Source of the DNA: a virus
Direction: 5' to 3' (one strand)
Virus record (IMG/VR): IMGVR_UViG_3300027759_000002
Location: 1 to 64,000 of that record
DNA length: 64,000 nt
Shown: positions 1 to 64,000 of the stretch, in pieces
Position numbering within the stretch: the first letter of the stretch is position 1
How the letters are laid out: every line of letters begins with the position of its first letter
The notes under the pieces: model-generated
Databases searched by the model: none
What the model saw: the letters and a program-made list of their open reading frames with translations, nothing else
Told to the model about the DNA's origin: nothing
Program-made: the position numbers and the translations under genes

Positions 1-861
1 AGTAAAAATATCTGTGTTGAATTGGCCAAACAAGGTGTGCCAACTATCGTTATCAATCATGCTTGGATTGGTGACAAATTCAATACGCTGATTCAATCCA
101 TTCAACAACCATGTATTGTGATGTTTGATGAGTTTGAAAAGGTTTACAATTCAGAAGAACAGGAAGAATTGCTGACATTGCTTGACGGCATCTATTCATC
201 AAAGAAGCTATTCATGCTGACCAGTAACGACAAATGGCGTGTTGATAGCCATATGCGTAACCGACCAGGTCGTATCTTTTACATGGTTGACTTCAAAGGT
301 CTGGATGAGGCATTCATCCGTGAATACTGTTATGACAATTTGGCCAAACCAGAATTGAAAACGATTGACACCATTGTGGGTATTGCTTCTGTATTCGGTG
401 CATTTAACTTTGATATGTTGAAGGCATTGGTTGAAGAAATGAATCGTTATGGTGAAACACCACAAGAAGCAATGCGTATTCTAAACGTGAAGGCTGAATT
501 TGATGGTGGTACAACATATAGTGTGGAAATCTACAAAGGTGACCGCAAGGCAGACCGTACAAGTCCTTCCATTTGGAATGGCGCACCATTGGCATCAAAA
601 GAAATCTGTATCAGCTGGCGTTTCTTTTCTAAGAATTCTAAGAAGAAGAAGGCAGAAAGTGATGCTCCAGTTGCTATTGGTACTATTGGTATTGATGATA
701 ATCCAGATGATGATGAAGATGGTTGGGGTGATGAAGATTTTACCACCGATGACTTAGTAAAATTCAACAACAAAACTGGTCAATTCATCTTTGAAAAAAA
801 TGGCGTGACCTTGATTTTGATAAAAGAAACACCTAAGTATTTCAACTTTGATGCATTTTAA
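1..861 (+). CDS. AAA+ ATPase, 5'-truncated by the window edge
   Basis: Frame is open from base 1. Walker B (CIVMFDEFEK), sensor-1 (FMLTSND) and arginine-finger region (MRNRPGRI) are present; Walker A lies upstream of the window. Confidence 0.85.
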   Translation, partial: SKNICVELAKQGVPTIVINHAWIGDKFNTLIQSIQQPCIVMFDEFEKVYNSEEQEELLTLLDGIYSSKKLFMLTSNDKWRVDSHMRNRPGRIFYMVDFKGLDEAFIREYCYDNLAKPELKTIDTIVGIASVFGAFNFDMLKALVEEMNRYGETPQEAMRILNVKAEFDGGTTYSVEIYKGDRKADRTSPSIWNGAPLASKEICISWRFFSKNSKKKKAESDAPVAIGTIGIDDNPDDDEDGWGDEDFTTDDLVKFNNKTGQFIFEKNGVTLILIKETPKYFNFDAF

Positions 862-870
862 GGATTAAAT

Positions 871-1125
871 ATGAGTACAGAAGAAGATAAAATCAAACAT
901 TCAAAACGTTTGCAGAATGATGAGATTACCATCAAAAAACAAATGAAAATTGCCAAACGCCACGGCATGGATGTTAAAGAACCTCATAAGTTTGCCAAGC
1001 ACCATGCCATGGATTGTGGAAACCCTGAATGTGGATTGTGTGGTAATCCTAGGCATCTATCTAAAGATAGTCTCACAATCCAAGAGAAATCCTTTAAACA
1101 AACCGAAAAGTGGGAGACGGAATGA
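871..1125 (+). CDS. hypothetical protein with Cys/His metal-binding motif
   Basis: 84 aa, SD AAGGA, motif HHAMDCGNPECGLCGNPRH. Confidence 0.8.
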   Translation: MSTEEDKIKHSKRLQNDEITIKKQMKIAKRHGMDVKEPHKFAKHHAMDCGNPECGLCGNPRHLSKDSLTIQEKSFKQTEKWETE

Positions 1126-1140
1126 TTACTTTAGTAGTAC

Positions 1141-1169
1141 TTGCCATTGAGTTGGTTTTCATGTATAAT
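1141..1169 (+). promoter_or_regulatory. sigma70-type early promoter
   Basis: TTGCCA (1141-1146), 17-nt spacer, TATAAT (1164-1169), upstream of the CobS-like gene. Confidence 0.75.
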
Positions 1170-1202
1170 ACCAATATGTGGATGTCATAACTGGAGAAAA
1201 AA

Positions 1203-2345
1203 ATGAGTTTAAACCGCAATCAAACCGCTTTTGTTAAAGCAGCCGAGGAATTGTATGGCACAGGTTCTATTTTGACCCGTGACGGCATTCAACAAGTCAT
1301 TGAAGAAAATGACCTTTCTTTTCCACACTGGTTTGTAACCAAGTCTGAATATAGGGTTGGTCGAGGAGAATATAAATTGCCTAATATCGGCACCAAGAAA
1401 ACAATCGTTAAAGAACCTGAACTTGAAATTGCATTGGCTGCACAAGTTTTAGAGTTTAAACAACCTAAACTAGTTGATGACTCTGACGTATCAATTCCTG
1501 TAAAGTATAAAGATTATGTGCCATTTGGATTTTTTAAAGATTTGCGTAATATCATTAAGTCTGATTTGTTTTATCCTGTGTTCATTACAGGCCTTTCAGG
1601 CAATGGTAAAACCCTCATGGTGGAACAATCTTGCTCGGAGCTCGGGCGGGAGTGCATTAGAGTTAATATTAGTATTGAAACTGATGAATCGGATTTGCTC
1701 GGTGGTCCTACTCTTGTTAATGGGAACGTTGTTAATCGTGACGGTCCTGTTATTACAGCAATGAAGCGTGGCGCCATTCTGTTGATTGATGAAGTTGACC
1801 GTGGTTCTAATAAATTGATGTGTTTGCAAGGTATCTTAGAAGGCAAACCATACTACAACAAAAAGAATGGTGAGATGGTATATCCAAAAGATGGGTTCAA
1901 CGTCATTGCTACTGCAAACACCAAAGGTCGTGGCAGTGAAGAAGGTCGTTATCTTTCACAGATTCTAGATGATGCATTCCTAGAACGTTTCCCTATTACA
2001 GTTGAACAGGAATATCCTGATGTTAAAACTGAAAAGAAAATCCTTTCACCATTGATTGCTGACCAGGATTTTGTTGAGAAGTTGACACAATGGGCTGATA
2101 TTGTTCGACAATCATTTGACCAAGGTGCTGTTGATGAAGTTATCTCCACACGCCGTTTGGTCCACATTGCTAAAGCATTTAAAATCTTTGGCGACCGAAT
2201 GAAAGCTATTGAACTATGCGTGGCACGGTTCGATACAGACACCAAAATGGCGTTCCTCGACTTGTATTCCAAGGTTGATGCGAAAGTTGATGCTCCCGTA
2301 GGAAAAGCCCCTACGGTGGTAAATACTGATGAAGTTCCATTTTGA
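1203..2345 (+). CDS. cobS: CobS/MoxR-like AAA+ ATPase of T4-like phages
   Basis: Walker A GLSGNGKT, Walker B LLIDEVD, IATANTKGRG, LDDAFLERF and ISTRRL motifs typical of the phage CobS-like family. Cobalamin function is not implied. Confidence 0.85.
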   Translation: MSLNRNQTAFVKAAEELYGTGSILTRDGIQQVIEENDLSFPHWFVTKSEYRVGRGEYKLPNIGTKKTIVKEPELEIALAAQVLEFKQPKLVDDSDVSIPVKYKDYVPFGFFKDLRNIIKSDLFYPVFITGLSGNGKTLMVEQSCSELGRECIRVNISIETDESDLLGGPTLVNGNVVNRDGPVITAMKRGAILLIDEVDRGSNKLMCLQGILEGKPYYNKKNGEMVYPKDGFNVIATANTKGRGSEEGRYLSQILDDAFLERFPITVEQEYPDVKTEKKILSPLIADQDFVEKLTQWADIVRQSFDQGAVDEVISTRRLVHIAKAFKIFGDRMKAIELCVARFDTDTKMAFLDLYSKVDAKVDAPVGKAPTVVNTDEVPF

Positions 2346-2368
2346 TGTAAAAAAACAACACTGGATGG

Positions 2369-2397
2369 TTGCCAACATGCCATCTTTATGTTATAAT
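2369..2397 (+). promoter_or_regulatory. sigma70-type promoter with extended -10
   Basis: TTGCCA (2369-2374), 17 nt, TG-T-TATAAT (-10 at 2392-2397). Confidence 0.8.
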
Positions 2398-2441
2398 TCA
2401 TATGTTGGTACTCTTATCATGTAATTTTGAAAGGACTTAAA

Positions 2442-2765
2442 ATGTCAAACACCGTTCGCTCAGGCAAACAAAATCGCCACGAAAAAATCACCGTAACCCT
2501 TTTGTCAGGTAAACCTGTATCTCCCGATGAGATTAAGTCCTGTTTCAAAGGCACGGATCAAGAAGCGGTTCTCTATCGCTTATCCACAAACATCTATAAC
2601 ATCCGCAAAGATGGCGGTATCATCAAGGTGCATAAAACCGGCCGTGCTGTAACAGCATATCAGTTGGTTAATTATACCGAGTTTGATAAGAATGGTCGTT
2701 ATGTTGGTGCACCTAAAACAACACCTGTTGCACAACCAACAACTACAGAAACTGCTGAAGCCTAA
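2442..2765 (+). CDS. hypothetical protein, possible winged-HTH DNA-binding protein
   Basis: ATG 2442 after SD AAGGA. Pattern LLSGKPVSPDEI...YRLSTNIYNIRKDGGIIKV resembles a wHTH. Confidence 0.7.
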   Translation: MSNTVRSGKQNRHEKITVTLLSGKPVSPDEIKSCFKGTDQEAVLYRLSTNIYNIRKDGGIIKVHKTGRAVTAYQLVNYTEFDKNGRYVGAPKTTPVAQPTTTETAEA

Positions 2766-3004
2766 TGCTTCGTCCCACTATAAACGGAGAAGTTATGAAC
2801 TGGCCTAAATTTTCAGTGCAAATAGTGATTGTTATATTCACTCTTTGTTTGAATTCATTATTGGTTATGTTATGTTGGAATGCATTCCTCATTCACGCTG
2901 TTAATGGTGTGAATGAGATTGGTTTCATTACATCAATGGGTTTAACTGGTCTCGCTGGAATCTTATTCAAAGAGAATGGTATTAAGGTGAACTTCAATGA
3001 ATAA
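2765..3004 (+). CDS. small membrane protein
   Basis: 79 aa with two hydrophobic segments; overlaps both neighbours at its ends. Confidence 0.65.
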   Translation: MLRPTINGEVMNWPKFSVQIVIVIFTLCLNSLLVMLCWNAFLIHAVNGVNEIGFITSMGLTGLAGILFKENGIKVNFNE

Positions 3005-3218
3005 GTGGGACCGAGACAACCTGGATTTTATTATGAATACAACCAATGAAGGTTTTGATGAATGGCTGGATCAAGCCGATAACGATGATGTTGCCTATGC
3101 ATTAGAATTAATCCGTATGGCAAAAGCTGAATTGATGATTCAGGAAATGGAATTCACTGATGATGTGTCCAATTTTACTGAAGCATCACAGTTAATTGAA
3201 AGGATTAAAAATGTTTAA
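2997..3218 (+). CDS. hypothetical acidic protein
   Basis: 73 aa ORF tightly packed in the operon. Confidence 0.75.
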   Translation: MNKWDRDNLDFIMNTTNEGFDEWLDQADNDDVAYALELIRMAKAELMIQEMEFTDDVSNFTEASQLIERIKNV

Positions 3219-3459
3219 CAAAACTTTGAGATATGGTATGTTTACTATTCTTTTTTTAGTGATATCTGCGTGTTCAACTCCCAAGTTGGAAGGTTTCGAA
3301 AAAGCAAAGGTCATTGAACGTGCTGAAGTAATTCGTGCGGCCAAGGATTGTATTGACGCAAGGATGCGGCCGGTGATTCAATCACTGCCACAGAAAACGG
3401 ATCATGGCACAATCATGTATCCAGTTTCTGTTCAATGTGAGACTTACAACGTTCGTTAA
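3211..3459 (+). CDS. putative lipoprotein
   Basis: ATG 3211 after AAGGA; signal peptide ending in lipobox ISAC. Confidence 0.65.
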   Translation: MFNKTLRYGMFTILFLVISACSTPKLEGFEKAKVIERAEVIRAAKDCIDARMRPVIQSLPQKTDHGTIMYPVSVQCETYNVR

Positions 3460-3471
3460 TAGGTGATTTAA

Positions 3472-3999
3472 ATGTATTCCGAAATCGTCAATGATTCTGG
3501 TATTTCCCAACACACAATGGAAATCATTGTATTTGGTGTTATTGGTGTGTTTGTTCTTGGTCTTGTTTTCTTCCTTTGGTGGAAACAAATCATCATTGGT
3601 GTTATGGCTTTAGCTGCGGTTGTTGTCTTGGCCAATCACAGACCAAAATCAACAGTGGTGCCTAAAGTTGAGCAAGAGCAAATCATCATTGAGAAGGTAA
3701 TTATTCCTGAAAATCCTGTTCATATTGAATTAGATGAAAAGAAGATTCAAGAAGGTGTGGATCCACAACCAGCCAACAAAGAACCATTGATGACCAAACC
3801 TGAAAATGATGGTAAATACTTCATTGAAGATTGCCTACAATTTACGGATTATACAAAGGCTCAATGTGAAGCTATTTGGAATAAACGTGAAGCTGAAGAA
3901 GTCAAACTATTAGATGTTGACAATGTAAAATATAAACAACGGCGTGCTGAAGCATTAAAGAAACCTAATGCTGTTGTTGCACACTACACATTAAGATAA
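3472..3999 (+). CDS. membrane-anchored hypothetical protein
   Basis: Two N-terminal TM-like segments and a soluble C-terminus with a CxxxxxxxxxxC pair. Confidence 0.75.
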   Translation: MYSEIVNDSGISQHTMEIIVFGVIGVFVLGLVFFLWWKQIIIGVMALAAVVVLANHRPKSTVVPKVEQEQIIIEKVIIPENPVHIELDEKKIQEGVDPQPANKEPLMTKPENDGKYFIEDCLQFTDYTKAQCEAIWNKREAEEVKLLDVDNVKYKQRRAEALKKPNAVVAHYTLR

Positions 4000-4008
4000 G
4001 GAGTTAGT

Positions 4009-4356
4009 ATGATGATTAGTTTGTACCGTGGTATTGTTGATATTCTTACCAATCAAACAGAAATTTTGAATAAACAATTTATTAAACACATTCGCACCTT
4101 TAATGATGGTGACCCTACAGAAAACTTTGGCACAGCAGGATTCTGGAATCTGATGCTTGAAGTGACCTATATTTTTTATGTAAAATGTTTTGTTGCAGTT
4201 GGCATTGGCATTACACTTGCATTGGCTGTTGTTTTCTTTCCATTGTATGCTTTACGTAAAGCAACCAGTGGTGCATTTATAGGTGCTATGCCAAAATATG
4301 AACAACCAATGACATACGAAGAACCCAAGCTTGAACCTGTTCAGGAGAAAAAATGA
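4009..4356 (+). CDS. membrane hypothetical protein
   Basis: SD AGGAG; central hydrophobic stretch. Confidence 0.7.
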   Translation: MMISLYRGIVDILTNQTEILNKQFIKHIRTFNDGDPTENFGTAGFWNLMLEVTYIFYVKCFVAVGIGITLALAVVFFPLYALRKATSGAFIGAMPKYEQPMTYEEPKLEPVQEKK

Positions 4357-4574
4357 TTGACCAAAAAATAATAGATATTACAGATGACTTTGATGATTTT
4401 CTCAAAAAAGTTATTACAAACTATGAGGTCAGTTATGCCGGTTTGGTTGGTATTATTATGGCCAGAATGGTTGTCTTAGCACAAGTCTCCGGTGGTGAAG
4501 AAATTATGTTGAAGATGATTCCACATATGCAAAAAACCCTTATCACAGGAATGAATAGTGATGGCTATCATTGA
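4353..4574 (+). CDS. hypothetical protein
   Basis: 73 aa, ATGA overlap with the upstream gene. Confidence 0.7.
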   Translation: MIDQKIIDITDDFDDFLKKVITNYEVSYAGLVGIIMARMVVLAQVSGGEEIMLKMIPHMQKTLITGMNSDGYH

Positions 4575-4657
4575 CCCTATTTCAGAGCAAGGTTATTTGC
4601 TGTACCTGATGACCAGGTAAGGATCCTGCGTGTGTCGCAATTAAACAACAATGTGGC

Positions 4658-4686
4658 TTGACATATATAACTACCCATGTTATAAT
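4658..4686 (+). promoter_or_regulatory. consensus sigma70 promoter with extended -10
   Basis: TTGACA (4658-4663), 17 nt, TG-T-TATAAT (-10 at 4681-4686). Confidence 0.9.
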
Positions 4687-4708
4687 ATCACCATAAGGAA
4701 ATAATACT

Positions 4709-5635
4709 ATGAAGATTGCAGTTTGTTCAGATATTCACCTAGAATTTGGCACTATCAGCCTCGACAATACCGAAGGTGCTGATGTGCTCATTCTTGGTGG
4801 TGATATTTGTGTTGCTAAAGATTTAAATACAAGGGACGAATATGCGCTTGCTGACCGCTTTGGCCGCTCTGAGGCGTGGCATACATTCTTTCAAGAATGC
4901 TCTGCTAGATTCCCTCATGTTATCTACATCGCTGGAAATCACGAACATTATCACGGTGATTTTAGGGATACTATTACAAGGCTTCGTGATAAGCTTGGTT
5001 ATCTACGCAATTTACATATCTTAGATAAACAAATTCTAACTGTTGATGATGTAACATTCATTGGCGGTACTTTGTGGACTGATATGAACAAGGAAGATCC
5101 AATTACACTGTTGCACATGAAAGGCATGATGAATGACTTCCGTTGTGTGGATAATAGTAACCATATGGTCAACTATAAAGCACCAATCTACAAAAAAGAT
5201 GAGAATGGTGAATACATTACACAAAAAATCGGTGAAGTAAATTCATTGATTGAAGATGGTTTTGAATTCAAGCAACGTGTTGGTCGTTTCACACCAGAAG
5301 ATTCGGTTGAAGACCATCGTAAAATGTTGGGTTACATTCAGTCTGTGATTGAAGGTAAGTTTGATGAAAAGTTTGTTGTTGTGGGTCACCACGCACCAAG
5401 CAAACAGTCAACACATCCACGTTATGCTGATGAGGTCATTATGAATGGTGGTTACAGTACTGCATTAGATGAATTCATCATGGATCATCCACAAATCAAA
5501 TTGTGGACTCACGGTCATACACATGAAGATTTCGACTACATGGTTGGTTCTAGTCGTATTGTTTGTAACCCCCGTGGTTATGATGCATACGAAGACCGTG
5601 CTGATAGATTCCAATTGAAATATGTGGAGATTTAA
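4709..5635 (+). CDS. calcineurin-like metallophosphoesterase
   Basis: Motifs SDIH, GGDI, AGNHEHY, VGHHAP and HGHTH. Confidence 0.9.
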   Translation: MKIAVCSDIHLEFGTISLDNTEGADVLILGGDICVAKDLNTRDEYALADRFGRSEAWHTFFQECSARFPHVIYIAGNHEHYHGDFRDTITRLRDKLGYLRNLHILDKQILTVDDVTFIGGTLWTDMNKEDPITLLHMKGMMNDFRCVDNSNHMVNYKAPIYKKDENGEYITQKIGEVNSLIEDGFEFKQRVGRFTPEDSVEDHRKMLGYIQSVIEGKFDEKFVVVGHHAPSKQSTHPRYADEVIMNGGYSTALDEFIMDHPQIKLWTHGHTHEDFDYMVGSSRIVCNPRGYDAYEDRADRFQLKYVEI

Positions 5636-5898
5636 TGACCGATAAAATTGAACACTTGATGTATTGTTCCGGTATGACAGCCCAAGGTTGTTGGGACGAA
5701 ATGGATTCTTATCAACAAAATGCCATCAATTCATTGGTGAAATATGTTGCTATAGAGTGTATGAATGTGATTGTGCAAAATAGAAAATATGCCAGTCAGC
5801 ACAAATGGCCAGCCACCGAGTTGGCCAATGTGTGTTTGTATGAAATTGATAAACTTTTTGGAGTGCAAGAAGATGGAAAAGAAACTGTATCTAGTTGA
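5635..5898 (+). CDS. hypothetical protein
   Basis: 87 aa, translationally coupled to the upstream gene. Confidence 0.65.
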   Translation: MTDKIEHLMYCSGMTAQGCWDEMDSYQQNAINSLVKYVAIECMNVIVQNRKYASQHKWPATELANVCLYEIDKLFGVQEDGKETVSS

Positions 5899-6157
5899 AA
5901 CTGTATCAATGTTTCGTATGCGTTATGTGGTTGAGGCTCGTGAAGAATCTCATGCACATGATGAATTCATTATGGAAATTGGCAAAGAATCTTTCAAAGA
6001 ATTCTCACAACATCATATTGATGAGGTGATTGTTTCTAGTCGTGAATTATCTGCAAAAGATTATTTAAAATTGTTTGACGCAGATAACGATTACTGTAAG
6101 AATTGGGACATTGCCGACAAAATGAAATCAATCAACTCTATTGATTACAAAGAATGA
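5873..6157 (+). CDS. hypothetical protein
   Basis: Likely start ATG 5873 (MEKKLYLVETVSMFRMRYVVEA). Confidence 0.7.
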   Translation: MEKKLYLVETVSMFRMRYVVEAREESHAHDEFIMEIGKESFKEFSQHHIDEVIVSSRELSAKDYLKLFDADNDYCKNWDIADKMKSINSIDYKE

Positions 6158-7014
6158 AGAAGATTCTAATCACCGGTAGTTCTGGTTACATTGGCCAACA
6201 CCTTTGTCAGGTGCTGAATAAAGAATATGTTGTTGGTTTGGATCGTGTGTTCAAACCACAACATTGTGTTGTTGGTTTGGATCGTGTGTTCAAACCACAA
6301 CTTGCGGAAAAATTTATACAAGAAGATATTGACAACATGAAATGTTTGAATGACCACTATGATGTTGTGGTTCATTTGGCTGGATTGGTGAATGTCGGTG
6401 ATTCTGTAAAATGGCCGATGCGTTACTATCAAACGAATGTTGGTGGTACAATGAATCTTTTAGAACGTGTGAGTTTTGACCATTTCATTTTTGCGTCTAC
6501 TGGCGCAGCCGTTGGTGGTGATAGCCCATATGCAATATCAAAAAAGATTACTGAAACGATTGTTCGTAATTATTGCACGTTAATTAACAAAGACCAAACA
6601 ATTTTCAGGTTCTACAACGTTATTGGTTCTGCATACGGAATTGATCCAACGAACCATGATGGTTTGATGTACAATTTAATGAAAGCGAGAGAAACAGGTG
6701 AGTTCAATTTATATGGTAATGATTATGATACACTTGATGGTACCGCAGTTCGTGATTATATACACGTACTTGAAATATGCGAGGCCATTAAACTTGCTAT
6801 TAGACGACCTTCAAATATCCTCTTGGAAAACCTAGGCAGCGGGCAAGGTTACACAGTACAACAAACTATAGATACATTCAAAAAGGTGAATGATTGTGAT
6901 TTTAAAGTAAATGTGATGCCACGTAAAGCAGGTGACTTAGAACATTCTGTTTTACATGATGTGTCGCCGTATATGAAAAAAGTTTTTACACTGGAACAAA
7001 TGTTAAAATTATGA
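6154..7014 (+). CDS. NAD-dependent epimerase/dehydratase (UDP-glucose 4-epimerase-like SDR)
   Basis: Rossmann motif ITGSSGYIG, HLAG, YxxxK (YAISK), RFYNV and TAVRDYIHV. Confidence 0.9.
   Translation: MKKILITGSSGYIGQHLCQVLNKEYVVGLDRVFKPQHCVVGLDRVFKPQLAEKFIQEDIDNMKCLNDHYDVVVHLAGLVNVGDSVKWPMRYYQTNVGGTMNLLERVSFDHFIFASTGAAVGGDSPYAISKKITETIVRNYCTLINKDQTIFRFYNVIGSAYGIDPTNHDGLMYNLMKARETGEFNLYGNDYDTLDGTAVRDYIHVLEICEAIKLAIRRPSNILLENLGSGQGYTVQQTIDTFKKVNDCDFKVNVMPRKAGDLEHSVLHDVSPYMKKVFTLEQMLKL
6228..6301 (+). repeat. direct repeat of 35 nt with a 39-nt period (13-aa duplication)
   Basis: TGTTGTTGGTTTGGATCGTGTGTTCAAACCACAAC at 6228-6262 and 6267-6301; encodes VVGLDRVFKPQ twice. Confidence 0.95.
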
Positions 7015-7673
7015 AAGTTTATTTTTCAAATTATCGCAACCACTGGATTTCTCCGTATACAATTTTGGAGAAGATTTTCTTTTGGCGTGAGATTGACTAT
7101 GATGAACCAATCATCGAAAAGTGGTCTAATCGTCTAATGCCATTTTCAACCGCATACATGAAATTCATGGACTTTATTCATCCACAAATTCGTTATGTAA
7201 AACTCGACAGATGGGATACATGGAATATGGATGGCACATTGTCACCAATCATTCTTCCGATGTTGAAACAGTTGCACGCCACTAAACATGGTTCACCTAA
7301 TGTTGATGATAATGATGTGCCAGAAGAATTGAAGTCTACCTCAGCACCAGAAAAAGAAAATGTATATGATGTGGATGCCAACCATTTCAAACGTTTTGAT
7401 TGGGTCATGGATGAAATGATTTGGGCTTTTGAACAACTACAACCAGATAATGATTGGGAACAACTGTACACTTCTGGTGTTGCTGATTGGAATTTTGTGC
7501 CTGTTGATAAAGAAGGTAATGAAGTGCCTAAAAGTGAACAACGATATACTGAAATGCGCCATGGACCAAATCATACATATGAGATAGATTGGGAAGCTCG
7601 CAACAAACACCAAGAACGCATCACTAATGGTTTGCGTTTGTTCGGCAAATATTATCAAGCACTATGGGATTAA
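7011..7673 (+). CDS. hypothetical protein
   Basis: 220 aa Trp-rich ORF with ATGA overlap. Confidence 0.8.
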   Translation: MKVYFSNYRNHWISPYTILEKIFFWREIDYDEPIIEKWSNRLMPFSTAYMKFMDFIHPQIRYVKLDRWDTWNMDGTLSPIILPMLKQLHATKHGSPNVDDNDVPEELKSTSAPEKENVYDVDANHFKRFDWVMDEMIWAFEQLQPDNDWEQLYTSGVADWNFVPVDKEGNEVPKSEQRYTEMRHGPNHTYEIDWEARNKHQERITNGLRLFGKYYQALWD

Positions 7674-7674
7674 T

Positions 7675-7857
7675 ATGGTTATTACTGCATTAGAAAAACT
7701 CGAAAAAGAAATGGCTGAGTTAAAACTCCGCCTTGATGAATTAGAGGACCTTAAAAAAGAAAATGTGGCATTGCGTGAGTTGGTTCACCATCTTGCATCA
7801 AGGCCTGCACCATATCAACCAGACCCTTATGCACCACCATATAAGGTGACTTGCTGA
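7675..7857 (+). CDS. small coiled-coil protein
   Basis: Heptad pattern LEKLEKEMAELKLRLDELEDLKKEN. Confidence 0.7.
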   Translation: MVITALEKLEKEMAELKLRLDELEDLKKENVALRELVHHLASRPAPYQPDPYAPPYKVTC

Positions 7858-8084
7858 TGTTATCATTCATTCATTATGTGTCAGCCTTGCGTAGGTTGAA
7901 AGAATCTGAAAAGACTGTCTATATGTTAGGTGGTGAACGAGAAGCGCCACCAATGATCCTGGCGCAACGGGATATGATTAAAAATGAAGTCGAATACTAT
8001 TATGATGAATCCATCAGACTAGGATTATTTTTGTTTGCGCTTGCCATTGGCAGTGCTGCGGTGTATAATATAATTTACAATTAG
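7857..8084 (+). CDS. small membrane protein
   Basis: TGATG-coupled start; C-terminal TM segment. Confidence 0.65.
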   Translation: MLSFIHYVSALRRLKESEKTVYMLGGEREAPPMILAQRDMIKNEVEYYYDESIRLGLFLFALAIGSAAVYNIIYN

Positions 8085-8092
8085 GAAAAAAT

Positions 8093-8347
8093 ATGAAAAC
8101 TTGGTTACTTTGGTTAAAAGAAAATTATATGAAACTCGTTGGTTACATACTAATGGTTGTTGCCATTTTATTGTTTATGTTGGCAATTGTCACCAGACCT
8201 ACACCAACAGTAGATGTATTGAAAGACTTTAAAGATGGTATTCAAAACCATCTTGTATGGTCGATTAAAGGTGAATGTTTCTTTGTACGTCCACACACAG
8301 AGCAAACAGTATATTTAATTCGTGTGGCTGATTGTGATAAGAAATAA
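8093..8347 (+). CDS. membrane-anchored hypothetical protein
   Basis: SD AGGA; N-terminal TM segment. Confidence 0.7.
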   Translation: MKTWLLWLKENYMKLVGYILMVVAILLFMLAIVTRPTPTVDVLKDFKDGIQNHLVWSIKGECFFVRPHTEQTVYLIRVADCDKK

Positions 8348-8356
8348 GGAGTCACT

Positions 8357-8665
8357 ATGAGTTTATTTGTTGAAGTCAATTCTATTGAAAAGGGTTGTCC
8401 TGTTATTATTAATTTGGACCACATTATTGAAATTGCACCATTAGCTTCTGGTGGATGTGCATTGTTTACACTTGATGGCGCAGGTATGAATTCTAAAAAC
8501 GCTATGAAAGTTTCCGATAATTATGATTTGTTCAGACAATTCGCTATGCAGACTGTAACAGTAGAAGATATTGAACGCCGTTTTCCTAAAGTTTCTGCAT
8601 CAGTTGAAACCACAAAGAAAACTAAAAAATCTGAAGACTTGGACATACCTAAATTTGGTGGTTAA
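8357..8665 (+). CDS. hypothetical protein
   Basis: SD AGGAG, 102 aa. Confidence 0.75.
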   Translation: MSLFVEVNSIEKGCPVIINLDHIIEIAPLASGGCALFTLDGAGMNSKNAMKVSDNYDLFRQFAMQTVTVEDIERRFPKVSASVETTKKTKKSEDLDIPKFGG

Positions 8666-8668
8666 ACA

Positions 8669-8896
8669 ATGAAGTTTGAAATGGTGGGTCAACACCACAA
8701 CTACTTGGGTTTTAATGACCAACAACCAGGAACAAAAGTTACCATAGAATTTGAAGCAGAACAACTGCAAGATATTCTAGAAGAATTTACTATGTTTCTG
8801 CGTGGATGTGGTTTCACAATTAACGGTACATTGGATGTGATACCAGATGAGGAATATTATGCAGCAACTATTCGCACCGACAATTCAATGGATTAA
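8669..8896 (+). CDS. hypothetical protein
   Basis: 75 aa with motif EFTMFLRGCGF. Confidence 0.75.
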   Translation: MKFEMVGQHHNYLGFNDQQPGTKVTIEFEAEQLQDILEEFTMFLRGCGFTINGTLDVIPDEEYYAATIRTDNSMD

Positions 8897-9146
8897 AGAT
8901 GATTGGCGCAGTAATCACATTCGTTTTGTTATTGAACTACTTGCTTGGGCTATTTCTGTTGGTTGCAGCGTCACTATGGCAGTCACAGTACCAAACCCTC
9001 CCCTCTTGGTTCTTTATCCTGTGTGGATCACTGGTTGTGCTCTCTATGCTTGGGCTGCTTATACTCGGAAATCATTTGGAATGTTGGCTAACTATATCTT
9101 GCTAACTGCAATTGATACATTTGGTTTGATTAGGATGTTAACATGA
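8859..9146 (+). CDS. small multi-pass membrane protein
   Basis: ATG 8859 after GAGGA; three hydrophobic segments. Confidence 0.7.
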   Translation: MQQLFAPTIQWIKDDWRSNHIRFVIELLAWAISVGCSVTMAVTVPNPPLLVLYPVWITGCALYAWAAYTRKSFGMLANYILLTAIDTFGLIRMLT

Positions 9147-9697
9147 ACATTTTTTACCTTCACAATGACCAAAAAGTGTGTGCAGAAATGCATAACGACA
9201 AACATTGTATCAAAATGATCCTCGAATATGCACAATTATTATCTACTGCTCATCGTATTCTTGACGGGAATGAGCGTACCGTTCTTTCATCGTCTGGTCG
9301 CAAGAAAAAAGTATGGGAATTACCTGACGGTCGCAATGATATGCTCTATACTGCTACTCATGCCAATCATCCTTCGGCCATTTGGGTGAGAAAGTCGTAT
9401 GAAAACTATGAGTGGTTGTATACTATGTTCATTGAATTAATGAAAGAATATACATATCGTTATGGTAAAAACCATGCCTGCGAAAAATTGATTGAATCAC
9501 TATACACACCACCAACACATATTCCTAAAAGCATTGGCTTCACAGAACCAACACCAGCAATGCCTAATGATGTAAAAGTGGCAGGCGATTCAATCAAGTC
9601 ATACCGCAATTACTATATAAATAATAAGACGCACCTCGCTTCATGGCGAGGAAAATTTAACTCACGACCAGTGCCAAGCTGGTTTCAAACCGCATGA
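9143..9697 (+). CDS. pyrimidine-dimer DNA glycosylase-like protein
   Basis: N-terminal MNIFYL...DKHCIKMILEYAQLLSTAHR, HANHPSAIW and SYRNYY are characteristic of this phage family. Confidence 0.7.
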   Translation: MNIFYLHNDQKVCAEMHNDKHCIKMILEYAQLLSTAHRILDGNERTVLSSSGRKKKVWELPDGRNDMLYTATHANHPSAIWVRKSYENYEWLYTMFIELMKEYTYRYGKNHACEKLIESLYTPPTHIPKSIGFTEPTPAMPNDVKVAGDSIKSYRNYYINNKTHLASWRGKFNSRPVPSWFQTA

Positions 9698-9972
9698 TTT
9701 ATACATTTTTGAATAAAAATACAAGTGAAATTGAAGAACATACAATGCGCCTTGCAGAGTATGATGAGTTTAAGTTAAATAATCCCCATTTAGAGCGATA
9801 CTTTGCACCAGACGGTTGTCCAGGTTTTGGTGATGGTATGCGTATGGACACACCAGGAACTGGTAAGGCCGACTCCACATTTGAGAAGTATGTCATCAAT
9901 CGTATGAAAGAAACCATACCTGGAAACACGATTAAGACTGGCCACAAGACTAAAATGTCGAGAGAATGGTAA
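9694..9972 (+). CDS. hypothetical protein, FmdB-like family of T4-like phages (no Zn ligands)
   Basis: MIYTFLNKNT...EYDEFKLNNPHLERYF pattern. Confidence 0.55.
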   Translation: MIYTFLNKNTSEIEEHTMRLAEYDEFKLNNPHLERYFAPDGCPGFGDGMRMDTPGTGKADSTFEKYVINRMKETIPGNTIKTGHKTKMSREW

Positions 9973-10163
9973 TGGCGCAAATACCAGCCCTATTCCTACC
10001 AAAAAAGAAAATTGAGGAGATACCTGAGGTAAAAAATTCCAGTAAGAATCGGAAGAAAAAGAAACCCGATACTACTAAAAAAGTTTCAGCAATATTTCAA
10101 AGGGGAATTGATGGTTACCAAAAAAACAACAGCCAGATACGCAGCGGAACAGTTACAGGATGA
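9966..10163 (+). CDS. small basic hypothetical protein
   Basis: Lys-rich 65 aa ORF that overlaps the phoH start; uncertain. Confidence 0.4.
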   Translation: MVMAQIPALFLPKKKIEEIPEVKNSSKNRKKKKPDTTKKVSAIFQRGIDGYQKNNSQIRSGTVTG

Positions 10164-10875
10164 TGAGAATAAGACAAGGCATCAACCAGCAGTAAACAAT
10201 TCATTGAGAATTAAACCAGACCATCTAAAGACATTTGATCCACTAACAGAAAATCAAAGATTATTCTTTGAGATGTATAAAGGCGGTGCCTACTTCATGG
10301 GACTATTTGGTAGTCCTGGGGTAGGCAAAACTTTTTTGGCACTATATAAATCATTAGAAGAAGTTTTGGATAAATCCAATTCTTTCAAACAAGTGGTAGT
10401 TGTAAGGTCACTTGTGCAATTACGTGACGTTGGTTATTTACCAGGTAATCTTGAAGAAAAACAAGAAATCTATGAATTGCCTTACAAAGAAATTGCGGCC
10501 ACATTATTTGGTCGTTCAGATGCATGGGATAGATTAAAAGAACAAAATCATGTGCGATTTATTTCTACTACTGCCATTCGTGGTATTTCTATTGATGATG
10601 CTATTATTATAGTTGATGAAAATCAGAATTTGAATTGGTCAGAAGTAAATACAATTATCACCCGTGTTGGACATAGGTCCAAAATCATATTTTCAGGTGA
10701 TTTCAAACAAACTGATTTAATTAAGAGTAACAAAGACCAAACTGCCTTCCATAGTTTCTTGGAAGTGGCACGTAAGATGCCATCATTTCAAGAAATATAC
10801 TTTACACCAGACGATATTGTTCGTTCCAGTTTAGTTAAACAATGGATTGTGGCCTGTGAAGACCTAGGTTACTAA
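10111..10875 (+). CDS. phoH: PhoH-like ATPase
   Basis: KTFDPLTENQ, Walker A GSPGVGKT, GYLPGNLEEK, IRGISIDDAIIIVDENQN, GDFKQTD and DIVRSSLVK. Confidence 0.92.
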   Translation: MVTKKTTARYAAEQLQDDENKTRHQPAVNNSLRIKPDHLKTFDPLTENQRLFFEMYKGGAYFMGLFGSPGVGKTFLALYKSLEEVLDKSNSFKQVVVVRSLVQLRDVGYLPGNLEEKQEIYELPYKEIAATLFGRSDAWDRLKEQNHVRFISTTAIRGISIDDAIIIVDENQNLNWSEVNTIITRVGHRSKIIFSGDFKQTDLIKSNKDQTAFHSFLEVARKMPSFQEIYFTPDDIVRSSLVKQWIVACEDLGY

Positions 10876-10883
10876 GATAAATA
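10876..10883 (+). promoter_or_regulatory. T4-type late promoter-like motif (GATAAATA) upstream of the radical SAM gene
   Basis: Sits in the 34-nt gap between phoH and the rSAM ATG; matches the NATAAATA motif found before structural genes in this window. Confidence 0.55.
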
Positions 10884-10909
10884 CTATTCCAATAATAAGA
10901 GGAAATAAA

Positions 10910-12361
10910 ATGATTTTTGAAATTGAAGCCACACGATTTGAAGATGGTGATAAAAGAGTTTTTCACTATGACAATATGGCTAATGTGTTGAAAGATTCTG
11001 ATGGTAATGTGTTTGAATATCCGGCAGACCAAATGCCACAACATTCTTTGAAACCTTACAAACCATTTGACAAGAATCGTCCACTAAAAAAATCAAAATT
11101 AATCAGCCATTTGAAGATTCAGATGGGGTTGAGTTGTAACTATTCTTGTGATTATTGTTCACAGAAGTTTGTTGAACGCCAACCAGAAACCTCTAAAAAA
11201 GATATTGATGTTTTTATGGAGAAATTAGATAATCTTCATTTTGATGAAGATGTTGGTTTAAGAGTTGAATTTTGGGGTGGTGAACCACTTGTTTATTGGA
11301 AAACAATGAAGCCATTGGCTGAGGCCATTGCAGAAAAATTTGACAGTTGGAAAACTAAACCTATTTTTAGTATCATTACAAATGGTTCTATTTTAACAGA
11401 TGAAATCATTGACTGGTTAATGATGATGGATTTTGGTGTGTCAATCTCACATGACGGTCCAGGTCAATTTGTACGTGGTCCTGATCCTTTTGATGATCCA
11501 GAACAAAAAGAACGTATACTTGGATTCTATCGCATGATGACAAGACTAGGTAAAAGTTTCAGTTTCAATGCAATGTTGAATGCTAAGAACCAAAGTAGAA
11601 AAGAAATCTATGATTGGTTTGTAAATCTCACAGGAGATGAAAATGTTATTATTGGTGAAGGTTCAATGGTTGATGCCTATGATGAAGAAGGTATTTCGTA
11701 TTCACTAATCACAAAACAAGAACATTTTGATTTTAGACAGAAGGCCTTTGGTGAGTTATATGCTTCTGATGGTAAAATTGGTTTCTTGCCTCAGCTGGGT
11801 AAAATTGATGATTTAATGGCCTCAATTTTGAGTCATAGAGAATCTAAATATTTGGGTCAAAAATGTGGTATGGACGATGAACATACAATTTCAGTTGACC
11901 TACGTGGTAATGTGATGACCTGTCAGAACGTAAGTTCTTTGGAAATCTCAAAGAATGGTGAATCGCACCATGGTGGTACATTGGATAATTATTCAAATGT
12001 TGAATTAAAATCTGTCACACATTGGTCAAATCGTAAAGAGTGTCCAGAATGTCCAGTGTTACATATATGTAAAGGTGCATGTATGTTCTTGGATGAAAAA
12101 TATTGGGATATCTCATGTGCAAATGCATATTCAGATAATGTGGCCTTGTTCGCAGCTGCTTTCACTGTAATGACAAATGGTTATATACCAACTTTGATTA
12201 AGAGTGATACTTTACCATTAGATAGACAAGACATTTTTGGTACGATTTTTGAACATAATGAAGAAAATAAGAAAAAAATCATACCAATCAAGGTAGTTAA
12301 AGAGATTATTGGAACTGTTGATGATGTTGCGGTATATGGCAAATCTCGTTTGGAAACCTAA
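10910..12361 (+). CDS. radical SAM/SPASM-domain enzyme (peptide/protein maturase class)
   Basis: CxxxCxxC motif CNYSCDYC, FWGGEPL, IITNGS and SISHDG; SPASM cysteines KCG...GNVMTC...CPECPVLHICKGAC...C. Confidence 0.92.
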   Translation: MIFEIEATRFEDGDKRVFHYDNMANVLKDSDGNVFEYPADQMPQHSLKPYKPFDKNRPLKKSKLISHLKIQMGLSCNYSCDYCSQKFVERQPETSKKDIDVFMEKLDNLHFDEDVGLRVEFWGGEPLVYWKTMKPLAEAIAEKFDSWKTKPIFSIITNGSILTDEIIDWLMMMDFGVSISHDGPGQFVRGPDPFDDPEQKERILGFYRMMTRLGKSFSFNAMLNAKNQSRKEIYDWFVNLTGDENVIIGEGSMVDAYDEEGISYSLITKQEHFDFRQKAFGELYASDGKIGFLPQLGKIDDLMASILSHRESKYLGQKCGMDDEHTISVDLRGNVMTCQNVSSLEISKNGESHHGGTLDNYSNVELKSVTHWSNRKECPECPVLHICKGACMFLDEKYWDISCANAYSDNVALFAAAFTVMTNGYIPTLIKSDTLPLDRQDIFGTIFEHNEENKKKIIPIKVVKEIIGTVDDVAVYGKSRLET

Positions 12362-12395
12362 ATAATAATAATAACATTTTAAAGATAGAGAAAAA

Positions 12396-13304
12396 ATGGC
12401 AACACCAGATTTCAACAGTTCAATTGCAATTTCTCAAATTAATACTGAGGTTGGTAGAGCTGCAACTACGGCAAGTACAGATTTAAACTTTTTAAATAGC
12501 TATTTGAAACCTGCTGGCAGTCCACCGAGGCAGTTAAATCCACAGAGTATGAACGTATATCGTGGTGGTTTAACTTATTACCAAAAAAACAATGCCGGCA
12601 ATTGTAACAACGCTGCTAATGTAACACAGAATTGCAATTGTGGTAATATTCAATGTACTGCAACAAACAACTGTGTTGCAATTAACTGTGCTAATTGTGA
12701 TACACAAAAATGGTTACAAAGCGGAAATTGCCAAGCGGCAACCACACCAGTATACAACTGCACGAACAACCAAAATTGTTTCACCTATAATTGTAATTGT
12801 TCTAAAATTATTTGTACCAAGTTGTTTGATTTGGGATTGATGAAGAAAAACATTTTTGTGGCTGACCAAGCATTTGGTGAACAATTAAAGAAAACACATC
12901 CGGATATATACAATGGTTATCGTGCATGGGCAGAGATTGTTGTTGATTGGATGGACGGTAAAGGACCTAAGATGATGCCTTGGATGTCCGATGAAGATTT
13001 TAGTGTTGCTGCGAAAAAGTGGTCTATCACATGGGCACATGATATTGCAACACCTTGGGCTGAAGAAATGGCCTATATGATGGGTGAAAAAGAAACTGGT
13101 AGTTTAACTGGTAAAATGATGTTTGCATTTGGTACACCAATCTGTAAAGTTATTGGTGTGTGGCAACGTTGGTTTGGACCAAGTAAGAAAGAACCTGGTT
13201 TTATTAAAGGTGCAGGCCTTGTTGTAATTTTTGTTATGTTCAAATTGGTTGCTGAACTTGGTAGATTTATTGAAAAGTTTATTCCAAAGAAAAAGGTGGC
13301 ATAA
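12396..13304 (+). CDS. Asn-Cys-repeat protein, candidate substrate of the adjacent rSAM enzyme
   Basis: N-terminal ISQINTEVG segment; 67-codon tract at 12600-12800 with 12 Cys; C-terminal KIICTKL...GY..WA domain with a hydrophobic tail. Confidence 0.8.
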   Translation: MATPDFNSSIAISQINTEVGRAATTASTDLNFLNSYLKPAGSPPRQLNPQSMNVYRGGLTYYQKNNAGNCNNAANVTQNCNCGNIQCTATNNCVAINCANCDTQKWLQSGNCQAATTPVYNCTNNQNCFTYNCNCSKIICTKLFDLGLMKKNIFVADQAFGEQLKKTHPDIYNGYRAWAEIVVDWMDGKGPKMMPWMSDEDFSVAAKKWSITWAHDIATPWAEEMAYMMGEKETGSLTGKMMFAFGTPICKVIGVWQRWFGPSKKEPGFIKGAGLVVIFVMFKLVAELGRFIEKFIPKKKVA

Positions 13305-13600
13305 TGGCGACATATTCTTCAAGAAGACCAGTTTTAATAACTGGTGATAGTGGTGATAATAAATATTTGGGTGAACACCTAACACATTTCTTCAACACAA
13401 TTAGTTATAATATTGTAAATTCATTTTCACAAGAAGACAAAGAACGTTTCTTTAAGATGGTAACAGACCATGAAGGTATGATTACTAAATTATACGGAGA
13501 GTGTGTATTGAATTCTGTAATATTTTTACCAGCAGCGATAAAAAAAGGTACAAAAGATAAATTGGTGGACGAATATAAAATATGGTTGGATAATCAATGA
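13304..13600 (+). CDS. hypothetical protein in the modification island
   Basis: 98 aa, start coupled to the upstream stop. Confidence 0.75.
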   Translation: MATYSSRRPVLITGDSGDNKYLGEHLTHFFNTISYNIVNSFSQEDKERFFKMVTDHEGMITKLYGECVLNSVIFLPAAIKKGTKDKLVDEYKIWLDNQ

Positions 13601-13983
13601 AAAACACATTTACTACTTTAGAAACATTAAGAACATCTGATGGAAAGGTAATTATTTTTAGGGGTGAACAACTAGGTAACTTCTTCAAAAAAACATACGA
13701 AGAAAATTTTGCAAATATGACACCAGAAGAAAAGCAAGAAGCATTTCAGGTCGAACAAGAATATGGTGATTTATTGATGAAAATGTGGAAAGAACCATTA
13801 CATAATTTATTGAATCCAGTCACAGGTGCTGGCTGGATTTTACAAGACGAAGAAAGAAATCCAAAAGAAGAATATGAATATGCTTTGTCTATACCAAAAG
13901 ATGAAGATGTGACTGAAGAAGAACACAATTTAAAAATTGAAAGATTAAGATTTTATAAAGAATTGTACGAAAAACAAATTTAA
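13597..13983 (+). CDS. hypothetical acidic protein in the modification island
   Basis: 128 aa, ATGA overlap. Confidence 0.75.
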   Translation: MKNTFTTLETLRTSDGKVIIFRGEQLGNFFKKTYEENFANMTPEEKQEAFQVEQEYGDLLMKMWKEPLHNLLNPVTGAGWILQDEERNPKEEYEYALSIPKDEDVTEEEHNLKIERLRFYKELYEKQI

Positions 13984-13989
13984 TTCGTT

Positions 13990-14694
13990 ATGACAAATAT
14001 TATGACAAAAAATGATAGAGACCAGTATCACTGGTATCAAAATGCACAAAATATGTTTTGGCAAAGTCCAATTTGGGAAGTGCAAACTCGTTTCGATGAA
14101 CATTTCAATGAAGTTTTATTAGATGAAATTTATGGTATCGGCAAAGATATCGTATTGGGTAAAGACAAAGACCCAAACAACAGTATATGGGACTACAGCA
14201 GACCCAATTTAGATATACTGAAACAAGAAATTGTAGACATAGTAACCAAGAAGATTGTACAGAATATTCCCCAATTAAGAATGTTAAACATTCGTGGTTG
14301 TGAACACTTCATGGGTTGGGTCAATGTACGTGAACCAGGGGAACGTTTGGAAGTTCATGGACACACCGAATCTGCTATCGCAGCAACGTATTACATAAAG
14401 GCTAAAGAAGGTTGTGGTGACCTTGTGGCGTTTGATTCTGCACAAGCAATTGATTGGTTAAATAATACTCTAAGTAACACACCAAAATTGCGAGAACGTA
14501 GGTTTAAACCAGTTGAAGGTAGATTGATATTTTTTCCATCATATGTTTTGCATGGCGTTGATAAAAATAAATCCGATGATTTACGCATTTCATTGTCAAC
14601 CGACCTAAGAAAAGTTGTAGACAAAAATGCACAGAATACGGTAATTTTAAAATCGTGGGCTGGCCGCATGGCAAAAATTAGAGAATGGAAATAA
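13990..14694 (+). CDS. putative Fe(II)/2-oxoglutarate oxygenase (TIGR02466-like)
   Basis: HxH (EVHGH), AATYYIK, GRLIFFPSYVLHGV and RISLS. Confidence 0.8.
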   Translation: MTNIMTKNDRDQYHWYQNAQNMFWQSPIWEVQTRFDEHFNEVLLDEIYGIGKDIVLGKDKDPNNSIWDYSRPNLDILKQEIVDIVTKKIVQNIPQLRMLNIRGCEHFMGWVNVREPGERLEVHGHTESAIAATYYIKAKEGCGDLVAFDSAQAIDWLNNTLSNTPKLRERRFKPVEGRLIFFPSYVLHGVDKNKSDDLRISLSTDLRKVVDKNAQNTVILKSWAGRMAKIREWK

Positions 14695-15224
14695 TGTTTA
14701 CAAAACTGGAAACAAATTTTGAAAAACCATTATTTGCAGTTACCGACCCACTAAAAAATTTCAAACACGAAGGTAAAGGTATCGACTATAAAAAGATATG
14801 GTCACCTGAGGCTGACAAAATATATGGTGTGATACCAAAAAGGTACTGGCAGGATTTTCACTTGACAGTAATGACGATTGACTGTATAATCCCACCACAT
14901 ACGGATACGGAAATTATTACTTCAATTAACTTTTACCTACAAACAGAAGATTGTACAACTACATTCTATACACCAAAGGTTGGTAATCCACGAACATTGC
15001 AGGTGGATAATCAAACCAATGGACATATATATTTTGAAGAAGATTTAATTGAAGTTGGTAGTTTTGTTGCTAAAGATTATGAGATTTGGTTACTTGATGT
15101 GAGTCAAATACATGGCGTCAAAGGTGAATTTAATTTACGTAAAGCCATTACCTTAGGAACTTTTGTTCATAAGTATGAGACTGTACTAGAAATGTTAAAG
15201 GAAACCAATAATGTCGTTTGTTAA
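14685..15224 (+). CDS. putative Fe(II)/2OG oxygenase (cupin fold)
   Basis: HxD (PHTD), SINFY, distal His (SQIHGV) and Arg (RKAITL). Confidence 0.65.
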   Translation: MEIMFTKLETNFEKPLFAVTDPLKNFKHEGKGIDYKKIWSPEADKIYGVIPKRYWQDFHLTVMTIDCIIPPHTDTEIITSINFYLQTEDCTTTFYTPKVGNPRTLQVDNQTNGHIYFEEDLIEVGSFVAKDYEIWLLDVSQIHGVKGEFNLRKAITLGTFVHKYETVLEMLKETNNVVC

Positions 15225-15879
15225 ATTAAAACACACATATGAATATATGCCTCATACAATCATATCGCAAGGTAAGGCAGATTCTTTTGCTGGTAAATAT
15301 GGATTAGGCGTCAGACATAATACAATTTGGACACCAGAAAAAGAAAAAGAAGTTTTGTATAAAGTTATACCAGAAAGATATTGGAAAGATTTTCAAGTAA
15401 CCAGAATGTCTATTAATAGTTTATTGTTGCCACACGTTGACAACGATTTTATAACAACAATTAATTTTTATTATGATCCACAAAATTACAGAACAATTTT
15501 TTTCAAACCAAAACCTGGAGCAAATTCTTGGAAAACAGAAGAAGATAGACATGATGATGCTGGTTTAAATATGAAAGATGAAAATGTTGATGTTGAGGAA
15601 CTAAAAACCAGAGTTAAAGAATTTGTAGCAGAGAAACAAAATATGTTGACATGTGAAGAAATAACATATGTTGATGCTGTATATACTTTTGATGATGTAT
15701 ATGAAATTGGATCTTTTATTGCTCAACCTAGTGAAGCATATATGTTAGATGTGAGAATACCACATAATGTTGAACCATTAGGCGGCGAAGCAAAACTTAG
15801 AAAGGCATTTTCATTGAGAAGTAAAATATATGATTATGGCCAAGTATATGAGATGTTGCAAGAAACTGGAAATTTATAA
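15211..15879 (+). CDS. putative Fe(II)/2OG oxygenase, paralog of 14685-15224
   Basis: HxD (PHVD), TINFY, RIPHNV and RKAFSL; shares IPxRYWxDF with the upstream gene. Confidence 0.65.
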   Translation: MSFVKLKHTYEYMPHTIISQGKADSFAGKYGLGVRHNTIWTPEKEKEVLYKVIPERYWKDFQVTRMSINSLLLPHVDNDFITTINFYYDPQNYRTIFFKPKPGANSWKTEEDRHDDAGLNMKDENVDVEELKTRVKEFVAEKQNMLTCEEITYVDAVYTFDDVYEIGSFIAQPSEAYMLDVRIPHNVEPLGGEAKLRKAFSLRSKIYDYGQVYEMLQETGNL

Positions 15880-15889
15880 AGGATAAGAA

Positions 15890-16687
15890 ATGTTTTTTGA
15901 AAAATTAAACTACACAGTAGATATTGAAAAATTAAAACAAGAAGTGAAAGATAGTGTTTTTACTTTAGGTGACCAAGTTATACAAGGTGAAGAATATGAA
16001 ACTCCAAAATACAATGGTTTTGGTGGTTGGAGTTTAATGTGTAAAGAGGCTACATGGACTGGTGGTTGGGAATCTATTCAAATGGAAAAAGGCCAATCAT
16101 TGGAATCATTTTTGCCAACAGAAGAATTGGTACTCAAAGCATACAAATATTTTAATATTTCACATGGACTAGAACATGACAAACCAACTGAAGCATATGT
16201 TGGTGAAATTAAAAAAGTATTAGATGATATACGTGAGATGGGATTCAATCCAGTTAGAGCAAGGGTCACTTGTTTAAAAGCACACTCAAAGAGTTTAGTA
16301 CATAAAGATGCAGATGCAGCTGAATATATGGCACGTATTCATATTCCATTGTTTACAAATAAAAAATGTGTACACATCTGCCAAGGTAAAAACTTACATA
16401 TGCCGGCAGATGGTGGAGTTTGGATTTTGTGGACAAATACTTGGCACCAAATTAGAAATGATTCTGATGAAGATAGGTATCACATTATCATGGATGCATA
16501 CGATACTAAAAAGGTAACAAAATTCTTTAATTATGATGGCAATTTCGAAGAATTGGAAAACTATGTAAGAGGCTTTAGAGAAAAGATTGATGCCGCTGAA
16601 TTGACTGATGAGGATATTGATTTCTTTGATGCTATTAAAGAAAAATATGTCACAAAAAGAGTGAGAGATAACGAAATTACTGTATGA
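15890..16687 (+). CDS. Asp/Asn beta-hydroxylase-like Fe(II)/2OG oxygenase
   Basis: HxD (VHKD), RIHIPL, TWHQIRN and RYHIIMD. Confidence 0.78.
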   Translation: MFFEKLNYTVDIEKLKQEVKDSVFTLGDQVIQGEEYETPKYNGFGGWSLMCKEATWTGGWESIQMEKGQSLESFLPTEELVLKAYKYFNISHGLEHDKPTEAYVGEIKKVLDDIREMGFNPVRARVTCLKAHSKSLVHKDADAAEYMARIHIPLFTNKKCVHICQGKNLHMPADGGVWILWTNTWHQIRNDSDEDRYHIIMDAYDTKKVTKFFNYDGNFEELENYVRGFREKIDAAELTDEDIDFFDAIKEKYVTKRVRDNEITV

Positions 16688-18201
16688 TGGATACACATGG
16701 AATTGTTTTTACTGGTATGGAACGAACTAGAACAATTAGTCGACCAGCTGGTGCAGCAAGATTGAGAACTTTTTTAGAGCCTCATGGATATAACATCGAG
16801 GTCGTTGATTACTTTGGTAACTTCACTGAAAAAGAAATCGAAACAATCTGTGATAGATTTATTGGACCAAAAACTTTGTTTGTTGGTATCAGTATTACGT
16901 TCATATATGCTTTTGATAAATTAAATCATTTATTCAAATATATCAGAGAGAAATATCCACAGGTGAAAACACTGATTGGTGGCAATGAGACACCAATTGA
17001 TGGTGTTGATTTAACACAAGTGGACAGAGTATTTTGGGGTTACGCTGAAGAAGCAGTATTACACTACCTTAAATTTCTAAACAAAAAACGTTTAGATGAT
17101 TTGAAATGGGTACCATACAAAGGAACACTATCTATCAATGCAGAAATGATATATAAAAATGATGATAGTGATTTAACAATTAAATGGTTAGAAAGTGACT
17201 TAATAAAAAACAACTTTTTACCTATTGAAATTAGTAGAGGTTGTATTTTCAGATGCAGGTTCTGTGCTTTTCCATTGTTGGGTAAAAAGAAGAATGACTA
17301 CATCCGAAAAGTTGATAATTTAGCCGCAGAGTTGCGTAGAAACTATGAGATGTTTGGTGTGAATAACTATTGGTTCAATGATGATACATTCAACGACAAT
17401 GTGGTTAAATTGGATTATGTTGCTGAAGCTATTGCAAAGAGTGGTGTTAAAATTACTTACACAGCATTCTTACGGGCCGATTTGATAGAACGTTTTCCAG
17501 AAACAATATCTATGTTAGCAGATACTGGTTTGGTTGCTGCAACATTTGGTTTAGAAACTTTTCATCCTGAAGCGAAGAAGGCCATCGGAAAAGGCCTAGA
17601 TAATGAAAGACAATTTGAAGCAATTCGCAAACTAAAGAAATATAAACCAATCTACACATACACTGGTATGATATGTGGTTTACCTAGTGAACCACTTTCG
17701 AGTGTATATAAAAGTCAGCAGATTTTACTGGATCAAAATTTTGAAGTATTTGATAATTGGGACTGGTGGCCGTTAATTATCAGAAAAAATTCTGTTAGTA
17801 GATTAAGTGAATTTGAAAAAGAATATGATAAATGGGGATACACTGAAATGACTCATGGTGATTATACATTGTCTAAAGACGATAATGATACTAGATATAA
17901 TAATGATGATAGTAATATGATGATGTGGAAAAACAAATATATGAACTATCTTTCCGCAAGAAAAATTGCCACTTTGTTGAATCTAGAAACGGAAGAACAC
18001 CGCATTAAAGCCGGAAAATCCATCTATGGTAATGCTGACAAAGGAGTTAGTATCAACCATGATGTATTTGAATTGGTTGGTATGGGAGTTGATGTGAAAG
18101 ATATCATTGATGGAACGTTTGATAAGTCTTTTTTGAATCAGAAAATCAAAGAAGCGGATCAAACTATTCTTGAATATAAAAATTTAAAGTTAGGAATATA
18201 A
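16684..18201 (+). CDS. B12-binding-type radical SAM enzyme (class B methyltransferase-like)
   Basis: EISRGCIFRCRFC motif, FNDDTF, LRADL, FGLETFH and N-terminal cobalamin-binding-like domain (PAGAARL...VDY...FVGISI...LIGG). Confidence 0.82.
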   Translation: MMDTHGIVFTGMERTRTISRPAGAARLRTFLEPHGYNIEVVDYFGNFTEKEIETICDRFIGPKTLFVGISITFIYAFDKLNHLFKYIREKYPQVKTLIGGNETPIDGVDLTQVDRVFWGYAEEAVLHYLKFLNKKRLDDLKWVPYKGTLSINAEMIYKNDDSDLTIKWLESDLIKNNFLPIEISRGCIFRCRFCAFPLLGKKKNDYIRKVDNLAAELRRNYEMFGVNNYWFNDDTFNDNVVKLDYVAEAIAKSGVKITYTAFLRADLIERFPETISMLADTGLVAATFGLETFHPEAKKAIGKGLDNERQFEAIRKLKKYKPIYTYTGMICGLPSEPLSSVYKSQQILLDQNFEVFDNWDWWPLIIRKNSVSRLSEFEKEYDKWGYTEMTHGDYTLSKDDNDTRYNNDDSNMMMWKNKYMNYLSARKIATLLNLETEEHRIKAGKSIYGNADKGVSINHDVFELVGMGVDVKDIIDGTFDKSFLNQKIKEADQTILEYKNLKLGI

Positions 18202-18860
18202 TGTTCGTTTATTGCCCACCAAAAGAGATTGCAAAAATTGAATCTCAAACTTTTCCTGACGGGAAAAGATATTATGTCACACCTGATGGTAAAAAGTTAC
18301 CATCGGTGACCACAGTGGTGGGTGCTCAGAAAAAAGAGGCCATCATGGCATGGCGCCGTAGAGTTGGTGAAGAAGTTGCAAACAAAATCTCCAAACATGC
18401 TACATCCCGTGGTACCAATATGCATACCATGTGTGAATATTATTTGAACAATGAAACAAAACCACCAGGCACTGTTATGCCTGATGCCAAAGAGATGTTC
18501 ATATCAATCAAACCACATCTAAACAAAATCAATAATATACACTACCAAGAGGTCGGATTGTGGTCTGCACAACTAGGATTGGCAGGTCGTGTAGATTGTA
18601 TTGGTGAGTATGAAGGTAAATTATCAGTCATTGATTTCAAAACATCAAAGAAGATTAAAAAACGTGAAGATATTTTAGATTATTTTTGGCAATGTACTGC
18701 ATATGCATTGATGTATGAAGAATTGGTTGGTACACCTATTGATGATTTAATTATCATTATGGCTGTAGACAACGAACAACCAATGATTTTCAAAGAAAAG
18801 ACACAAGACCATATTGAAGGTCTAGTTAAAGCAATTGATTATTACCATAAAAACACTTGA
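18201..18860 (+). CDS. PD-(D/E)XK exonuclease of T4-like phages
   Basis: LPSVTTV, RGTNMH, AGRVDC, IDFKTS and QCTAY motifs. Confidence 0.85.
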   Translation: MFVYCPPKEIAKIESQTFPDGKRYYVTPDGKKLPSVTTVVGAQKKEAIMAWRRRVGEEVANKISKHATSRGTNMHTMCEYYLNNETKPPGTVMPDAKEMFISIKPHLNKINNIHYQEVGLWSAQLGLAGRVDCIGEYEGKLSVIDFKTSKKIKKREDILDYFWQCTAYALMYEELVGTPIDDLIIIMAVDNEQPMIFKEKTQDHIEGLVKAIDYYHKNT

Positions 18861-18885
18861 CAAGACTTAGTGATTGTGTTATAAT
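18857..18885 (+). promoter_or_regulatory. consensus sigma70 promoter driving the tmRNA gene
   Basis: TTGACA (18857-18862), 17 nt, TG-T-TATAAT (-10 at 18880-18885). Confidence 0.9.
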
Positions 18886-18891
18886 AAATAA

Positions 18892-19186
18892 TATTACGGT
18901 TGTATGAAGCAACTAGAAAAGTATTCTGGACGGGGGTGCGAATCCCCCCAGCTCCACCAGAAGCACATGTCTTAGATGAAAGAAACCGTTTTACGGGCTC
19001 TAATGGGGTGTGTTTCTGATGGGGCTGCATAGTTTCGACAGGGTAACAAGTATAGAAGTGGACAACTCACCAGAGTAGGTGTAAAAACTAAATCAAAGTA
19101 AACGCAAACGACTCACAGTTCGCATTAGCAGCCTAAACGCCGCTTAGGGTTTCGGTTGGTTTCCTCGTAACAGAATAACCAACCAC
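18892..19186 (+). ncRNA. ssrA: circularly permuted (two-piece) tmRNA; ends approximate
   Basis: Acceptor piece comes first (T-arm GGGGG-TGCGAAT-CCCCC, then CAGCTCC-A-CCA ending 18959). A 61-nt intervening segment follows. The coding piece starts GGGGCTG at 19021 and pairs 7/7 with the acceptor strand, including G3-U70. Tag frame 19104-19136 encodes ANDSQFALAA*. Confidence 0.93.
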
Positions 19187-19197
19187 TTAATGGAGGT

Positions 19198-19779
19198 ATG
19201 ATGCAGTCAATTTGGTGTAGGAATGAAATTAAAATCGCTGATGAATTGATGGAATTGGCACCAAAATTACGTGATGAATTTTTAGAATATCATAAAGACT
19301 TTCACACCACATTTAAAGGCGGTGTATCATATGCTGCATCAAACCCACATGCTGTTTTGGATGAAAAAGAAAAGAATGATTGGAAGGTTGAAGGCCTACG
19401 TTATGCATTACCTGAACAAAAGGTTGAACATAATTTCTTTTTACAACCAAGAATACGCAACATATTTCCAACCGCATCAACACTAACACAACAGTATATT
19501 GCTCACATTGGTTGTAGTGGTTACAGTGTACTAGAATCAGGTGGTGTTATTAAAAGTCATGTAGACATTGAGAATCGTTCACGCAACACAGTAAGAATTC
19601 ATATACCATTAATTATACCGCAAGGTGATATTGCACTGGAAGTTAATGGTATAAAGCAGGATTGGTCTGACTTATTTGCATTTGATAATGCTGAATTGCA
19701 TAGTGCATATAATAAGACTGATAAGAGGAGACTAATTTATATTATAGATATATCTAAGTCGATTTTGTTTAATAACTAG
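19198..19779 (+). CDS. Asp/Asn beta-hydroxylase family Fe(II)/2OG oxygenase
   Basis: GYSVLESGGVIKSHVD, RIHIPL, FDNAELHSAYN and RLIYIIDI. Confidence 0.85.
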   Translation: MMQSIWCRNEIKIADELMELAPKLRDEFLEYHKDFHTTFKGGVSYAASNPHAVLDEKEKNDWKVEGLRYALPEQKVEHNFFLQPRIRNIFPTASTLTQQYIAHIGCSGYSVLESGGVIKSHVDIENRSRNTVRIHIPLIIPQGDIALEVNGIKQDWSDLFAFDNAELHSAYNKTDKRRLIYIIDISKSILFNN

Positions 19780-19787
19780 GAGTTTTA

Positions 19788-20240
19788 ATGAAAAAATTAG
19801 CAATCGCATCTTTGTTGGCTTTGGCCGCAGTTTCCGCATCAGCAATCGAAGTTGGAGTTACGGCAGTTGGCCAAACTTCACTTAATCCTGACCGTTATGG
19901 TTATGGTGTTACTATTGGTGAAAATTTTGGTGAATATAACCTAACAGCTGGTGTATCACGTTTCTATCGTGAATCTAATGACCAAAATCGTTTCAGTTTG
20001 GTTGCTAGCAAGGATGTTTTTAAAGTAGGACCAGTATCATTGAATGGTCGTGTTGGTTATGCTTGGTTGAATAACAATACAGGTTCAGATGGTTCAGCAT
20101 TGACAGTAGGTGCTGGTGCAAGCGTTCCAGTTGCAAAGAACGTAACTGCTGGTTTGTCAGTAGACCGTCAATATGGCCAAACCCGTGTTGATTCATTCAA
20201 CGGCAACATCGTTACTGCCGGAATCAAAGTAGGTTTCTAA
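19788..20240 (+). CDS. outer-membrane beta-barrel protein (OmpA-TM/Ail/Lom-like)
   Basis: Signal peptide MKKLAIASLLALAAVSASA, about 8 amphipathic strands, C-terminal Phe (GIKVGF). Confidence 0.8.
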   Translation: MKKLAIASLLALAAVSASAIEVGVTAVGQTSLNPDRYGYGVTIGENFGEYNLTAGVSRFYRESNDQNRFSLVASKDVFKVGPVSLNGRVGYAWLNNNTGSDGSALTVGAGASVPVAKNVTAGLSVDRQYGQTRVDSFNGNIVTAGIKVGF

Positions 20241-20244
20241 TACG

Positions 20245-20252
20245 TATAAATA
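20245..20252 (+). promoter_or_regulatory. T4 late promoter (TATAAATA)
   Basis: Exact T4 late consensus in an intergenic region. Confidence 0.7.
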
Positions 20253-20321
20253 AGTATATGGGTTCGGTGGGACCCATTTAAATAATCCACCAACACACTT
20301 ACACAACACAAGGAGAAAACT

Positions 20322-20600
20322 ATGTCAAACATGACACCCTTTGAAATCCGTCTTGAACTATTAAAAATGGCAAGAGACATGTTATATGATTCATACAACG
20401 CAGAACGAGACCGTCTACAACAAGACTGGCACATCAAATGCGAAACGGCAAGGTCTAAAGGTGAAATACCACCTGAACATCCAGGATTGCCGACCATCCC
20501 CTCAGAAACAGACATTATTAGCAAAGCTACATCTTTAAATAGTTTTGTGTCTAATTCACCTGTAGTACCCGAAGTCAAGGTTACCAGAAAAACTACCTGA
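20322..20600 (+). CDS. conserved hypothetical protein of T4-like phages
   Basis: MTPFEIRLELLKMARDML motif; SD AAGGAG. Confidence 0.8.
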   Translation: MSNMTPFEIRLELLKMARDMLYDSYNAERDRLQQDWHIKCETARSKGEIPPEHPGLPTIPSETDIISKATSLNSFVSNSPVVPEVKVTRKTT

Positions 20601-20644
20601 GGATTAAGGGGGGTTATCCCCCTTTACACACACAAGGAGTACCA

Positions 20645-21133
20645 ATGAAGTTTTTATCAACTTTATTATTTTCTTTATCATTATTGATTTTACCTTTAAC
20701 ATCCCAAGAACAAGCAATTCCAATAGAAAGAGTGGTTTCACAGGATTTAAATAAACAATTACTTTGCATGGCCAAAAACATTTACTATGAAGCCGCAAGT
20801 GAATCGTATGAAGGTAAATTAGCAGTAGCGCAAGTAACAATGAATCGTGTGAATAATCCACTTTATCCTAAAACAATTTGTGAAGTGGTATACCAAAAAA
20901 CGGGCAGTACATACCAATTCAGTTGGGTTGGTGAGAATGTCGGTCCTGTTAGAAGTAAGTATGCATGGGAAGAATGCCTAATTGTCGCAAGAAAAGCCTT
21001 GACAGAAAATCACTTACATGATACAATATACAAAACGAAATCAATGTTCTATCATAACACATCGGTAAATCCGGCGTGGAGATTAAAGTATGTTGCAAAA
21101 ATTGGAAATCATCTGTTCTATACGAAAGCTTAA
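20645..21133 (+). CDS. SleB-like cell wall hydrolase (Hydrolase_2)
   Basis: CMAKNIYYEA, AVAQVTMNRV, PKTICEVVYQ, QFSW and IGNHLFY; N-terminal signal-like segment. Confidence 0.88.
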   Translation: MKFLSTLLFSLSLLILPLTSQEQAIPIERVVSQDLNKQLLCMAKNIYYEAASESYEGKLAVAQVTMNRVNNPLYPKTICEVVYQKTGSTYQFSWVGENVGPVRSKYAWEECLIVARKALTENHLHDTIYKTKSMFYHNTSVNPAWRLKYVAKIGNHLFYTKA

Positions 21134-21135
21134 AA

Positions 21136-21357
21136 GTGCCAACAAAAACCGAAATTAATGAATTTAGTGAAATGATTAGTAAAAACGTCAGTGAATTGGG
21201 TGGTACCCATATGGATGCAATCATACATCATTGTGAACAAACAGGCATGGAAGTCGATGTGGCTTCTTCTTTAGTCTCTAGTGCATTGAAAGCAAAGATT
21301 AGAGAAGAAGCACAAGACCTAAACCTATTGAAGAAAAGTTCTAAATTGCCTCTATGA
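21136..21357 (+). CDS. gp33: late transcription coactivator gp33
   Basis: Probable GTG start at 21136; LVSSALKAKIREEAQDLNLLK motif; adjacent to gp59. Confidence 0.8.
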   Translation: MPTKTEINEFSEMISKNVSELGGTHMDAIIHHCEQTGMEVDVASSLVSSALKAKIREEAQDLNLLKKSSKLPL

Positions 21358-21962
21358 CCGAAACGACAGGATTTGAAGCGTATGCCCTATATCAAAGCAT
21401 TAAACTTCATTTTACTTCTGATTCTTACGATTTTTTTCGTTACAACGGAAAGACCAACGTATCAAAGGACAACTTTGCAAACAATAAAGCCAAGTATTCT
21501 TTTTACAAGTTATCACGGAAGTACAACATAGATGAATTACGTACTTTTTATATTGCCAATTTCCTAGAAACCAATGTGAATTGGGTAGGAGATATATGTG
21601 GTATCGAAGGTGAAGAAAACTACAAGAAATGGCAAAAAAGAAACCAGAGCTTGACATACCGATTCGAACAAGATATAATAGGTCTATTCACAGCAACACA
21701 ATCGCCTAATGAAATGTTAGTAGTTGTAGACGGACAATATCCATTGCTGTTGAGAGAGATGACTTATGGCAACATTAACATTGAGACGGTGTGTATACTT
21801 AATGACATTATGAATTTCTTACCAATGTGGAACAAAAAAATAACAGATGATGTTATTTGGCCTACATTGAAAAGAAAAATTGAAAAGTACACACCGTTTC
21901 TTGTTTATGATAAAGATAAGTTTAAGACAATTTTAAAAGAAAGTTTGAGAGAACATGCCTAA
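21354..21962 (+). CDS. gp59: helicase loader gp59
   Basis: GFEAYALYQSIKLHF...YDFFRYNGK pattern; gp33-gp59-gp32 synteny. Confidence 0.88.
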   Translation: MTETTGFEAYALYQSIKLHFTSDSYDFFRYNGKTNVSKDNFANNKAKYSFYKLSRKYNIDELRTFYIANFLETNVNWVGDICGIEGEENYKKWQKRNQSLTYRFEQDIIGLFTATQSPNEMLVVVDGQYPLLLREMTYGNINIETVCILNDIMNFLPMWNKKITDDVIWPTLKRKIEKYTPFLVYDKDKFKTILKESLREHA

Positions 21963-22449
21963 AATTAATTGCATCTACTTGGATATGGATGGCGTTATTG
22001 CCGACTTTGAAAAGAGATACGTTGAATTATTTAAAGTTCAGCCTAGTTCAACCAGAGAATATAAAGAATTCAATAAATTTTTTGATAAGTTTATTGCTGA
22101 TGGACACTTTGAAACACTTGATTTGATGCCTGATGCAATGGATTTAGTTCGTGCATTACGCAATGCATTACCACCAACTCAGATTCTGTCCTCCACAGCA
22201 AGTGAGAAAAGACACAAAGCAATCTCTGAACAAAAGATTAAATGGTTGGAAACGCAGGGTATTGACTTCCAACGTAACTTGGTTCCAGGTAAGGAACTAA
22301 AGAAAAGATATGCAAGAACAGATACGTTAATCATTGATGATACAGAGAGTGTTATTGATGATTGGCGTGCTGCAGGTGGAGTGGCAATCTTACATAAGAA
22401 TGTTGCGGACACCTTGGTACAGTTGAAGTTTATACTTGACGATGCCTAA
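21955..22449 (+). CDS. HAD-family 5'(3')-deoxyribonucleotidase-like protein
   Basis: YLDMDGVIADF, QKIKW and LIIDD motifs. Confidence 0.85.
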   Translation: MPKINCIYLDMDGVIADFEKRYVELFKVQPSSTREYKEFNKFFDKFIADGHFETLDLMPDAMDLVRALRNALPPTQILSSTASEKRHKAISEQKIKWLETQGIDFQRNLVPGKELKKRYARTDTLIIDDTESVIDDWRAAGGVAILHKNVADTLVQLKFILDDA

Positions 22450-22464
22450 ATAATATGATATAAT
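22436..22464 (+). promoter_or_regulatory. sigma70-type promoter for gp32
   Basis: TTGACG (22436-22441), 17 nt, TG-A-TATAAT (-10 at 22459-22464). Confidence 0.75.
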
Positions 22465-22479
22465 GAACTATGTGGACAA

Positions 22480-22512
22480 TCCGTTTATACTCCGTTAATA
22501 TTCCGTTTATAC
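22480..22512 (+). repeat. 3 x 11-nt tandem repeat in the gp32 leader
   Basis: TCCGTTTATAC / TCCGTTAATAT / TCCGTTTATAC immediately before the SD. Confidence 0.85.
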
Positions 22513-22526
22513 TAGAAAGGTAAATC

Positions 22527-23408
22527 ATGGTAGATTTTTCAAATCTTAAAAAAAGTTCAGGCAATCTGGACACATTGAAAGCAAAAGTGGCAGAGCTCAA
22601 CGCCTCCACTGAAGGTAAATCCGATAAAGAAAACTTTTGGCGACCAGAAGTAGACAAAGCTGGTAACGGCATGGCTACGATTCGTTTTCTACCCGCAGCA
22701 GCAGTTGATGGTGAAGATGGTCTTCCTTGGGCTAAGATTTTCGAACATGGATTTCAAGGTCCTGGTGGTTGGTTAATCGACAAGTGTTTAACAACCAAGA
22801 ACCAACAATGTCCTGTATGTGAACACAACAACAAATTGTGGAACTCAGGCATTGAAGCGAACAAAGATATTGTTCGTAAACAAAAACGCAAACTAAGTTA
22901 CATTGCTAACGTTTATATCATCTCTGATCCTAAGCATCCAGAGAACGAAGGACAAGTTAAATTGTTCAAGTTTGGTGCCAAGATTTTTGAGAAGGTTACA
23001 GGTGCAATGAATCCTGCATTTGAAGATGAAACACCAATCAATCCGTTTGATTTGTGGAAAGGTGCTAACTTTAAGTTGCGTATCACTAAAGTTGCGGGTT
23101 ATCAAAACTATGATAAGTCTGAATTCACATCACCATCTGCATTGTTGGATGACGATGAGAAGTTGGAGAAAATTTGGAAGTCACAATTCTCATTGACTGA
23201 GTTGACGGCTGACAAAGAATTCAAGTCTTATGATATGTTGAAAACACGTTTGGATAAAGTACTTGGTTTGAATGATGAAGGTGATGCTCCACGAGCACGT
23301 ACCACAGTTGAACAAGCTAAGGCTGCACCTAAGAAGCCAGTTGAAGTTGATATCGCAGCTACTGATGATGACGATATGGAATACTTTGCCAAGTTGGCTG
23401 AAGATTAA
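22527..23408 (+). CDS. gp32: single-stranded DNA-binding protein gp32
   Basis: FWRPEVDKAGNGMATIRFLP, CLTT...CPVCE zinc site, INPFDLWKGANFKLRI and acidic C-terminal tail. Confidence 0.97.
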   Translation: MVDFSNLKKSSGNLDTLKAKVAELNASTEGKSDKENFWRPEVDKAGNGMATIRFLPAAAVDGEDGLPWAKIFEHGFQGPGGWLIDKCLTTKNQQCPVCEHNNKLWNSGIEANKDIVRKQKRKLSYIANVYIISDPKHPENEGQVKLFKFGAKIFEKVTGAMNPAFEDETPINPFDLWKGANFKLRITKVAGYQNYDKSEFTSPSALLDDDEKLEKIWKSQFSLTELTADKEFKSYDMLKTRLDKVLGLNDEGDAPRARTTVEQAKAAPKKPVEVDIAATDDDDMEYFAKLAED

Positions 23409-23429
23409 ACGATTCTCTGACCGTTTAGG

Positions 23430-23451
23430 CCCCGCTTCGGCGGGGTTTTTT
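23430..23451 (+). terminator. Rho-independent terminator with UUCG loop
   Basis: CCCCGC-TTCG-GCGGGG followed by TTTTTT, between convergent genes. Confidence 0.92.
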
Positions 23452-23456
23452 ATTGG

Positions 23457-24896
23457 TTAAACAACTCTTGTTGATTGAATAATCAATTGCATGAACGTTG
23501 GTTCATCATTACGCACAGATATTTGACTAGGTCTTAATCCAGTTCTTTCCTGCTTCTGTGAGAGATTGTTTACTGTCTTGTTAATGATAGGTTTCATATC
23601 ATTTGATGCGGCAGGTTTAGGTAAATTCAAATCAGAATTGGTATTTGATAGTGATGAAACGGGTGCAGACTTTGGTATCGCAGGTACAGGTACTGGTTTA
23701 GTTTGTACAGGCGAGGGTATTAATCCACCTTCAGCATCAAATTCCATATTTGCTGGTGCTTGTGGTACGACAGCAGGTTTTTCTGGCATTGTAACAGGTG
23801 AAGATTGATACTTATTTGGTGGCAAAGGTATCAAATTACCTTCAGGATCAAACATCATATCTTCTGGTGCTTCTGGTTCCACTCTTGTTGCAGTTCCTTG
23901 TTCTTTCTTTTTTAGATACTCAGTTTCGTTTTTTATTCTCGCAGCTCTCGCTTCAAGTGCTGCATTTGGTGAAAGTATATCGCCGGCTTGTTCTATAGCT
24001 CTTGCAATACTGGATTCAAACTTTTCAGCTGCATTCATTTTATTCCAGTTTTCTTCATCTTGTTTCTCATCAATTACAATATCAGTTCCGTCTGCATTTT
24101 TTCCAACACCAAGATACTCACGAGCAAGATAATCAGCGCCAAGAATAGCTGTTCCAACCACGGCGGCCGCAGCGACAGTTGGTAACATACGTAAACCAAA
24201 TTTACCAGCCGACAAAAGGCCTTTAGAAATTGGCATGCCTATTCTTTTTGCCATATCAAACATGAATTTTCGCATTTCACCCATCATCTCAGCCAAACCC
24301 TTGATATTATCCCATATGTTGCCAAACATTGAAGTTTTTTCCATTGGTTCAGCAGTCATTTTACCACCAGAATTAATATGTTTCATTAACTTCTGTAGTG
24401 TATCAATCAATTCTTTATGGCGTTTACCTTTTTCCAAGGCAATTTCTTCCTCAGAATTTTTTGCTAATTGTTTTAACTTAATATCTTCTTCACGATTATT
24501 TTGTAGGAAAGAAAATATTTTTGCTAATTGTTGATTGATGCCTTCTGAATCACCGTCACCACCAACTTTCTTTAATCTATCTGCGGTGTTTCTGGTGCCA
24601 ACAACACTTTTAGTACGGCCAGTAAAATAGTCAATATCTTTTTGATTACGACCAGTCATTTTACCAAACAAAGCGGGACCAAATCTGGATCCCATAGTCA
24701 TAAATCTTATGATATTCAAAGGATCAAATTTCTCTTTAATGCCTTTAATTCTAGCCTGACCTTTCATCGAAATGGTTTTACCAACAGCACCAAGTACACT
24801 TCTATCGCTTTGTGCTAGTTGGTCAAGCAATATGTCGGAAAATTTTGCTTTTCTGACACTTCTAGCCTGTTGATAATTTAGTTTATTATCTGCCAT
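23457..24896 (-). CDS. putative baseplate hub/tape-measure-like virion protein
   Basis: 479 aa helical protein with a Pro-rich C-terminal region, downstream of gp26/gp51 in the position of T4-like hub/tape-measure genes. Confidence 0.55.
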   Translation of the reverse strand: MADNKLNYQQARSVRKAKFSDILLDQLAQSDRSVLGAVGKTISMKGQARIKGIKEKFDPLNIIRFMTMGSRFGPALFGKMTGRNQKDIDYFTGRTKSVVGTRNTADRLKKVGGDGDSEGINQQLAKIFSFLQNNREEDIKLKQLAKNSEEEIALEKGKRHKELIDTLQKLMKHINSGGKMTAEPMEKTSMFGNIWDNIKGLAEMMGEMRKFMFDMAKRIGMPISKGLLSAGKFGLRMLPTVAAAAVVGTAILGADYLAREYLGVGKNADGTDIVIDEKQDEENWNKMNAAEKFESSIARAIEQAGDILSPNAALEARAARIKNETEYLKKKEQGTATRVEPEAPEDMMFDPEGNLIPLPPNKYQSSPVTMPEKPAVVPQAPANMEFDAEGGLIPSPVQTKPVPVPAIPKSAPVSSLSNTNSDLNLPKPAASNDMKPIINKTVNNLSQKQERTGLRPSQISVRNDEPTFMQLIIQSTRVV

Positions 24897-24899
24897 TTT

Positions 24900-26648
24900 T
24901 TACTTTCTTTGGTGTGCTGGTCTATCATCAACCTTTGATGTGTTTGATGATTCGTTTGAATTATTTACATTAGTTGTATTTTGTTGTATGTTTATTGGCG
25001 CAGGAGTATCCTGTTTCTTCATATCTTTATTATCTACAGAAGAATTATTAATTGTAACTCCTGTATTATTTGCTGGTGCTGATTGTGTGGTACTAGATTT
25101 ATTTAATTTTTGAGCTCGGTCATAATCCAAAGCATCACCAACGGCTTCAGGTGGATTATGTGCTGCATTAAATCCACCTGGCGTTTTATAAAAAGTTTCT
25201 CCTTTTTTTAAATCAACGTGTGGTAATGTATTTTTAAATAAACTTTTTGCTTTTATATCATAAGGAACACCAACAGATGCAAATTCCATTGCAAGTGCTA
25301 GTATAGCAGCATCTCTTGTTGCTCCTTCTTTTCCGTTAATATAATCATCAACTGCAAATCGACCTCCACCACCTTTGGTAGTTAGACCCTTTGCAAACAA
25401 CATATCTTGTATTTCTGGTGTTAAATATGTTTTATCAGGATCAAGTTTTAATTTTTCAGCCATGACTTTCATTGTACCAGGAATAAGTTGATATTTACCA
25501 ACAGCAAATAATACATTTGGATCAGATGCATCTAATTTGCCACCAGCATCTAATTTTTTATTTGTTCTTTTCAAATAATCAGCGATTGTCATTTTACTAA
25601 AATCTATATTATTTGATTTTAGATATGCACCTTCGTTCTTCTTGGCAAGAAAATAATCACCTCTATTATATGCATTATAACCTTTATCTCCAGATTCATA
25701 CTTTGAAATGTTGGTAGCTAAAGCTTCTCTGCCTGAAAGTATTCCAATAACGGCCGCACCAGCACCAATCTTTTCTGCTGTAGAAACAGCCGACTTAGGT
25801 GGTGTAGGAGGTTTCTGAGTTGCAGTAGAGGGTTTAACCGGTTCTGCATCTTTCTTTAATTTTTCAGATTTAGCTTTCTCCGCAGCCTCACGTTTTAATT
25901 TTTCTTGTTCCTCTTTCTTTAATTTTTCTGCTGTTTCTTTCTTAGCCTTTTCCTCAGCAGCTTTCTTAGCCTTTTCTTCAGCAGCTTTCTTAGCCTTTTC
26001 CTCAGCTTCTTTTTTGGCTTTGGTTTCAGCAGCTTTTTTGGCTGCCTCTTGAGCATCTTTTTTAGCCTTTTCTTCAGCAGCTTTTTTAACTCCGTCATCA
26101 ACTTCTCTTTTGGCTTTTTCAGCTGGTTTAGCTGGCTCTGCTGGTTTCTTTGCAGGTTCAGCTGGTTTAGATGGCTCTGCTGGTTTCTTTGCAGGTTCAG
26201 CTGGTTTAGATGGCTCTGCTGGTTTCTTAGGTGGTTCACCAGTTTTCTTAGGCGGTTCTTTGGCCTTTTCTTCTGCCTTCTTCTCACGGCGTATAACTGC
26301 TTTAGGTTTCGGTCTTCTACGTATAGTCAAGGCCTTGACTATTTCAGAGTGTCTTTTTTGTTCCTCAGAATCTTCTTCCTCTCTAAAGTTAACCTGTTGT
26401 TCACGTTCTAATTTTATATCAACACTGTTTTGCACCATCAATTTATAAATTTCACCGAGATATTCGGCGTTAGACATTGAATCGGTGTCAGTTATCTTTT
26501 CTGTTGAACCAAATTTTTTGTGCAGAATATCACCAATTTTATTGACAGACCTTTTTAAAAATCCAGCCGATTGTTTAGTTTTTTCAGACGCAACAGGGCT
26601 TGACGATTTATCGCCTGTGCCTTCTTTTTTATTTCCGAATAACTTCAT
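24900..26648 (-). CDS. tape-measure/hub-like protein with lysozyme-like muralytic domain
   Basis: Lys/Ala/Glu/Pro repeat linker, then ISKYESG..GYNAYN...AVGKYQLIPGT...QDML, a lysozyme-superfamily E...YQ pattern. Confidence 0.65.
   Translation of the reverse strand: MKLFGNKKEGTGDKSSSPVASEKTKQSAGFLKRSVNKIGDILHKKFGSTEKITDTDSMSNAEYLGEIYKLMVQNSVDIKLEREQQVNFREEEDSEEQKRHSEIVKALTIRRRPKPKAVIRREKKAEEKAKEPPKKTGEPPKKPAEPSKPAEPAKKPAEPSKPAEPAKKPAEPAKPAEKAKREVDDGVKKAAEEKAKKDAQEAAKKAAETKAKKEAEEKAKKAAEEKAKKAAEEKAKKETAEKLKKEEQEKLKREAAEKAKSEKLKKDAEPVKPSTATQKPPTPPKSAVSTAEKIGAGAAVIGILSGREALATNISKYESGDKGYNAYNRGDYFLAKKNEGAYLKSNNIDFSKMTIADYLKRTNKKLDAGGKLDASDPNVLFAVGKYQLIPGTMKVMAEKLKLDPDKTYLTPEIQDMLFAKGLTTKGGGGRFAVDDYINGKEGATRDAAILALAMEFASVGVPYDIKAKSLFKNTLPHVDLKKGETFYKTPGGFNAAHNPPEAVGDALDYDRAQKLNKSSTTQSAPANNTGVTINNSSVDNKDMKKQDTPAPINIQQNTTNVNNSNESSNTSKVDDRPAHQRK
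25938..26228 (-). repeat. coding tandem repeats (39-nt x about 3; 24-nt x about 3)
   Basis: 39-nt unit at 26118-26228 encodes PAEPSKPAEPAKK-type repeats; 24-nt unit from 25938 encodes AAEEKAKK. Confidence 0.9.
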
Positions 26649-26842
26649 TTATTTCTTTGTCGTTCTTTTAGTTTTTGGTTTTCTTCTTCCAAATATTGAA
26701 TCAACATGGCGACATAGATATCTCGTTCCCAAGGTATCATATTTTCAAGTTCGGTAAGACTATACTTATGGTGTTGCATCAAAGAAAAGTTAGTCTTGTA
26801 GTAATTTTTTAAATCATCATAACAAAGTATTAGCCGAAAAAA
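26645..26842 (-). CDS. gp51: gp51-like baseplate hub assembly catalyst; lacks a convincing start, probably the -1 frameshift extension of gp26
   Basis: NYYKTNFSLMQHHKYSLTELENMIPWERDIYV motif; frame is entered by -1 slip at T TTT TTC (26836-26842). Confidence 0.75.
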   Translation of the reverse strand, partial: FFRLILCYDDLKNYYKTNFSLMQHHKYSLTELENMIPWERDIYVAMLIQYLEEENQKLKERQRNK

Positions 26843-27555
26843 CTTTCGAGCCCTTCCACATCCAAGTGGTGTTCGAAACCACATTTGGAACAAGTCATAT
26901 CAATTTTCTTAGATAGTTTAGGAATACTATTAAAGAATTTCTCCAGTTTCTCAAACTGTTCTTGGTTCAATTGTTCGATAAACTCAACCAATTCTTGCAC
27001 AGGAACTTCTTTTGCATAGTGAAATTGTTCGCCATCATAAACATATTCAATTGACTGTGCCAACATATTGAAGGTAACTTCTGTGATGTTATCCATATCA
27101 ATAGAATCTTTAACCAACTTAAATGGTGGATATTTCATCTTGATGGTGATTGTGTCGGTCAATTTAATTTCCGGATCCACATATTCTTCTTGTACTGGTT
27201 GTATTTCAGTCAAATCAATCTTGGCTTCCATAATGTTGCCACAGACTTTATCATCGACTTCATTGTTGCAACGGTACTTTGATTCAGAGATTTCACTGAC
27301 CGATTTTGCTCTCAACTGTAGGAAATAATATTCAATATCTACAATCGGCAATTCATCAATGTCTACATCTTTAGACAAAGTACATACAGTCAAAATTTCT
27401 CTGACATTATGTTGAATTGTTTTTGCATCAGAAGATTCTAAGGCCATCATCAAGGCCTTTTGTTCTTTGACTAAATACGGTCTGTATTTAATTTTCTTTT
27501 TAGAAAGTGGTAATTCCAGTTCATATGTTGGCACTTCAAGTTTTGGTAAAGCCAT
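26830..27555 (-). CDS. gp26: gp26-like baseplate hub subunit/assembly chaperone
   Basis: MALPKLEVPTYELELP, RPYLVKEQK, DIEYYFLQLRAKSV, CxxC pairs and terminal EGLESFFG. Confidence 0.88.
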   Translation of the reverse strand: MALPKLEVPTYELELPLSKKKIKYRPYLVKEQKALMMALESSDAKTIQHNVREILTVCTLSKDVDIDELPIVDIEYYFLQLRAKSVSEISESKYRCNNEVDDKVCGNIMEAKIDLTEIQPVQEEYVDPEIKLTDTITIKMKYPPFKLVKDSIDMDNITEVTFNMLAQSIEYVYDGEQFHYAKEVPVQELVEFIEQLNQEQFEKLEKFFNSIPKLSKKIDMTCSKCGFEHHLDVEGLESFFG

Positions 27556-27569
27556 AATAACTCCTTAGT

Positions 27570-28241
27570 TCATTCATTAAAATTTATTGGTGATGATATT
27601 GAATCTGCTATGCCACTAAATCCACTTGAAACAGCATTTCCAATAGAACCACCTAATCCACCTATTCCACTTGCAATAGAATCTAAACCTGCATCCAAAA
27701 GGTCCATACCGAAAGCTTGTAGAGACAAATTTTTCCAATATGTGTATGCAAATGTTACTGTCAGTTTATGATATCCATCTCCGTTCCAATCTAAATCCAA
27801 CTGATTCATAGAAACTGGATATGCATCCATCAAACTGACGGTATATGTTTTTTCATTTGAAACGTTGTATTGATTGATTGTCAAAGTTGTTGCGTAATTT
27901 TCTTTGTAACGCATATTGTAATTGTATGTTGGATTGATGTAATTCAACCAACCATCAAAAAGCAATCTCTGTTGCATGTCATCATCAACAATGAATGTCA
28001 AATCAATATCATTGTATGTTGTAAGATATGGATGTTTTTCTACTGGACCATAAGTCTTTTGATCCGTGGTTGCAAATGTTCTGCCAGGTAAATTTGCAAC
28101 CTCACATCTGTAATTGAGTCTACGAGCAGACTTTATATATGGAACCAAAGTTAATGGTAGAGGTATTTCAACATCGAACCTACTGGTTCTAGCCAAATCA
28201 CCAGAAAAACTTGATTTAAAATCGTTGAGTGTGCGTGCCAT
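27570..28241 (-). CDS. tail-tube family protein (gp19/gp54-like tube initiator)
   Basis: LARTSRFDV, RCEVANLPG, DLTFIVD, DAYPVSMNQLDL and LTVTFAYTYW. Confidence 0.8.
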   Translation of the reverse strand: MARTLNDFKSSFSGDLARTSRFDVEIPLPLTLVPYIKSARRLNYRCEVANLPGRTFATTDQKTYGPVEKHPYLTTYNDIDLTFIVDDDMQQRLLFDGWLNYINPTYNYNMRYKENYATTLTINQYNVSNEKTYTVSLMDAYPVSMNQLDLDWNGDGYHKLTVTFAYTYWKNLSLQAFGMDLLDAGLDSIASGIGGLGGSIGNAVSSGFSGIADSISSPINFNE

Positions 28242-28859
28242 TTAAGAATTCCTTATTTCTTGGACCGAATCTTTCCAGACTTCTTGTGGTTTTGCCTTTT
28301 TGAACTGATGAATTGGTAAATATGTTGCAATATCCCATTCGTTAGGTTCTACAGCCAGAATTCTGGATTTTATATGACTGTATAGGTAGTGTTTGATGCA
28401 AGGTCTGAATTCTTTTAACCTGGAAGAAGCCTCCAGGATTTGATAGGTGATACGGATTCGCTTTATTTCATCATTCTCATCATAGATTGCGAAATTCAAT
28501 AACTTACGCAGGAAAAGAACCCTATACTTTAACGGCAAATAATGTAGATTTAACCCAATAAACCCATCTGATTGTCTTTTAAGTGGCAATACCAGTGGAA
28601 ATCTGTCATAATATGGTAAATCTGCCTTACCTTTTGGATCATACACAAAATAATACATACCACCCATTAAAAATTTCTGTCTGTCTCCTGGTCTTGTCCA
28701 TCTATTTTGTTCTTTTGTAATTGGAACAGATAAACGTGTTGGATTTCTAAGCGCTGCAACTTTTTGCAACAACCAACGCAAAGATTCACGGCTCATCGTT
28801 GGATATTGAGCCGCTATCTTTTCTTCTGATAATGTGGTGAGTATGGATTTTGTCGTCAT
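28242..28859 (-). CDS. gp2: DNA end protector protein gp2
   Basis: YFVYDPKGK..LPYYDRFPLV, GLNLHYLP and CIKHYL; likely start ATG at 28859. Confidence 0.85.
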   Translation of the reverse strand: MTTKSILTTLSEEKIAAQYPTMSRESLRWLLQKVAALRNPTRLSVPITKEQNRWTRPGDRQKFLMGGMYYFVYDPKGKADLPYYDRFPLVLPLKRQSDGFIGLNLHYLPLKYRVLFLRKLLNFAIYDENDEIKRIRITYQILEASSRLKEFRPCIKHYLYSHIKSRILAVEPNEWDIATYLPIHQFKKAKPQEVWKDSVQEIRNS

Positions 28860-28870
28860 TGGATATTTAG

Positions 28871-29305
28871 TTACAGTCCAAGATGGTCTTCCGTTATTAA
28901 CTTGAACTCCCAACCTCTATCCAAACAATATTCTGTTGCAGCCTTCCATTTGGCTTGATTGACACCCCATGTGACAACCTCTTGTATGTATTGTTTCGTA
29001 ACACGTTTCTTTTTTTCTGGTTCCATTGTTTGATATTTTGGTTTTACTTCAAGCATCATCGTTCTTGTTTGCCCATTTTTGTCTTTAACTTTAACAACAA
29101 AGTCTGGAAAGTATCGGTGCATACGATTATCAACTGGTGATTTGTATGGAATTATTAATTCTTCTGAGGCCCAAGACACAATACTTGGATTTTTGTCGAG
29201 CCAATTCATCACTCGACATTCCCATGATGAGCGATATATAATGTTTTTGTGGTCTCCCATGTATTTTTGGGGATTTGAGGGTCGAAACGTTCCTGAATAT
29301 GCCAT
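28871..29305 (-). CDS. gp4: head completion nuclease gp4
   Basis: YSGTFRPSNPQKY, YRSSWE, WASEE, HRYFPDF, EVKP and NQAKWKAA. Confidence 0.92.
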   Translation of the reverse strand: MAYSGTFRPSNPQKYMGDHKNIIYRSSWECRVMNWLDKNPSIVSWASEELIIPYKSPVDNRMHRYFPDFVVKVKDKNGQTRTMMLEVKPKYQTMEPEKKKRVTKQYIQEVVTWGVNQAKWKAATEYCLDRGWEFKLITEDHLGL

Positions 29306-29310
29306 AAATA
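29303..29310 (+). promoter_or_regulatory. late promoter-like motif (CATAAATA) upstream of gp48
   Basis: NATAAATA at the start of the divergent structural block. Confidence 0.6.
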
Positions 29311-29340
29311 CTATATATCACTCTTTCAGAAAACAAAACG

Positions 29341-30381
29341 ATGGCACTTATTTCAATACCAACATCAATTGGCGGGATTAATATACCAGGTGGATTACTA
29401 GGCGGTCCACTTGGATCATTGTATGAAAGTGGAGGACTGGACTTTGTACAATATCCAAGAGACTTAGGTAGTTCTACGAAATCACATTCAGTATTCTTTA
29501 CAATCGAAGAAGTGAAAGAAATTGGTTTAGAAGGTATATATGTTTTGAATAGAGATTTTGTAGACATGGGATTTGATGCCGCTGGCGAAGGTCTAGATGC
29601 AATTAACGGTATCTCGGCCGATTCATTAAGCAGCACATGGAGTAGTTTCACATCAACCGTTTCAGACGGCGTAACAAAAGTTGTTGATGATCCTAGAGGA
29701 GCCGCAACCGGCACATTAAACGCAGGTTTTGGAGCACTTGATAGTTTAGCTGGAAAAATTGCTGGTGTCACAAACTTTTTTAGTGAGAAAAAAGGAACAC
29801 CAGTCGGTTACATATCTTTATACATGCCAGAAAATTTCTCTTTGAGTTCTGGTGCATCTTATGATGATAGTACAACATTAGCATCAGCTGCCGGTGCAAT
29901 ACCACTTTTGGGTAGGGTTGTTAGTAAATTTACAGATGTGGTAAACAACGATGCATCAAAAGTTATATTGAACAAAGCTGGTTACGTTTTTAATCCCCAA
30001 AAACAAATGTTGTTTCAAGGTATCGACTTCAGAACATTTGATATGTCATTCACATTTACACCATATTCAGCAAGAGAAGCTGAAGATGTTAAACAAATTA
30101 TAAAAATGTTTAGAAAGTGGGCTGCGCCAGCTGCATCAACTGCTTTTGCAGGTATGTTTTGGGTGCCACCCGCTTATTTTAACATTGATTTTCGTTTCCA
30201 AGGCAAAACAAATACAAATCTCCCAAGATTACAAAAATGTGTAATTGAATCAATTGATGTAAACTATGCACCAAATGGATGGACAGCACATACAGATGGT
30301 GCACCGGTACAAAGTATTGTGAACATCACATTTAAAGAAATTATCTTGGTTGACAGAGCATCAATCGAGGCAGGATACTAA
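29341..30381 (+). CDS. gp48: baseplate tail-tube cap gp48
   Basis: ISLYMP, NPQKQMLFQGIDFRTFDMSFTFTP..EAEDVKQIIKMFR and CVIESIDVNY. Confidence 0.85.
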   Translation: MALISIPTSIGGINIPGGLLGGPLGSLYESGGLDFVQYPRDLGSSTKSHSVFFTIEEVKEIGLEGIYVLNRDFVDMGFDAAGEGLDAINGISADSLSSTWSSFTSTVSDGVTKVVDDPRGAATGTLNAGFGALDSLAGKIAGVTNFFSEKKGTPVGYISLYMPENFSLSSGASYDDSTTLASAAGAIPLLGRVVSKFTDVVNNDASKVILNKAGYVFNPQKQMLFQGIDFRTFDMSFTFTPYSAREAEDVKQIIKMFRKWAAPAASTAFAGMFWVPPAYFNIDFRFQGKTNTNLPRLQKCVIESIDVNYAPNGWTAHTDGAPVQSIVNITFKEIILVDRASIEAGY

Positions 30382-30977
30382 TGCAATACTTTAATTCTTT
30401 ACCAAAAATAAGATATGTGGACAAAAACAATGTTACCACAATCTATACAAATTTAATGGCAAGAGCAAGTGTAATACCAAGTGTATTAAATAATGCTCTA
30501 GTTTATTATAATTATGATGTACAAGACGGTGATACTCCTGAAATTATTGCTTACAAATATTATGGAGATGTTAATCGTTTTTGGATTGTTTTATATTGTA
30601 ACCAATTAAATGATCCACAATGGGACTGGCCATTAAATTCAAATAAATTTCAAAAATATATTTTAAACAAATATAATACTGGTAATTTAAATTCTACACA
30701 TCATTATGAAAGAATTACCACAAAAACAAATATAAACACAAACACAACAACTGTTGATACCGAAACAATTTCACAAGAAGTTTATAACAGCTTGCAATCT
30801 AGTACGACAACAACATATACATTGGGTTCAGAAACAATTAGAGTAAATGTTGTAAAAAGTGTAGTTACAAATTATGAATATGAAAATTCTTTAAACGAGT
30901 CAAAAAGAAATATAAAAATATTAAATAAAGCATATGCGGATAAACTAGAGTCGCAATTTTTGGAATTGATGAAGTAA
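30381..30977 (+). CDS. gp53: baseplate wedge subunit gp53
   Basis: MQYFNSLP, DGDTPEIIAYKYYGD..RFWIV and DPQWDWPL; NESKRNIKIL. Confidence 0.88.
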   Translation: MQYFNSLPKIRYVDKNNVTTIYTNLMARASVIPSVLNNALVYYNYDVQDGDTPEIIAYKYYGDVNRFWIVLYCNQLNDPQWDWPLNSNKFQKYILNKYNTGNLNSTHHYERITTKTNINTNTTTVDTETISQEVYNSLQSSTTTTYTLGSETIRVNVVKSVVTNYEYENSLNESKRNIKILNKAYADKLESQFLELMK

Positions 30978-30978
30978 T

Positions 30979-32328
30979 ATGGCTGAAGATAATAGCGCAC
31001 CAGCTGGCGGACCAAGATATGCACAAGACTTCAACTTGGAAGCAGTGGATATTATTACCGATTATGGCGACACCTTTAAATTAAAACACCTAGTTGTTGA
31101 GTTGTCTTTTTTCGAAGACATATACTCTTTTGCTTGTTCTGGTAATGTTGTTTTACGTGATGCTGTTGGTATTATTGAAAAACTCAGATTAGATGGTTCA
31201 GAATTTATTGAGATTATCTACGGAAAATCAAAAAAACAATCAGCAGAATATAAAAATTCAAGAAAATATAGATTATATAAGGTCGGTAACAGAAAACCAG
31301 CTGGCAATAAAAACTCTGAATTTTTTACAATGTATTTTTCATCGGAAGAATTGTTTTTGTCTGAACAACTGAAGGTTTCAAAATCTTTCAAAGGAACGGT
31401 AATATCCGATATTGTAAGTAGTTTACTTTTGGATGAATTCAATGGATTAAAAGTTAATCCTAAAAAAGTCAAATACATACAACAAACATATGGTGTTTAT
31501 GATTTTGTTATACCTAGATTGAAACCATTTGAAGCAATAAGTTGGTTATCAACATACGCAAGGCCAGATATTAATGGCGGCGCAGATATGTTATTCTATG
31601 AAACAAACGATGGATTTTACTTTCAGTCAATACAATCAATGTTTGCGGATACTCCTTATGCAACATACAAATATCAACCATCAGACTTGAATTATAGTAA
31701 CAGAGCTGAAAATATGTTTAACATTCTAGATTATGAATTCATAAAAACATATGACACCTTAGAAGCAACAAATTCTGGTATGTATGCCAACAGGTTAATT
31801 TCAATTGATCCAATTAAAAGAACAAAGACAGTTACAAATTTTAGTAAAGATGAATTGGGATATACACAATCAGGTTCAGCAGTCAATAGATTCGGTAAAC
31901 ACCAAACACAGATGTATGAAAGTTCTTTGAAACTGGCATTTAGTAATGCAAATCAAATCGACCAAGAATATATAAGTCAAAAACCGGATGGTGTGGCCAA
32001 AGACATATACATAGAGACATACGTGCCTAATAGAACCGCACAAATTGCCTTGTCAAATTACACGGTGATGAAGGCAATAATACCTGGAGACAGTAGTATA
32101 ACAGCAGGAAGAACAGTTAACATCTTGTTATATTCTTTAGGTATGGAAGGCACACCGACAGCAGCCACAAGAGAAAAAGATGAATATTTTTCTGGCATAT
32201 ATCTTGTAACTGCTGTTAGGCATATTATACAAACACAAGGTACATATCAAACTGTTTTGGAATTAGCAAAAGAAAATACAAAATTGAAATATCCAGACCA
32301 ATCATATTTGGGAGCAGTGAATGAATAA
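30979..32328 (+). CDS. putative baseplate hub protein (gp27-like)
   Basis: Lies between gp53 and gp5; FFEDIY, PFEAISWL, FYETNDGFYF and IPGDSSITAG...VTAVRH patterns. Confidence 0.55.
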   Translation: MAEDNSAPAGGPRYAQDFNLEAVDIITDYGDTFKLKHLVVELSFFEDIYSFACSGNVVLRDAVGIIEKLRLDGSEFIEIIYGKSKKQSAEYKNSRKYRLYKVGNRKPAGNKNSEFFTMYFSSEELFLSEQLKVSKSFKGTVISDIVSSLLLDEFNGLKVNPKKVKYIQQTYGVYDFVIPRLKPFEAISWLSTYARPDINGGADMLFYETNDGFYFQSIQSMFADTPYATYKYQPSDLNYSNRAENMFNILDYEFIKTYDTLEATNSGMYANRLISIDPIKRTKTVTNFSKDELGYTQSGSAVNRFGKHQTQMYESSLKLAFSNANQIDQEYISQKPDGVAKDIYIETYVPNRTAQIALSNYTVMKAIIPGDSSITAGRTVNILLYSLGMEGTPTAATREKDEYFSGIYLVTAVRHIIQTQGTYQTVLELAKENTKLKYPDQSYLGAVNE

Positions 32329-32644
32329 TAATTTTATAGGTAAAGATGGATTTATTTGGTGGGTCGGTATCAATGAATTCAGGGGTGATCCATTAGGTCT
32401 AGGTCGATGCAAAGTTAGAATTTTTGGTTGGCATACAGATAATAAGATAGATTTACCAACGGAAGATTTACCTTGGGCTTTGCCGATGTATCCAATCAAT
32501 AATTCAAAATCTTTTTCAGCACCTATGTTAGATGAATGGATTGTAGGTTTCTTCATGGATGGAGATTCCGGTCAAGCACCAGTAATGATGGGTGTATTAC
32601 CTGGTTTAGAAAAAGAACCAGACCAAACAACACAAGAGATATAA
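32321..32644 (+). CDS. gp5: gp5 N-terminal OB-fold domain as a stand-alone ORF
   Basis: FIWWVG, DPLGLGRCKVRIFGWH, LPWALPM and VGFFMDG...PVMMG. Confidence 0.82.
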   Translation: MNNNFIGKDGFIWWVGINEFRGDPLGLGRCKVRIFGWHTDNKIDLPTEDLPWALPMYPINNSKSFSAPMLDEWIVGFFMDGDSGQAPVMMGVLPGLEKEPDQTTQEI

Positions 32645-32645
32645 T

Positions 32646-33515
32646 ATGGCAACAGCAGAAATATTTACACCAGGTCAAAGTACTATCACAAATGTGGAAC
32701 CAACAGGACCATCTTCAGGTGATTTACCCATCGTAGGTAATGCAAACTTAAAACCACCACTTGGAGCAGAAAATGATGGTCGAGTACCAGGAACACCAAC
32801 TACACCTATGTGTGCAAGAAGTGTGGTTGATGGAACAAGTGTGGGTAACAACAATAAAAAATTAACCCATGTTTGTAGTTTCATTGATGATATGAGAAAA
32901 AATATATACTTGAAAAAGTTTATCAAAGCAACTGCACAAGCAATTAGAGAACAAATTCGTGCAATATTGAAAGCTTTAGGTTTATCAGACAAATCTGGTA
33001 TATTTGCAGCGATTGCGGCCAAACTAAAAGAAGCAGCTCGTTGGTTGAAGACTGTACAGAAATTTTTAAAAGATGTTATTAATTTTGAAAAGTATGTGTT
33101 GGCATATATCACAAAAATTAGAGCCATAATTCAATGGATTTTATCATTACCAGCAAGATTCTTAAAAATGTTGGCTCAATGTTTAGCAAAATTCTTAAAA
33201 CTCGTGAAAAATGTTATGACAGACTTCTTCAAAGAACTCACAGCTGGTGGAGAAGATAGTGGTTTTTCTGATTTGATTAAATCAACAAAATCACTTATAA
33301 ATGAAACTGTTACTACAGTAAAATTGGCTGGTACTGCAGCTGCTGGTGCTGTTGCGATTGCAGGTGCTGCGACCGTTGGTTTAATGGTACCTGTTTCAGC
33401 CGCAGAAGTAAAAGCTGCAAATAAAACCATTGCTAATTATAGTGCATCATTACCAACAACAGACAGTGTTGCTAAAAGCCTTGAACCTAAAGATTTAAAA
33501 AAATCCACACCATAA
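32646..33515 (+). CDS. hypothetical helical protein between the gp5 modules
   Basis: 289 aa; amphipathic helical core. Confidence 0.75.
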   Translation: MATAEIFTPGQSTITNVEPTGPSSGDLPIVGNANLKPPLGAENDGRVPGTPTTPMCARSVVDGTSVGNNNKKLTHVCSFIDDMRKNIYLKKFIKATAQAIREQIRAILKALGLSDKSGIFAAIAAKLKEAARWLKTVQKFLKDVINFEKYVLAYITKIRAIIQWILSLPARFLKMLAQCLAKFLKLVKNVMTDFFKELTAGGEDSGFSDLIKSTKSLINETVTTVKLAGTAAAGAVAIAGAATVGLMVPVSAAEVKAANKTIANYSASLPTTDSVAKSLEPKDLKKSTP

Positions 33516-33518
33516 ACC

Positions 33519-34391
33519 ATGACAGACACTACAGACATTAATTCTCCGCCAGCTGATAATTTGTGGACAGAACCTGAATCTGCCGCAAATACATATTATC
33601 AACCTGTTTATCCATATAACAATGTTCAACAAACTGAAGCTGGACATAAATTTGAAATGGATGACACTCCAACCAGAGAACGTATACGTTTATCACATAG
33701 AACGGGTACATTTATTGAAATGCATCCAAACGGTGATGAAGTACATAAAGTTTATGGCAACGGATTCACAATTATTGTCTCAAATAAAAATATATTGATT
33801 GGTGGTGATTGTAATATTGAAATTGGAGGTAATTGCAACCTAAATGTACTGCAAGATATGAATGTACAGGTTGGTGGCAATTACAACCTACAAGTTAAAG
33901 GTGACACAAACATCAGAGCTATTGGAGAAATAGATATATTGGGTGATAGTGATGTGAGAATTACAGCTGATGAAAATTTTGGCGGAACAATGTATCTCGG
34001 TGCAGCTGACCACATATCTATAGCATCTGATTTAAATGTTGGTGGTTCAATTCACGCAGATATGATTAATGCTGAATCTAGGGTTACAGCCGGTACAGGA
34101 GTTTACGCTGGAGTTGATGGATTCACAACATCAGGCGGTGTGTCTGCTGGATTCCCTACACCAGCATCACCAATTGCAGTTCCTGGTCAAATCAATGCAC
34201 TCACATCAGTGAATGCTGTTGTTTCAGTAAATGCAGCCATGGCGAACTTTGCTTTGGCAAAAATTAGTGTGATGGATGCGGTTTTAATGTCAGATAAAAT
34301 TAATACATCAATATTCAATACACACATCCACGGCAATGGTAATAATGGTACACCAACTACAATGCCAATGACACCATTCGCAGGAGTATAA
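33519..34391 (+). CDS. gp5 C-terminal spike (beta-helix) module
   Basis: YPYNNV..TEAGHKFEMDDTP..ERI..HRTGTFIEMHPNG, Gly/Asn/Val beta-helix repeats and terminal HIH. Confidence 0.82.
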   Translation: MTDTTDINSPPADNLWTEPESAANTYYQPVYPYNNVQQTEAGHKFEMDDTPTRERIRLSHRTGTFIEMHPNGDEVHKVYGNGFTIIVSNKNILIGGDCNIEIGGNCNLNVLQDMNVQVGGNYNLQVKGDTNIRAIGEIDILGDSDVRITADENFGGTMYLGAADHISIASDLNVGGSIHADMINAESRVTAGTGVYAGVDGFTTSGGVSAGFPTPASPIAVPGQINALTSVNAVVSVNAAMANFALAKISVMDAVLMSDKINTSIFNTHIHGNGNNGTPTTMPMTPFAGV

Positions 34392-34392
34392 T

Positions 34393-35247
34393 ATGGTAGC
34401 AGTGGCAAACGCAGCAGGAATTTTTCATTCATTTGGTTACGGATTTGATGATCCTAATGGTCATATACAAGAATTGTCCATCGACACAAAAGAACATATG
34501 GACACAATGCCACCTTTCATTACATCTTGGCAAGCACAAGATATTGCAAATAATGATTATGGTGGTTACTACCAAAACCCAATGCAATCTATAACCATGT
34601 TAATTTATACAAATGCAAATGCAATATATCAACTTGCAAACACAGGCAATGGTGTAAATAATATGGCCAATGTCAAAACCTCATCCACTGAATTAATGAG
34701 TAATGCAATGGCATTTTTGACACACACCAGTAAACAATCTGGATTAACAGAATATGATGGTTTAGATACACTCAGTCCATATATGGATTTAGCTATGAGT
34801 GCGGGTAGAACCGCAATGTATATTACTTATCAAACTGATGCGGTAACAAACAATGCACCAATTATGGGTAGTTTCACTAGTTTGATGATTGAACCACAAT
34901 TGATTGCAAATAACAATACTCTGTTAACATATAAACAACAATTTGCAAATAGTGTGACCATAACAACATCAACAACGATTGATCCAGAAACTGGATACTC
35001 CACAACAGTAACCACAGCAACATCAAATCTCACAAGTCAACAATTGACAACATTAAATACACAAATGAACAATATTAAGAACTTTATGAATCAGAGAAAA
35101 GTAGCTGATATTGATTTTTACAATAATGTTAAAAGGTTTGTTGACGGATACAATAAAACTAAGAGATTGAACAATATGGGTGAAACTGAAAAATACTTAG
35201 TTAATAATTTAATTGGTACCGAGAAGGCCAAGTCAAGAATTGCATAA
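34393..35247 (+). CDS. hypothetical virion protein
   Basis: 284 aa between the gp5 spike module and gp25. Confidence 0.7.
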   Translation: MVAVANAAGIFHSFGYGFDDPNGHIQELSIDTKEHMDTMPPFITSWQAQDIANNDYGGYYQNPMQSITMLIYTNANAIYQLANTGNGVNNMANVKTSSTELMSNAMAFLTHTSKQSGLTEYDGLDTLSPYMDLAMSAGRTAMYITYQTDAVTNNAPIMGSFTSLMIEPQLIANNNTLLTYKQQFANSVTITTSTTIDPETGYSTTVTTATSNLTSQQLTTLNTQMNNIKNFMNQRKVADIDFYNNVKRFVDGYNKTKRLNNMGETEKYLVNNLIGTEKAKSRIA

Positions 35248-35332
35248 TTGCCGAAATTTCGAATTTTTGCGTTCCGGCCTAAGAATTTTCTCCCACAGCT
35301 TCGAAAATACAAAAAAGCGTTTTACTCCTAGA

Positions 35333-35340
35333 CATAAATA
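35333..35340 (+). promoter_or_regulatory. late promoter-like motif (CATAAATA) upstream of gp25
   Basis: NATAAATA just before ATG 35345. Confidence 0.6.
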
Positions 35341-35344
35341 AAAG

Positions 35345-35746
35345 ATGGCAACCTCACAAACTATACAAAAACTATACTCCGATATAGATTTCACACTCGC
35401 AAAGAGGCCTGTGTTGAATGATATCGCTTTAAGTTATGATAATCAAGCCATCATCCGTTCTTTGAGAAACATATTATTAACAAAAAAGTTTGAAAAACTA
35501 TGGAATCCAGATTTTGGATCTAATATAGACACCCTTTTATTTGAAAATATCTCCAGTGTTACAGCTGCGGCTTTAGAAAAAGAAATTTCAGTTGCAATTG
35601 CAAACTATGAACCTAGGGTAAATATGAAAAATGTAGTAGTGACACCATACATTGACAGAAATGCTTATGATGTTACACTAACTTTTTATATATCAAATGC
35701 AACACAACCAACTACTGTAACAGTTTTTTTAGAGAGAAACAGATAA
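35345..35746 (+). CDS. gp25: baseplate wedge subunit gp25
   Basis: YSDID, AIIRSLRNILLT, PDFGS and IANYEPRV. Confidence 0.92.
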   Translation: MATSQTIQKLYSDIDFTLAKRPVLNDIALSYDNQAIIRSLRNILLTKKFEKLWNPDFGSNIDTLLFENISSVTAAALEKEISVAIANYEPRVNMKNVVVTPYIDRNAYDVTLTFYISNATQPTTVTVFLERNR

Positions 35747-35747
35747 A

Positions 35748-37826
35748 ATGGCAGGTGCTAATTCAAATTTCAACATAACCGAACTAGATTTCGGTTCAAT
35801 CAAAGACAGTTTAAAAAACTACATGAAGGACAATGGCGTCCTTAATGATTATAATTATGAAGGTTCTGCAATTTCCACCCTTTTAGATATACTGGCATAC
35901 AATACACAATATAATGCCTACTATTTGAATATGGTTGCGAATGAAATGTTTTTAGACACAGCTCTACAAAGAAACTCTGTTGTTTCTCAAGCAAAATTAT
36001 TAAATTACATTCCACAATCTGCGATTGCGCCTTCAGCCACAATTAATTTGAGAGTAAATCAGGTGACTGATGCTTCATTGACACTGCCAAAATATACGAG
36101 CTTTCTATCTGAAGCTATTGATGGTATCAATTATAATTTTGTGAACACAGATTCACACACAGTTAATGTAGTTAATGGTGTTGCACAGTTTAATGAAATC
36201 ACATTAAAACAAGGCAGTTCACAAGTATATTCTTTTTTAGTAGATGTTGGTACAAATACCAAGTCATTATTTAAGTTACCAGACACAAATATTGATACAA
36301 CCACACTGTTGGTTGCAGTGCAAGAATCTTCATCAAACAATTACCTAACAACATTTAGTTCAGCATCTGATTATTTAACATTGAATAATAGTTCTGCGGT
36401 ATACTTCTTACAAGAAGGTTTGAACGGTTACTTCGAAATCTATTTTGGTAATGGAATATTAGGTAAAGCATTGAAGAATGGTAATATTGTTAAAGTTTCT
36501 TATGTTACCACTCAAGGTTTAAGTGGTGCTGGCGCAAACAATTTCGTAATAATGAACACTATTGCTGGTTATAGTAACACAGTTGTTACACCTATCACTT
36601 CAGCATCACAAGGTTCATCAAGAGAAACAATTGATTCTATTAAATTACAAGCACCAAAATCATATGCCGCACAAAATCGTGCCGTCACCAAAGATGATTA
36701 CATTACAGCAATTCAACAAAATCAATTAGGTTATTCATTTGATGCAGTAAACGTTTGGGGTGGCCAACAGAACGATCCTCCTGTTTATGGTCGTGTATTT
36801 GTTTGTATGAAACCAACTGGTGGTTACACAATAACACAAAATCAAAAAGCAAAACTCATCAAAGATGTATTGAAACCAATTTCAATAATGACAGTTGAAC
36901 CAACAATTGTTGATCCAGATTATACTTACGTTCAAATTACAGCAAACGTATTGTATGATCCTAAGAAAACTACCGCATCAGCTGCACAAATCAAAGCGGC
37001 TGTTAGAAGTGTGATATATTCTTATTCATTATCAACATTAAACACATTTAATTCCACTTTTAAAGCATCAGATTTTAACAACAGAATTAATGCGGCCGAT
37101 GCATCTATTATTACGAATGAAATTTCTATTAAACTACAGAAAAAATTCTTTCCAAATCTAAGTACACCAACAACATACAAACTTTATTATGGTACAGAAC
37201 TGAAAAAAGGTATGTTTTTAAGTGGTATTTTAAGTACACCAACAGTTGTTTATAGAAACCCGTTAAACTTGGCTCAAACAATTCAAGGCCTTAACATTGA
37301 AGAAGTGCCTTCTTCTACAGGCGGTGTAGAATCAATCACAGTTACAAATCCTGGTTTTGGATATGAGTATCCTCCTACAGTTACAGTTTTAGGTGATGGT
37401 AGTGGCGCAACGGCAGAAGCTGTGGTGGTCAATGGTATTATCAAACAAATAAATGTTTTGACAAAAGGTGTAGGGTATACTTCAGCAATAGTAACAATCA
37501 CAAACAAATCAAATGATACAACAGGTACATTAGGTGCAGCAACAGTGGCACTTGAAGGTAAATATGGTACTTTAAGAACTTATTTTAATGATACATTAAA
37601 TGTGAAGACTGTATTTGATGGAAACATTGGTACGGTTGATTATAAATCTGGCATTATTACATTAAATTCCTTTGCACCAATTATAGTTGATAATGAATTG
37701 GGACAATTGACGATGACAGTAACACCAACATCAACTATCATTTCATCATCTTATAATAGAATCATAACGCTTGATGAATATGATCCACAATCAATCATTG
37801 TTAATGTAACAGCTAAAACAACATGA
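35748..37826 (+). CDS. gp6: baseplate wedge subunit gp6
   Basis: ELDFGSIK, DYNYEGS, LDILAYNT, NEMFLDTA..RNSVVS.AK and QNRAVTKDDY. Confidence 0.93.
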   Translation: MAGANSNFNITELDFGSIKDSLKNYMKDNGVLNDYNYEGSAISTLLDILAYNTQYNAYYLNMVANEMFLDTALQRNSVVSQAKLLNYIPQSAIAPSATINLRVNQVTDASLTLPKYTSFLSEAIDGINYNFVNTDSHTVNVVNGVAQFNEITLKQGSSQVYSFLVDVGTNTKSLFKLPDTNIDTTTLLVAVQESSSNNYLTTFSSASDYLTLNNSSAVYFLQEGLNGYFEIYFGNGILGKALKNGNIVKVSYVTTQGLSGAGANNFVIMNTIAGYSNTVVTPITSASQGSSRETIDSIKLQAPKSYAAQNRAVTKDDYITAIQQNQLGYSFDAVNVWGGQQNDPPVYGRVFVCMKPTGGYTITQNQKAKLIKDVLKPISIMTVEPTIVDPDYTYVQITANVLYDPKKTTASAAQIKAAVRSVIYSYSLSTLNTFNSTFKASDFNNRINAADASIITNEISIKLQKKFFPNLSTPTTYKLYYGTELKKGMFLSGILSTPTVVYRNPLNLAQTIQGLNIEEVPSSTGGVESITVTNPGFGYEYPPTVTVLGDGSGATAEAVVVNGIIKQINVLTKGVGYTSAIVTITNKSNDTTGTLGAATVALEGKYGTLRTYFNDTLNVKTVFDGNIGTVDYKSGIITLNSFAPIIVDNELGQLTMTVTPTSTIISSSYNRIITLDEYDPQSIIVNVTAKTT

Positions 37827-40800
37827 TAGAAAACGGCCAACTAACCTCTTTACTGGTTAAAGACCAGTTACCTGAGCACATTCGTGACAATGACCAATAT
37901 ATAAACTTTCACACATTCATTAAGGCATACTATGAATGGATGGAAGAAACGGGAAAGGTATCGGAAAGAACTCAGAATTTGTTATCATATAAAGATATTG
38001 ATACAACAACAGAAGAATTTTTAGATTACTTTACGAATGATTTTTTACCTTTCTTTCCAAAAGATACTCTATTAAGCAAAGAAGAAACGGTTAAAGTTGC
38101 CAGACAGTTATATAAAACCAAAGGTACACCGGCATCGTATGAGTTTCTTTTTCGTGTTCTTTTCAATTCCGATTTTGAAGTATTTAATACCAAAGAAGCC
38201 GTATTCAAAGCATCAGCTGGTACATGGTATGTTTCAAAGAGTTTAAAACTTGCATCAAGTAACCGTAATTTTTTAAACACCAAAAACTTAAGAGTGTTTG
38301 GTTTAGAATCAAAATCTATTGCAACAATTGAAGCCGCAGTATTGGTTGGTGATAAAACTGAAATCTTTATCTCAGATATTGAACGTCTGTTTGAGTCTGG
38401 AGAATTTGTTAAGATAGTTGATTCAAACAATCAAGATGTGTTGTTTAACGGTCAAATACTTACAGCAAAAATTGTAGGTCAAATCAGTCAAATTAAAATA
38501 AACTCCGTTAAACGTGGTTCTTTATACCAACCAGGTGATCCTGTTGTTGTTTATGATGGTATGGATGATGACACGACTGGTGTTGGTGCATCTGCTATTG
38601 TTTCAGAAACAACAAGAGGTTCTCTACAACGTATCAATGTTGTTAATGGTGGTTTTGGTTATACTTTAAAACCAAACACCGTTGTTACAGTGATTGGTGG
38701 TGGAGGTGCTAGAGCAAACGTATATGCTTTGTCTAATTTCTTACCACCATCTTACACTATTGTTAATGGCGGTTCAGGTTATAGAATAAATGATAGAGTG
38801 AATTATGCTAATGCGGCCTTTGCTTATGTTACTAGTGTTAGTGCAAACGGTTCAATTACAGGTATTAAATATGTACCTTCTGTAAATGCACAGGCTGTTG
38901 TCAGTCTTACCGCAACAGTACAATCATCTAATGCTTTGGCTAGTGGTGCAGTTATAACAACAGCATCTTCACCTGGTAATGCAAGAGCAAATGTTGGTTA
39001 CATTACAACTGATGTTATTGGATTCAAAAGTAATGTTTTAATTAGCAATAGTAATTTCTTTTTTGCAAACATGGCAAGTGCAAATGCAAACACAAGATTG
39101 ATTGATGCACTTTCTTTTGGTTCATTAGAGACAAGTTCAATATTCAGTATGATTGTTGACAATGGTGGCGGCGGTATTTCTACTGTGCCTGAAGTAGAAG
39201 TTATATCTACTATAAAAACTGAAGATGAATTTGATGTTTATTCAGCCTTACGTTCTGATATTGCACCGCTTGGTATACTTGCACCAATTCAAATCATTAA
39301 TGGTGGAGGTTGGTATCAAGCAAACGATAGAATAGTTTTCAGTGGAGGTTCTGGTCGAGGTGCATACGCAAACGTTACCAGCGTTGGTGCGAACGGTACC
39401 ATAACAGGAGTATCTTATTTTTATAATCCAGCCAATCCATTTCCACTCTATACATTAGGTGGAACAGGTTACAAAAATGAATTTCTACCCTCAGTAAGTG
39501 TACAATCAGCAAACGCACGAGCATCTGGTGCAATCTTAACAGTACCTGGAATACTAGGCACTGGTGCTGACTTCTCTTTAGTTGTTGACCGAGTTGGTTC
39601 AGTTACTACAATTGGCATACAAAATTATGGCGAAGATTACTCATCACAACCAGGCGTATCATTAAAGATACAAGATATTGTTGTGTCAAACGTTGCGATT
39701 GAAAATCTACCACGTAAAGGTGAGGTCATCTATCAAGGTCCGACAATCAACCTATCAACATATACCGCCAGAGTTAATTCAGTATCGTTATTGGCTCCAG
39801 ATGCAAACACACAATTGTCACTGTACAATCTACAAGTGTTTAACTACAATGCAAATCCAAATCCAAATTTAACATTGAAGATATTAGGTGAAGATAGAAA
39901 CATCAATCTCAAGATGGCCAACTCGGCATTTCCGCAATTTGAAAAATCATATAGTTACTTTGATGCATCAGGCAATAGAACAGTATACACCAGAAACTAT
40001 AACAAACAAGGTTACATTTCATATGGTGACGGTTCAGCAAAAGCAAACGCAACATTCTTAAATGGACTGGTCATTGGTGATGGTCAGTATTTGACCTCAC
40101 AAGGACAACCAAGTTCATTCGACATTATGCAGGACGATAAGTACAATAACTTTACCTATTTGATTACAGTTGATAAAGAGATTTCAAAATACAGAGAAGT
40201 TCTTTTAGGTCTGTTACATCCTGTAGGAACAAATGTGTTAGGACGTTATGGTTTAAAATCAAACAATAATATAAGTTCACATGTTTATGAAGCAATGTAT
40301 CTAGGTAAACCATGGTCTTATTATATTAATATGAATGTAGAAAATGTGGTAACAATTGTAACAGATTTTACGAATAAAAGTAATAACAAAATTAAAATCA
40401 ATCAAACAAATGGTGCAAACTTACAGCAAATATTTACTCCAAATACACACATTCTTATTAAAACTAAAAATGGACCAAATGTATATTCGGAAATTGTTTC
40501 AGTTAACAATGAAACAAGTATAGTTACACTTGCAAGTAATGTTTGGCTGACCTATGCAAACGTTGCCGTGGTAACAGGTAACTCTGGTTCAAACGTACTA
40601 AATATTACATCTTTAACCGGTCTGTATGACTTGATGAACAATGGAAACTATAGTGATCCAAATTATCCAATAAGAGATATTGTTTATCGTGGTGACATTG
40701 TTCTTGTTGATAATAATTCAAGTAAGGTAGTTAATACAGTTGATTATATAAACAAAAAAATATATTTGTCAACTAATTTAACCTCAACGACAAATTCTTA

Positions 40801-40957
40801 TATGGCTGTGAAAAGAACCTTCATTGCAAACAGTACCGTATCATCAAGTCAAATTGAATTATATGGTTCAGCTGGAGTACCATATATGCCAGAACTTGCC
40901 ACAGAAAGTGGTGATACATTAATAACAGAAGATGAAAATTCAATCCTATTGGGGTAA
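37823..40957 (+). CDS. baseplate wedge initiator (gp7-like)
   Basis: QLPEHIR...FIKAYYEW, YKTKGT..SYEFLFRVLF and HPVG near the C-terminus; lies between gp6 and gp8. Confidence 0.72.
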   Translation: MIENGQLTSLLVKDQLPEHIRDNDQYINFHTFIKAYYEWMEETGKVSERTQNLLSYKDIDTTTEEFLDYFTNDFLPFFPKDTLLSKEETVKVARQLYKTKGTPASYEFLFRVLFNSDFEVFNTKEAVFKASAGTWYVSKSLKLASSNRNFLNTKNLRVFGLESKSIATIEAAVLVGDKTEIFISDIERLFESGEFVKIVDSNNQDVLFNGQILTAKIVGQISQIKINSVKRGSLYQPGDPVVVYDGMDDDTTGVGASAIVSETTRGSLQRINVVNGGFGYTLKPNTVVTVIGGGGARANVYALSNFLPPSYTIVNGGSGYRINDRVNYANAAFAYVTSVSANGSITGIKYVPSVNAQAVVSLTATVQSSNALASGAVITTASSPGNARANVGYITTDVIGFKSNVLISNSNFFFANMASANANTRLIDALSFGSLETSSIFSMIVDNGGGGISTVPEVEVISTIKTEDEFDVYSALRSDIAPLGILAPIQIINGGGWYQANDRIVFSGGSGRGAYANVTSVGANGTITGVSYFYNPANPFPLYTLGGTGYKNEFLPSVSVQSANARASGAILTVPGILGTGADFSLVVDRVGSVTTIGIQNYGEDYSSQPGVSLKIQDIVVSNVAIENLPRKGEVIYQGPTINLSTYTARVNSVSLLAPDANTQLSLYNLQVFNYNANPNPNLTLKILGEDRNINLKMANSAFPQFEKSYSYFDASGNRTVYTRNYNKQGYISYGDGSAKANATFLNGLVIGDGQYLTSQGQPSSFDIMQDDKYNNFTYLITVDKEISKYREVLLGLLHPVGTNVLGRYGLKSNNNISSHVYEAMYLGKPWSYYINMNVENVVTIVTDFTNKSNNKIKINQTNGANLQQIFTPNTHILIKTKNGPNVYSEIVSVNNETSIVTLASNVWLTYANVAVVTGNSGSNVLNITSLTGLYDLMNNGNYSDPNYPIRDIVYRGDIVLVDNNSSKVVNTVDYINKKIYLSTNLTSTTNSYMAVKRTFIANSTVSSSQIELYGSAGVPYMPELATESGDTLITEDENSILLG

Positions 40958-40960
40958 ACA

Positions 40961-41776
40961 ATGTCAACAGTAAAAATTTCGCAATTAACACAGGGTAGTA
41001 CAACAACCAACAAAGCAAATACAATTTTTGTTGGTGTGAACTTGGAAGCAGGCAGCACCAATTCATACACACTAGAACAAATTTTTCAATTGTCTGATGC
41101 ATTTGCACAGGCGGCTTTCTTACAGGCAAATACACCATCCAGTGTTGCAAATTCTGCTGGCAATTTTGCTAACGGTGCCTTCACAAGAGCGAACTCTGGT
41201 TATATACAAGCCAACAGTGCTGCATCTTTTGCTAATGGTGCATTTGTAACGGCTAATGCATCATATGATTCACAAAATACTACTGCAACATTTGCAAACG
41301 GTGCTTTCTTAAGAGCCAATGCCTCTTATACAGCACAAAATACCACAGCAACATTTGCTAATTCAGCATTCACCAAAGCAAACAACGCATTAGCAAATAC
41401 AAGTGGCACATTTGCTGGTGACCTAATCATCACTGGTTATGTTGAACCAAAAAACGGTTTCGTTCATACACCGACAGTTTTAGCTAGTGCTCAGACTGCA
41501 ATTACAATTAACATGTCAACACAATCAATGGTGCGAGCTCAGACTGCTGCAGGATTGGTAGTAACGTTATCTAATTTATTAACAGGTAAAGAAGTTGTTG
41601 CGTGGATTACAAATACTGCAGCTACCAGCCAAGTGTTTACACACGGTGTTTCTGCATTAAACTCAACAATTAATGCAACAACATATTCGATACCAGCAAC
41701 ATCAACTATTTTAGCAAGATATATGTGTGTTGATGGAACAACACAAAATACTTTTGTAGCTATCACTCGAGCATAA
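40961..41776 (+). CDS. short fibre/virion protein with Asn-heptad repeats
   Basis: N-terminal VKISQL; ANGAF/ANASY/QNTTA repeats. Confidence 0.7.
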   Translation: MSTVKISQLTQGSTTTNKANTIFVGVNLEAGSTNSYTLEQIFQLSDAFAQAAFLQANTPSSVANSAGNFANGAFTRANSGYIQANSAASFANGAFVTANASYDSQNTTATFANGAFLRANASYTAQNTTATFANSAFTKANNALANTSGTFAGDLIITGYVEPKNGFVHTPTVLASAQTAITINMSTQSMVRAQTAAGLVVTLSNLLTGKEVVAWITNTAATSQVFTHGVSALNSTINATTYSIPATSTILARYMCVDGTTQNTFVAITRA

Positions 41777-41786
41777 TAAATAAACC

Positions 41787-43166
41787 ATGGCAAATAAAAA
41801 TATACTCACAAGCGCATCAAAGGTTTCTCAAATAGACCTTTTGTATTATGCACCAGTTGCAGTAGTACCGCCTGCAATTACAATACCAATTCATTCTTAC
41901 TATTGTTTCTTGGCCAAGCCAACTCCATGGGCAGACAATAATAATCCTGTTACACCAACAGGTGACTTGAAGTCAATGAAACAAATTCAAAAGAACATCT
42001 TTGTTGCAAAAAAAATTAAGACCAGTGATATTTCACCAGTCATCCAACGAGTGAATTGGACTACAGGTATAGTATATGATTATTTCCGTGACGATGTTGA
42101 TATGTTGGTCAAAGATGCAAACGGTTTTATAACCAAAACATTCTACGTCAAAAACAAATACGACCAAGTGTTCAAGTGTTTATGGAACAACAACGCTGGC
42201 GCATCAACAAGAGAACCGTATTTTGAACCTGGTACATACTCAGCTAATAGAATCTTCCAAGGTGACGATGGTTACAAATGGAAATTTATGTACACCATCG
42301 ACACTGGCCTAAAACTTAAGTTTATGGACAAAGAGTGGATGCCTGTGCAAATAGGGTCAAACACTCCTAATCCATTAGTTACCAGTGCAGGTGCGGGTAG
42401 TATAGATGTTATCAACGTCATAAATGGTGGGTCAGGATACGACACGGTCAATGCGGTCGTGTATGTTACTATCACAGGTGACGGCACAGGTGCAAGCGCA
42501 TCCGCAAACGTGCAATCATTGGTGAATGGTGGTTCAGTTAGAGATATTATTGTGGTAAATCCAGGTAGTAACTATACCTATGCCAATATTGCAGTAACTT
42601 CCGCAATAGGTAGTAATGCCAACGTTACATGGGCAACATCACCAATTGGTGGCCACGGTTTTGATCCTATTTCTGAATTAGGTTGCGAACATGTTATGTT
42701 GACCGCTGAGTTTGATGGTGATGAAAATGGTTTTGTGCCAACAGATATAGATTATCACCAAGTTGGTATATTGGTAAATCCAACTACAAAACAATATAAT
42801 CCAACTCCAGCCAATGGCATTATCTACAGCACGACAACAAACATTGTCGTGGCTCCAGGTTCAGATGCAGGATACACACCTGATGAGTTTGTATATCAAG
42901 GTACTTTGGCCAATCCATCATTTTATGCAAACGTTTTAAGTTTTGATGGTGGTTCCAATTTAATTAAGCTGATAAATACAACAGGCACTCCAGCAAATAA
43001 CAGTCCAATATTTGGACAAGATTCAAAGACAACAAGAACATTATTGTCATACAGTACTCCAAATTTTGCAGTTCATTCTGGTTATATGATTTATGTACAG
43101 AATAGATCCGGTGTTCAAAGAAGTACTGATGGCATAGAACAATTCAGATTCGTATTAGGTTTCTAA
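41787..43166 (+). CDS. gp8: baseplate wedge subunit gp8
   Basis: RVNWTTG..YDYF, VFKCLWN, DGYKWKFMY, PIGGHG.DP..EL and SGYMIYVQNR..VQRS. Confidence 0.9.
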   Translation: MANKNILTSASKVSQIDLLYYAPVAVVPPAITIPIHSYYCFLAKPTPWADNNNPVTPTGDLKSMKQIQKNIFVAKKIKTSDISPVIQRVNWTTGIVYDYFRDDVDMLVKDANGFITKTFYVKNKYDQVFKCLWNNNAGASTREPYFEPGTYSANRIFQGDDGYKWKFMYTIDTGLKLKFMDKEWMPVQIGSNTPNPLVTSAGAGSIDVINVINGGSGYDTVNAVVYVTITGDGTGASASANVQSLVNGGSVRDIIVVNPGSNYTYANIAVTSAIGSNANVTWATSPIGGHGFDPISELGCEHVMLTAEFDGDENGFVPTDIDYHQVGILVNPTTKQYNPTPANGIIYSTTTNIVVAPGSDAGYTPDEFVYQGTLANPSFYANVLSFDGGSNLIKLINTTGTPANNSPIFGQDSKTTRTLLSYSTPNFAVHSGYMIYVQNRSGVQRSTDGIEQFRFVLGF

Positions 43167-43175
43167 GGGAAAAAA

Positions 43176-46100
43176 ATGGCTTTAAATTTTAACGTTGATC
43201 CATATTATGACGATTTCGATGGAACAAAAAACTTCCATCGCATATTGTTTAAACCCGGTGTTGCTGTACAAGCAAGAGAATTAACACAAGCACAAACAAT
43301 ATTACAAAATCAAATCACCAGTTTTGCGGACAACATTTTTAAACAAAATTCTCCTGTTACAGGTGGCCAGGTTACAACCAATTTTGATGTACAATATATT
43401 AAAGTTCAGTCCACATATCAAAGTATCACAATTGATATTGAACAGTTTCAAGACAAACTAATTAGAAATGCAACAGGCACAGTTGTTGCAAGAGTATTAA
43501 CGACAGCAGTTGCAACAGGTACCGCAGGTGAAGGTGACCCAATAACGTTAGTTGTATCATACAAAACAGGTACACATTTTGCCGATAATGATATAATCTA
43601 TGATGCAGATTCAAACCTAACGTGTCAGGCCATGCCTAGTGGTGCAGTTGGTGCATCATCAATTGCATCTGTTTCGCAAGGTGTTTTCTATGTACTAGGT
43701 AACTTTGTGCAAGTTGTTCCACAAACCGTTATTCTCGACAAGTATGGTAACACTCCATCAAAACGTGTTGGTTTGGAAATTACCGAAACAATTTATGATT
43801 ATGCAAATGATAATTCATTATTGGATCCAGCAGTTGGTGCATCCAACTATCAGGCTCCAGGTGCAGACCGATATGTAATCAATTTACAATTATCATCTAG
43901 ACCATTATATTTTGGTGATGACTCATTGTTCATTGAGTTGGTTCGTATCGAAGATGGCAGTGTATATAAAATGGTTGATGGTTCTGTTTATGCGACCATT
44001 GATGATTATTTTGCAAAACGTGATTACGAAACCAATGGTGATTATATCATCAATGATTTTAAACTTACACCAAAAACATACGAAGATGATTCATCCAAAT
44101 ATACTTTAAATGTTGGTAAAGGTTTGGCTTATGTACATGGATATCGTGTTGAGAATCCATCACCAATCAATATCATTTCCAACCGTGCAAGAACAATCGC
44201 TTCACAAAATAATGAACCATCTTTCATAGACTATGGTAGTTATTTCTTGGTTAGTAATGTTGCTGGTTCAGGTACAACTACCTTTCCAGTTACAACCGCA
44301 AACACAGTAGACTTCCATTGTGTTGCAAATACCAGTATCAATACCGCAAATGCAACAACTTACAATTCAACATTGGTTGCAACAGCATACATCCGTGGCC
44401 TACAATTTCAAAGTAGTCCGTCCAATAGTGATGCAAGCACATATGTTTATAAAGCACATGTGTATGATATTGTTAATAAATCTATTTCATCAAATGTAAT
44501 TTCAGCAAATGCAACATCAATAATTTTACCAAATGTAAATGGTAAATCCTCTAGTGTCGATGGTGCTTATGTTGGTGTTGATGTTACAATCACCAAAGGT
44601 ACAAATGCTGGTGAAACTAGGACAATCTCCAACTATAACGGCACAACACGAGCTGCAACAGTAAGTCAATCGTGGAGTGTTACACCGGATAGTTCTTCAG
44701 TTTATGTTTTGAATTTTGATACACCAGATGTTGAGTCTATGGTGTTTACGAACAGTGATGGTACATATCCAAAAACAATATATTCAAGTGCTAAAATTGA
44801 TAACACAGGTAAGATAGGAAATTTAGCCACAGGTGATGCCGAGTTCCTGAATCCAAATATACCTGAAATGATTTACCCGATAGGTAACCCATATGTTTCA
44901 GGTATTGCTTCACCATCATACACAACCTACCAAGAATTAAAAGGTGTGGCATTTAACGTATCTGGTAGTACACTATCGGCTCAGTTATCATTTACTGGAA
45001 GTTATGCGGGTGTACTTAAACATCTAGGTAACGAAGGTACAACCTTATCTGGTGATGTTGTTGAACAATGCTATACTATACTTGTTACAGATAAACAATC
45101 CAACAGTACTATATCAAACGGCCAAGTAATACCTTGGACTATTAATGGTAGAAGTGTTACATTAAATGGCGATGGTTCTGTTGCCAACTTTGCAACATTA
45201 ACTTCAGATTTGACAGCATTTACTGCAACAATTATTGCAAAAATATTTGTTGTTGATGGAACAAATACAAGCCATGTGTTAAGAATTAAAAATCTAGTTA
45301 CAGGAAACACAACCGCTGTATCCAGTAACACATCAGGATATGTTACACAGGTAAATACAAACACATACGTTGACGATTCTGTAGATTCAAAAGGACATGT
45401 TTACATTAAATCAGCAGGAGTTCTTTCTTCAGGTCAACAATCATTATATTTGTCTGATGTTAAACGTGTATTAAAAATTATAGATACAAAGACAAGTATA
45501 TTGCCAACTGTGGCCATGTTAACAAATGCATCTTATGATGTGACAAACCGTTATACATTTGATAATGGCCAAAGAGATAGTTATTATGACCACGCATCTA
45601 TAAGTTTGAAACCAGGTGCAGACAAACCTGCTGGTAATATTCTTGTTATCTTAGATTACTATAAACATACTGGCGGTGATGGATATTTTAGTAAAATGTC
45701 CTACGTAGACAATTCCAGTTCACCAGAAGATTACAGAGAAATACCAGTATACATTAGTAAACATGGTTATTCTTATGCGTTAAGAGACTGTATAGATTTT
45801 AGGCCTGCAAGATTAAATGCACAAGTAAATTTTGTATATCGTTATTCAAATCCATCTTCAACAAGATTGGGTACATTACAACCTGCGGATTTAACAACCT
45901 TTATTTGTGATTACTCTTACTATCTTGGTCGTAAAGATAAATTGATTATCACTAAAGATAAATCGATTCAAATCATAGAAGGTTCACCTTCAATAAACCC
46001 TTTGATGCCTAATGAACCAGATGGTTCATTAATTTTGGCTAATATATCACACAAACCATATACAGGTTACGTACCAACAGAATTAACATCAGGTCTATCC

Positions 46101-49100
46101 GACTTGTCTGTTGAAGTACCACAACACCGCCGATATACAATGTCAGATATTGCTGGTTTAGATACTAGAATTAACCGTATCGAATACTATACTGCGATGA
46201 ATTCTTTAGAACAAAATGCAAATTCATTACAAATTTCTGACGCATATGGATTGAATAGATTTAAAAATGGTATTATGGTGGATGATTTTTCTAGCTTTGC
46301 AGCTGCAGATGCAGGCACAGCCGATTTCAAAGCATCCATCAATCGTAGAACAAAACAGATGACAGCTAAACAAACTGTTCAAAATTTCCCGTTAAAGAAC
46401 TTAGCTCTGGCCTATAACATGGGTAGACCAACCGCAAGTGCAATTTCAGCATTTAATTTTGGAAGAACATCTAGTGGTTATACAAACTATTTTTCTCTGC
46501 CTTACACAACAACAAATATTATTGCTCAAAAGTTGGCAAGTAGAACGGTCAACCTTAATCCTTTCTCCGTTACAAACGCAAAAGGATTAATTTCTTTATC
46601 ACCTAATGTAGACAATTGGGTAGATACCACATACTCACCATCACTTTTGATTGTTGATCCTAATCTACACATATGGCAAAGTTCAAACACAATCAACACA
46701 TTAGTTTCTGGTGATTGGCAGACCGTTTCAGGCACAACAACATTACTATCACAATCAACAAGCACAAATTCATTTGCAGTCAACCATGAAAATCATGGTA
46801 GATTTGATGGTCCTTATGGTAGAAACGTTGGTTACACAGAAAATATAACAGATACAACTGTTACATCAACATACCAAACTACACAGAATCAATCTCAAAA
46901 CAATTTAATGGGTGCATATAGTCAAGTAGACAATACATATTCATTAAACAATGGTTACATCAACGACATTAGTATTCTTCCTTGGATAAGACCACAAGAA
47001 ATTGTAGTTGCATCCACTGGTTTGTTATACAAAACTGAAGTACATAGTTTCTTTGATACAATTTTAGTTGACAATTATTTGAGAAAAGGAAACACAATTG
47101 AATTAACAAATGTGGTAGGTACATTTAATTCAGGTGATATTGTGGGTTACTATACATCAGGAACATTTGTACCAACAGGTATTATTATCGGCACATATGA
47201 TTATCCAGGTTCTAATAATATGAGATTGTATGTAGCCGCTGATGGTAAGACAACAACATACCATAATGGAAATGCATTACAAAATGCTTTCTTTAATGCA
47301 GAAGGTGTTTATCAAACTAGTACAGCACAAGGAACATTCAGTAGTCAAACACACAACGGTGGATTAATACAAACTGTTAGTAGTACAACAACACTTACCT
47401 TGTCAACTTTAGCTTCATCAACCAGTACAGATTATATTGGTAGTACATTATACATAACTGCTGGATCAGGTCAAGGCCAATCAGCAATAGTTACAGGATA
47501 CAATGGCACAACGAAAGTTATAACTTTAACTACAGCAATTTCATGTTCAGTAAATGATGTATATTCTATTGGAAAATTACAAACAAATGAGGAAGGTAGT
47601 GTTTTTGGTATATTTACTGTACCTGGAAATACATTTCACAGCGGTTCAAGGGTGTTTCGTATAGACAATCGTTTCAATGGAAATGAAGAAACAGTAACAA
47701 CGTTTGCAGAAGGCACATTCTATGCGTCTGGCCTACAAACTAACAAACAAAACATAGACTTTGGTGCATCACCTTCTGGTGCAAAAGATGTATTCACACA
47801 AGTTAATAAACGAGATTTGGTTTTACCAGCATTCACCAAGAATAATACTTCTCGCAGTGTGTGGTATTCACCTTATGATCCTGTGGCTCAAACATTTATT
47901 ATTGATGGAGATAATTTTGCCAATGGTGCATACATTTCTTCAGTTAAGGTTTTCTTTAAAACTAAACCAACAAGTGATGCAGCACCAGTAACATTGTCTA
48001 TTGTTGGAACATTAAATGGTTATCCAAATGGCTCTACACTAGACAATTCTATTATTACTTTACCTGCATATAAAATTAATGTGTCAGAATCTCCACAATA
48101 CTTGGATGAAACCACATACACAGAATTCGTCTTTGATTCACCTGTGTATATCCAATCGGGTAGTTTGTACGCAATGATTTTGAAATCATCTTCAAATGAA
48201 TATACTTTATATACCGCTGCGAATGGTGATACAGCACTACCTTCATCGGTGAAGAATCTTGCAACTGATCCATATCCAAGTTCAATTACAAAAATCAACA
48301 GTGCTCCATATGTTGGTGCATTGTTCATCTCTCAAAATGCTCAGACATGGACAGCGGATCAAAACCAAAGTTTAATGTTTACAGTTGAACGTGCCAAGTT
48401 TGACACAACAAAGACACCATCAATCAGAATGATTGTGCCTAAAAAATTACCACAAAGAGGATTGATAGAAAATAACATTGATTATTTTACAAATGCAAAT
48501 ACAATGGTAAACAATGTTGTTCTAACCACGAATGATGATGTGTTAGTTGATGCGTTTAACTTGTCTACAACAGATTTTATTCCGCCTTCAACAACAATTA
48601 CATACACATATGCAGCCACATTACAGAGTGGCACAGAAACACCTGAGGTTAATATTAATCCAGGTAAATATGGTACAACAATGTATGAACACATTTATTT
48701 GAATGACAATAAAGGTGAAAGAATACTTAAATCAAACTCCACAACATCATTCTCAATGTATGGTTATTTGGAGTCTACAGACGATGCGGTATCACCTATC
48801 ATTTCTGATGCAGGTACTTCTTTGTTTGCAATCCAATATGATATTAACAATTGTGAATTGTCTAACAGTTTAATTTCAATTACAAATGGTGGTAGTGGTT
48901 ATAATGCTTCATGTACCTCTGTTACAATTTCTTCACCGACTGGTAAGAATGGTGAACAAGCATATGCAACGGCCAATGTGGTTAGTGGAGTAATTGACCA
49001 CATTTATATTACATCACCTGGTTCTGGTTACATTGAGACACCAACTGTTACTATACTTGATGCAAACAATACACCTGGAACAGGCGCAACCGCAACAATT

Positions 49101-49556
49101 GCTGGTGAAACTTCTGTTAAAGGTGGTCCAGCAGAAACACGATACTTAACCAAAAAAGTTGTATTGGATGGTGGTTTTGATTCTGGCGACTTGAGTGTTT
49201 ACCTCTCTGCATATCGTCCAGTTGGTACCGATATCAATGTTTACTATAAAGTTTTAAGTAGAAATGATACACAAGCTTTTGATGATGGTTACTGGCAACT
49301 AATGACAAAAACAAATAGTTCTGATGGAACATATTCACAATCAAGAAGTGATGTACGTGAGTATACTTTTGCTCCAGGCAACTCAGGTAAAGACCAAGGT
49401 TTTATTTCTTATCTAAGTACCAATGGCCAAACATACTACACATTCAGTCAATTTGCAATCAAAATTGTGTTGACAACCACAGACAAAACTCTTGTTCCAT
49501 ATTTGTCTGATGTGAGAACTATTGCTTTACCTCCAAATACTAACACCACATTCTGA
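43176..49556 (+). CDS. very large virion structural protein (VrlC/DUF4815-like)
   Basis: 2126 aa; FNVDPYYDDF, RILFKPG..VQARELTQ.Q, APGADR, DYETNGDY and RFKNGIMVDDF. Confidence 0.85.
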   Translation: MALNFNVDPYYDDFDGTKNFHRILFKPGVAVQARELTQAQTILQNQITSFADNIFKQNSPVTGGQVTTNFDVQYIKVQSTYQSITIDIEQFQDKLIRNATGTVVARVLTTAVATGTAGEGDPITLVVSYKTGTHFADNDIIYDADSNLTCQAMPSGAVGASSIASVSQGVFYVLGNFVQVVPQTVILDKYGNTPSKRVGLEITETIYDYANDNSLLDPAVGASNYQAPGADRYVINLQLSSRPLYFGDDSLFIELVRIEDGSVYKMVDGSVYATIDDYFAKRDYETNGDYIINDFKLTPKTYEDDSSKYTLNVGKGLAYVHGYRVENPSPINIISNRARTIASQNNEPSFIDYGSYFLVSNVAGSGTTTFPVTTANTVDFHCVANTSINTANATTYNSTLVATAYIRGLQFQSSPSNSDASTYVYKAHVYDIVNKSISSNVISANATSIILPNVNGKSSSVDGAYVGVDVTITKGTNAGETRTISNYNGTTRAATVSQSWSVTPDSSSVYVLNFDTPDVESMVFTNSDGTYPKTIYSSAKIDNTGKIGNLATGDAEFLNPNIPEMIYPIGNPYVSGIASPSYTTYQELKGVAFNVSGSTLSAQLSFTGSYAGVLKHLGNEGTTLSGDVVEQCYTILVTDKQSNSTISNGQVIPWTINGRSVTLNGDGSVANFATLTSDLTAFTATIIAKIFVVDGTNTSHVLRIKNLVTGNTTAVSSNTSGYVTQVNTNTYVDDSVDSKGHVYIKSAGVLSSGQQSLYLSDVKRVLKIIDTKTSILPTVAMLTNASYDVTNRYTFDNGQRDSYYDHASISLKPGADKPAGNILVILDYYKHTGGDGYFSKMSYVDNSSSPEDYREIPVYISKHGYSYALRDCIDFRPARLNAQVNFVYRYSNPSSTRLGTLQPADLTTFICDYSYYLGRKDKLIITKDKSIQIIEGSPSINPLMPNEPDGSLILANISHKPYTGYVPTELTSGLSDLSVEVPQHRRYTMSDIAGLDTRINRIEYYTAMNSLEQNANSLQISDAYGLNRFKNGIMVDDFSSFAAADAGTADFKASINRRTKQMTAKQTVQNFPLKNLALAYNMGRPTASAISAFNFGRTSSGYTNYFSLPYTTTNIIAQKLASRTVNLNPFSVTNAKGLISLSPNVDNWVDTTYSPSLLIVDPNLHIWQSSNTINTLVSGDWQTVSGTTTLLSQSTSTNSFAVNHENHGRFDGPYGRNVGYTENITDTTVTSTYQTTQNQSQNNLMGAYSQVDNTYSLNNGYINDISILPWIRPQEIVVASTGLLYKTEVHSFFDTILVDNYLRKGNTIELTNVVGTFNSGDIVGYYTSGTFVPTGIIIGTYDYPGSNNMRLYVAADGKTTTYHNGNALQNAFFNAEGVYQTSTAQGTFSSQTHNGGLIQTVSSTTTLTLSTLASSTSTDYIGSTLYITAGSGQGQSAIVTGYNGTTKVITLTTAISCSVNDVYSIGKLQTNEEGSVFGIFTVPGNTFHSGSRVFRIDNRFNGNEETVTTFAEGTFYASGLQTNKQNIDFGASPSGAKDVFTQVNKRDLVLPAFTKNNTSRSVWYSPYDPVAQTFIIDGDNFANGAYISSVKVFFKTKPTSDAAPVTLSIVGTLNGYPNGSTLDNSIITLPAYKINVSESPQYLDETTYTEFVFDSPVYIQSGSLYAMILKSSSNEYTLYTAANGDTALPSSVKNLATDPYPSSITKINSAPYVGALFISQNAQTWTADQNQSLMFTVERAKFDTTKTPSIRMIVPKKLPQRGLIENNIDYFTNANTMVNNVVLTTNDDVLVDAFNLSTTDFIPPSTTITYTYAATLQSGTETPEVNINPGKYGTTMYEHIYLNDNKGERILKSNSTTSFSMYGYLESTDDAVSPIISDAGTSLFAIQYDINNCELSNSLISITNGGSGYNASCTSVTISSPTGKNGEQAYATANVVSGVIDHIYITSPGSGYIETPTVTILDANNTPGTGATATIAGETSVKGGPAETRYLTKKVVLDGGFDSGDLSVYLSAYRPVGTDINVYYKVLSRNDTQAFDDGYWQLMTKTNSSDGTYSQSRSDVREYTFAPGNSGKDQGFISYLSTNGQTYYTFSQFAIKIVLTTTDKTLVPYLSDVRTIALPPNTNTTF

Positions 49557-49558
49557 TT

Positions 49559-49780
49559 ATGAACTTACTGAGAGTAAAAGGCACCAAATTAGTGAGAGAT
49601 CCTAGGAGTGGCGCCATTATCAACCAAGATAAAACAGGACTAGATGACTATCTAGCTAGACGCCGTGGTATGGAGTCTCAAAAAGAAGAAATAAATAAAG
49701 TAAAGTCTGATATCACAGAAATGAAACAAGACATGACAGAAATTAAAAGTTTGTTACTAAAACTATTAGAAAAAGGTTAA
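49559..49780 (+). CDS. small coiled-coil protein following the VrlC-like gene
   Basis: LVRDPRSGAIIN...EINKVKSDI..IKSLL. Confidence 0.8.
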   Translation: MNLLRVKGTKLVRDPRSGAIINQDKTGLDDYLARRRGMESQKEEINKVKSDITEMKQDMTEIKSLLLKLLEKG

Positions 49781-49781
49781 A

Positions 49782-52700
49782 ATGGCTAATACAGTTACCA
49801 CATTAAGTTATGCCAATACATTCGGACATTGGTTGACTGCAACCAGTGCATTGATTGCTGAGAATAATGTATTGGCCAAAGATAATTATGTAAAAGATTC
49901 GGGTACAATTTATCTTTCCGAAGGAACACTAAACGCATTACAGTCAAATGGTAATGTTATTATACAAAAAGTTTTGAGTGTACAAGGTGTTGGTTCTTCT
50001 GCAACAATACAGAATGATTTGACTGTACAACGCCAAGGACTATTTACAAATACTGAATTGAGTTTATCTACATCAGGCAGTGCAAACATTGCAAACGTAT
50101 TGAATGTGTTGGGTTCAGGTTTTGGTTTAAAAGTGGCCAACAATGCCAGAGTTGCTGGTGATTTGTATGTTGGTGGAAACTTAGATTTAAATATTCTAGA
50201 AGCTCGTCAAAAAGTTAACACATCCACACTCTCTGTAACTGGTACAACATACACCAGTAAATTACAATCAAACAATCAAATTGTTACTGATGTTATCAGT
50301 GCAAACAGTAGTATATACACCAGCCGTTTACAAGCAAATACTTCCATAACAACAACAGAAATTCAGGCCAATACGATTGTTAATGCGGCATCATTCTCCG
50401 CAACAACCGGTATCTATGGTAATTTATTACAAGCAAATTCATCCGTTAATACAGCAAATGCATCTATTGTACATACACTATATGCAAATAGAGTGCAGGC
50501 AAATTCATCCGTTAATACAGCAAATGCATCAATAACAGGTACAGTTTATACAAAGAACTTATTAGCCAATTCATTTATTAGTTCTTCAAATATAATTGCA
50601 TCTAATGTAATAACCACCAATACATTGTCTGCAAATATTGCAATCTATACAGTTGACCAGTATAGTACAAATACCGCATACGCAAATTTATTTTATGCAA
50701 ACACAGTTTATTTACAAAATAATATTGTAACTGTTGGAAATACAAACTCAACTTCGTTTTTTGCATCTGCAAATATAACCACACCAACTTTACATTCAAT
50801 AAATTCTTTTGGTGATTATCTTACAGCAAACTTACATATCTACACACCTTCAATAGACGTTGAGGGCACCACATTAACTCAGTTTTTGCAAGCAAATTCG
50901 TCAATGAATACATCCAACTCAAGTGTTGTTAACACCAGTTGGACAAAAAATTTAATTGCGAACACATTAATTACCACTGCAGCTATAGCTGTAACAGGTA
51001 AAACTCATACCAATACTTTACAAGCCAATACATCAGCCAATACAGAAACTTTATCTGTGACTCAGCGTGCATTGATTGACCAAGTACAGGCAAATACATC
51101 CGTTAACACGCAAATTTTAAGTGTATCAACAACAGCATTTGCAAATAGATTAGAAGCAAATAGTATTGTATATACACCATTATTAAATGTAACAGGTAAT
51201 ACATTTACAAATAGATTACAATCAAACATTTCTGTAAACACTGCAACAATGAGTGTGACACAAAAAATTGATGCTAATAACGCATCAGTGTTTGTTAATA
51301 ATTTACAAACTGTAGGACAACTATCGGTTGGTGGTAATTTTGTTATTAATGGCACAACAATATACAACTCAAATGTATTTACCTTGAACGCAGGATCAAA
51401 TGAAGGATTAATTAGTTCAATTGATATTAATAGAGGTGTTACTGGTGCAAATGCAAGTCTTCGTTGGAACGAAACAAATAAAAACTTTGATATATTAAAT
51501 GTAACTAACGGCAATTATTATAGAATAATAACGGATCAATATGTTAGTGATGCATTAGACCAAACAGCCGCACAGGCCGCTTCTTCCACAGCAGCCAATA
51601 CGTTGAATACTAAAATTACAACTGCAAATACATTCTTACAAGGTCGAATTGATTCATCAGATAAGTTTGCAAACGCAGCATTTGTAAGAGCCAATTCATC
51701 TTACACTTCACAAAATACAACTGCATCTTTTGCTAATGCTGCGTTCAGACATGCAAATGCTGCATATGAATCCGCAAACAATGTGGCACCTCAGGTTGCA
51801 CCAGCATTTGCACAGGCCAATGCAGCATTTGATAAAGCTAATACGACTGTTGCAACAATTAAAGGAACAACAGGTTTTGTTACTGCAAATGTTGCTGGTA
51901 TTACACTAAAGAGTAACAATGGTATTGTTATATTTGCCACAAATGATAATGGTACTGGCAACACATTGTCAATTAGCACATCACAAGACCTAACCACAAC
52001 AGGTTCACCAACCTTTGCTGCAATATCACTAACAACACCACTACAGGTTGGCCAAGGTGGTACAGGAACATCATCCTACGCATCATTATTTGGTTTGACT
52101 GTCACTGCTGCAGCAGGTTCAGGTGCCGCAGGAAAAGTTTTGGGTACAGATGGATCAGGTGGATATTCTTGGGTCACCGGTGGTACAGGTGGTGGAGGTG
52201 GTACACAACCAGGTTCTAGAATTTCATCATCACGTTTATCATATACTGGTGATAGCCTTACAACCAAATTTACTACACCAACATTTAGTGTTGGTACACA
52301 ACTGAGAACATACATTAACGGTGTGCGTCAATTAGAATCTGAATATAATGCATTCACTTCAAATTCAATTATACAGTTCACAAGCGCACCAGTAACAGGT
52401 GATAAAATATTGGTTGAGGTCGATGGTTATGCGGTGTATGAGTATTTTGCAAACAATATTGTTTACGGTCCTGTATCTGGTGATATGTCTGGTGCAACTA
52501 TTCAAGATGCGATTGACAACCTAGAAACTAGAAAGATGCCGAAGATTGGTGGTACATTTACAGGTCGTGTTGATGGCCTTACTATGCCAATTACTACATC
52601 AAACACACATTTTGCTACAACAGCATTCGTAAACAATCTTGCAAATGCTGGGTACACATTAACATCAAGTATTACAGGTAATGCAGGCACAGTAACAAAT

Positions 52701-54011
52701 GGATTGTATTCAAGTAGTTCTTATGCTAATCCATCTTGGATAACAAGTCTTGCAAATACAAAAATTACTGGTACTATTGCAGACAGTCAATTAATTGATG
52801 CTGGTCCAGATGCAAATGCATACACATATGGCGCCGCATCAAAAATTGCTCAAGTTAAAGTTGATGGCAAAGGTAGAGTTACTGCCGTATCGAACGTTAC
52901 TATTTCTATCACCAAATCTCAGGTGTCGGACTTCCCAACATTGGCAAACTCAGCAACGATTGATACTACAAGTGCTGGTAACATCGACAAAGGTACATTG
53001 CCTGACGCTCGATTACCATCAACAGCAGTGTCAGCTGGTTCATATGGTGGTGCCGCTAAAGTTGGAACCTTTACTGTTGATGCAAAAGGTAGACTGACAG
53101 CTGCAGGTGATTCACAAATTTCTATTACAAAATCACAGATATCGGATTTCCCAACTATTACCGATACAACCAACGCAAGCAATATTTCATCCGGAACATT
53201 GGCAGATGCAAGACTACCTACAGGTTTGGCAAAACTAGCCGGAGCAGCATTTACTGGTGAGACTACAGTATCGGGTACAGGTAAGGTTACATTGGCACTT
53301 TCGGGTGATATCACCGCATATAGAACTGGTGGTACAACTGGTGTTCTTTATTTAAATAGTGCCCAAAATAGATATCTTTTTAATGATGGTACGAAATATT
53401 ATTTAAATGGCCAAGGTTTGGTTGTTAATGGTGCAGATGTATTAAATACAAGTGATACTTTTGATATTACAGGAACACGCAATCATAAGTCTGGATCTCC
53501 TACAGGTACAGCTAGTCAAGCGGGTACGTTGGTTGTTTATGGTAATAATGGTAATATAGGTACAAACCACGCCACCATGTCGTTTCATAGACCAGGTTCA
53601 TTTGCGATTAATATGGGACTGGACAATGATAACGTCTTTAGAATTGGTGGATGGTCCGATGGTTTAAATACATATAGAATGACATTAGATACTGTTGGTA
53701 ATGCAGTGTTTAGAAACAACGTTACTGCTTACTCTGATGCAAGATTAAAAACAAATGTCGAAACAATTACAAATGCTTTAGACACTGTATCAAAAATGCG
53801 TGGTGTTACTTATGAAAGAATTGATTCTGGCACAAAAGGTGTTGGTGTTATTGCACAAGAAATGAAAGAAGTATTACCTGAAGTTGTTATGGAAGCCGCA
53901 AGTGATGATGAGTTTATGTCAGTATCTTATGGTAACATTGTTGGTGTTTTGATTGAAGCAATTAAAGAACTTAAAGCAGAAATTGAAGTATTAAAAGGAC
54001 AGATTAAATGA
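49782..54011 (+). CDS. tail fibre with C-terminal peptidase S74-type intramolecular chaperone
   Basis: Asn/Thr-rich beta repeats, VDxKGR fibre repeats, then YSDARLK...GVIAQE...V.YGNIVGVLIEAIKEL. Confidence 0.88.
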   Translation: MANTVTTLSYANTFGHWLTATSALIAENNVLAKDNYVKDSGTIYLSEGTLNALQSNGNVIIQKVLSVQGVGSSATIQNDLTVQRQGLFTNTELSLSTSGSANIANVLNVLGSGFGLKVANNARVAGDLYVGGNLDLNILEARQKVNTSTLSVTGTTYTSKLQSNNQIVTDVISANSSIYTSRLQANTSITTTEIQANTIVNAASFSATTGIYGNLLQANSSVNTANASIVHTLYANRVQANSSVNTANASITGTVYTKNLLANSFISSSNIIASNVITTNTLSANIAIYTVDQYSTNTAYANLFYANTVYLQNNIVTVGNTNSTSFFASANITTPTLHSINSFGDYLTANLHIYTPSIDVEGTTLTQFLQANSSMNTSNSSVVNTSWTKNLIANTLITTAAIAVTGKTHTNTLQANTSANTETLSVTQRALIDQVQANTSVNTQILSVSTTAFANRLEANSIVYTPLLNVTGNTFTNRLQSNISVNTATMSVTQKIDANNASVFVNNLQTVGQLSVGGNFVINGTTIYNSNVFTLNAGSNEGLISSIDINRGVTGANASLRWNETNKNFDILNVTNGNYYRIITDQYVSDALDQTAAQAASSTAANTLNTKITTANTFLQGRIDSSDKFANAAFVRANSSYTSQNTTASFANAAFRHANAAYESANNVAPQVAPAFAQANAAFDKANTTVATIKGTTGFVTANVAGITLKSNNGIVIFATNDNGTGNTLSISTSQDLTTTGSPTFAAISLTTPLQVGQGGTGTSSYASLFGLTVTAAAGSGAAGKVLGTDGSGGYSWVTGGTGGGGGTQPGSRISSSRLSYTGDSLTTKFTTPTFSVGTQLRTYINGVRQLESEYNAFTSNSIIQFTSAPVTGDKILVEVDGYAVYEYFANNIVYGPVSGDMSGATIQDAIDNLETRKMPKIGGTFTGRVDGLTMPITTSNTHFATTAFVNNLANAGYTLTSSITGNAGTVTNGLYSSSSYANPSWITSLANTKITGTIADSQLIDAGPDANAYTYGAASKIAQVKVDGKGRVTAVSNVTISITKSQVSDFPTLANSATIDTTSAGNIDKGTLPDARLPSTAVSAGSYGGAAKVGTFTVDAKGRLTAAGDSQISITKSQISDFPTITDTTNASNISSGTLADARLPTGLAKLAGAAFTGETTVSGTGKVTLALSGDITAYRTGGTTGVLYLNSAQNRYLFNDGTKYYLNGQGLVVNGADVLNTSDTFDITGTRNHKSGSPTGTASQAGTLVVYGNNGNIGTNHATMSFHRPGSFAINMGLDNDNVFRIGGWSDGLNTYRMTLDTVGNAVFRNNVTAYSDARLKTNVETITNALDTVSKMRGVTYERIDSGTKGVGVIAQEMKEVLPEVVMEAASDDEFMSVSYGNIVGVLIEAIKELKAEIEVLKGQIK

Positions 54012-55000
54012 CAACAAAGATAACGCCATCAGTACTGGCAAACACAGCAGTCACTGCTGGTACTTATGGTGATGCCACACAAATACCAACAATAGTTACT
54101 GATGCTCAAGGTAGAATTACATCAGCGTCACAACAGGCTGTTGCAATAACTACAAGTCAAGTAACATCTGGTACATTTGTTGATGCTAGATTCATTAATA
54201 CTGGCGTATCTGCAACAGGTTATGGTACAGCAAGTTCTGTTCCAAAATTTAACGTAGATGCAAAAGGCAGAATTACTAGTGTGGTTAACACTGCAATTCA
54301 AATTGCAACTTCACAGATTACTGGTTATCCAACCTTTGTTGCATCAGCAACCACGGATACTACAGTTGCTGATAACATTACATCAGGTACGTTACCTGCG
54401 GCCAGATTACCAACAACAGCAGTAACAATTGGTACATATGGTTCCTCAGCTGGTTCCGCATACTCAAGATTTGTAGTAGATTCTTATGGTAGAATTACAT
54501 CAGCAGCTAACGTTACAATATCAATATCATCTGCACAAGTTACTGGTTTGGCCACATCAGCAACAACAGACACAACAGATGCAGCTAATATAAACGCAGG
54601 TTTTTTACCATCAGCTAGACTAACTATAACAGGTGTAACGGCTGGTTCATATGGGTCACAATCTTTTGTGCCAAGATTCACCGTTGATAACAGAGGTAGA
54701 CTTACTTCAGCAAACAATATCGCAATTTTAATTAATGCATCAGCTGTTGCAGGTTTAGCTTCAGTGGCCACATCAGGTTCTTACTTTGATTTATCAGATA
54801 AACCTTCTATTCCTACCACAATAAATACATTAACCACTGGTTATCCGATTGGTTCAATTTACATGAACGGATTGAACAGTGCTAATCCGAATACATTGTT
54901 TGGTTTTGGTACCTGGGTAGCAGTTACCAACACAGCCTTTGGCACAGCCAATACAACACCAGACATTGATCCATTATATGTTTGGATGCGAACCGAATAA
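54008..55000 (+). CDS. tail fibre-associated protein
   Basis: Four xGxYG...VDxxGRxTS repeats; C-terminal YPIGSIYM...NPNTLFGFGTW (gp10 C-terminal-like). Confidence 0.75.
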   Translation: MTTKITPSVLANTAVTAGTYGDATQIPTIVTDAQGRITSASQQAVAITTSQVTSGTFVDARFINTGVSATGYGTASSVPKFNVDAKGRITSVVNTAIQIATSQITGYPTFVASATTDTTVADNITSGTLPAARLPTTAVTIGTYGSSAGSAYSRFVVDSYGRITSAANVTISISSAQVTGLATSATTDTTDAANINAGFLPSARLTITGVTAGSYGSQSFVPRFTVDNRGRLTSANNIAILINASAVAGLASVATSGSYFDLSDKPSIPTTINTLTTGYPIGSIYMNGLNSANPNTLFGFGTWVAVTNTAFGTANTTPDIDPLYVWMRTE

Positions 55001-55029
55001 CTGATAAATACCTCTAAAGGGGTTAAAAA

Positions 55030-55371
55030 ATGCCAGCAGGTTATCAAGAATTATTTTTAGAACAAGGTTCAAGCTTCAACACATCAGTAGCATTGGATGA
55101 GGCTGACGGTACACCTTTTCAATTAGTTAATTGCCAAATTAAAGCTGTGATGAAAAAATCTTATTATTCAAGTAACACAACAGCGCAATTTGTTATAACC
55201 ATCAATGATCCAACTGAAGGTATCATGGTTATGTCTTTACCATATGCAAACACAGCAAATATTTCTGCTGGTAGATATGTATATGATGTTGTTATAAAAG
55301 ATTCTTCTAACAATGTTACGAGAGTCTTAGAAGGAATTGTGAACGTGTTACCTCAAGTTACTGTATTTTAA
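55030..55371 (+). CDS. virion structural protein (Ig-like/BppU-like adaptor)
   Basis: LEQGSSF...GRYVYDV...RVLEG.V.V.P; preceded by GATAAATA (55003-55010). Confidence 0.7.
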   Translation: MPAGYQELFLEQGSSFNTSVALDEADGTPFQLVNCQIKAVMKKSYYSSNTTAQFVITINDPTEGIMVMSLPYANTANISAGRYVYDVVIKDSSNNVTRVLEGIVNVLPQVTVF

Positions 55372-55380
55372 AGGAACATC

Positions 55381-55914
55381 ATGCCAACAGTAACAGTTAG
55401 ACAACCAGCAACCGTTAGGGTAAGAATAGAAGGACAAAAATCAAGGGTCAAAACTCTATCTTACGGTACACAAACACTCAGAAGTTTAACAGACTTATCA
55501 TTAACTGGTGCAAACACCGGTGATGTGATAATTTATAACTCAGAGACAAAAACATTTAGTGCCAAAGGCCTTGGTACCGATACACCAATTCATGGTAATT
55601 TAATACCAACAGAGTCAAGAACATTCGACCTTGGTAGCAGAACAAGAAAGTTCCGAAGTCTTTACCTAAGTGGTAACACTATTGACTTGGATGGTACAGT
55701 CATTAAAGCCGAAGCAACAACTGGTGCGCTTTCATTTTCAGCTGCGCCGACAGCAGCAAATCCTAATCCTATTGCGCTTGTTGTATCACCAGTTGGTGGT
55801 CTTACACCAGTACAAACCATTGCTGGTGTAATTCCAGAAGAAGCAATTCAACGAGCAGTGGCAAACTCTATAACTTATTTGGCATTCCAGGGTGTTGATA
55901 TGGGTTTCTTTTGA
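55381..55914 (+). CDS. virion/fibre-associated protein
   Basis: LTDL...NTGDVIIYN, GNLIP..S.TFDLGS and FRSLYLSGNTI. Confidence 0.7.
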   Translation: MPTVTVRQPATVRVRIEGQKSRVKTLSYGTQTLRSLTDLSLTGANTGDVIIYNSETKTFSAKGLGTDTPIHGNLIPTESRTFDLGSRTRKFRSLYLSGNTIDLDGTVIKAEATTGALSFSAAPTAANPNPIALVVSPVGGLTPVQTIAGVIPEEAIQRAVANSITYLAFQGVDMGFF

Positions 55915-55922
55915 GATAAGTT

Positions 55923-56153
55923 ATGGCAGGATCAAATACAACAATTCAAATACTGCGTTCTTACGCAAATACGGCACCAAGTAATTTGGCTGACGGAGAA
56001 TTAGCATTTTCTTTTGTTTCCAACACTCTTTTTATTGGTAGTACCACATTAAATGTAGAAACTCAGTTGTGGAGCAATAATATTGTTAGTATAGGCGGAC
56101 CGGAGTACATTGCTAATGCAATTAGTATAATTGATGCAGGCAATTTTTCATAA
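55923..56153 (+). CDS. small protein with Mtd-N-like (tropism determinant N-terminal) motif
   Basis: TIQILRS...APSNLADGELAFS....LFIG. Confidence 0.65.
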   Translation: MAGSNTTIQILRSYANTAPSNLADGELAFSFVSNTLFIGSTTLNVETQLWSNNIVSIGGPEYIANAISIIDAGNFS

Positions 56154-56198
56154 ATAGATATAGGATTTAAATCCAACTAATCAAAAAGGATAATAATA

Positions 56199-58112
56199 AT
56201 GGCCATCGGAAACACCTCAATTCTAATCAAGCGTTCCACCACGTTAGGCACACCAGTAAGCCTACAAGCCGGTGAACTTGGTTATTCATACCTTTCAAAT
56301 ACCATTTTCATTGGTTCACCATCTGGTACAGGTGTTGTTAATGTTGGTGGTCAATACTATACCTCACAGATTGATGCAGCTACCAGTTCAAATACTGTAA
56401 GCACCATAGTTAAACGTGACGCATCTGGTAACGTTTTCTTAGGCCACGCAAACGTCAGAAGTATTAGTTTCTCTGATGGCGGCGTATTAAGTACTGGCGC
56501 TTTCTCAGGTAACGCAAACTCTGCAACACAATTTCAAACAGACAGATTTATTAATGTTACTGGTGGTGACATTACTGCTTCTGCACAGTTGTTTAATGGT
56601 ACTGCAAATGCAACATTAAGTGCATCACTTAACACTATTGCTGGTCTAACCGCTGGTGTTTATGGTGGTACATCTAACATACCAGTTGTTACTGTTGCTG
56701 CAAATGGTCGTATCATGTCCATTGCTAATACAAGTATCGCCACAGCATTGAGTATTGCTGGTGATACTGGTACAGATACAGTACACCTTGCAAATAACAC
56801 ATTGACCTTCATTGGTGGTGAAGGCATCACATCAGTAGTAACAGACAATGCAGTTTCTTTTAGTGTAGACACTACAGTTGTTCGTTCAAATACTGCATCA
56901 ATGAATCAAACGATTGATGGTAATATTACCATCAGCGGTAATCTTGCTGTTTTAGGTGATGTTACAAAATATGATGTAACAACATTGTCAACTGAAGATG
57001 CATTGATTGTTCTTGCGGCAAATAATGCAGGCGATGCAGTTGATATTGGTTTTGTTGGTTCATACAATGATGGTACGGCTCGTTCTGCTGGTTTGATTCG
57101 TCATGCTGGTGATGGTGCATATTACCTATTCGACAATTATACAGGTGATCCATCAAGTAACGTAATCAACGTTTCATCAGGAACCTTCCGCCAAGCAAAC
57201 TTGAAATCAAACTTAGTTGCTGCATGGGCAAACACAACAGTATTACAAGTTGGTACACTAACAGTTGCTGGTGCAACATCACTAAAATCATTAACATTAA
57301 CTGATGACCTAACAGTATCTAATGGTGGTACTGGCGCAAGTTCATTCACTGCTGGTTCTATCCTTGTTGGTGATGGTTCAAACTCATTAAAACTACTTGC
57401 TAATAGTACATATACCGAAACAGGTACTGGCGCACAAAATAACACCATTACTTCTGTAACTGTTGATGCATATGGTAGAACAACCGCTGCAACATTCAGT
57501 CAGATTTCTGGTCTAACAGTTGGCCAAGGTGGTACAGGACAAAGTACATTCAACGCAGGTCAGGTTGTTCTTGGTAACGGCACAGGTGGTCTAGTATCAC
57601 AAGCAAACGTTTCTGTTGTAAACGTAAACGTTGCAACATCAAACACAGTTAACAACATTACAACAGACGTATATGGTCGTGTAACAGGATTCACACAACA
57701 AGAAATTTCTGGTCTATCAGTTCCACAAGGCGGTACAGGTGCATCGACATTCACCGCTGGTAGAATGTTGGTTGGTAATGGCAACGGTGCAATTCAAGCA
57801 ATCGCTAACGTAACGTATGCATTGACTGGTACACTAGGTGCTGCTAAAACAATCACATCATTGACTGTTGATGCATACGGCCGTGTAAGTGCTGCGACTG
57901 CTGCTGATATTTCTGGTCTGACTGTAACACAAGGCGGTACTGGTGCTTCTACATTTACATCAAAGGGTATCGTATACGGCGATGGTTCAAATGCACTAGC
58001 TGTTACTGCTGCTGCAGGTTCATCCGACCAAACATGGTCTAATCAAATTCTTACAGTAACCAATGCAGGTGTTCCTATTTGGTCATCCGCTTTGGATGGA
58101 GGTCAATTCTAA
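56199..58112 (+). CDS. fibre protein with Mtd-N-like N-terminus
   Basis: ILIKRS..GTP.SL..GELGYS...IFIG and repeated LTVxQGGTG / VDAYGR modules; preceded by CATAAATA (56149-56156). Confidence 0.75.
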   Translation: MAIGNTSILIKRSTTLGTPVSLQAGELGYSYLSNTIFIGSPSGTGVVNVGGQYYTSQIDAATSSNTVSTIVKRDASGNVFLGHANVRSISFSDGGVLSTGAFSGNANSATQFQTDRFINVTGGDITASAQLFNGTANATLSASLNTIAGLTAGVYGGTSNIPVVTVAANGRIMSIANTSIATALSIAGDTGTDTVHLANNTLTFIGGEGITSVVTDNAVSFSVDTTVVRSNTASMNQTIDGNITISGNLAVLGDVTKYDVTTLSTEDALIVLAANNAGDAVDIGFVGSYNDGTARSAGLIRHAGDGAYYLFDNYTGDPSSNVINVSSGTFRQANLKSNLVAAWANTTVLQVGTLTVAGATSLKSLTLTDDLTVSNGGTGASSFTAGSILVGDGSNSLKLLANSTYTETGTGAQNNTITSVTVDAYGRTTAATFSQISGLTVGQGGTGQSTFNAGQVVLGNGTGGLVSQANVSVVNVNVATSNTVNNITTDVYGRVTGFTQQEISGLSVPQGGTGASTFTAGRMLVGNGNGAIQAIANVTYALTGTLGAAKTITSLTVDAYGRVSAATAADISGLTVTQGGTGASTFTSKGIVYGDGSNALAVTAAAGSSDQTWSNQILTVTNAGVPIWSSALDGGQF

Positions 58113-58158
58113 GCTGACTATATAATGTAATAGATTTTTTTTATGATAGGAGTTTGAT

Positions 58159-58884
58159 ATGGCAAATGAAAAGTATTTAAATTATTATATTGAAACATTA
58201 ACGGCAACAATGACAGATTGTGTTGTCCGAAATGTTTCAATGCAAGCGAATCAAAAAATTACTGATGAGGTTGTAAAAGAACAGAGTGAAAAAATTGAAG
58301 CATTGGCAAAATCCAATAATGAATTACAAACATTAATTGAACAATTGGAACAAACCAATGCATCAAATGAAAATAATGTTATACAAGATTTAAAAAACAA
58401 GTTAGCCGAAACCGAAAAACTTGTTTCTAAACAAAGTACCGACATTAATGAATTGACCAATAAACATCGTGTTGAACTTGAAGAATTAAACACAAAGTTT
58501 AGAGACTATGAAAGTGTTAAAAATCAAGCAACACATGTTGAAACGTTTAAAGGTGAATTGATTCGAGCCAGAGAAGAAACTAATAGAGTTCGTACAGAAC
58601 TTGAGAATAGAATCAACTCTATTAATTCCGAAAATACTGGAAAGATTGATGGCATTAATCAAGAAAATGAAAAGAATGTTAAACTGTTGATTCAGAAACA
58701 TGAAACTGAAAAAAGTAATTTAGATGATACGATTAAATTATTAACTGAAAAGATTGAATACTTACAACTACCTCCTGCCAAGCGAAAAAAAATTGAAGAA
58801 CAGCTGAATAAAGAAGTGGTACCAACTGCTATAACAAGTTTAGTTGGTGCTGATGGCGAACTCAAGGATGGCGGATCGTTTTAA
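58159..58884 (+). CDS. long coiled-coil protein
   Basis: 241 aa Glu/Lys/Asn-rich heptads; SD AGGAG. Confidence 0.8.
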   Translation: MANEKYLNYYIETLTATMTDCVVRNVSMQANQKITDEVVKEQSEKIEALAKSNNELQTLIEQLEQTNASNENNVIQDLKNKLAETEKLVSKQSTDINELTNKHRVELEELNTKFRDYESVKNQATHVETFKGELIRAREETNRVRTELENRINSINSENTGKIDGINQENEKNVKLLIQKHETEKSNLDDTIKLLTEKIEYLQLPPAKRKKIEEQLNKEVVPTAITSLVGADGELKDGGSF

Positions 58885-58888
58885 GTAA

Positions 58889-59368
58889 ATGTCAAACACA
58901 GCAATACAGTTAAAAAAATCAGGCGTAACAGGAAACACACCATCAGGTCTTGCATTTGGTGAGGTCGCTCTTAACTACGCCGATGGAAAACTGTTTTATA
59001 AAAACAGTCTTGGTGGAACTTCATACATCTCCAACCAATTTTCGTTTGACACAATCAACTCAAACAGCTCCCTAATATTTGCGGGAAGTGGTTCGGACAC
59101 CTTGTCTTTCATTGCTGGTAATAATGTTACCATCAGCACAAATACAACCACAAAAACAATCACAATCAATGCATCGGTATCAGGTGGAAATGACCCTGGT
59201 CCTGCGTTTGACCGTGCCAACGCTGCATATGCAGCACAAAATACAACTGCATCGTTTGCTAATGCGGCGTTCACTCATGCTAATGCAGCTTATACCAAAG
59301 CTAATACAGGAACAACAGCACTAGACACTAACTCAGACATTGTTGCTTTCACTATCGCCTTTAGTTGA
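58889..59368 (+). CDS. protein with Mtd-N-like N-terminus and Asn-heptad repeat
   Basis: IQLKKSGVTGNTPSGLAFGEVALNYADGKLFYK; ANAAY/QNTTASF repeat. Confidence 0.72.
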   Translation: MSNTAIQLKKSGVTGNTPSGLAFGEVALNYADGKLFYKNSLGGTSYISNQFSFDTINSNSSLIFAGSGSDTLSFIAGNNVTISTNTTTKTITINASVSGGNDPGPAFDRANAAYAAQNTTASFANAAFTHANAAYTKANTGTTALDTNSDIVAFTIAFS

Positions 59369-59396
59369 TGAATAAATAAAGGATAAGGAAATTTAA

Positions 59397-59723
59397 ATGG
59401 CAAATACTTTTAAAAATCAACTACAAGCAGCAGTCGGAACATCACCTACAGCAATCTATACAGCTGGTGCCAATGTATCAACGACAGTCATTGGCATGAC
59501 TATAGCAAACATACTAAACACATCAATAACCGCAAACGTCATTTTAACTTCTGGTGGGTCGGACTATTATATGGTTAAGATGGCACCAATTGATCCAGGT
59601 AATTCTTTAATTACTATTGGTGGTGAACAAAAATTAGTAATGAGAGCCAATGATATACTAAAAGTCTCAACAAGTAATGCTTCAGCAGCTGATGTTATTG
59701 TGAGTCTATTGGAAATAACATAA
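59397..59723 (+). CDS. small beta-rich virion protein
   Basis: MANTFKN...IGMTIAN...LKVS...DVIVSLLEIT; preceded by AATAAATA (59371-59378). Confidence 0.75.
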   Translation: MANTFKNQLQAAVGTSPTAIYTAGANVSTTVIGMTIANILNTSITANVILTSGGSDYYMVKMAPIDPGNSLITIGGEQKLVMRANDILKVSTSNASAADVIVSLLEIT

Positions 59724-59724
59724 C

Positions 59725-62700
59725 ATGGAATTTACTTACATTGGCAATCAAGATAAGAAGGATGTAAGGTTAGCTGGTTCATTTGCTAATGGTGCATTTG
59801 TAACTGCTAACTCAGCAGCCTCTTTTGCCAATGCGGCTTTTGCTAGGGCCAACGCAGCCTATGCACAAGCAAATACTGGTGGAAACTTTACTGCATCACC
59901 AGTATCAGTTTATTCCGATGCGTTCACCGCTAATGGTGCAACATCAACATTTAATTTAAGTACAACACCATCAAGTGAAAACTATATAATTGCGGTAGTC
60001 GATGGTATTACTCAATTAAGAAGTACATATACTGTTACAGGTAATGTAGTTTACTTTGATACCACATTTGAAAATGGTGCCAATGTTGAGATAACAACTA
60101 TCACTGGCGGTGGTGCCGTAGATCCATATGCATCAAACACTGCCAATGCAGCGTATGCAACTGCTAATGCGGCCTTTTTGCAGGCCAACAATAGTTCCAC
60201 CGATACATGGGTAAGAACACAAGCTAACACGGCATACGATAAGGCCAACTCGGCAGCTTCGTTTGCCAATGGTTCTTTTGTAGTTGCCAACTCAACATCT
60301 ATATTTGCTAATGCATCTTTCGATAGAGCCAATGCTGCTTATGCACAGGCAAATAATTCTACTGATACGTGGGTAAGAAGTCAGGCTAATAATGCATTTG
60401 ATACGGCTAATTCATCAGCATCGTTTGCCAATGCGTCCTTTGTAACCGCTAATGCATCATATCTTTCACAAAACACTACTGCAATCTTTTCTAATGCAGC
60501 CTTTGACCGTGCTAATGCGGCCTACGCACAGGCTAATAATTCAACAGATACTTGGGTAAGAGGTCAGGCTAATAATTCATACGATAAAGCCAATAGTGCT
60601 GGCAGTTTTGCTAATGGTGCATTTGTAACTGCTAACTCAGCAGCAAGTTTTGCTAACGGAGCATTCACAACATCCAATACAGCTGATAGTAAAGCAACAA
60701 GTGCTGGTTCATTTGCTAATGGTGCATTTGATAGAGCAAACTCCAGTTATACTACGGCAAATTCAGGTTCTAGTTTTGCTAATTCATCTTTTGTAACAGC
60801 CAATGCGGCAGCATCATTTGCTAATGGTGCATTTACACAAGCCAATACCGGTGTAACAATATCTAGTTTGGCTTTTAACCATGCTAATGCAGCCTATGCA
60901 CAAGCAAATACATCTGGTGGTGCGGACACTTTTGCGAGAGCACAAGCAAATGCGGCTTTTAGTACAGCCAATTTAGCATACAGTACAATTATTACAGCCA
61001 GTAATACAGCGGCATTGTATTATATCACCAGAAATTTTATTGGTGATGGTAACACAAACAACTTTTCAATTTCATCCAATACATCTGCGAATAGTATTCT
61101 TGTTTTTGATAATGGTATTACACAGAATCCAATAACGGACTATAGTGTAACAGGAAACACAATCATCTTTGTGGATACTCCAGCAAATGGAACAATAATT
61201 CAAGTACGTGAATTATTAAGTAATGTTCCTGTTGTTACTGATAATTCCAATTCAGCATTTAACAGAGCCAATTCATCATATTCAACGGCCAATGCAGCCT
61301 TTAATGCAGCCAATAACTCTACTGATACTTGGGTAAGAGGTCAGGCTAATAATGCATTTGCTGCAGCCAATTCATCCGGTAATTTTGCAAATGCATCTTT
61401 CATAACCTCCAATTCAGCCGCTGTATTTGCTAATGGTGCCTTCGATAAGGCAAATGCAGCCTTTAATGCGGCCAATAATTCCACCGATACTTGGGTCAGA
61501 ACACAAGCAAACACAGCATACACGGCAGCTAACTCAGCGGCCAGTTTTGCTAACGGTGCTTTTGTACAGGCAAACAATGCAGGTTCATTTGCTAATGGTG
61601 CTTTTGTTGGCGCCAATGCAGCTGCTTCATTCGCTAATGGTGCATTTGACCGTGCGAATTCTAGTTACGGAGTTGCAAATACTGGTTCTAGTTTTGCCAA
61701 TGGTGCATTTGTTGTTGCCAACTCAGCAGCCAGTTTTGCAAATGCATCCTTTATAGTTGCAAACTCAGCAGCATCATTTGCTAATGGTGCTTTTGTAACT
61801 GCTAATGCTTCTTACACATCACAAAATATAACTGCTGGATTTGCTAATGCATCTTATACAACAGCAAATGCAGTTTATGTATCTCAAAATATAACGGCCG
61901 GATTGGCCAATGCATCTTTTGTAACAGCTAATGCATCCTATACAGCACAAAATACTACTGCATCATTTGCTAATGGTGCTTTTGTAACTGCTAATGCATC
62001 ATATGTTGCACAGAATATCACGGCAGGTTTTGCTAATGCTGCATTTGTAACAGCTAATGCTTCTTATGCATCTCAGAATACTACAGCATCATTCGCTAAC
62101 GGTGCCTTCATAACTGCTAATGCATCTTACACATCACAAAACACCACGGCATCATTTGCTAACAGTGCCTTTGTAACTGCTAACGCAGCCTTTAATGCAG
62201 CCAACACCGGCAGTGCAGATGCATATGCAAGAAGTACAGCCAATGCAGCTTTCGTTACCGCAAACTTAGCATACAGTACAATTATTACAGCCAGTAATAC
62301 AGCTTCAGTTTATTATATAACCAGAAATTTTACTGGTGATGGTAACACGAATACATTTTCAATTTCATCTAACACAACTGCAAATAGTATACTTGTTTTT
62401 GATAATGGTATTACACAAAATCCACTAACAGATTATAGTGTAACAGGAAATACTATTACTTTTGTGGATACTCCAGCAAATGGAACAATAATTCAAGTAC
62501 GTGAATTATTAAGTAATGTTCCTGTTGTTACAGACAACTCCAATTCTGCTTTTGTTAGAGCAAACTCCGCATATGCAACAGCAAATGCTGCCTTCTTACA
62601 AGCCAATAATTCTACTGATAGTTGGGTAAGAACTCAAGCTAATAATGCATATGATAAGGCCAATAGTGCTGGCAGTTTTGCTAATGGTGCCTTCATAACT

Positions 62701-63978
62701 GCTAATGCTGCCTTTAATGCGGCCAATAACTCAACAGATACTTGGGTAAGAACACAAGCAAACGCAGCATACAATGCAGCCAATTCTGGTGCATCATTTG
62801 CTAATGGTGCCTTCATAACAGCCAATGCAGCATATGCTTGGGGCAATCATGCTTCTGCTGGATATGCAACAACAACTTATGTTGGTAATGCAATTGCAAA
62901 TCTTGTAAACTCTGCGCCAACAACGTTAGATACATTAAATGAATTGGCAACTGCGTTAGGTAACGATGCCAACTTTAGCACAACAATTGCAACATCAATA
63001 GGTGTAACCAACTCATTTGCAAACGGTGCATTTCTAAGAGCCAATGCGTCTTATATTGCACAAAATACCACAGCAACATTTGCTAATGCAGCTTTTATAA
63101 CTGCTAATGCATCATATACAGCACAAAATACAACTGCTGGATTTGCTAACGCATCTTACATAACAGCCAATTCTGGTGCATTATTTGCTAACAGTGCCTT
63201 TGTAACCGCTAATGCTTCTTATGCCTCTCAGAATACCACAGCATCATTTGCTAATGGTGCTTTCGATAAAGCAAACTCAGCTGCATCATTCGCTAACGGT
63301 GCCTTTGTAACTGCTAACGCAGCCTTCAATGCAGCTAACAATGCAACGGATCCGTGGGTTAGAAATCAAGCCAACAACGCATACAATACAGCTAACGCAG
63401 CTTTCATAGCAGCCAATACTGCCGGTGGTGCAGACACTTGGGCAAGAGCGCAAGCAAATGCGGCTTACAATAAAGCAAACACCAGTTCTACTGCAACATT
63501 AACAGGTTTTGTTGATGTGTTTACTGGCGATGGTTCAAATTCAGCATTCACTTTGTCAACAACACCAGACAGTGAAAACATAATCTTTGTTTCTGTACAA
63601 GGTGTGATGCAACCTAAAACTTCTTATAGTTTATCAGGAAACATTTTAACATTTGATTCTGTTCCACCAAACACAGCATACATTGAAGTCACAACATTAT
63701 CAGGTACAAATATAAGTTCTAGTAGTTTAATATATAGAACATATACAGGCAACAATACTGCAACAAACTTTACAGTAACCTCTGGTGTAAATGTAAACAA
63801 TTTACTTGTTGCAGAAAACGGTATTTTACAGAGACCAACTACAGACTACACAGTATCTGGTGCAAACGTAGTATTTGCAACTGCGCCTGCCACTGGTGTT
63901 GATATTCAAGTGCGTGAATTAGCAGTTACAGTATCTTCAGCTGAAACATTAAGCCCATTTTTATTAATGGGTGGATAA
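59725..63978 (+). CDS. long fibre protein with Asn-heptad stalks and repeated small beta domains
   Basis: 1417 aa; many ANxxF/Y heptads interrupted by five domains of type F.GDG....F......N.I.V..NG..Q....Y.V.GN.I.F...P..G..I.VR. Confidence 0.85.
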   Translation: MEFTYIGNQDKKDVRLAGSFANGAFVTANSAASFANAAFARANAAYAQANTGGNFTASPVSVYSDAFTANGATSTFNLSTTPSSENYIIAVVDGITQLRSTYTVTGNVVYFDTTFENGANVEITTITGGGAVDPYASNTANAAYATANAAFLQANNSSTDTWVRTQANTAYDKANSAASFANGSFVVANSTSIFANASFDRANAAYAQANNSTDTWVRSQANNAFDTANSSASFANASFVTANASYLSQNTTAIFSNAAFDRANAAYAQANNSTDTWVRGQANNSYDKANSAGSFANGAFVTANSAASFANGAFTTSNTADSKATSAGSFANGAFDRANSSYTTANSGSSFANSSFVTANAAASFANGAFTQANTGVTISSLAFNHANAAYAQANTSGGADTFARAQANAAFSTANLAYSTIITASNTAALYYITRNFIGDGNTNNFSISSNTSANSILVFDNGITQNPITDYSVTGNTIIFVDTPANGTIIQVRELLSNVPVVTDNSNSAFNRANSSYSTANAAFNAANNSTDTWVRGQANNAFAAANSSGNFANASFITSNSAAVFANGAFDKANAAFNAANNSTDTWVRTQANTAYTAANSAASFANGAFVQANNAGSFANGAFVGANAAASFANGAFDRANSSYGVANTGSSFANGAFVVANSAASFANASFIVANSAASFANGAFVTANASYTSQNITAGFANASYTTANAVYVSQNITAGLANASFVTANASYTAQNTTASFANGAFVTANASYVAQNITAGFANAAFVTANASYASQNTTASFANGAFITANASYTSQNTTASFANSAFVTANAAFNAANTGSADAYARSTANAAFVTANLAYSTIITASNTASVYYITRNFTGDGNTNTFSISSNTTANSILVFDNGITQNPLTDYSVTGNTITFVDTPANGTIIQVRELLSNVPVVTDNSNSAFVRANSAYATANAAFLQANNSTDSWVRTQANNAYDKANSAGSFANGAFITANAAFNAANNSTDTWVRTQANAAYNAANSGASFANGAFITANAAYAWGNHASAGYATTTYVGNAIANLVNSAPTTLDTLNELATALGNDANFSTTIATSIGVTNSFANGAFLRANASYIAQNTTATFANAAFITANASYTAQNTTAGFANASYITANSGALFANSAFVTANASYASQNTTASFANGAFDKANSAASFANGAFVTANAAFNAANNATDPWVRNQANNAYNTANAAFIAANTAGGADTWARAQANAAYNKANTSSTATLTGFVDVFTGDGSNSAFTLSTTPDSENIIFVSVQGVMQPKTSYSLSGNILTFDSVPPNTAYIEVTTLSGTNISSSSLIYRTYTGNNTATNFTVTSGVNVNNLLVAENGILQRPTTDYTVSGANVVFATAPATGVDIQVRELAVTVSSAETLSPFLLMGG
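60973..62553 (+). repeat. about 290-nt internal duplication in the long fibre gene
   Basis: 60973-~61260 and 62266-~62553 (offset 1293 nt) encode near-identical AYSTIITASNT...RELLSNVPVVTDNSNSAF. Confidence 0.88.
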
Positions 63979-63987
63979 GGAAAGAAC

Positions 63988-64000
63988 ATGGCAATCACAT
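63988..64000 (+). CDS. start of the next gene, truncated by the window edge
   Basis: ATG GCA ATC ACA after AAGGA SD. Confidence 0.45.

What the first reader, a model, noticed from the sequence alone, without database searches (positions are those of the whole stretch)
10876..18201. Phage-encoded RiPP-like protein-modification cluster: rSAM/SPASM + Asn-Cys-repeat protein + four oxygenases + B12 rSAM
Seen: a tightly coupled run of nine same-strand genes: rSAM/SPASM enzyme, a Cys/Asn-repeat protein, two unknowns, four Fe(II)/2OG-type oxygenases and a B12-type rSAM enzyme. It starts at a GATAAATA motif of the kind found before structural genes here. Established: rSAM/SPASM enzymes install Cys-to-carbon thioethers in ranthipeptides and sactipeptides (QhpD links Cys to Asp/Glu; NxxcB links Cys to the Asn beta-carbon). 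Class B rSAMs methylate unactivated carbons, and 2OG oxygenases hydroxylate residues. Inference: this is a complete biosynthetic-style cluster that crosslinks, hydroxylates and methylates a phage protein late in infection, possibly a virion adhesin or a secreted effector. I know of no characterised phage system with this layout. The oxygenases could instead act on DNA bases, tRNA or host envelope molecules.
Basis: partly seen in the sequence, partly recalled or inferred. Interest (0 to 1): 0.92.

Follow-up and report, generated by a model that had tools for sequence, protein, structure and literature searches.

The report
Radical-SAM cassette modifying phage Asn-Cys protein
An uncultured T4-like freshwater phage has a late gene block in which an iron-sulfur "radical SAM" enzyme, four oxygen-dependent hydroxylase-type enzymes and a B12-type radical enzyme sit beside a small protein built around Asn-Cys pairs; related phages pair the same enzyme with tail fibres that end in Asn-Cys tails, so these viruses probably modify a fibre-type virion part chemically, which I found in no paper.

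Summary
Nine tightly coupled + strand genes (10910-18201) follow a T4-type late-promoter motif. They are an rSAM enzyme with a complete SPASM cysteine set, a 302-aa protein in which 11 of 13 core Cys follow Asn, two small paralogues, four double-stranded-beta-helix oxygenases and a class-B-type rSAM.

The enzyme-substrate pairing is strongly conserved. All 63 related viral contigs place a Cys-ladder protein next to the rSAM gene. In 48 of 51 bacterial-genome (mostly prophage) loci with enough flank, a 36-56% identical rSAM lies in the tail-fibre/lysis block. It sits downstream of a fibre protein that ends in an (Asn-Cys)n tail, with one to three oxygenases between them. Cultured phages JWF and RSP15 show the same arrangement.

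The conserved core is rSAM, NC protein, a small partner, a JmjC-like oxygenase and an AspH-like oxygenase. The B12 rSAM is a lineage-specific addition (21 of 63 loci).

I read it as a protein-maturation cassette, probably installing thioether cross-links plus hydroxylation, for a fibre-type virion component. The chemistry is untested. This scan found the same kind of module before on other DNA. I found no paper on it. The closest characterised analogues are CrpC/CrpA, QhpD/QhpC and NxxcB.

The parts
10876..10883 (+). T4-type late-promoter-like motif (GATAAATA), 26 nt upstream of the rSAM start
   Evidence: The same motif in the same place is kept in 14 of 44 distinct upstream regions of related loci (in the listed rows, close relatives at >=80% rSAM identity plus two more distant loci, L029 and L058). 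Function not tested.
10910..12361 (+). Radical SAM enzyme with a full SPASM (two auxiliary cluster) cysteine set, 483 aa; predicted maturase
   Evidence: PF04055 38.4 bits. phrog_1802 E 2e-62. Invariant C76/C80/C83 plus seven SPASM Cys. Best NCBIfam hits are PapB, geopeptide, CcpM and QhpD maturases, all far below cut-off. Closest solved chains are 8VPO, CteB 5WGG and anSME 4K36.
12396..12578 (+). NC protein, N-terminal part (aa 1-61): conserved 'I-x-S-x-I-N-x-E-x-G ... L-x-F-L-N' region
   Evidence: Alignments. No homologue outside the family was found.
12579..12815 (+). NC protein, Asn-Cys ladder core (aa 62-140): predicted substrate region
   Evidence: 11 N-C dipeptides, 0/100,000 shuffles. 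N precedes 77% of 737 Cys in 50 distinct homologues (A 10%, Q 7%, D 5%). AlphaFold pLDDT 25-32. It is the only NC-rich ORF in the 179.8-kb genome.
12816..13304 (+). NC protein, C-terminal all-helical domain (aa 141-302) with a hydrophobic last helix, starting at the invariant K-I-I-C-T-K-L junction
   Evidence: pLDDT about 88. No convincing solved fold. The same domain is fused behind glycine-rich payloads without NC ladders and ends Synechococcus phage SynMITS9220M01 gene 028, which follows a fibre gene. It is absent from the short NC proteins of L061/L062/L071/L072.
13304..13600 (+). Small protein u98, function unknown
   Evidence: No Pfam, PHROG or NCBIfam hit. A profile finds family members in 56 of the related viral loci.
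13597..13983 (+). Small protein u128, distant paralogue of u98
   Evidence: 22% identity, linked by profile.
13990..14694 (+). 2OG-Fe(II) oxygenase, TIGR02466 / PF13759 type
   Evidence: PF13759 64 bits. phrog_81 E 1e-26. A profile also hits oxygenases in 26 prophage loci.
14685..15224 (+). JmjC/cupin-like double-stranded beta-helix oxygenase (179 aa)
   Evidence: AlphaFold pLDDT 91.6. Foldseek top hits are MINA53, NO66 and YcfD. Invariant H72, D74, H143, R152. Present in 55 related viral loci.
15211..15879 (+). Paralogue of the previous gene (222 aa, 38% identity, with an insertion)
15890..16687 (+). Asp/Asn beta-hydroxylase-family oxygenase (265 aa)
   Evidence: PF05118 38.1 bits, cut-off 22.6. 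Reverse scan: 26/26 loci with enough upstream DNA also carry the rSAM and the NC protein.
16684..18201 (+). Class-B-type (B12-binding domain) radical SAM enzyme, 505 aa; lineage-specific accessory
   Evidence: PF04055 69.6 bits; PF02310 E 7e-7. Best NCBIfam hit is the PhpK subfamily at 94.9 bits against a cut-off of 600. Present in 21 of 63 related loci.
18201..18860 (+). PD-(D/E)XK exonuclease, translationally coupled flank gene; probably not part of the module
   Evidence: PF12705 36.4 bits; phrog_298 E 1e-73. It flanks the cassette in many relatives whatever the cassette holds.

Best explanation
This is a late-expressed protein-maturation cassette. The rSAM/SPASM enzyme (10910-12361) acts on the Asn-Cys ladder (aa 62-140) of the protein encoded next to it (12396-13304).

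Most probably the enzyme converts Cys thiols into thioether (ranthionine-type) cross-links. The mechanism would follow NxxcB, PapB and CrpC: 5'-deoxyadenosyl radical abstracts an H atom from a side-chain carbon, and that carbon is captured by a Cys thiolate held on an auxiliary Fe-S cluster. The acceptor is probably a nearby Asn.

The three co-travelling oxygenase families probably hydroxylate residues of the same protein. These are two JmjC/MINA-like enzymes, one AspH-like and one TIGR02466-like. In this lineage the class-B rSAM may add a methyl group.

The product is most likely a small fibre-type virion component or fibre-tip cap. Its Cys ladder is locked covalently inside the reducing host cell, where disulfides cannot form.

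The C-terminal helical domain is a separable module. It is missing in some homologues and is replaced by a self-cleaving Hint domain in phage JWF. It may act as an assembly or anchoring domain that is later removed.

Shown: gene content, motifs, folds, conserved pairing and the tail-fibre context in relatives. Inferred: the substrate assignment, the kind of chemistry, the virion location and the fate of the C-terminal domain.
For: (1) Pairing. A Cys-ladder protein lies directly beside the rSAM gene in 63/63 viral loci. It is downstream in 61 loci and upstream, without the C-terminal domain, in L061/L062.

(2) Distant homologues. rSAMs at 36-56% identity lie in mostly Burkholderiales genomes and MAGs, likely prophages. 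They sit in a fixed order: tail fibre J, two small genes, a fibre ending in an (NC)n tail, a 280-aa gene, 1-3 oxygenases, the rSAM, then lysis genes. This holds in 48 of 51 loci with at least 4.5 kb upstream.

(3) Cultured phages. JWF gp028 is a T4 gp36-like fibre. An NC ladder in it runs straight into a Hint domain (PF05203, 47.5 bits), two genes before its rSAM gp030. RSP15 ORF048, a side tail fibre, ends in N-C-Q-C-G-N three genes before its rSAM ORF045.

(4) In more distant viral contigs the cassette is flanked by tail and virion genes.

(5) The genome holds only one NC-rich ORF and only these two rSAM genes.

(6) The rSAM has the full SPASM Cys set. Its nearest families are thioether-forming peptide maturases.

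(7) The residue before Cys is N 77%, A 10%, Q 7%, D 5%. This is the same set that NxxcB accepts at its beta-thioether acceptor position (PMC9389541).

(8) rSAM/SPASM enzymes do cross-link whole Cys-rich proteins: CrpC on CrpA (PMC13692751).

(9) The oxygenases belong to protein-hydroxylase families and co-occur with the pair.

(10) A late-promoter motif precedes the rSAM, and no terminator lies inside the run.
Against: No biochemical or proteomic data exist for any member. All family scores are far below the curated cut-offs: PapB 78 against 340, CrpC-type TIGR04463 48 against 525. The reaction type therefore cannot be read from homology.

No RiPP recognition element was detected. The N-terminal extension of the rSAM is only about 65 aa.

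The window's NC protein is not itself recognisable as a fibre: it has no PHROG or Pfam hit, and its core has no confident model. It lies between phoH and an exonuclease, not among the tail genes.

The B12 rSAM is present in only a third of relatives. TIGR02466-type oxygenases also occur widely in marine phages without this rSAM.

At the edge of the rSAM family (E about 1e-80 to 1e-98) three sampled contexts showed no NC tail.

rSAM enzymes are oxygen-sensitive while the oxygenases need O2. Both would have to work in one infected cell.
Confidence: 0.6

Rival explanations
1. Only the rSAM and the NC protein form a functional pair. The oxygenases and the B12 rSAM are unrelated auxiliary genes of a hypervariable island and act on small molecules, nucleic acids or host envelope components.
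For: Tandem arrays of diverse dioxygenases are a known feature of marine T4-like phages, with or without rSAM genes (Iyer et al. 2010, PMC2938197). The B12 rSAM occurs in 21 of 63 loci, and the TIGR02466-type oxygenase is missing from several. No data link any oxygenase to a protein substrate.
Against: The JmjC-like and AspH-like families accompany the pair in 52-55 of the related viral loci, and in 26/26 loci of the reverse scan. Unrelated prophage modules also place 1-3 oxygenases between the NC-tailed fibre and the rSAM in about 60 of 80 loci. RSP15 has an H-x-D...H protein beside its rSAM. The closest folds and families are protein hydroxylases.
Confidence: 0.2
2. The NC protein is the precursor of a free, released peptide, a RiPP-like toxin or signal set free at lysis, and not a virion part.
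For: The gene set resembles RiPP clusters: an rSAM/SPASM, tailoring oxygenases and a class-B rSAM as in proteusins. The NC core is flanked by N- and C-terminal regions that could serve as leader and follower. The window's cassette is not in the tail gene block.
Against: There is no protease, exporter or immunity gene. The same ladder is the C-terminal end of true tail-fibre proteins in prophages and in JWF and RSP15. A late-promoter motif of the kind seen before baseplate and fibre genes precedes the cassette. Distant viral relatives place the cassette among tail genes.
Confidence: 0.1
3. The alternating x-C ladder is a metal- or Fe-S-binding element of a trimeric fibre, as the His-x-His iron sites are in T4 gp37. 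The rSAM would then do something other than thioether formation, such as epimerisation, Cys oxidation or C-C coupling.
For: Alternate residues of a beta-strand face one side, so a trimer would stack rings of thiolates. The family scores do not fix the reaction type. SPASM enzymes also catalyse epimerisation, C-C and C-O bond formation (established knowledge of YydG, PqqE and TqqB).
Against: A dedicated rSAM is not needed for metal binding. Asn, with A, Q and D as the only common replacements, is strongly preferred before Cys, which suits a side-chain acceptor better than a spacer. The nearest families are thioether formers. The anSME target motif is absent.
Confidence: 0.1

Closest known systems
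CrpC/CrpA of Methanococcus voltae (PMC13692751, 2026)
   Same: An rSAM enzyme with three [4Fe-4S] clusters (SPASM) that installs several ranthionine-type thioether cross-links on a Cys-rich protein, not a short peptide, encoded in the same cluster.
   Different: It is archaeal and cellular with unknown biological role, and its motifs are C-A-x-x type rather than N-C ladders. The window's rSAM scores 47.9 bits against that family's NCBIfam model (TIGR04463, cut-off 525), so it is not a member. CrpC/CrpA has no oxygenases and no phage context.
NxxcB/NxxcA (streptococcal RaS-RiPP; reviewed in PMC9389541)
   Same: An rSAM/SPASM enzyme that links Cys sulfur to the beta-carbon of Asn. [quoted passage not shown]
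   Different: Its substrate is a short quorum-regulated peptide with one N-x-x-C ring. Here Asn and Cys are adjacent and repeated 9-18 times in a 300-aa protein. No sequence comparison with NxxcB was possible with the tools at hand.
Ranthipeptide and SCIFF maturases PapB (NF047865) and CteB (PDB 5WGG)
   Same: These are the best NCBIfam and PDB sequence matches. They are thioether formers on Cys-rich cores.
   Different: Scores are far below cut-off (78.4 against 340). Those enzymes carry a full N-terminal recognition domain and act on leader-bearing peptides of about 45 aa.
QhpD/QhpC (quinohemoprotein amine dehydrogenase gamma subunit)
   Same: An rSAM/SPASM cross-links Cys to Asp/Glu carbons in a structural protein subunit that stays part of a larger assembly. 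A separate oxygenase then hydroxylates another residue.
   Different: It is a periplasmic bacterial enzyme subunit of 82 aa with three cross-links. TIGR03906 scores 67.6 bits against a cut-off of 453.
Tandem dioxygenase arrays of T4-like cyanophages (Syn9 gp49-gp58; Iyer et al. 2010, PMC2938197)
   Same: Several different DSBH oxygenases in a row in a T4-like marine or freshwater phage, including a MINA/NO66-clade member.
   Different: Those arrays were read as secondary-metabolite genes. The passages I read mention no rSAM/SPASM enzyme or Cys-ladder protein beside the cyanophage arrays.

Membership tests
Radical SAM superfamily | CxxxCxxC motif binding the SAM-cleaving [4Fe-4S] cluster; Pfam PF04055 above cut-off | tested here: met
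   C76/C80/C83 are invariant. PF04055 scores 38.4 bits against a cut-off of 29.5. For the second enzyme, 69.6 bits and C-I-F-R-C-R-F-C.
SPASM subfamily of rSAM enzymes | C-terminal seven-Cys signature C-x9-15-G-x4-C, gap, C-x2-C-x5-C-x3-C, gap, C for two auxiliary clusters | tested here: met
   C319, G333, C338, C378, C381, C387, C391 and C403 are invariant in 17 sequences. The region aligns to the SPASM part of CteB and 8VPO. No Pfam SPASM model was among the listed hits at E <= 0.01, so this rests on the motif and alignments.
PapB-type ranthipeptide maturase (NF047865) | Score above the equivalog cut-off of 340 bits | tested here: not met
   78.4 bits, covering mainly the rSAM core, residues 65-184.
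CrpC-type maturase (TIGR04463) | Score above the cut-off of 525 bits | tested here: not met
   47.9 bits.
Anaerobic sulfatase maturase (TIGR03942) | Score above 349 bits, and a C/S-x-P/A-x-R target motif in the substrate | tested here: not met
   44 bits. No such motif in the NC protein.
Classical RiPP system | Short precursor with leader, a recognition element (RRE) in or beside the maturase, and a leader protease and/or exporter | tested here: not met
   The substrate candidate is a 302-aa protein. The N-terminal extension of the rSAM is about 65 aa and has no hit. No protease or transporter lies in the run. It works like a RiPP system but is not one by these criteria.
Thioether (ranthionine) cross-linking | -2 Da per modified Cys, loss of thiol reactivity, acceptor carbon labelled on desulfurisation | not testable with these tools
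   Needs expression and mass spectrometry.
Class B (cobalamin-dependent) rSAM | N-terminal B12-binding domain plus rSAM core | tested here: inconclusive
   PF02310 has E 7e-7, but 29.5 bits is under the 32.1 cut-off. Best NCBIfam hits are B12-rSAM families, all below cut-off.
Fe(II)/2OG (DSBH) oxygenases | Double-stranded beta-helix fold with an H-x-D/E...H iron triad | tested here: met
   PF13759 at 64 bits and PF05118 at 38.1 bits. For the two unassigned genes: a model with pLDDT 91.6, best matches MINA53/NO66/YcfD, and invariant H72/D74/H143. 2OG use itself was not tested.
Phage tail-fibre protein (for the NC protein) | Homology to known fibre families, or presence in virions | tested here: inconclusive
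   No PHROG or Pfam hit for the window's protein. The fibre link is indirect, through NC tails on true fibres beside homologous rSAMs and through the C-terminal domain shared with a gene next to a fibre gene in SynMITS9220M01.
T4-type late promoter | TATAAATA-like box about 10-30 nt before late genes, used with gp55-type sigma | tested here: inconclusive
   The motif is present, confined to the + strand, depleted overall, and placed before baseplate and fibre genes.

The most novel reading that the evidence does not exclude
Many tailed phages, lytic T4-like ones and temperate siphoviruses alike, use radical-SAM chemistry plus oxygenases to install covalent cross-links and hydroxyl groups on the Cys-ladder end of receptor-binding fibres before release. 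This would be a widespread, undescribed class of virion post-translational modification. The rSAM family alone has 560 clusters at 50% identity with E <= 1e-30. The modification would affect fibre stability or host recognition.
Probability: 0.5. Interest if true: 0.9.

Novelty: new variant of a known kind. Interest (0 to 1): 0.78.

Why it matters
Covalent modification of phage particles by RiPP-type enzymes is not part of current phage biology. If it is real, it adds a new determinant of fibre stability and perhaps host range. It would explain part of the long-puzzling oxygenase arrays of aquatic T4-like phages. It would extend protein-scale thioether cross-linking, so far shown for QhpC and in 2026 for CrpA, to viruses. 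It would also supply a large, diverse enzyme family with a simple repetitive substrate for enzymology and protein stapling. Two cultured phages, JWF and RSP15, make it directly testable.

Tried and rejected
Megablast of the whole cluster against cultured phages found no match.

Foldseek of the NC-protein model against the PDB gave nothing at E <= 0.001. VIA-align wide gave NEL domains of SspH1/SlrP at Z 6.5-6.6, which is within the noise for helical bundles, so I did not use it. The ESM Atlas shape search returned only viral hypothetical proteins.

The Atlas look-up for u98 gave no credible lead.

A word-based search with the N-terminal 66 residues found only the same family. Profile searches of the whole phage genome found no paralogue of the N- or C-terminal parts.

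Three contexts at the edge of the rSAM family showed no NC tail. The pairing is therefore shown for the inner family, down to about 36% identity, and not for all 560 clusters.

I considered and dropped the cyanophage label. I also dropped an anSME-like role.

Literature searches for rSAM or SPASM with tail fibre, and for ranthipeptide with bacteriophage, found no paper on such a system.

Full report
**What is there**

The window belongs to a complete 179,754-bp virus genome with terminal repeats. Its genes are T4-like: cobS, phoH, gp32 and a baseplate and fibre block. It has no psbA. Its closest cultured relatives, at about 40% protein identity, are Methylophilales phage Melnitz and Pelagibacter phage HTVC008M. 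It is therefore an uncultured aquatic T4-like myovirus and not a demonstrated cyanophage.

From 10910 to 18201, nine + strand ORFs follow each other with overlaps of 1-14 nt or gaps of at most 34 nt. A tenth gene, a PD-(D/E)XK exonuclease, is coupled at 18201.

GATAAATA lies at 10876-10883, 26 nt before the first start codon. The core ATAAATA occurs 14 times in the window and only on the + strand. It is rarer than in shuffles. About six copies lie just before genes, including baseplate and fibre genes. The same motif in the same place is kept in 14 of 44 distinct upstream regions of related loci, mostly the close relatives. No terminator-like site on the + strand interrupts the run.

**The enzymes**

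*rSAM/SPASM (483 aa).* It has the radical SAM motif at C76/C80/C83. It also has the complete seven-Cys SPASM signature, invariant in 17 homologues down to 36% identity. Pfam gives PF04055 and PHROGs gives phrog_1802 at E 2e-62. NCBIfam lists 44 families. The best are peptide maturases that form thioethers (PapB, geopeptide, CcpM, QhpD, SCIFF). Every score is far under its cut-off; anSME scores 44 bits against 349. The nearest solved chains are 8VPO, CteB and anSME. A profile of the family finds 560 clusters at 50% identity with E <= 1e-30 among 1.84 billion representatives. This is a large family without a curated model.

*Oxygenases.* Two are recognised by Pfam: PF13759/TIGR02466 and PF05118, the Asp/Asn beta-hydroxylase family. 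The other two have no library hit. They are 38% identical paralogues with invariant H72, D74 and H143. Their model (pLDDT 91.6) has a double-stranded beta-helix fold closest to the ribosomal-protein hydroxylases MINA53, NO66 and YcfD.

*Last gene.* It has a radical SAM core and a B12-binding-type N-terminal domain, just below Pfam's cut-off.

**The Asn-Cys protein**

The 302-aa product of 12396-13304 has three parts:

- A conserved N-terminal region of about 60 residues.
- An 81-residue core with 13 Cys, 11 of them directly preceded by Asn. None of 100,000 shuffles reached this count.
- A confidently modelled all-helical C-terminal domain (pLDDT about 88) that begins at an invariant K-I-I-C-T-K-L junction and ends in a hydrophobic helix.

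The core is modelled with pLDDT 25-32. The family has 578 detectable members.

In 50 distinct homologues, the residue before Cys is N in 77% of 737 cases, then A 10%, Q 7% and D 5%.

The C-terminal domain is a separable module:
- It is fused behind glycine-rich payloads without any Cys ladder.
- It ends gene 028 of Synechococcus phage SynMITS9220M01, directly after a fibre gene.
- It is absent from the 139-165-aa ladder proteins of L061, L062, L071 and L072.

No solved fold matches it convincingly. The whole genome has no second NC-rich ORF and no rSAM gene other than the two in this cluster.

**Is the neighbourhood conserved?**

A scan of IMG/VR with the rSAM protein gave 63 loci at 61-100% identity. 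In 61 of them the NC protein follows directly. In L061 and L062 a 165-aa protein with 30 Cys lies directly upstream.

The recurrent set is:
- the rSAM
- the NC protein
- a u98-type small protein (56 loci)
- a JmjC-like oxygenase (55 loci)
- the AspH-like oxygenase (52 loci)
- often the TIGR02466-type oxygenase (50 loci)

The B12 rSAM is confined to 21 close relatives. A reverse scan from the AspH-like gene found the rSAM and the NC protein in all 26 loci with enough upstream DNA. In more distant contigs the cassette is flanked by tail-fibre-J-like, tail-collar and virion structural genes.

**Distant relatives give the context**

A profile scan of one genome per prokaryote species returned 80 loci with rSAMs at 36-70% identity. 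Most are in freshwater Burkholderiales (Limnohabitans, Polynucleobacter, Paraburkholderia), and several lie on contigs of hundreds of kilobases, which suggests prophages.

Of the 51 loci with at least 4.5 kb upstream, 48 carry a same-strand ORF with a Cys ladder. In most of these the ladder is the very C-terminus of a protein of about 310 aa, typically four to seven x-C pairs with x mostly N.

The gene order is fixed: central tail fibre J, a 148-aa gene, a 450-aa gene, the NC-tailed protein (PHROG tail-fibre hits), a 280-aa gene, one to three oxygenase-type genes (one of them PF13640), the rSAM, then the endolysin and lysis genes.

Cultured phages show the same arrangement:
- In Achromobacter phage JWF, gp028 is a T4 gp36-like fibre. 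Its NC ladder runs straight into a Hint self-splicing domain (PF05203, 47.5 bits), and the rSAM is gp030.
- In Ralstonia phage RSP15, the side tail fibre ORF048 ends in N-C-Q-C-G-N, and the rSAM is ORF045. An H-x-D...H protein lies beside it.

Across all architectures the ladder is either the C-terminal end of the protein or is followed by a domain that can plausibly be removed.

**Interpretation**

The conserved adjacency across very different phage types makes the ladder the most likely substrate of the rSAM.

The kind of chemistry is inferred. The nearest families form Cys thioethers. NxxcB links Cys to the Asn beta-carbon and tolerates Ala, Gln and Asp there (PMC9389541). That is the same substitution spectrum seen before Cys in this family. 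CrpC shows that such enzymes can cross-link whole Cys-rich proteins (PMC13692751).

A covalent lock that can be made in the reducing cytoplasm would make sense for an extracellular fibre end that carries a dozen Cys.

The oxygenases belong to protein-hydroxylase families and travel with the pair, so I assign them to the same substrate. My confidence in that step is lower. The B12 rSAM is a lineage-specific addition.

Whether the window's small NC protein is a fibre-tip cap, a separate short fibre or something else on the particle cannot be decided here.

**Comparison with what is known**

Iyer et al. (2010) described the tandem dioxygenase arrays of T4-like cyanophages and read them as metabolite genes. 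The passages I read mention no rSAM or Cys-ladder partner beside those arrays. My literature searches found no paper on rSAM-modified phage fibres.

This scan has reported the same kind of module on other genomes, including a near-identical cluster. Those notes are not independent evidence. I re-derived the pairing and the fibre context here, and I took from them the lead to the CrpC paper, which I read.

**Verdict**

It is unproven in its chemistry. It is overstated in treating the B12 rSAM as part of a complete pathway.

Noticed in passing
window 18857-19227: ARAGORN calls a permuted (two-piece) tmRNA at 18867-19227 with tag peptide ANDSQFALAA. A perfect sigma-70 consensus (TTGACA, 17 nt, TATAAT with an upstream TG) lies at 18857-18885, directly after the exonuclease gene.
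   Followed up: partly
window 12816-13304; proteins P0111, P0116, P0126; L003:4669-6519: The helical C-terminal domain that starts at K-I-I-C-T-K-L is a mobile module. It is also fused behind glycine-rich (PF21722-type) payloads and behind a poly-Pro/poly-Arg linker in Synechococcus phage SynMITS9220M01 gene 028. Its function is unknown. It may be an assembly or anchoring domain analogous to the Hint domain at the same position in JWF gp028.
   Followed up: partly
L002:3811-5262 (Achromobacter phage JWF gp028); also L078:5190-6335, L087:5709-7271: These tail-fibre proteins have an NC ladder immediately followed by a Hint (intein-like) domain that begins at the next Cys. This suggests self-cleavage that leaves the ladder as the new C-terminus.
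   Followed up: partly
L073-L147, e.g. L103:1-10400: Genomes and MAGs of Limnohabitans, Polynucleobacter and other Burkholderiales carry a fixed block, apparently prophage-borne: fibre J, two small genes, an NC-tailed fibre, a 280-aa gene ending in an Ig-like motif, 1-3 oxygenases, the rSAM, then lysis genes.
   Followed up: partly
window 13304-13983: u98 and u128 are distant paralogues of a small helical protein family found in 56 of the related viral loci, always between the NC protein and the oxygenases. No library or Atlas lead to their function was found.
   Followed up: partly
window 14862-14890: A perfect 12/12 sigma-70 consensus lies inside the JmjC-like oxygenase gene. It may be chance, since the region has no more promoter-like sites than shuffles do.
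   Followed up: no
L041, L043, L047, L050, L051, L053, L055, L065, L066, just upstream of the rSAM gene: In these more distant contigs the rSAM gene directly follows a gene of about 270 aa. Its DNA ends in a conserved stretch that appears to encode a G-N-V/I-T/S-A-Y-type tail (my reading of the nucleotide sequence; not translated). In those lineages the cassette lies near tail and virion genes.
   Followed up: no
window 1203-2345 and 16684-18201: The phage encodes a CobS-type protein (phrog_249) as well as a B12-type radical SAM enzyme. A link between the two is only a thought.
   Followed up: no

Follow-up and report, generated by a model that had tools for sequence, protein, structure and literature searches.

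A phage asparagine-cysteine tract protein and its adjoining radical-SAM/SPASM enzyme form a conserved gene pair with links to tail-fiber-type proteins

The known products of radical-SAM/SPASM enzymes are small peptide natural products and a few cellular proteins that bear cofactors. In the ranthipeptide systems, namely PapB/PapA (freyrasin), CteB/SCIFF and NxxcB/NxxcA, the enzyme lies beside a Cys-rich ribosomal substrate, a peptide of 40–50 aa, and the thioether acceptors are the beta-carbons of Asn or Asp (PMC8326336). The Cys-rich SPASM substrates found to bear thioethers include SCIFF peptides, freyrasin (six Cys-Asp bridges), NxxcA (Cys-Asn), QhpC and CrpA (2026), and known acceptors, as documented for NxxcA, freyrasin and QhpC, include Asn and Asp beta-carbons and the Glu gamma-carbon (PMC8326336, PMC13692751). 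The predicted fold of CrpA, itself rich in Cys, has low confidence (PMC13692751). In the QhpD/QhpC and CrpC/CrpA pairs, the SPASM enzyme cross-links cysteines of a whole protein from the same cluster; QhpC, an amine dehydrogenase subunit, and CrpA, from a methanogen, are by description set apart from the phage system presented here, being cellular and carrying other motifs (CPLVL in CrpA). The anaerobic sulfatase-maturating enzyme (anSME), which has two auxiliary SPASM clusters and no RRE, acts on a protein Cys and makes formylglycine at the single C/S-x-P/A-x-R site of a sulfatase. Among virion proteins, T4 gp37 carries His-x-His repeats that bind iron at the trimeric fiber tip.

The phage locus described here likewise sets a radical-SAM/SPASM enzyme beside a Cys-rich ribosomal product, a 302-aa protein that we call the N-C protein for its tract of Asn-Cys pairs. 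Among the targets that the enzyme matches best are the profiles of PapB, CcpM and the SCIFF maturase, as well as the CteB structure. The locus differs from the ranthipeptides in that these matches fall far below the family cut-offs, in its lack of an RRE, protease and exporter, in the size of the Cys-rich partner (a protein of 130–300 aa or a tail fiber), and in its conserved register, which is an N-C dipeptide and not NxxC or CxxxD. With QhpC and CrpA it shares, as a candidate case, the cross-linking of cysteines in a whole protein of the same cluster; relative to those two pairs, the phage and tail-fiber context is new. The likeness to anSME extends to the lack of an RRE and to structure, anSME being the best structural match of the phage enzyme, but the tract lacks the anSME target motif and offers 12 candidate cysteines. 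In related systems, the short alternating repeat at the distal end of trimeric fibers, with side chains that would point toward the axis, recalls the iron needle of T4 gp37; the phage motif, however, consists of Cys and Asn instead of His and is accompanied by a dedicated radical enzyme. In our literature search we found no account of a phage radical-SAM enzyme that is paired with an Asn-Cys motif.

The analyzed window is a 64-kb stretch of DNA, the first part of a complete virus record of 179,754 bp with terminal repeats. The source virus is a T4-like aquatic myovirus without a close cultured relative, and its PhoH shares only ~40% identity with that of cyanophages. Here the cassette sits among auxiliary genes such as PhoH, which it directly adjoins, and not next to fiber genes. 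The flanking genes vary by phage, with PhoH in the source genome and an AAA gene, DUF4815 with Peptidase_S74, or others elsewhere, and the cassette therefore appears to move as a unit. The T4 late-promoter motif TATAAATA is absent near the N-C protein gene; since its two occurrences in the window are below chance, it is uninformative on timing. The features of the cassette are collected in Table 1.

Table 1. Features of the cassette and of the modules of the N-C protein, with positions in the window.
Feature	Position	Strand	Basis and remarks
Radical-SAM/SPASM enzyme, 483 aa, candidate maturase	10910..12361	+	Pfam Radical_SAM, phrog_1802; immediately upstream of the N-C gene
CX3CX2C radical-SAM cluster motif (C76, C80, C83)	11135..11158	+	Invariant in alignments, JWF and RSP15 enzymes included
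SPASM region, seven Cys (C319, C338, C378, C381, C387, C391, C403)	11864..12118	+	All invariant in alignments
302-aa N-C protein gene, stop codon included	12396..13304	+	ORF list; coding 12396-13301; single copy in genome
N-terminal module, aa 1-68	12396..12599	+	Alignment; shared by the long and the short form; AF2 confidence low to moderate
Asn-Cys tract, aa 69-135	12600..12800	+	12 Cys, 11 in N-C pairs; AF2 pLDDT <50 over residues 68-100 and 113-136
C-terminal helical KIICT module, aa 136-302	12801..13301	+	AF2 all-helical, pLDDT ~88; optional in family
Hydrophobic, transmembrane-like segment, aa 268-286	13197..13253	+	Kyte-Doolittle 19-residue mean 2.02
Two small ORFs, 98 and 128 aa	13304..13983	+	Kept only in closer relatives
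2OG-Fe(II) oxygenase PF13759	13990..14694	+	Pfam 1.8e-17, phrog_81
Two paralogous genes, 179 and 222 aa, PHxD...H motif	14685..15879	+	Oxygenase-like by motif only
Asp/Asn beta-hydroxylase-family gene PF05118	15890..16687	+	38.1 bits, cut-off 22.6
B12-binding radical-SAM gene, accessory	16684..18201	+	Pfam Radical_SAM and B12-binding

Searches of the N-C protein against Pfam, PHROG and NCBIfam gave no match to any part of it, which includes tail-fiber families (Pfam, PHROG) and known ranthipeptide or sactipeptide precursor families (Pfam, NCBIfam); its ESM Atlas neighbors were unnamed viral clusters only, and paralogs of any of its three modules were absent from the 179,754-bp genome. The N-terminal module is a candidate recognition or docking part, and its profile matches both long and short forms of the protein in related loci. 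The C-terminal module begins with K-I-I-C-T-K-L and is absent from the short forms; it has no structural match in the PDB, and its matches in the viral structure library are limited to uncharacterized phage proteins with the same end-piece. The transmembrane-like segment recurs across the family, with a Kyte-Doolittle mean of at least 1.6 in 83 of 86 members.

The first-pass annotation, made from the sequence of the window, had reported that 11 of the 12 tract cysteines follow Asn. This count is exact: the 67-residue string corresponds to residues 69–135 (nucleotides 12600–12800), with 11 cysteines in N-C dipeptides and one in Q-C, and the NIQC and NQNC spacings noted at that time are both found within it. 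The tract is composed of 18 Asn (27%) and 18% Cys. Its 11 N-C pairs were matched in none of 200,000 residue shuffles of the tract and none of 50,000 shuffles of the whole 302-aa protein; together with the conservation in homologs described below, the tract shuffles rule out chance or low complexity as its origin. The codons are mixed (AAT 10, AAC 8, TGT 9, TGC 3), no tandem DNA repeat was found in the tract and the 179,754-bp genome holds no second copy of it, so the signal lies at the protein level. The missing tandem repeat rules out a DNA-repeat origin, and a diversity-generating retroelement (DGR) template/variable pair is ruled out by the lack of a second genome copy and by the conservation of the Asn positions. 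AF2 gives the tract no confident fold, a PDB sequence search with it returned only noise, and W, Y and F aromatics are conserved inside it.

In a large protein collection we identified 578 homologs of the N-C protein, none with a Pfam domain over the same architecture. To define the register, these homologs and the tracts from related loci were thinned to 110 sequences less than 80% identical, comprising 1546 Cys. The residue before Cys is Asn in 79% of cases, Ala in 7%, Asp in 6% and Gln in 5%, so that these four residues account for 97% of the -1 positions. At conserved Cys columns the Asn share rises to 85%, and to essentially 100% at three columns; at lineage-specific Cys it falls to 32%, with Asn, Ala, Asp and Gln still making up 86%. 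The number of Cys per tract ranges from 8 to 31 in 77 distinct spacing patterns, among which C-x-C and C-x-x-C dominate (376 occurrences of spacing 2 and 189 of spacing 3). The N-C register is thus kept while spacing varies, as the homolog comparison proposed with the first-pass annotation had anticipated, and the loss of Asn before Cys, named there as a refuting outcome, is not the pattern of the 110 homologs. A conserved register with variable spacing fits a locally read motif. The NxxC spacings pointed out earlier did not hold up as a register: Asn occupies only 31% of the -3 positions, against 79% at -1 and a tract background of 23%, which rules out NxxC as a conserved register. With the constraint confined to position -1, the NxxC spacings arise incidentally from NCNC runs.

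We analyzed the co-occurrence of the tract and the enzyme in viral contigs in both search directions. With the enzyme as query (61–100% identity), an N-C protein was adjacent in 63 of 63 loci; after a second scan and de-duplication, it adjoined 80 of 83 distinct enzymes, and in the three exceptions the contig breaks off on the side where the protein would be expected. Of these loci, 69 have long forms, which include the C-terminal module and always lie downstream of the enzyme. The remaining 11 are short forms of 129–173 aa that consist of the N-terminal module and the tract only, and ten of them lie directly upstream of the enzyme, in the manner of precursor genes. Proteins with only the C-terminal module behind poly-Gly linkers (P0106, P0111) are not adjacent to the enzyme, whereas the short forms are; therefore, the link follows the tract and not the C-terminal module. 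In the opposite direction, a blind search of viral contigs for DNA encoding NCNCNCNC gave 120 loci, and a strong match to the enzyme family was present in 48 of the 86 in-frame loci versus none of the 34 out-of-frame loci. These loci were scored within a limited stretch of sequence around the motif and are unequal in length, so the co-occurrence fractions are lower bounds; many loci are also interrelated, and the counts are not independent events. A better measure of independence is the number of motif-bearing architectures, which is four: the long form, the short form, the fiber tail, and the fiber with a Hint domain. This analysis shows a conserved two-gene unit, an (Asn-Cys)n protein with one SPASM family, in myoviruses, a siphovirus, the Ackermannviridae-classified phage RSP15 and many prophage-like regions.

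The enzyme matches PF04055 (Radical_SAM) with 38.4 bits against a cut-off of 29.5, and phrog_1802 with 2e-62. Its C-terminal cysteines follow the pattern C319-x13-G-x4-C338, C378-x2-C-x5-C-x3-C391 and a final C403, and this sequence pattern corresponds to the full seven-Cys SPASM motif predicted to hold two auxiliary clusters. In NCBIfam, the enzyme gave weak full-length matches to the PapB, CcpM, QhpD, SCIFF and anSME maturases; all 44 of its 44 matches lie far below the cut-offs, and it belongs to none of these named equivalogs, the best match reaching 78 bits against a cut-off of 340. The AF2 model (pLDDT 85) retrieved anSMEcpe first with Foldseek (E 4e-13; TM-score ~0.65 normalized to target length and ~0.51 normalized to the 483-residue model), followed by TigE and CteB. 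By profile, the nearest solved relatives are TigE (8vpo), CteB and anSME, with the epimerase YydG also matching, and sequence profiles place CteB (4e-13) and the PapB, CcpM and QhpD families above anSME. The AF2 model contains no N-terminal RRE (winged helix-turn-helix); the N-terminus is a three-stranded sheet (residues 2–9, 15–21 and 26–29) with no helices before the core, and the matches to CteB and TigE begin after the RRE regions of those proteins. Since the closest solved structures catalyze three different reactions and no family cut-off is reached, homology does not fix the chemistry.

On the basis of gene neighborhood and homology, we propose that the tract is a protein substrate of the upstream radical-SAM/SPASM enzyme, probably for thioether cross-links, and we give this reading a probability of roughly 60%. 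Several points favor it: across phages the two genes do not come apart, whichever direction is searched; the nearest solved relatives (anSME, TigE and CteB) modify proteins or peptides; the tract lacks a confident AF2 fold, as is usual for modified cores; and the 179,754-bp genome contains no other N-C tract. The enzyme would generate a 5'-deoxyadenosyl radical, abstract hydrogen within the tract and modify its cysteines, and the likeliest product would be a set of sulfur-to-carbon thioether cross-links. The residue before Cys, usually Asn and less often Asp, Gln or Ala, may serve as the acceptor or as a local recognition element. The substrate reading is weakened by the lack of a canonical leader-binding RRE in the enzyme and by a cassette without protease or exporter; in addition, Ala, at 7% of the -1 positions, is not a classical acceptor, which counts against the best explanation.

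We infer that thioether chemistry is favored by about 2:1 over other radical chemistry such as formylglycine formation or epimerization, since characterized Cys-rich SPASM substrates (SCIFF, freyrasin, QhpC, CrpA) carry thioethers (PMC8326336, PMC13692751), and since Asn, Asp and Gln, which have side-chain methylenes of the known acceptor type, together fill 90% of the -1 positions. That the tract is a substrate for a different reaction, namely formylglycine formation as by anSME, epimerization or C-C bond formation, is unlikely, yet it is the alternative that we take most seriously. It draws on anSMEcpe as the best structural match, a Cys/Ser oxidase and not a thioether synthase, which weakens the thioether reading; on the missing RRE, a trait shared with anSME that would suit action on a folded or large protein; on the annotation of the homolog in phage JWF as an anaerobic sulfatase-maturating enzyme; and on the matches of the enzyme to TigE, which forms cyclopropylglycine, and to YydG. 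Nevertheless, the tract contains no C/S-x-P/A-x-R, the site that anSME targets, and the precedent of thioether-bearing Cys-rich substrates and the profile ranking given above both run against this alternative.

We also considered whether the tract has a structural role through metal binding or disulfides. Cysteines stacked along the axis of a trimeric fiber tip could, for instance, bind metal ions much as the His-x-His repeats of T4 gp37 bind iron, and the enzyme would then act elsewhere in the fiber module or indirectly. The dominance of C-x-C and C-x-x-C spacings suits this proposal, as do alternating x-C repeats, which would place all thiols on one face of a strand, the position of the motif at the C-terminal end of collagen-containing, hence trimeric, fibers, and an AF2 model in which the tract has no fold in the absence of a cofactor; the authors of the CrpA study also suspect metal binding by the methanogen Cys-rich protein (PMC13692751). 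We nevertheless regard it as quite improbable, as it leaves unexplained both the company that a single enzyme family keeps with the motif in the two search directions and the short tract-only proteins directly upstream of the enzyme. Moreover, the tract matches no metallothionein or other metal-domain family in Pfam or NCBIfam, and strict Asn at -1 is not a metallothionein feature; the conserved W, Y and F within the tract likewise set it apart from the metallothioneins, though CxC and CxxC spacings are present.

More distant relatives of the enzyme place the motif on tail fibers. Relatives ~44% identical occur in the cultured phages JWF and RSP15, inside tail-fiber clusters. In JWF, the annotated fiber gp028 (gp36-like, with a Hint domain) lies two genes from the enzyme and carries QNCNCDCNCNCSC directly before the N-terminal Cys of the Hint domain, and in RSP15 a side-fiber fragment has the C-terminal end NTNCQCGN. 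Metagenomic relatives of 43–47% identity are adjoined by three tandem small proteins, each ending in an NCNCNC-type tail. In bacterial genomes, a motif of at least three consecutive N/D/A/Q-C pairs lies at most 6 kb from an enzyme relative (36–70% identity) in 65 of 80 loci, compared with 1 of 80 in a residue-shuffle control that keeps composition, not phylogeny; most of the 15 misses are short contigs. These genomes are mostly those of freshwater Burkholderiales such as Limnohabitans, Polynucleobacter, Paraburkholderia and Burkholderia paludis MSh1. In these loci the motif usually forms the very C-terminal end of its protein or immediately precedes a Hint domain. Enzyme relatives of 36–56% identity in prophage-like regions and in JWF and RSP15 have (N-C)n proteins nearby, and in prophage-like regions most of these match PHROG tail-fiber families, some with collagen repeats as well. 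The cassette itself lies directly 3' of DUF4815 or Peptidase_S74 fiber genes in several phages, and the KIICT module is elsewhere fused to adhesin-type domains (Gly_rich_2, He_PIG, DUF4815 and PA14).

The motif thus appears to belong to tail-fiber-type proteins, and the fiber context together with the adhesin-type fusions of the KIICT module makes a modified virion or fiber part a likelier role than that of a free peptide. In related systems, short (N-C)n motifs cap the C-terminal tips of trimeric fibers, and the product is therefore probably a fiber-type virion part, hardened or stapled covalently, and not a secreted peptide; in the source phage, the motif would have been expanded to 67 residues in a small stand-alone protein. 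The lack of a tail-fiber family match and the terminal transmembrane-like helix of the 302-aa protein weaken a virion role, and the protein fits a virion part poorly unless its C-terminal module is removed. The position of the source cassette next to PhoH and not next to fiber genes also weakens this explanation.

These last observations are equally what recommends a free modified peptide or protein, that is, a RiPP-like toxin, signal or host-directed effector, released by lysis or anchored in the host membrane, as the product in place of a virion part. The short forms resemble classical precursors, since they join a conserved N-terminal region to a Cys-rich core and their genes immediately precede that of the maturase; a transmembrane-like helix closes the long form; the source cassette sits among auxiliary genes such as PhoH; and the 302-aa protein matches no structural family. 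On balance we find such a product improbable: neither the source cassette nor any related cassette examined holds a leader protease or exporter, the motif, with its enzyme, is also found on bona fide tail fibers, the cassette directly follows DUF4815 or Peptidase_S74 fiber genes in several phages, and the C-terminal module is otherwise joined to Gly_rich_2, He_PIG, DUF4815 and PA14.

A more specific form of the virion reading is that phages staple the distal ends of fiber proteins, within or between chains, by SPASM-made Cys-Asn thioethers, with (Asn-Cys)n as the recognition code. This proposal is tentative, and we consider the odds to be against it.

The accessory genes of the cassette are distributed less evenly than the enzyme. 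Among the long-form loci, 64 of 69 have either the PF13759 gene or the type encoded at 14685–15224, as do 7 of 11 short-form loci, and this first PHxD...H gene is a conserved core member in long-form loci; the two PHxD...H proteins are 33% identical to each other (E 6e-33) and had no match in Pfam. The PF05118 gene occurs in 60 of 69 long-form loci and in none of the 11 short-form loci, and the B12 radical-SAM gene in 17 of 69 and 3 of 11, or 20 of 80 loci overall. As the radical-SAM/SPASM enzyme alone is universal, hydroxylation and methylation are optional decorations at most, which the 2OG-type oxygenases, the Asp/Asn-hydroxylase-like enzyme and the B12 radical-SAM enzyme might add. The first-pass annotation had read the tract as a multi-core substrate for processive thioether formation or Asn hydroxylation; the idea of a substrate is strengthened, the tract looking like a SPASM target whose gene is inseparable from that of the enzyme in both search directions, while Asn hydroxylation is reduced to an accessory role at most by the absence of PF05118 from all 11 short-form loci.

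The pairing ties one SPASM family to phage fiber-type proteins through a simple code, (Asn-Cys)n, and it is spread over hundreds of viral contigs and the prophage-like regions of freshwater Burkholderiales. If the proposed modification is true, it would represent a new kind of post-translational chemistry for virion assembly and receptor-binding parts and a new class of highly repetitive substrates, with the acceptor possibly placed directly before the donor Cys, and Achromobacter phage JWF and Ralstonia phage RSP15 would provide cultured test systems. If the stapling proposal is also true, a virion structural protein cross-linked by a radical enzyme would be a first, and such stapling would offer a covalent alternative to cleavable tail-fiber chaperone domains, widespread in aquatic myoviruses and Burkholderiales prophages. 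Finally, the profile search, with 1511 cluster representatives, was dominated by the KIICT module, located at the C-terminal end of phage proteins of ~150–1859 aa, which flags this module as a common end-piece of phage adhesin-like proteins.

A profile search with the whole N-C protein, the phage protein that carries the Asn-Cys tract, yielded 1511 cluster representatives, dominated by its C-terminal helical part, the KIICT module. This module, which has a transmembrane-like end, is widespread; the best 150 of the 1511 representatives are phage proteins with lengths from about 150 to 1859 aa that end in it, usually after a poly-Gly run and sometimes after poly-Pro/poly-Arg. No Pfam family and no fold match in the PDB were found for the module, and the N-termini of these 150 proteins are usually of adhesin type (Gly_rich_2, He_PIG, DUF4815, PA14). 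Small ORFs were observed directly 3' of two KIICT-ending genes.

Hint (intein-like) domains were found in two placements, either directly 3' of the (N-C)n motif of repeated Asn-Cys pairs or directly before the KIICT module, where the junction reads '...VHNKK-IICTKL'. This placement suggests self-cleavage at the Hint junctions; the mature protein would then end in (N-C)n.

Coordinates and examples of the features described
Feature	Location or proteins	Properties
KIICT module	window 12801-13301; P0103-P0268	
Small ORFs 3' of KIICT-ending genes	L009:8933-9133; window 13304-13600	66 aa; 98 aa
Hint-junction proteins	P0153, P0157, P0170, P0181, P0192, P0246, P0236	
Hint-junction loci	L075:2811-4262; L177:3709-5268	
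Short-form proteins	L068:2623-3120; L069:407-901	about 165 aa, 30-31 Cys
Tandem paralogous small proteins	L154:3587-4499	n=3, 92-109 aa
Adjacent oxygenase-like paralogues	window 14685-15879	two genes, 33% identity

In the Cys-rich short forms (without the KIICT module) of two related loci, L068 and L069, the N-C tract is followed by long (Cys-Ala/Cys-Asp)n runs, e.g. CACACDCACAC, and a radical-SAM gene lies directly downstream of each. Each member of the tandem trio in a third locus, L154, combines an N-terminus of the GNG-I-V-T-F-G-D-G-T type with a C-terminal tail of the NCNCNC type; the trio is flanked by a Peptidase_S74-like fibre gene on one side and a radical-SAM gene on the other, and is surrounded by oxygenase-like genes.

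The two oxygenase-like paralogues of the window, probably diverged 2OG oxygenases, had no Pfam match and share IP-x-RYW-x-DF, PHxD and INFY motifs. In the long-form loci, i.e. those with the KIICT module, the conserved core contains the first of these paralogues together with the N-C protein.

Across the whole 64 kb window, the T4 late-promoter consensus TATAAATA occurred only 2 times versus 7.1 expected from shuffling, a deficit that makes it probable that this phage uses a different late-promoter motif.
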